A DNA stretch of 20,000 bases from an uncultured virus (IMG/VR IMGVR_UViG_3300020194_001970) (lineage: Duplodnaviria; Heunggongvirae; Uroviricota; Caudoviricetes): IMG/VR virus record IMGVR_UViG_3300020194_001970; one strand, 5' to 3'. This document shows, piece by piece, positions 1 through 20,000 of the stretch. A model generated the notes under the pieces. The model ran no database searches. It saw only the letters and a list, made by a program, of their open reading frames with translations, and was not told where the DNA came from. The position numbers were made by a program, and so were the translations under genes. Within the stretch, counting starts at the first letter, position 1. The number at the start of each line of letters is the position of its first letter.

Positions 1-2347
1 GTTGTCTTGCTCCTTTATCTTTCTGTAGTTGTGAAACTTGAGATTTAATGTTATGCCAACCACCTTTAGCATATTTATTGTCACTAGTTTGAACAAACAT
101 TTTAGCTTTAGGTAACCTAAGAACATTGCCGGAAGCCATAGCTTCTAAAGCAAAATTAGGAACAAATCCATCACTCATAATTTTAAATTTTGAAGGATTC
201 TTAGCTAAGTTTTGCAGTTGATTTCTATTGTAACCTTTATTTGATAAGTAATCAATTAATGGAGCTCCAAGATATTGTTGATTTGGATTTTGTTGAAACA
301 TCCTGAGTATCTCTTGGTCCCAGATATTTTTTGATTTTATGATTTGCGGTTGAGTGTTTTTATAGTTAAATTTAATGCCTTTATTTGCGGGGTCATTTAA
401 TGTGTCTTTTATTTTTTGTGCCCTACTTCTTGGGTCTATAAAGTTTGGAATAAATCCATCAAACATATAAGGATCAAAACCATGTTTATTTTCAAAGTCT
501 GATTGGTATTTTTTTCCAGCTTTACTTTTAAAAGGGGGAACAATAGCTTCTTGCTTCATTCCGGGGAATTTTTTTACTGATTCAGAACCATTATAAACAA
601 CTCTACCAACCCCATCAATATTCATGGATTTTACATTTCCCGGAACATATCCGGCTTTTAAGGCTGAATTTTTCTCTACCATCTTTTCCGTTTGGGAGAC
701 AGAAAAGTTTGGTATGTATCCTTCTGCAGCAGTTTTCTTTGGCGGTAATGTTAAGTCAGGATTAACGCCTTTCCTAACTAAACCTGGAGCTAGAGTTCCA
801 GCAATTCTTTGTTGTTGTTGAAGATATCGAGTTTGCTGTTTGATTACTTCAAGCATTACTTGTTCTTGCTTTGTTTTATCGTTGGCATATTTATTTAATT
901 CAACAGCTAGCTGTTTATTTTGAGACATAGCCATAACAATACTTTCTTGTATAGCTTTTTCTTTATCTTTAGCGCTAACAATTCCAAGAACATCCTTCAG
1001 AGAAGATTTTGCAAACTTTAGCGCATTAGTAAATAGTTTAGCGAAAACGCCAAAAACTAAAACCAGTCCTGGGCCAGTTAGAACACTCCCTATTCCACTA
1101 ACAAGGCCTTTGGCAAAATCAGCACCAATTCCTTCACTATCCTTACCAAATAAATCATTCAGACCTCCAGCTAGAGAGTTAACAGCATCCAAAACTTTGG
1201 ATATTCCTGGAGCCAAAGCTAAGTCTCCTAAATTTTTAGAAAGTTCTTGTATAGTTAAGGATGTTTGGGTAGCTAAAGAAGAAATTGTTTTTTGAAGTTG
1301 AGCATTCTTTTGTTGAGCTTGATCGGTTGCTTGTGAGGAAATTTGTGTTGCTTGCGCATACAAAGAATTCTCTCTATTCAAATCTTTTAATGCCGCTTTT
1401 AAAACGTTGATCTGGAAAACGCCACCAACTTGTTCTGCTACCGCAGCTTTCGTAGCAGAACCAAGAGTATCGTAAGCTTTAGATAAACTTTGCAAGACAG
1501 ATAAAGCTGGCAAAGTATTACCTCTAATATCTCTTACTGCAACACCAAGCTCTTCAAGCCTATCTAAAGTGCTGCTACGTTGAATACGAGTAAATATAGT
1601 TTTAAAACTATTACCAATAACCGCACCACCTCTAGCAGTGATTTGTTGAGCGGATGTAACTGCACCAACTAATTGGTCAAAATTAACACCAGCATCTTGA
1701 GCAACAGCTCCTGCTCGAGCAAGAGCATCGATAAGGTCATCAGCACTAACGGCAAATTTAACATCGACTGCAGCCAATTTGTTGATGATATTTGTAGTAG
1801 TCAACCCAGCATCAGCAAAACCATTTACCGCAGCAGTTAAACCTGAAACGGCATCAGCCGCTTTGATTCCAGTTAGTCGAGTTAAGATCAACGCATCATT
1901 AGTACGTTTTAAAGTTTCCTCCATACTTAAACCTTGACGTGAAAACTCCAATGCGGCTTCTGCTGCGACTTCCAAGCTTTGGGAGGTATTTCTGGCGACT
2001 TTAAATAAATCGTTACCAAATTTTTGTAGGTTAGTTAGGCTGGTATTTAAAACCACATTGATATCAGTTAATATTTTCTCAACTTTAATAGACTGAACCG
2101 TAAGCTCTTTGAAAGCAGTTACAACTGAACCAATGATAGCCGCTGAAGCTCCAAACGCTATAACACGAGCATTAGAAGCTTCTAAAGATTTAGTGAACTC
2201 ATCCGCCTTCTGTGTAATTCTACCGAGTGGTTGAGTGTAATCAGAAGATCTTATTTTTACATTAAGACCTCTACGATTAATTCTATTTACTACATCTTGA
2301 ATTGACTCATCGAGTCCAACTTGCTGTGTTTTAATATTAAGCGCCAT
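1..2347 (-). CDS. Phage tail tape measure protein, TP901 family (runs off left edge; at least 782 aa in window)
   Basis: Not in the ORF track because there is no stop in the window. Manual translation from ATG 2347: MALNIKTQQVGLDESIQ...ARNTSQSLEVAAEAALEFSRQGLSMEETLKRTNDALILTRLTG...INKLAAVDVKFAVSADDLIDALARAGAVAQDAGVNFDQLVGAVTSAQQITARGGAVIGNSFKTIFTRIQ, the typical TP901 TMP core. AAGGAATAAGGT SD-like sequence directly upstream. Frame is consistent at the spot-checked positions 721, 457 and 178. Confidence 0.92.
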   Translation of the reverse strand, partial: MALNIKTQQVGLDESIQDVVNRINRRGLNVKIRSSDYTQPLGRITQKADEFTKSLEASNARVIAFGASAAIIGSVVTAFKELTVQSIKVEKILTDINVVLNTSLTNLQKFGNDLFKVARNTSQSLEVAAEAALEFSRQGLSMEETLKRTNDALILTRLTGIKAADAVSGLTAAVNGFADAGLTTTNIINKLAAVDVKFAVSADDLIDALARAGAVAQDAGVNFDQLVGAVTSAQQITARGGAVIGNSFKTIFTRIQRSSTLDRLEELGVAVRDIRGNTLPALSVLQSLSKAYDTLGSATKAAVAEQVGGVFQINVLKAALKDLNRENSLYAQATQISSQATDQAQQKNAQLQKTISSLATQTSLTIQELSKNLGDLALAPGISKVLDAVNSLAGGLNDLFGKDSEGIGADFAKGLVSGIGSVLTGPGLVLVFGVFAKLFTNALKFAKSSLKDVLGIVSAKDKEKAIQESIVMAMSQNKQLAVELNKYANDKTKQEQVMLEVIKQQTRYLQQQQRIAGTLAPGLVRKGVNPDLTLPPKKTAAEGYIPNFSVSQTEKMVEKNSALKAGYVPGNVKSMNIDGVGRVVYNGSESVKKFPGMKQEAIVPPFKSKAGKKYQSDFENKHGFDPYMFDGFIPNFIDPRSRAQKIKDTLNDPANKGIKFNYKNTQPQIIKSKNIWDQEILRMFQQNPNQQYLGAPLIDYLSNKGYNRNQLQNLAKNPSKFKIMSDGFVPNFALEAMASGNVLRLPKAKMFVQTSDNKYAKGGWHNIKSQVSQLQKDKGARQ

Positions 2348-2349
2348 AC

Positions 2350-2369
2350 CTTATTCCTTTGGGAATAAG
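2350..2369 (-). promoter_or_regulatory. 8-bp perfect hairpin (CUUAUUCC-CAAA-GGAAUAAG on the mRNA) overlapping the TMP Shine-Dalgarno
   Basis: Plus strand CTTATTCC (2350-2357) TTTG GGAATAAG (2362-2369). The mRNA 3' arm is the purine-rich SD 2-10 nt before ATG 2347. Confidence 0.6.
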
Positions 2370-2374
2370 TACAC
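2370..2374 (-). promoter_or_regulatory. GTGTA motif (putative phage late promoter element) upstream of the TMP gene
   Basis: TACAC on plus strand in a 28-bp intergenic gap, 22 nt before the ATG. The same motif recurs in other gaps. Confidence 0.55.
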
Positions 2375-2375
2375 T

Positions 2376-3380
2376 TTATTTTGTTTTGTGTCCGCTTAAT
2401 TCCATTAAATCTTGCATAGAAAGTGAGCCGCCTTTTTTTTCGGCAGCTTCATGCAAAGACATTCTTGCCCCAGAATTTGGTTTTTCAAGCCCCGCATATT
2501 CATAGTCTTCTTGAGTTGCTCCAAACAATGTAGTTCCATCTTTATCTGAAGATAGTTGTTTTTGCATTTTCTCTTTAGCTTCATCACTAATGCTACCATA
2601 ATCCAATAAAGCTTGCGGATCTTTCTTTATTTTTTCTGGAATATGGCTGTTATTCTCAAATATATTTTTAAAAATTTTAGTATAAACAATTAACTTCAAT
2701 TGGTTATATGTTAAATGACAAACTGGATTACCAAAAAAACCAACTGTATCATCGCTAAATGGAAAATAAATATAGTAAAAATCTTGAAGAATCATTTCTT
2801 GTATTTTTAATTCTTCAAACATTTTAAATGTATCATTGTAGACTTGAATAAATTTAACTATATCTTCAGAGTATAATTCATCAAAATCTTCTTCATTAGG
2901 AAAAACAGCAGATTTTAATTCTCGATCATTAAAAAAACTTTTAATAACATAATGATCATTTGATCTTTTTTCGGAATAACTTTCAGCATTAACACCAACT
3001 AATGAATGCCTTTTTTCTTTTAACTCATTAATTTTTTTACGAGTTTCTTGAATAGTTTCATTTTGTTTGTCTATTTGAGATTTTAGAATTAATTCAGTTT
3101 TAGTTTTTTGGAGCTGCTCAATAAACTTTTCTTGCTTGATGATTTCATTTTCGTCTTTGTCCGACCAAATTCCTTGAGAATTTAGTTCTTTTAAAACTTC
3201 TTTTTCTGTGGGTATACCTCTGTTAATCGCAGATTTAAGATGCTTTTCTTTAATTTCATCAATATCTACTTGATCAAGAGCACTTAAGTGTTTGATGTAG
3301 AATTTAGTTTCGTCTATTGAAACTTCTGAATATCCTACAACAATATCTCGAAAGATTTTCCTGTAAGATGATATATCCAC
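2376..3380 (-). CDS. Putative tail assembly chaperone-like protein 2 (334 aa, GTG start)
   Basis: Long ORF immediately upstream of the TMP, in the chaperone position. Has a coiled-coil centre and is visibly paralogous to 3382-4230. The function call rests on synteny. Confidence 0.6.
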   Translation of the reverse strand: MDISSYRKIFRDIVVGYSEVSIDETKFYIKHLSALDQVDIDEIKEKHLKSAINRGIPTEKEVLKELNSQGIWSDKDENEIIKQEKFIEQLQKTKTELILKSQIDKQNETIQETRKKINELKEKRHSLVGVNAESYSEKRSNDHYVIKSFFNDRELKSAVFPNEEDFDELYSEDIVKFIQVYNDTFKMFEELKIQEMILQDFYYIYFPFSDDTVGFFGNPVCHLTYNQLKLIVYTKIFKNIFENNSHIPEKIKKDPQALLDYGSISDEAKEKMQKQLSSDKDGTTLFGATQEDYEYAGLEKPNSGARMSLHEAAEKKGGSLSMQDLMELSGHKTK

Positions 3381-3381
3381 A

Positions 3382-4230
3382 TTACAGGGTACCTTCTTCT
3401 ATATCTTTCTCTAAATCCTTGAAATCTTCTTCTGAAGAAGAGCTGCTGAAATACCAAAAACTAACAAAAGCAGTCAGTTTGTCGTAAACAATTGAGAGTA
3501 GATCATTTTCCTCTTCTTCCAGTTGGTAAAAGAATTCTTTTTTCTCATTGAAATCTGCTCCTTCAAAATATGGAACAAGCTTGTCATCTTTTTCAATGTA
3601 TGATAAATTTAATAAATACCAGGTAATTACTTTGTTTTGAGCTCGACTATCAGCGGTATGATTCAGGAGGGCGCTGAAGTTAGTTTCAGCTGTGGCAATA
3701 GCTTTACGTAATGTTGCCATTTGTTCAGAAACTTTTTTTCTTTTTTCTTCATTGCTTGGATTTTGAGCCTGCATATTTAATTGAGTGAACTCGGTTTGCA
3801 TTTCACCCAATTTACCATAAAGCTCTTTCAGCTTTTCTGCATCAGACTCACTAAGCATTCCGCCTGTATCAGAATACTTATTCATTAACATAGCTTTAGT
3901 GAGAACTCCTTGCTTGACACATTTACTCATTTCAATGCTATATTCCATGTCGGCCTCCTCCATTTGGCGGCGGGTGGGCTGTTTGATTACGAATGTATGT
4001 TCAACCTTATTTGTTTCAGTACGTTTTTCTTTAACGATCTGTTTTTCTTTAATCTTTCGTTTTTCTTTATCTTTATATTTTTCTTCGGTACCGTCTTCTT
4101 TTTGACGAGTTTTTTCTACCTCGATTTCTTTTTCGACTTCAATTTCTTTTTCGACATCGACTTCTTTTTCTTCTTCGACATCTTGAAAGACTTTAAAACG
4201 ATATATTTCTTTATTTGTTTTTGTATACAT
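3382..4230 (-). CDS. Putative tail assembly chaperone-like protein 1 (282 aa)
   Basis: Start revised from 4287 to ATG 4230 (MYTKTNKE...), which is preceded by AAAGGAACAAGGTA and avoids overlap with the upstream gene. Position two genes before the TMP; FVIKQPTRRQMEEA motif resembles chaperone N-termini. Confidence 0.6.
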   Translation of the reverse strand: MYTKTNKEIYRFKVFQDVEEEKEVDVEKEIEVEKEIEVEKTRQKEDGTEEKYKDKEKRKIKEKQIVKEKRTETNKVEHTFVIKQPTRRQMEEADMEYSIEMSKCVKQGVLTKAMLMNKYSDTGGMLSESDAEKLKELYGKLGEMQTEFTQLNMQAQNPSNEEKRKKVSEQMATLRKAIATAETNFSALLNHTADSRAQNKVITWYLLNLSYIEKDDKLVPYFEGADFNEKKEFFYQLEEEENDLLSIVYDKLTAFVSFWYFSSSSSEEDFKDLEKDIEEGTL

Positions 4231-4264
4231 TACCTTGTTCCTTTGGTTGTTAAATATTATAAAT

Positions 4265-4549
4265 TTATTTGAAATTAAATTCAACAATAAATTTTTCTAA
4301 ATCATTTTCAGACCCTCTGATTGATTCGTTTCCCATATCTAGTATTTTTTTGCGAAGATATTGCATTTTTTCTTCATCAAAGTAATTAGCTTGATTTAAT
4401 AGATTAGTATGCTCTGGGAGAGATTTTTTTAATTTATGAAAACAGATTTGGTTTTCTGTATATAGGTCTTCCATTAGAACCAAGAAGTTTTTAAATAAAC
4501 TTTTAGTGCTACCATTAAACCTGTCCGAAAGAAAATCTTTAGCTTCCAT
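4265..4549 (-). CDS. Hypothetical protein (94 aa), first gene of the leftward operon
   Basis: Start revised to ATG 4549 (MEAKDFLS...), preceded by AAAAGGTTTT. The GTG at 4576 used by the ORF track is the GTGTA motif itself. Confidence 0.7.
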   Translation of the reverse strand: MEAKDFLSDRFNGSTKSLFKNFLVLMEDLYTENQICFHKLKKSLPEHTNLLNQANYFDEEKMQYLRKKILDMGNESIRGSENDLEKFIVEFNFK

Positions 4550-4571
4550 AAAACCTTTTACCAACAAATAG

Positions 4572-4596
4572 TACACAAATTATTGGTTTACGTGTA
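4572..4596. promoter_or_regulatory. Back-to-back GTGTA motifs (TACAC-N15-GTGTA), putative divergent promoters
   Basis: TACAC at 4572-4576 points to ATG 4549 (minus) and GTGTA at 4592-4596 points to ATG 4606 (plus), within the 56-bp divergent spacer. Confidence 0.6.
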
Positions 4597-4605
4597 AAAA
4601 AAAGC

Positions 4606-5064
4606 ATGGGTTCATTAATTAGTGATAGTGATAAAGAGAGGTTTCAGTCTGTATTTGAAGATATACATGATACATTTGCGCGTGATATTAAATTTATTCA
4701 GGATGCAAAAAGAGTAATTTTAAGTACAGACCCAAATTATAATTATCTTTATAATAATGTTAGAGGTCAAGTTGCTTCTGTTAAGTATAAGATTACAGAA
4801 AAAGTATTTAAAGCTAGGATTTTATATATAGGAAGACAAAATGAAGATGTTTTTGATGCTGAAGCTGGAGCTCAAATTAAGGTCGATAAACATGTTGGAG
4901 AGGTTAGAATTAAGGTGGATTCGATTGGATATAAATACTTAAAAGACACTAAACGCTGTGAGTTTGATGGTAGGAAGTTTTCGATCATTAGTGATGAAAT
5001 ACCTCATGGGTTATTCACTCCTCATTTTTATACATTCTATTTAAAACCAGTAGACGAGGGTTAA
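4606..5064 (+). CDS. Putative head-closure / head-tail adaptor protein (152 aa)
   Basis: Size and beta-rich pattern (FKARILY...GEVRIKV...CEFDGRKFSII...FYTFYLKP) resemble SPP1 gp16 / lambda FII-like adaptors. Synteny with tail genes. Confidence 0.55.
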   Translation: MGSLISDSDKERFQSVFEDIHDTFARDIKFIQDAKRVILSTDPNYNYLYNNVRGQVASVKYKITEKVFKARILYIGRQNEDVFDAEAGAQIKVDKHVGEVRIKVDSIGYKYLKDTKRCEFDGRKFSIISDEIPHGLFTPHFYTFYLKPVDEG

Positions 5065-5065
5065 A

Positions 5066-5668
5066 ATGTTTGCACAAAAACCAAACAAGAATAAAATCAG
5101 GGCATTAATTGATCTTAGGAGATCGCCTGAATATATTTTGGGTGTTAAAAAAATCATAAATCAAGAGTTTGATGCAATTAAAAATAATTTTATATCTGAA
5201 TTTAACAACCATCCTGTGACCAGAGAAATAGAAGCGGGAGTAGGATCTGCTAATATATCTGGAACGCTAGGTGGATACGGAAATCTTTTTTCTTATATAG
5301 GTTTTAGTGCAGGTGATAAACCAATTCAAAATATTAGAAATAAATTTAATGAAATATTTATAACAAATGTAAATATAAAAAAAGATGGTTCGTCTATTGT
5401 TTTTGTCTCTTACCCTCAACCAAAAGATATTTTTGCAGTTACCCCATTACCTTGGGCAGAGGGAAGAAGTTGGGCAGAGGGTATAGAGCTGGGTCTTCCT
5501 GGATTTGGTTCTTACTTAAATACTGAAACTTCAAAAAGTAGGTCTGGACAAGGTATTCAAATAAAAAATAGTGTAAGAAGGGGTAAATTTCAAAATACAT
5601 CTTATATAACAAAGTTAATTAGAAATTTTGAAAAACAAATTATCAATTTAAACAGAAGTACATTTTAA
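5066..5668 (+). CDS. Putative neck / tail-completion protein (200 aa)
   Basis: Basic protein lying between the head-closure and terminator candidates, as for HK97 gp10-like proteins. Translationally coupled to its neighbours. Function is from synteny only. Confidence 0.45.
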   Translation: MFAQKPNKNKIRALIDLRRSPEYILGVKKIINQEFDAIKNNFISEFNNHPVTREIEAGVGSANISGTLGGYGNLFSYIGFSAGDKPIQNIRNKFNEIFITNVNIKKDGSSIVFVSYPQPKDIFAVTPLPWAEGRSWAEGIELGLPGFGSYLNTETSKSRSGQGIQIKNSVRRGKFQNTSYITKLIRNFEKQIINLNRSTF

Positions 5669-6765
5669 TGAAGCCGCAATTCCAACATCAAATTATAACC
5701 AGCTTCGCACTTTGGATTGATCATATTATTTTACAGAGAGGGGAAGCTTTTCAAAATATAGATGCTTCGTTTTATCTTCAAGATGACCCTAGACTAGATC
5801 CCGAATTTATATCTTTCGCGTCTCCACACAAACAGTGGGTTACGGATTCTTCAATTAAAGGCGCTGAAGTTATTAAAGGAATAACTCTGGATGGACAATA
5901 TATCGAAAAAAATAAAGAAGGTATTAGATATGACTATAACAATGGAAGAGTAGTTATTCCACGTTTAATAGCAAATGAATCTTCAAGAGTTGAAGGTGTA
6001 TACTCTGTTAAAGATTTTAATATTTATATAACAGATCAAACTGAAGAAGAATTATTAATTGAAACTAAATTTGATAAAAATAGTAGATTCGACCAGGAAG
6101 TTGATGGAGGTGTTAAGCCTTATGACCAGGTAGTACCCGCAATATTTGTTTCTTACGAAGAAGGATTTAATGCTCCATTTGCTTTTGGTGGTGAAGATAC
6201 AACTAACTCTATGATTCGATGTGTTGTTTTTTCAGAAAGCTCATACCAGTTAGATGGAGTTTTTTCCATATTAAAAGATTTAAATAATATTGCTATATCG
6301 AACGTAGGATTTGATGAACATCCATTGAATGAATTTGGGGACTTGAAGTATGGAATTTATGACTATAAAGACTTAAGTGATAGATATTATAATATAAAAA
6401 ATAGCCAAAGCATATTTCATGTAAATCAAGTTACTGTTTCAAAACTGAATGATAAAGTAGCTAAAAAAAGCCACCCTGGATTATATATAGGGTTCGTTGA
6501 TTTTAAAATTAATAGTTATAGGTTTCCTCGAGCCGAGCTTGTTGAGCCTGTTGCTATTAGACCTCCAAATGTACCGCTGGCGCCTGTGTCTCCGTTTAAT
6601 TTGCAGCTGGCACCACAGCTACCTTTAAGCCCTGAAAAATTAACGTTAAACGATAAGCCATTGGCTCCAGAAAAACTAATATTAAACCAAGAGCCTTTAG
6701 CTCCTGAGTCCTTAAAATTTAACGAAAAACCATTGTCTCCCGAGAGATTAACTTTAGTAGAATAA
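5668..6765 (+). CDS. Putative tail terminator-like protein with C-terminal Pro-rich repeat array (365 aa)
   Basis: TAATG overlap with the upstream gene. The C-terminal half (VVPAIFVSYEEGFNAPFAFGG...IRCVVFSESSYQLDGVFSILKD...YIGFVDFKI) follows the tail-terminator pattern, and the gene lies before the tube genes. Confidence 0.55.
   Translation: MKPQFQHQIITSFALWIDHIILQRGEAFQNIDASFYLQDDPRLDPEFISFASPHKQWVTDSSIKGAEVIKGITLDGQYIEKNKEGIRYDYNNGRVVIPRLIANESSRVEGVYSVKDFNIYITDQTEEELLIETKFDKNSRFDQEVDGGVKPYDQVVPAIFVSYEEGFNAPFAFGGEDTTNSMIRCVVFSESSYQLDGVFSILKDLNNIAISNVGFDEHPLNEFGDLKYGIYDYKDLSDRYYNIKNSQSIFHVNQVTVSKLNDKVAKKSHPGLYIGFVDFKINSYRFPRAELVEPVAIRPPNVPLAPVSPFNLQLAPQLPLSPEKLTLNDKPLAPEKLILNQEPLAPESLKFNEKPLSPERLTLVE
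6580..6762 (+). repeat. Five 12-13-aa repeats P-[LV]-[AS]-P-x-x-L-x-[LF] (about 36-bp period)
   Basis: APVSPFNLQLAPQ / LPLSPEKLTLND / KPLAPEKLILNQ / EPLAPESLKFNE / KPLSPERLTLVE-stop. Confidence 0.85.
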
Positions 6766-6791
6766 AAAAATATATATTTTATTATAAATAA

Positions 6792-6796
6792 GTGTA
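6792..6796 (+). promoter_or_regulatory. GTGTA motif upstream of the 6811 gene
   Basis: In a 45-bp intergenic gap, 14 nt before the ATG. Confidence 0.55.
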
Positions 6797-6810
6797 ACTA
6801 TTAAAATATC

Positions 6811-8643
6811 ATGGAAGAAGAGCCAAAAAGTACGAATTTTAAAGTAATATATAGATTTGAGCATGTCAATAAATTTCCTCATTTAGCGGATTATTACAAT
6901 ATATATAGACAAGATGGGGATAGCCAATTCGTTCATATAGATACTATACAAGCTACAGGATTATCAGAAGACGATCAACCTCTAGAGATTACAGGTTTTG
7001 ATATTGTTCCAAATTGTGGTGTTACTTATAATTATAAAGTTAGCGCTTATAATGATCGCGGTGAAATTGATTGTATTAATCCAACTTTTTCTGGAGTTGA
7101 TTTTATATGTCCAACAGCAAGCCCAACTCCTACTCCAACTAATACGATTACCCCTACTCCCAGTGCATCTGTTACTCCTAGTGCATCTATTACTCCTTCT
7201 GTTACCCCAACAAGCACTGTTACTCCAACAAGCACAGTTACCCCAACAAGCACAGTTACCCCAACAAGCACATTAACACCAACTAATACGGTTACTCCAA
7301 CAATCAGCCAAACACCAGCAGCTTCACAATCACCTACTCCGACAGCGACACCGACCAATACAATAACACCAACTACCACAGTTACTCCAAGTGTTACCCC
7401 AACGAATACGGTAACTCCAACAAATAGCCAAACACCAGCAGCTTCACGATCACCTACTCCTACAGCTACACCAACCAATACAGTAACGCCAACTAATACG
7501 GTTACTCCAAGTGTTACTCCAAGTATTACAGTTACTCCAACAAGTAGTCAAACACCAGCAGCTTCACAATCACCTACTCCGACAGTGACACCAACCAATA
7601 CAGTAACACCAACTAATACAGTTACTCCAAGTGTTACTCCAAGTGTTACCCCAACGAATACGGTAACTCCAACAAGCAGTCAAACACCAGGAGCTTCACG
7701 ATCACCTACTCCGACAGCGACACCAACCAATACAGTAACGCCAACTAATACAGTTACTCCAAGTGTTACTCCAACTAATACAGTGACTCCGACAAGTAGT
7801 CAAACACCGCCAGCTTCACAATCACCTACTCCGACAGCGACACCAACCAATACAGTAACGCCAACCAATACGGTTACTCCAAGTGTTACTCCAAGTATTA
7901 CAGTTACTCCAACAAGTAGTCAAACACCGCCAGCTTCACAATCACCTACTCCGACAGCGACACCAACTAACACTGCAACTCCTACTCTTACTCCTACCCC
8001 ATCAACTTCACCGCCAGAAGCTCAAGGGCCTCAGCAATTTGTAATAGAAATAGATAAAGGTAGTGACACATTCGGAAACGTAGCTAGAGCTGCAACGAAT
8101 ACAACTTTAACAAATACAACATCATCATCTAATTTAAGCTGGGCGAATGCACCACAAGGAGCGACAAGCTTGAGTTTGATTGGTTTTAGTGACGGAGGAT
8201 CATGGAATACTACAAATTTCACATTCTCTCCAAATACTGAAGGTAAAGCTGAATCTCTATTTGGAGGTTTTGCGGCAGAAGGTTCAACTTTCTTTAATCA
8301 GCCTGCTTGGGCGCAAAGAAAGGTTGATGCTTCCCCCCAAGGATTTAATCTTTTGACTCCAGATTCAACATCTACATCAGTTATACCTAACTTTTTTGAT
8401 AGCACAAATACCACAAAAGGATTGTTTGATTTTGGTTTATTTCAATGCTCAGATTCAACGTGTAGCGATGGGTCTAGAGCTGAATCAATTAACTCAAGCA
8501 ATAATGCTCCAATTGCTTTTTGGGTTAAAATGGCTAACGATGCTACTACAGATGGAACTACAAGTCCAGGTAACGATGTAGATAGTAGTATCGGGACGAC
8601 TCCATTTACGATTAGGGTTACTGGTCAATGGAATTTTGATTAA
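6811..8643 (+). CDS. Putative virion decoration protein: FN3-like N-domain, about 300-aa Thr/Ser/Pro stalk, C-terminal beta domain (610 aa)
   Basis: ADYYNIYRQ and TYNYKVSAYNDRGE are FN3 C- and F-strand signatures, followed by a long TPT repeat. Located within the tail module. Confidence 0.7.
   Translation: MEEEPKSTNFKVIYRFEHVNKFPHLADYYNIYRQDGDSQFVHIDTIQATGLSEDDQPLEITGFDIVPNCGVTYNYKVSAYNDRGEIDCINPTFSGVDFICPTASPTPTPTNTITPTPSASVTPSASITPSVTPTSTVTPTSTVTPTSTVTPTSTLTPTNTVTPTISQTPAASQSPTPTATPTNTITPTTTVTPSVTPTNTVTPTNSQTPAASRSPTPTATPTNTVTPTNTVTPSVTPSITVTPTSSQTPAASQSPTPTVTPTNTVTPTNTVTPSVTPSVTPTNTVTPTSSQTPGASRSPTPTATPTNTVTPTNTVTPSVTPTNTVTPTSSQTPPASQSPTPTATPTNTVTPTNTVTPSVTPSITVTPTSSQTPPASQSPTPTATPTNTATPTLTPTPSTSPPEAQGPQQFVIEIDKGSDTFGNVARAATNTTLTNTTSSSNLSWANAPQGATSLSLIGFSDGGSWNTTNFTFSPNTEGKAESLFGGFAAEGSTFFNQPAWAQRKVDASPQGFNLLTPDSTSTSVIPNFFDSTNTTKGLFDFGLFQCSDSTCSDGSRAESINSSNNAPIAFWVKMANDATTDGTTSPGNDVDSSIGTTPFTIRVTGQWNFD
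7111..8015 (+). repeat. Coding Thr/Pro repeat with 18-bp basic unit and six higher-order units of about 120 bp
   Basis: The CAAACACC(A/G) anchor (SQTP.AS.SPTPT) occurs at 7309, 7429, 7549, 7681, 7801 and 7921, giving periods of 120, 120, 132, 120 and 120. Confidence 0.92.
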
Positions 8644-8670
8644 TTTAAATTTCACATATTTTTTTCTTTT

Positions 8671-8675
8671 GTGTA
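8671..8675 (+). promoter_or_regulatory. GTGTA motif upstream of the putative major tail tube gene
   Basis: In a 69-bp intergenic gap, 37 nt before ATG 8713. Confidence 0.5.
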
Positions 8676-8712
8676 TTTAATATAAACCTTTAAAATTTTT
8701 TAAAATAATAAA

Positions 8713-10245
8713 ATGAGTACATTACCAGCAAGAAATAGAGTTATTTATCAAAGTGAAGCCCTGTTTGTATCACCAGACTGCACAGGACACCATGTTTTTT
8801 ACGAACCAAAGGTACAATCTGATTGTATAATTTCAGGAAATGGTGCAGGAGGGGCTTCGGACAAAATTTTCTTTGATGCTTGTTTAGGTTTATCTTCAAG
8901 AGATAGTTTGTTTACAACATCTACTGGCTGGGTTTATACTACATTTGAAAGTGAAGATGCAAGCGATTTGGGCGAATTTCATCCAGTTCTAGAGCGAGCT
9001 GGAATTGTAGACGAATTAAGTATACAAGGGAATGCTAATACTTTAGATCACTTAAAAAGCAAAGACAGAATTGAGGGGTCTTGGGGCACTGCTGTCCAAC
9101 AGTTAAAAAGAGTTCAGAATGCTAATTACAGTTTTACAATTAATAGGCAAGACGTTAACCAATTTGGTCAATTAGGTAGAATTGACTCTGTGGTTTTGGA
9201 GGCTCCTACAGTTAGCTTAGACTTTTCTTATTACCTAACTGATGGAGAAAATGAAAGATTGTTGGGAATGAACACAGATGCAAGTGTTCAAAGTTTGTCT
9301 GGAATAATGACTAGAGCTCAAAATGATTTTGGTAATAACTTTTTCATTTTAACAGTGCCAGAAGGTAGAGATGCAGTAGAGGGAGATTTATTGACAGATA
9401 ATGCAATTCAGTCAGTCATTGGCTTAGGAAATGCATACATTACGGATTACAGTATTGAAGCTAGCGTGGGATCTTTCCCAACAGCAAGTGTCACCGTTGA
9501 GGGTTTAAATATTAAATCAGACAAAGGTACTCAATGGAAATCAATTCCAGCGGTAGACCCAGAAAACGGAACTAATATTTGTGACATTAAATTCTTTTTA
9601 CCTCCGGCAGAAACAGGTCAAGGAACAAGTATTTTAAAGCCTGGAGATATTAGTATTAATTTAAGAAATTCATCTCTGATATCTAAACAAATTTCTGGAA
9701 CCGATTTATCTTATTCAATTGATGACGAAGGTAGCGCTCATATTCAAAGCTTTTCATTATCAACACCAATGGGTAGGACTGATTTACAAAGAATTGGCAA
9801 CACATATTCTTACGCAAAAGAATTAGACTTCCCAGTCACGGCTTCGTTAACTGTAAACGCTTTAGTAGCAGACTTAAAAGAAGGTAATTTAGTAAGCTTG
9901 CTATGTGGTAAAGAATACGATATTTCTATCTCAATTCAACACCCACAATGTATCGAATGTGAACCCAATAATTCCGAGAAAGCTATTTCAATAGATTTCA
10001 GGGGGGCTCTACTTGATTCTGAATCATTTAGTTCTGCCATTGGAGATAATAAATCTGTAGACTTGACATTTTCTACTCAAATTGGCGGCCCAGAACAACA
10101 AGGTGTTGGAGTATTCTTTAGTGGATTTGAAAATGCACAAGGTGCAGATGGAAAATATAAACAATCACCAAATATTAAGAGTGGTAAATACCATAAATAC
10201 GGAGAGATTGGAACAACTGGAGGTTTTGCTCCAGGTAGATATTAA
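8713..10245 (+). CDS. Putative major tail tube protein with internally duplicated tube domain (510 aa)
   Basis: Tube-like beta motifs occur twice (VQNANYSFTINRQDVNQFGQ...PTVSLDFSY and IQSFSLSTPMGRTDLQRIGN...PVTASLTVN). The gene has its own upstream GTGTA motif and a strong downstream terminator, consistent with high expression. Confidence 0.7.
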   Translation: MSTLPARNRVIYQSEALFVSPDCTGHHVFYEPKVQSDCIISGNGAGGASDKIFFDACLGLSSRDSLFTTSTGWVYTTFESEDASDLGEFHPVLERAGIVDELSIQGNANTLDHLKSKDRIEGSWGTAVQQLKRVQNANYSFTINRQDVNQFGQLGRIDSVVLEAPTVSLDFSYYLTDGENERLLGMNTDASVQSLSGIMTRAQNDFGNNFFILTVPEGRDAVEGDLLTDNAIQSVIGLGNAYITDYSIEASVGSFPTASVTVEGLNIKSDKGTQWKSIPAVDPENGTNICDIKFFLPPAETGQGTSILKPGDISINLRNSSLISKQISGTDLSYSIDDEGSAHIQSFSLSTPMGRTDLQRIGNTYSYAKELDFPVTASLTVNALVADLKEGNLVSLLCGKEYDISISIQHPQCIECEPNNSEKAISIDFRGALLDSESFSSAIGDNKSVDLTFSTQIGGPEQQGVGVFFSGFENAQGADGKYKQSPNIKSGKYHKYGEIGTTGGFAPGRY

Positions 10246-10275
10246 AGTGTAAAAAAGTTTAAATAACTTTATTAT

Positions 10276-10314
10276 ATTACACCACAATCTTCGGGTTGTG
10301 GTGTAATTGTTTAT
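10276..10314 (+). terminator. Intrinsic terminator-like hairpin with C(UUCG)G tetraloop
   Basis: ATTACACCACAATC-TTCG-GGTTGTGGTGTAAT is a 14-bp stem with one G-U pair, followed by TGTTTAT. It lies 30 nt after the tube gene stop. Confidence 0.8.
10301..10305 (+). promoter_or_regulatory. GTGTA motif embedded in the terminator 3' arm, upstream of the 10321 gene (second copy at 10247-10251)
   Basis: 15 nt before ATG 10321. Confidence 0.5.
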
Positions 10315-10320
10315 ATAGGA

Positions 10321-13300
10321 ATGAGGAATTTTTTAAGATCGGAATCGGCATCTCTTTTTGTGGGTCCTGCACCAGCATATCAACCGCATATATATGAAGG
10401 TAGATCTGCTATAAGAAGATTATTTAAAATTCAGTCAATTGATTATGGTTTCGATATAAATAGAGAAGATATAAAAATAATAGGCGAGGAGGATTTATTA
10501 ACAAGAGGAGTAAACTTTACAACAATAAATCCAAATCCTGGAAGTAATATAGATGTAAACATAGAGCCAGTGCCCGTAAATTTTAATTTTTCTTATTTAC
10601 AAACATGCGGTTTTAATGAATGGCTTTTGAATTTTAATGTTATACCTCAAGGAGGGGTTGCAGAAAATAGTTTTATATCTAGACATTTCGGAGACAAAAA
10701 CTTCTTTGTGTTAATAAATAAAACTCAATATGAGGGAGCATCTAATCTTGTTGAGGAAAAAGATTTTAAGGGGCATTATGTGTTAGGTATAGGTAATGCA
10801 TTTGTTACTAGATATTCAGTAAGCACAACCGTTAAAAACTTTGTTCAATGTGATTTAGAATATCAAGCATCAAATATAACTTTAGATAAATATGGAGATG
10901 ATAACTATATACCAGCTATACATTTATATGATGGAAAGTATAAAAAAGAGCATAAATATATATTAGAAGACTTAGAAAATTACAAAACTAACGAGGAATA
11001 TTACGAGCCAGTTATATCTAATAATATATCTATAGAAATGGATGCATTAAATGTCCCAGTTTTAGAAACCAGTAAAGCTAGTGCTAATGCGGTATCATTT
11101 AATATTAACTTAGATATTCCGAGGAGGAATTTATATGGATTTGGGTCTATGTATCCATATGACAGAAAAATGGATCTACCAATAAGGGGGTCCTTAGATT
11201 TAGATATTTTAATCAAGGATTTTCAAACTGGAAATTTAAATCAGATATTAAAAGAAGAAAAATTTTACGACATTAGAATGCATTGCGACACTAAATTTTG
11301 CGATGACAATAGAGCTCCGTCCGTACAATATATAATACAGAATGCAGTATTAAAAAATCAATCATCTAACCTAAGTTGGAATGAATTCTCTACAGCAAAA
11401 TTAAGCTTTGATTTCACCGTAACAAGAAATCATGGATTTATGTTTAGTGGAGGTTGTATGGACTCTCAAATAGCTACTAATAGCAATGAGGGTCAAGCAT
11501 TTGCTGAAGGAGCTCTATCTTCTTCTGATCCGCCTGGAACGATATTTCCTAACCCTTGGATTATGCCTGTTACACCTAGCATCACGCCAAGTATTACACC
11601 AACAATATCTATTACTCCAACAATTTCAGTAACACCTTCAATAACGCCAACCATAACCGTAACTTCTTCCAGTACTCCACCTGTAAGTCCAACAGCAACA
11701 TATAGCTCAACAGTAACTCCAAGTATAACAAGTACGATCACACCAACAAGCACAGTTACTCCTACAGTTACCCCAACAAGTACAGTTACCCCTACGAGTA
11801 CGACTACTCCAACAAGCACAGTAACTCCTACAGTAACACCAACCAGTACAGTTACCCCAACAAGTACAGTTACTCCAACAAGCACAGTTACTCCAACAAG
11901 CACAGTTACTCCAACAAGCACTATCACCCCAACAAGCACGGTTACTCCAACAAGTACTATCACCCCAACAAGCACGGTTACTCCAACAAGTACAGTTACT
12001 CCAACAAGTACAGTTACTCCTACGAGCACACTTACTCCCACAAGTACAGTTACTCCTACAAGCACACAGTTACCCCAACAATATCAATTACCCCAACAAG
12101 TACAGTTACTCCAACAAGCACAGCTACTCCTACGAACACGATCACCCCAACAAATACAGTTACTCCAACCACAATAATATACGATTTAAATGTAAGATTC
12201 CAAGAGGATTCTCTGTATATTTTAGAAGGACAAACAAAAAGTTTGAGAGTTTACAGAGATTTAAATTCTAATGTTCCTTATTTAGGTCAGTTTAAAATTA
12301 ATTACAAGATTGATTCAGAACCAAATTCTGCAATTTCAGGGATAGACTTTGAAGGAAAAACTGGAGAATTAATATTTAATCAAGGAGAGAATCATAAAGA
12401 TATTGAAATTACAGTATTAACAGACAACGAATACGAAAAAGCTGAAATATTTAATGTAGAAATTGAAGTTGTATACCCCCAATTTACTGTAGGTAAAATT
12501 TTAAGTAATAACCCATTTAAAGTTTTAGTTGTAGAAGTAGAACCAACTCCAACACAAACCGCCACGCCATCAATAACTCCTACAAACACAGTTACTCCTA
12601 CGAGCACGATTACTCCAACAATATCGGTTACCCCAACAAGCACAATCACACCAACAAGCACAATCACACCAACAAGCACAGTTACTCCTACGAGTACGAT
12701 TACTCCAACAATATCAGTTACTCCAACTATAACACCAACAAGCACAGCTACTCCTACAAGTACGATTACTCCTACAAGTACGATTACTCCTACGAGTACG
12801 ATTACTCCAACAATATCAGTTACTCCAACTATATCGGTTACTCCATCAGTTACAATAACTCCAACAAACACAGTTACCCCAACAAGTACGATTACTCCTA
12901 CAAGTACGATTACTCCTACAAGTACGATTACTCCAACAAACACAGTTACTCCCACAAGCACGGTTACTCCAACAATATCAGTTACTCCGACAAGTACAGT
13001 TACCCCAACAATATCAGTTACTCCAACTACATCAGTTAGTGTGACCCCTAGCGTTACACCAACCCCATCAATACAAAATATTCAATATATTAGATTTAAA
13101 ACTAATTCATTAAGTGTACAAGAGGGCTCTTCATTTAAAGTTTATATAGAAAGAGATATAACAAAGTCAACCAATCCATTTGTGTCTTTTAGTGTAGATT
13201 ATAGAACAATAACAGGAACAGCTATCAGTCCAGATGATTACATACATACCCAAGGAACACTTACATTTAACAAAGACGAACATGAAAAAAGTTTTGAAGT

Positions 13301-13445
13301 GCATACGTTACCAAATCCAGGATTAGCAAATTTTGAATCTTCTGAATATTTTATGGTTAATATATTTAATGCATTCACAACAAATGGCAGAGTAATTATA
13401 GATGGTGGAGACACGAACCCGATAATTATTACAGAAACTCCTTAG
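10321..13445 (+). CDS. Tail tube paralog fused to Thr/Pro stalk - Calx-beta - Thr/Pro stalk - Calx-beta (about 1040 aa after repairing a 2-bp frameshift near 12064-12068; joins ORFs 10321-12177 and 12243-13445)
   Basis: The N-terminal ~390 aa aligns by eye with the 8713 protein (VLGIGNAFVTRYSV vs VIGLGNAYITDYSI; KNFFVLI vs NNFFILT). An extra CA in AGCACACAGTT shifts the repeat frame. The alternative frame from 12069 reads VTPTISITPT...YDLNVRFQEDSLYILEGQTKSLRVYR into the 12243 ORF. Calx-beta signatures: GIDFEGKTGELIFNQGENHKDIEITVLTDNEYEKAEIFNVEI and VDYRTITGTAISPDDYIHTQGTLTFNKDEHEKSFEV. Confidence 0.75.
11566..12172 (+). repeat. Coding 18-bp tandem repeat (STVTPT)n
   Basis: Degenerate AGYACAGTTACTCCAACA units, continuing across the frameshift. 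Confidence 0.92.
12541..13070 (+). repeat. Coding 18-bp tandem repeat (STITPT/ISVTPT)n between the two Calx-beta domains
   Basis: Directly visible degenerate 18-bp units. Confidence 0.92.
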
Positions 13446-13450
13446 ATCAA

Positions 13451-16400
13451 ATGTCAAATCATACACCAGTACCAAGCCAAACACCTATAGTTGTTGAAAA
13501 TTGTAAAACTTTCGACCCTGTAGTTGGTACTGTTGGTAGGTTTTTAGATCTACATATGCATGTACAAACAATAATTAATAATCTAGAATATAAAAGTAAC
13601 CTAGAGTACAACATAGACTTTGGAGATGGAGAAAGAATTTTAGGGAAAAAGTTTGATAGTGAAAGCTTAAAAAAGACAATAATAAAAGAAAAAGAAATTC
13701 ATAGGTATAAGTCTGCAAAAACGTATAACGCTATACTTTCTGTTGATGATGTTAAAAATAAAGTTAGAGCATGTGCATCAGTTCCTGTATACATTAAAAG
13801 CGAAACTCCAGATTTATGTTCCGAAATACACATACAAAGTAGAGAAAATGATATTTTTAGAGGTATACCAATTAGGGATTTTAGCGAAAATAAATATGAA
13901 ATTGAAGTAGTTGGGAAAGAAGTAACAGAAATAATAAATGAACAAGGAGAAATTGAAGTACTATTTTCAGATTTACCGCCATCTAGGTCTTATAATAGCT
14001 CTCCTTACAGAGATGAAACAAGTATTGAGTTTTTTAGTGAGTATGTGCAATACTTGGAGGCTTTAGATACTAAATACGATTTTAGATTCATACATAACAA
14101 CACAGAAGAAGACTGGACTATAGAGTCATGGATTAATTTGAAAAGCATACAACCCATAAGCCCAATAGTTTTAAATTCAACAAAAACAGGAGAGATAGGT
14201 TTTCAATTATACATACAAAACGGAGAATCTATAATATTTAGTATTTTTAATAACAAAAAAGCGGTAAATGTTGATGGGGAATGTAGACCTTTTATGTCGG
14301 CGTTGCCATTACTGCTTTGCGAAAATGACGACAGGGGAGTTAATCCTGGAATAATAGCAAGAATAAATCAATCTTATCTTTTTGAAGTGGGGAATTGGTA
14401 TCATATAGCTGTAATCAAGTCTGGAGAGTTTATAAATATATATATCAATGGAGAAAAAAATGGCAAAGCTAGATATTTCACTAGTGAATGTTTGGACGAG
14501 CCTGCAGAACATAATTTATTCATTGGGTATAAACCCATAAAAGACATTGAATGTTACCCGTTGGGGTATTCCGAATTGCCATTAGCTCTATGCAAGCAAG
14601 ATGGATCTATAGGGGATCACTTAGATGGATATATACAAGACTTAAGAATTTTTAAAGGTAGAAATCAATATGAAAGAATTCAAACTGAAAAAAAATTAAT
14701 TTCAAGAAAATGCTTTAATTCAGCTATAGATCCATGTCCGATCATTCATATACAAAGTAATAATTCTGCGGAAGACCCAATTAGGGATTACAGCCAAAAT
14801 AAAATAGAAATCATTAATCAGGGAGGAGTGTTTCATGATATGAATACATTTCCTTACGGAATATCTAGTTTTAATTTTATTGGGGGAGAAAGCAGGTTCC
14901 TGGAAATTAAGTCTCACGAATCAATTAACTTAGGAAACTTAGATTTTAGTTTTGAATTTTGGTTTATGGTTAAAGAAGGAAATAGTGGGGGGGAAGTAAT
15001 AGCTTCTAATGGAGAAAGTTCTGAAGATTTTAGCATTTCAATTAATGAAGATTATATTTCTTTTAAAAAAGACGACTATGAATTAAAATATGAAAACTTA
15101 TTAAAATACAATCAGTGGAATCATTTTTTGTTGGTAAAGTTTAATAATTCTTTAATTTTATACTTCAACGAAATAAAAGTTAAATATGATTATTTATTTG
15201 ATTTAAAATTTATTCAAACAGGACTAATAATAGGAAGAGGGTTTGAGGGATATATACAAGATTTAATAATAACAAAAAAAGTATTACCTTGGTCGCAATC
15301 AATAATTCCACCGGAAGTTCCAATACCAGAAGACTGTTCAGAGCCACCAATATTAGAGCCTGAGCCTCCGACTATAGCAACAATTGTAGCGAGGTGTCCA
15401 TATTTTTTATTACAAAGTAATAAAACTTCTTTTAATAATATATCTTTATTTGAAGATACTGGAATTAATGAATTTGATGTAATTATACAGCAAGGTAATC
15501 CCGCCCACCAGTCGGATTTAAAATTGTTTGAAAATAGCTCAATAAAATTTGTACCGGGAGACATAATACAAGTTCTTGATACAATGAGTTTTATTACAAG
15601 CGTGAGCTCTGAGTGGACAATTCAATGTTGGGTATACATCAATGATATTGAAACACAAAAAATATTTTTCAATAATGAAGAAATTAACTCTTTAGATTAT
15701 CCTTGTTACTTTTTAAGTAATGCTGAAAATGAAAAAAATGGATTCAAGATGTATTATCACCCCAAAGAATATTTTGGGTTTGAGGTTTATACAAATGGAT
15801 CTTTAAAATACGACTTAAGGTCAAGTGTCGCTGGAGATAATGCTCGACTATATCAATGGCATCATGTAGCTATAACATTATCTAGAGATTTCATAACATT
15901 ATATGTAAATGGTGTTGAATCTCACCAAGAGCCTATTTCTTTTTCTGATTCGTTTTTTAGTCCAGATGGAAATTTATTGATTGGAGACGTACATTATGGA
16001 AACTTGAATTACAGTAATCCCTTTGATGGATACATTCAAGAAATTTCATTATTTAAAGGATTAATGGATAGAAGTAATTTTCCAAATTTTTCAACATTTT
16101 CAGTGGATGAATGTTTAACTAAAAAAGCTATAAAACCAGAGTGTCCAGTTTTTCACATAAAGAGTGATAATCAAGAAGGTGAACTAGTTCTTAATAATTA
16201 TGGGTCTCAAGAGTTGGTACCTTATATTGCGTCAACAAAATCAACTCATACTAAAAGCGATAGAATATTAAACTCGCAATCATCTATAGAGGTAGATGAG
16301 TTTAAACCTATAGAGTTCATGAGTTCGAGTTCTATAGGAAAAGATTCTTCCCTAGAAGCTGAAGTAATAAATTATTTTTTGCACCATGAGTTTTTTAAGA

Positions 16401-19400
16401 ATATATTAGGAGACTCTGTTGAATTTGAGCCAGACAATAAGCCAGCTAATAGTTGCTGGTATGGATTTACCGATATATACCTAGATGAGATTAAAGGTAA
16501 TGTAAATATTGAATCAATGGCTTCAGATCAGGATATAGATGGTTTTTTACTGTATAAAGGAGGAATGTCCACTCTTTATAAAGAAGTAGAAAGTTATCCA
16601 ATAACAATAAAAAAGGAACAAATACCTAGAGTATATAAAGAAAATTGGAACCAGGGAGCGAAACCACTATTTAAAGATGAGGAAGATTTCACAATTCAAA
16701 CATGGGTTAATTTTGAAGATTTAAATAAAAAACATTTAATAATAAAGGCCGGAATTTTTGAAAAGAGTTTAGACTTGGGGTGGCAACTTAAGAGGTTAGG
16801 AGTTCAAGAAATTGAAGAAATGACAAGCTACCTGCTTGAGAATATTCAATTAGTTTCAAATAATTATTATTCAGAAACCGGAGAAAATGAAGAATTTATT
16901 GTTAATTTGCAAAAAAATAATTATCCATTAACTGCAAGCTCTGATGGTGCATTTTATGCTAATTATGGAACATACAACAATCAAACACAAGAATACCCAA
17001 AAACAAAAATATATCAGATATCGCAAGAAGAAATAAATGAAATAAAAAACTTCTATAAAAATGCATTTTATTTTGATTTGGTTGGAGTAGATCATTGGTA
17101 CGCACATCTTGATCGTTTTGGAATACCTCAGGTTAACAATATATTCTCTGGCAAAAGTGCTGCATATATGTGGGGATACATTCCTAGAATAAAGACAAAA
17201 ATGAAATATAGATTTTTGTTTTTCTCGCAATTAGATCTTGAGGATGATAATTGGTACCATATAGCTTTGACCAGAAAAAATTCAACAAATTTTAGATGAT
17301 AATTGGTACCATATAGCTTTGACCAGAAAAAATTCAACAAATTTTAAAATGTATATTAATGGCGCTCCAAGCTCTAGTTTTCAGTTCACTTCTTCAAGCA
17401 GAATAAAAGTGGGTGGAGTAAATGATATAGCCTCTGGGGATAAAATTGATGAGTTTACATACCTTGATGGTATATACGATCAAATAAAAAACCCAGTAGA
17501 CAATAATCCTGAACATTACGGAGATTATGTAACTGCTAAGTACTGGAGAGGTTTAGATTGTCTAGGTTTATTGGAATCAAAAATAAGTGACAAATGGAAA
17601 ACACACGCTAACTTACCTTATGTTCGAATTGGGGGTTCACCTAGAGACTCAATGACTGAGTTAGATATTAACAAAAACATAGAAGACGGTCTACAAGGTG
17701 ATGATATTTATGCTAATAGAAATTATGGAAAATTTAAAATACAAGATTTTTCTATATTCAGAGATCAAGCTTTAGAGGCGGGTAACTTTTATCAAAATAA
17801 AATTTTTGAATCTAATTGCCCCTTAATTTGTCCAACACTTCAAATACAAAGTAATTCGGCTGCCCAAGGAAATCAAATAAATGATTTAAGTTTAGAGGGT
17901 AATGAAATAGAAAATATAGGAAATGTTTATCACGATGAAACTCAAGGTATAATAAGAAGTTCCAGTTTATATTTTGATGGAAATAGTTATTTAACTTCTT
18001 CTTTTTTTGAGGATAAAATTATAGAAGATAGTAGTTTTACTTTTAGCTTCTTTTTTAGACAAAAAAATCAAATGAAAGCCATATTAAATGGAGAAATTTT
18101 TGCTCAATCTTTGTTTGATTTTAGGGACAAAACCAGTGATGAAGAAAAATTTGTAGTATCTATATTGTCAGATTATCATGAAACCTGGGACCCTGGAAAA
18201 ATATATGAACAGAACACTTTGGTTTTTAGGTCTGGTAAATATTTTATACTCGAAAGTTCAAATTCTTTCAATCAAGATCCTATAGATGAGGAGATAACAT
18301 CATGGAAGGAAATTGATCCGGAGCCTGGTAAATTTTATATATCTATTCATAAAGGAGATATATTTACCCCTTTAATACAAACAGAAGTAAAATTTAATTC
18401 AAATGAAAATCATCATGTAGGAGTAGTCAAGAATGAGGATATATTAGAGTTATATATTAATGGTTCATTAATTAGCTATGTAAATGCTGTAGGGATATTC
18501 GCGGGAACAATAAACAATATAACAATTGGAAAAGATAAATCATTGGAGTCTGCATCTCAATTTAATGGACACATGCAAGACATTAGGTTAATATATGAAG
18601 CAGAAAAATTCTCGTTAATGCCAAATGCACTAACGACTTTATGTAACTCAGAAATAAGAATTCCCGAATGTCAAAATGTTAATCTTCATATACAGTCTCA
18701 TGCAGACCATGAAGAAGTTAATGGTGTTTTTGATTTTAGTAAAAATAATCTAGAGATAAAAGTAATAAATGAAGAACAGAATATTGAAAGTTTGCATGAT
18801 ACTGGAAGTCCAATATATTCTGATAGCTCTTTGAATTTTAATGGTAGTAGGTATTATGAAATAAATAGAAACGATTTATTAAGATTAAACGAAAGCTTTA
18901 CCATTGAGTTTTCTATTATTTTTAATACCCTACCACGACAATTATTCGATGATGAAGATTTAATTTTTAACGAAAGACATACGATCATAAGTCACGGAAG
19001 CAGAGATAATGTATCAAAAAATATAGGTTGGGAAATAGCGATAATCGGAGGAGAAATAAAATTTTACTATAACGAAGAAGGTGTTGAGGAAGAATTTTGG
19101 TTGAATGTAATCAACTTAACTCCAGAAGATGGAATTGAAAATAATAAAATTTATCACTTTGCCGTTGTAAGGAGTTTTGGGATTGGTTTTGGGTTGGTTG
19201 ATGGCTCGTTAGTTTCAGTGCATAATTTTGGGCAAAAAGTAATACAGTATCCAAATGTTAAAATTAACATTGGACTGTCTTTGGAAAAGTTGGGTCCAGG
19301 AACGATAGATATACTACAAAAAAATGAAGTGCCTGGAATAACTGAGGCTGGAGTTTTAAAAAGTTATATAAATGCAAACATTCAGGATATAAGAATATGC

Positions 19401-20000
19401 AACACGGATCTCTATACGAACAATTTTAATATAGGTAATTTAGGGTTGCTTGAAACTTGCGCAAAAAATCCAAACGATATTGTGTGTGATAACCTAGTTT
19501 TAGAATTTATTCAAGACGAGAACATATCTCCAATACAAACTGATACTAGTATTAATGAAAATTTCTTGAGTAGAATAATTGGGAAATCTTACAAATATTT
19601 AAATATAAACAGCCATTTCGGCATGGGTGATATATCTATAGACGGAAACACAATGGCCATTGGAGCTCCTTACCATTACCATAATGAAGCAATTGTTGCA
19701 TCTGCATACGGAGCAGTTTTCTTGTTCGAAAAACAAGAAAATGGATCTTGGTTACAAACTGATATTATACTACCAAGCAGAGCTCAATTTAACCAAGGTT
19801 TTGGTCATGGGGTAGAATTAAATGGAAACGAATTATATATTGGAGTTCCGTTTAGCTCTGTTAATGCTAGCACAGCAGGTAATGTTATACTGTATAAAAA
19901 ACAAACAGATGGTTCTTGGTTGGAATTCGAATCAATCAAACAAGCATTTCCGACCTATGGCGATCATTTTGGGTCTAGTATATCCATCGCCGGAAACACA
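13451..20000 (+). CDS. Giant adhesin/tail-fibre-like protein: PKD domain, six LamG (ConA-like) modules, FG-GAP beta-propeller repeats. Frameshifted by the 52-bp duplication; runs off right edge (at least 2166 aa when repaired)
   Basis: PKD: YNIDFGDG...HRYKSAKTYNAILSV. LamG: WTIESWIN...WYHIAVIK...IYINGE...GYIQDLRI, repeated. Removing one duplicate copy restores NWYHIALTRKNSTNFKMYING. The frame from 17295 matches the frame at the window end. FG-GAP: FGMGDISIDGNTMAIGAP...GAVFLFEK, FGHGVELNGNELYIGVP...GNVILYKK and FGSSISIAGNT from about 19615. Confidence 0.8.
17243..17346 (+). repeat. Perfect 52-bp tandem duplication causing a frameshift
   Basis: GATGATAATTGGTACCATATAGCTTTGACCAGAAAAAATTCAACAAATTTTA at 17243-17294 and 17295-17346. 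Confidence 0.97.

Follow-up and report, generated by a model that had tools for sequence, protein, structure and literature searches.

In chaperone-usher pili, an Ig-like sandwich without one of its edge strands is complemented in trans by a short peptide with alternating hydrophobic residues that belongs to another polypeptide, the strand missing from the pilins being the C-terminal G strand, and TasA fibres are reportedly also built by donor-strand complementation. Tandem short docking sites that recruit several cargo proteins are known from cohesin-dockerin scaffoldins, and in the SpyTag/SpyCatcher pair the tag is one strand taken from an Ig-like domain. In phages, FN3 or Ig-like decorations are carried in cis by tail or head proteins such as SPP1 gp17.1* and lambda gpV. 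Strand swapping and fragment complementation of engineered FN3s are said to have been reported by Luo et al. 2014 and Dutta et al. 2005. The Tencon dimer (PDB 4m6a) is an engineered FN3 with swapping of its N-terminal strand, and Ig-like/FN3 modules of T4 Hoc and T5 pb10 are displayed on the virion surface; tail terminators of the T5 p142, Mu and lambda gpU type are treated in a preprint (bioRxiv 10.1101/2024.10.16.618446). A literature search of titles and the beginnings of abstracts, in which subscription journals were thinly covered, returned no split FN3 and no donor-strand docking in a phage virion.

The window analysed here is the whole 20,000-nucleotide stretch of DNA from an uncultured marine phage, and its region 5668-8643 encodes two adjacent proteins of 365 aa (gene 5668-6765) and 610 aa (gene 6811-8643), the features of which are collected in Table 1. 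The best reading of this locus, to which we assign a probability of roughly 0.6, is that one FN3 domain is split between the adjacent genes and that a motif in the tail of a phage terminator protein docks by strand complementation onto the product of the next gene.

Table 1. Features of the split FN3 locus and its neighbour, with positions in the window
Feature	Position	Strand	Basis or remark
Core of 365-aa protein, residues 1-295	5668..6552	+	Predicted tail-terminator fold with insertions
C-terminal tail, residues 296-365, five strand-A-like motifs	6553..6762	+	Pattern match; region not in tail-less relatives
Motif 1, PVSPFNLQL, residues 306-314	6583..6609	+	Strict pattern
Motif 2, PLSPEKLTL, residues 319-327	6622..6648	+	Strict pattern
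Motif 3, PLAPEKLIL, residues 331-339	6658..6684	+	Strict pattern
Motif 4, PLAPESLKF, residues 343-351	6694..6720	+	Strict pattern
Motif 5, PLSPERLTL, residues 355-363	6730..6756	+	Strict pattern
Intergenic spacer, 45 nt	6766..6810	+	Second in-frame TAA present
N-terminal FN3-like domain without strand A, residues 1-100 of 610-aa protein	6811..7110	+	AF2 plus fold and profile matches
Predicted strand B, residues 10-18	6838-6864	+	AF2 model
T/P/S-rich mucin-like stalk, 300 residues	7111..8010	+	T 37%, P 21%, S 14%
C-terminal 210-residue domain of 610-aa protein	8011..8643	+	End of ORF
Putative tail tube protein	8713..10245	+	ESM Atlas neighbours

The sequence-only reading had described five P[LV][AS]PxxLx[LF] repeats at the C-terminus of the 365-aa protein, followed by a gene that opens directly within an FN3-like domain, and both observations held: the pattern is matched five times between nt 6583 and 6756, with starts spaced by 13, 12, 12 and 12 residues, and the 610-aa protein begins with the sequence that had been quoted, its start lying 9 residues ahead of the FN3 strand B. 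Among the 12 remaining long ORF products encoded in the window, none contains the strict pattern P[LVI][AS]P..[LF].[LF], and five matches were reached in 0 of 100,000 shuffles of the 70-residue tail. At the DNA level TRF detected just 2.3 copies of a 36-nt unit with 72% matches, suggesting that the repeat is kept at the protein level. Across 72 tail-bearing homologs the motif occurs in 206 copies, 1 to 5 per tail, and positions outside the search pattern are also constrained, with P at -3 in 78% and A, S or P at -1 in 80% of the copies.

The label "terminator-like", given to the 365-aa protein in that same reading, agrees with a fold comparison carried out on the AF2 model (residues 4-297) of the fused homolog P0063, which is 53% identical to the window protein and on which all of the following scores were measured. 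The Z score was 10.9 against the T5 terminator p142 (8bcp_C, 143 residues aligned of a 159-residue chain), 10.8 against the phage Mu terminator (9khy_1), 11.0 against the phiCD508 neck protein (9gb5_H), and 10.2 and 10.0 against the diffocin and pyocin R2 collars, with 2gjv also in the overall range of 10.0 to 11.0. These models suggest that the 365-aa protein has a tail-terminator fold. Pfam and PHROG searches with the 365-aa protein gave no match, a PDB sequence search gave nothing meaningful, and among 50,697 GenBank phage records tblastn found no counterpart of the 365-aa, 102-aa or 510-aa proteins; 624 homologs were collected at E up to 0.001, on contigs of up to about 217 kb. The tail-less relatives are 281 to 304 aa long and end in RFPR[ST]. 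Among them the gene next to the terminator gene was a homolog of 8713-10245 in 21 of 21 distinct loci, and a tube gene follows immediately in those tail-less and fused relatives whose downstream gene is visible. The ESM Atlas neighbours of the product of 8713..10245 carry the domains Phage_tube_2, Phi812_tail_tube and Baseplate_Tube_p140.

The N-terminal domain of the 610-aa protein had been expected, from the sequence, to fall short of a complete seven-stranded sandwich, and this was what the models returned. AF2 folded residues 1-104 with a pLDDT of 88.6 into six main strands, residues 1-9 being of low confidence (strands at 10-18, 28-35, 41-47, 58-66, 72-81, 84-86 and 92-97). Its best structural matches were FN3 domains, with Z scores of 7.4 to 9.2, and on the same FN3 its alignment began 12 to 17 residues later than that of the complete cis domain described below, as seen over 14 PDB chains (for example, 477 versus 464 on 2ic2_B, 508 versus 493 on 2xyc_A, 19 versus 5 on 3uto_A, and 888 versus 874 on 4n68_A). 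Because the alignments to solved FN3s start so far in, strand A appears to be the part that is missing, and the domain is predicted to be an Ig-like fold lacking one strand and having an open sheet edge, as a strand acceptor should. Even with E allowed to reach 1, Pfam fn3 matched neither the full 610-aa protein nor its residues 1-102, and the fused homologs P0063 and P0049 gave no match either; a scan of genome contigs gave only weak cellular FN3 matches. With residues 1-102 as query, phmmer recovered the multi-FN3 proteins P0133, P0134 and P0137 with E values between 5e-13 and 3e-11; Pfam marks 7 to 12 fn3 stretches in these proteins, and the N-domain is thus related in sequence to genuine FN3 repeats. 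The FN3-first protein of three loci has a length of only 94 aa and consists of the bare domain, suggesting that the FN3 itself is the conserved unit.

Natural fusions supply the other half of the comparison. Among the 120 homologs listed, 12 (P0049, P0060-68, P0070 and P0072) carry the terminator core, one motif and the same FN3 domain in a single chain. In the AF2 model of P0063 the motif forms a strand at 317-324, modelled as strand A in cis, and residues 309-428 matched whole FN3 domains with Z scores of 10 to 11.6 and rmsd of 2.3 to 2.7 A, with 103 residues aligned on the 105-residue 7y5r_A and 99 on the 100-residue 6x39_A. The cis form is thus predicted to be a seven-strand sandwich (ABE + C'CFG) superposable on solved FN3s. 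When the two window proteins were compared with a cis-FN3 profile of 120 positions, the N-domain aligned to positions 25-120 (E 5.8e-24) and the motif 1 stretch of the terminator tail aligned weakly (3.6 bits) to positions 3-21, so that both tile the profile without overlap. A BFVD fold search with the fused model returned mostly generic FN3-bearing tail proteins. In the tree, the fused L074 lies within the split clade and the placement of the fused L033, at the base of the tail-bearing clade, is unresolved, suggesting that fusion or fission may have occurred more than once.

In the 45 paired loci the two genes are separated by a gap of 22 to 69 nt, with relative frames 0, 1 and 2 in 16, 17 and 12 loci, respectively. 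Two other sources of a complete domain were considered at this boundary. Read-through or frameshift fusion of both genes was ruled out by the two in-frame TAA codons between them and by the mixed frames in relatives, and a longer N-terminus providing strand A was ruled out by the in-frame TAA located 6 nt upstream of the ATG at 6811, which leaves no possible 5' extension, together with the low confidence of residues 1-9. Many N-domain homologs begin M-x-Y-K-V, straight at strand B.

That the array of motifs and the FN3 gene without strand A should be gained and lost jointly among relatives was likewise proposed before any homolog had been consulted, and this was observed: the FN3-first gene lies 22 to 69 nt downstream in 43 of 43 distinct tail-bearing loci, in comparison to 0 of 21 tail-less loci, 0 of a further 57 in IMG/VR and 0 of 2 fused loci, a pattern that reflects only two or three independent changes (2 independent pairs on the tree, sign test p 0.5). 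A reverse search with the N-domain recovered only the same 12 IMG/VR contigs. Fewer than 70 nt separate the end of the tail from the start of the FN3, a distance over which linkage alone would hold them together.

Under the preferred reading, the terminator would form a ring capping the head-proximal end of the tail tube and would bear a flexible C-terminal tail with five FN3 strand-A signatures, P-x-[AS]-P-x-x-L-x-L. The 610-aa protein, beginning at strand B, would leave the edge of its ABE sheet open, and a terminator motif would insert beside strand B in the place of the absent strand A, its hydrophobic residues at +1, +3 and +5 lying in the core. Docking would tether the 610-aa protein, consisting of an FN3 socket, the stalk and the distal domain, to the head-tail junction, and the five motifs might allow each subunit to hold several fibres. 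We infer the docking in trans, as well as which and how many motifs are occupied, the presence of the 610-aa protein in the virion and the stoichiometry of the ring; the one-to-one pairing of repeats with copies of the 610-aa protein, as first suggested from the sequence, is inferred in the same way. A fuller version of this reading, which we put forward tentatively as possible rather than probable, would have the five motifs each complete one 610-aa FN3, giving up to 30 fibres per hexameric ring, with joints of the L068/L075 type locked by a disulfide from +2 to strand B, and would make the locus a natural, repeated counterpart of engineered split-domain tags.

The stalk of the 610-aa protein matched PHROG 15511, of unknown function, and for its C-terminal 210-residue domain no Pfam match was found and the best ESM Atlas score was 0.82, with nothing usable. 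Further stalked proteins in the window, at 10321-13445, are built on a paralog of the tube protein.

The motif and strand B also covary. Only one outward-facing strand-B residue is variable, the x in YSFxH, and it tracks motif position +2. Where x is Cys (2 loci), Cys occurs at +2 in 7 of 9 motif copies, in comparison to 0 of 153 for any other x; where x is Lys, +2 is acidic in 10 of 19 copies, in comparison to 17 of 108 for neutral x and 0 of 26 for Asp or Glu. In the window x is Glu, and three of the five motifs carry K, K and R at +2. The charge matching is partial, as five of the six loci with Asp or Glu at x have no basic +2 residue. Further Cys-bearing tails are those of P0006, P0007, P0009 and P0015, the last of which has its Cys at +4. 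The two Cys lineages, L068 and L075, share one unresolved 5-row clade (support 88) in the N-domain tree, so that the Cys-Cys state fits a single event, and the extra strand-B Cys could alternatively pair with a frequent third Cys of the domain. The register, with +2 opposite x, is argued from the alternation of side chains in the sequence, and the covariation as a whole gives indirect support for a contact between the terminator tail and the N-domain.

These data also bear on an explanation without docking, namely that the motifs are duplicated remnants of an ancestral cis strand A which now serve as a proline-rich spacer or bind something else, the six-strand FN3 being self-sufficient and the 610-aa protein attached via another surface. 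The confident AF2 fold of the A-less domain suggests that it may be stable alone as a six-strand sandwich, which favours such an account, as does the finding that in terminator variants of 452 to 760 aa the last motif leads directly into a different cis beta domain, ending VYVPC; descent and adjacency would moreover account for the co-occurrence. We nevertheless consider vestigial repeats unlikely, since P..P..L.L is retained in every copy while the linkers between copies vary, since Cys was gained in 4 of 4 motifs of L075 and 3 of 4 of L068 alongside a strand-B Cys in the partner, and since the gene boundary falls within the A-B loop in 45 of 45 paired loci.

If strand complementation does take place, it might be confined to one motif per tail, such as the first, with the rest acting as spacers or spares and no multivalent scaffold being formed. 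Conservation is highest in motif 1 (in 30 aligned tails P306 and P309 are invariant and L312 nearly so), which is also the copy matched to strand A of the cis profile, one motif suffices in the fused forms, and crowding of the 300-residue stalks may limit occupancy; but 2 to 5 copies are kept in 61 of 72 tails and the Cys change affects nearly all copies in the Cys lineages, so that single-site docking seems rather improbable to us. Least probable by our estimate, and very improbable, is a chance neighbourhood of the two genes in one phage clade, with the 610-aa protein acting as a separate fibre or adhesin located elsewhere or not belonging to the virion at all: the stalks on the tube-protein paralog indicate that this phage mounts stalks in other ways too, but this idea is opposed by the natural terminator fusions with this very FN3 domain, by the covariation between terminator motif and strand B, and by the cargo-free 94-aa versions that still come right after the terminator gene.

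If docking by strand complementation is correct, it would be a new route for phages to mount accessory fibres. In place of a covalent fusion or a binding domain devoted to attachment, the joint would be a single domain divided into two parts, the smaller of which is repeated to give an array of docking sites. Donor-strand complementation, a feature of bacterial pili and matrix fibres, would then also operate in virion assembly and involve the N-terminal strand of FN3. This could help explain how the neck is decorated with mucin-like stalks in abundant uncultured marine phages, and protein display would gain a small natural pair of peptide and domain. For experiments, the tail-less, split, fused and Cys-bearing forms that occur naturally provide ready-made controls.

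The locus resembles chaperone-usher pili and TasA in having an Ig-like sandwich without an edge strand, for which a short donor of alternating hydrophobic residues would come from another polypeptide. It differs from the pilins in that the N-terminal A strand of an FN3 is missing instead of the C-terminal G strand, and from the pili in that the donors form a tandem array on a phage tail terminator, with no chaperone, usher or head-to-tail polymer; no chaperone or usher Pfam match was found among the 13 window proteins, and the system is not a member of the chaperone-usher pathway. The terminator is like those of T5 p142, Mu and lambda gpU type in fold (Z 10-11) and, in relatives, in the position of its gene just upstream of the tube gene, while its core is about twice the size of T5 p142 (roughly 295 versus 159 residues) and is followed by the C-terminal motif tail. 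The tandem docking array recalls cohesin-dockerin scaffoldins and SpyTag, and the Cys lineages might lock covalently in a comparable way; those systems use other folds and chemistry, the bond here being a hypothesised disulfide and no isopeptide. Like SPP1 gp17.1*, lambda gpV, T4 Hoc and T5 pb10, this phage has an Ig-like/FN3 module on a flexible extension, whereas their modules are complete and attached via a separate binding domain or covalent fusion, and here the FN3 would itself be the joint. Engineered FN3s show that another chain can provide strand A and that the halves of a split domain can reassemble; in contrast to those laboratory constructs and crystal dimers, the arrangement proposed here would be a natural split across two genes, with multiple copies of the donor.

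The window is a phage structural module with a G+C content of 33.5%. The tape-measure protein, which matches PF10145 and several PHROGs of that function, is encoded on the minus strand behind three small ORFs, of which the 301-aa product is very rich in E and K, and the divergent transcription of the tape-measure and terminator-tube genes is an unusual split of the tail module. Long antisense ORFs made up of V/G/L repeats run against the T/P-coding parts of the stalks and were rejected as genes, being by-products of repeat composition. No relative of the 365-aa protein, of residues 1-102 of the 610-aa protein or of the 510-aa protein was detectable in GenBank phages; public metagenomes held 624 relatives of the 365-aa protein (E up to 0.001) on contigs of up to about 217 kb, which points to an abundant uncultured marine phage group.

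Coordinates (nt) of features in the window and in three related loci
Feature	Position	Strand	Remark
Tape-measure gene with the three small ORFs upstream of it (103, 301, 334 aa)	2-4576	-	divergent from terminator-tube block
Terminator-tube block	4606 onward	+	plus-strand ORFs of 152, 200, 365, 610, 510, 618, 400, 1282 and >894 aa
Gene of 365-aa protein	5668-6765	+	putative tail terminator
Five tail motifs	6583-6756	+	residues 306, 319, 331, 343, 355
Gene of 610-aa protein	6811-8643	+	FN3-like domain, stalk, C-terminal domain
V/G/L-repeat antisense ORFs	7047-7478; 11493-12065; 12392-12961	-	rejected as genes
Gene of 510-aa protein	8713-10245	+	tail tube protein
Gene of 618-aa protein	10321-12177	+	tube paralog with T/P stalk
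618-aa and 400-aa ORFs together	10321-13445	+	break near 12065
Perfect 52-nt tandem duplication	17243-17294 and 17295-17346 (17243-17346)		not a multiple of three
Bare 94-aa FN3 gene, locus L034	2703-2987		between terminator and tube genes
Bare 94-aa FN3 gene, locus L085	3663-3947
Bare 94-aa FN3 gene, locus L094	2011-2295

At its C-terminus the 365-aa protein matches P[LVI][AS]P..[LF].[LF] exactly five times. The pattern is absent from the other 12 long ORF products of the window, and when the 70-residue tail was shuffled 100,000 times, no shuffle reached five matches. The sequence-only reading, which had described a terminator-like protein with a five-repeat C-terminus and had quoted the start of the next gene, was thus accurate in the repeats, and the quoted sequence is that of the downstream ORF, which starts 45 nt 3' of the 365-aa gene; two in-frame TAA codons lie between the genes, the second 6 nt before the ATG. 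The product carries a stalk of 300 residues, composed of 37% T, 21% P and 14% S, followed by a C-terminal domain of 210 residues for which Pfam and the ESM Atlas gave no recognisable family.

The terminator-like label was borne out by the AF2 model of P0063, a homolog in which terminator and FN3 domain are fused, since terminator folds matched its core with Z scores of 10.0 to 11.0. Residues 4-297 matched the T5 terminator p142 over 143 of the 159 residues of that chain (Z 10.9). Comparable scores came from the Mu terminator (Z 10.8), one chain of the phiCD508 neck (Z 11.0) and two collars, those of diffocin (Z 10.2) and pyocin R2 (Z 10.0); the Foldseek matches of the model also included a chain of 272 residues from the T4 portal-neck-tail complex. 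By the modelled fold of this homolog, the carrier of the motif array is therefore a tail terminator, a family which a preprint describes as common to siphophages, myophages and tailocins (bioRxiv 10.1101/2024.10.16.618446). This identity is consistent with the gene order, as a tube gene comes after the terminator: the ESM Atlas neighbours of the 510-aa protein carry Phage_tube_2, Phi812_tail_tube and T5 p140-type families, and with this protein the 618-aa product is paralogous at 27% identity (E 1e-24). With two large tube paralogs, the phage may have a T5-like tube made from two different subunits, one of them stalk-bearing.

Two interruptions were observed further downstream. A frameshift seems to divide a single gene into the 618-aa ORF (tube paralog and T/P stalk) and the 400-aa ORF (two Calx-beta domains with a T/P stalk between them). 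The break sits inside T/P-coding repeats, and beyond it the stalk, read in the frame of the 400-aa ORF, leads into the N-terminal portion that the first Calx-beta lacks. Misassembly of the repeats may account for this, or the frameshift may be programmed and equip some tube subunits with display domains. The stop between the 1282-aa and >894-aa ORFs, both rich in Laminin_G_3, arises from the 52-nt duplication, TRKNSTNF ending one ORF and beginning the other. The duplication may have arisen in assembly or may truly disrupt the gene; in its absence there would be a single ORF of >2150 aa.

The N-domain of the 610-aa protein, modelled by AF2 from a 34-sequence alignment (pLDDT 88.6), showed strands at residues 10-18, 28-35, 41-47, 58-66, 72-81, 84-86 and 92-97, with residues 1-9 poorly determined. 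Its best Foldseek matches were FN3 domains with weak E-values, an exhaustive structural search returned FN3 domains throughout (Z 7.4-9.2), and phmmer matched it to multi-FN3 proteins (E about 1e-13 to 1e-11); by sequence, Pfam fn3 gave no match. The complete domain is found in cis in the fused homologs, where terminator core, single motif and N-domain homolog form one chain (12 among the 120 homologs listed: P0049, P0060-P0068, P0070 and P0072). In P0063 (pLDDT 82.6) the motif is modelled as a beta strand at 317-324, and the strands after it correspond to B, C, C', E, F and G; residues 309-428 superposed on whole solved FN3 domains (Z 10-11.6, rmsd 2.3-2.7 A), including 103 residues aligned with the 105-residue chain 7y5r_A. 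Both models matched one and the same FN3 domain in 14 PDB chains, and there the window alignment started 12-17 residues after that of the cis domain (for example, 477 vs 464 in 2ic2_B, 508 vs 493 in 2xyc_A, 19 vs 5 in 3uto_A and 738 vs 723 in 5x83_C), so that what the window domain lacks is strand A with the A-B loop, and no other part. The two window proteins tile a 120-position profile of the cis domain with no overlap, tail residues 300-318 falling on positions 3-21 (a weak match, 3.6 bits) and N-domain residues 8-100 on positions 25-120 (E 5.8e-24).

A set of 192 related loci, drawn from IMG/VR and from metagenome contigs, was classified by scripts, and we counted co-occurrence in the 66 distinct loci in which the terminator gene is complete and the gene after it can be seen. 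Co-occurrence of array and A-less FN3 gene was found throughout: a gene starting at strand B comes directly after the terminator in 43/43 motif-tail loci (30 with repeats only, 13 with repeats and then an extra beta domain ending VYVPC), and in 0/21 tail-less and 0/2 fused loci, where the tube gene is directly downstream. Such a gene was also absent within 3 kb in 57 further distinct tail-less IMG/VR loci, and a search in the other direction, with the N-domain as query, returned the 12 tail-bearing IMG/VR contigs and no others. The pattern has no exception but is shallow in phylogenetic terms, as states change only twice on the terminator-core tree (2 independent pairs, sign test p 0.5) and all tail-less forms fall in a single clade; moreover, motif tail and FN3 start lie <70 nt apart, so that linkage helps keep them together. 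Of the fused forms, L033 could be placed no more precisely than the base of the tail-bearing clade, and L074 lies within the split clade; this interleaving suggests that motif plus B-G domain is one unit either way. In three loci with very long terminators (659-762 aa) the A-less FN3 is bare, with no stalk or distal domain, and the conserved feature is therefore the FN3-motif joint, not the cargo.

Variant tails were also seen. The VYVPC-ending beta-rich domain (about 110 residues, not assigned to a family) follows three or four motifs in many terminator homologs, among them L003, L008, L009 and L012 and proteins of 452-760 aa (e.g., P0024 and P0030, the latter without a Pfam match), the last motif running into it; L009 (760 aa) is among the forms adding sequence with FN3-like hallmarks after it. 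In the L076, L077 and L080 sub-lineage, two motifs precede a distinct ending ...DSDYMKAWKETF..., and the FN3-first protein has a T/P-rich extension ahead of strand B (...EVQYLNWRVFFNFKH).

Covariation was followed in 45 paired loci. Strand B reads Y-S-F-x-H, with F invariant and core-facing and x as the sole variable outward-facing residue, and hydrophobic residues stand at motif positions +1, +3 and +5; antiparallel A-B pairing with L(+3) across F would therefore set +2 opposite x, a register taken from side-chain alternation rather than coordinates. Cys in the tail repeats is confined to L068 and L075 (at +2 in 7/9 motif matches), as is Cys at x, and elsewhere Cys occupies +2 in 0/153 copies. 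Acidic residues occupy +2 in 10/19 copies at x = Lys (5 loci), 17/108 at neutral x and 0/26 at x = Asp/Glu. Among all the motif copies counted for covariation, a few are spurious matches just upstream of motif 1. In the window x is Glu and +2 is K, K and R in three of five motifs; in its close relative L001, x is Lys with E and E at +2. Charge matching between +2 and x is incomplete. On the N-domain tree L068 and L075 share an unresolved clade of 5 rows (support 88) with the window's lineage, so that the Cys state may be one event, and the extra strand-B Cys could pair inside the domain. Even so, the joint change of nearly every copy in a tail and of the partner's strand B would be hard to account for if the copies did not each contact strand B.

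We consider it fairly probable (about 0.6) that strand-A peptides dock onto the 610-aa protein and tether its stalk at the head-tail junction. The terminator tail would offer the peptides, the open B edge would take up one, completing the FN3, and the completed domain would hold the roughly 300-residue mucin-like stalk and distal domain. With the copy number retained and Cys present in nearly all copies, more than one motif, and perhaps all five, may plausibly be filled. The foremost alternative, vestigial or linker repeats beside a self-sufficient six-strand FN3, seems unlikely to us. Docking at one site only appears less likely still, and that terminator and 610-aa protein have no physical link is the least credible reading.

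We found no description of a split-FN3 or donor-strand joint in a phage virion in the literature searched, and the proposed joint should be of interest to phage structural biologists. In mechanism it would resemble the donor-strand complementation seen in pilins or TasA, as well as the strand swaps and fragment complementation engineered in FN3 domains. It belongs to none of these systems: in comparison to pilins there is no chaperone or usher and the missing strand is A instead of G, and the donors stand in tandem on a phage terminator.
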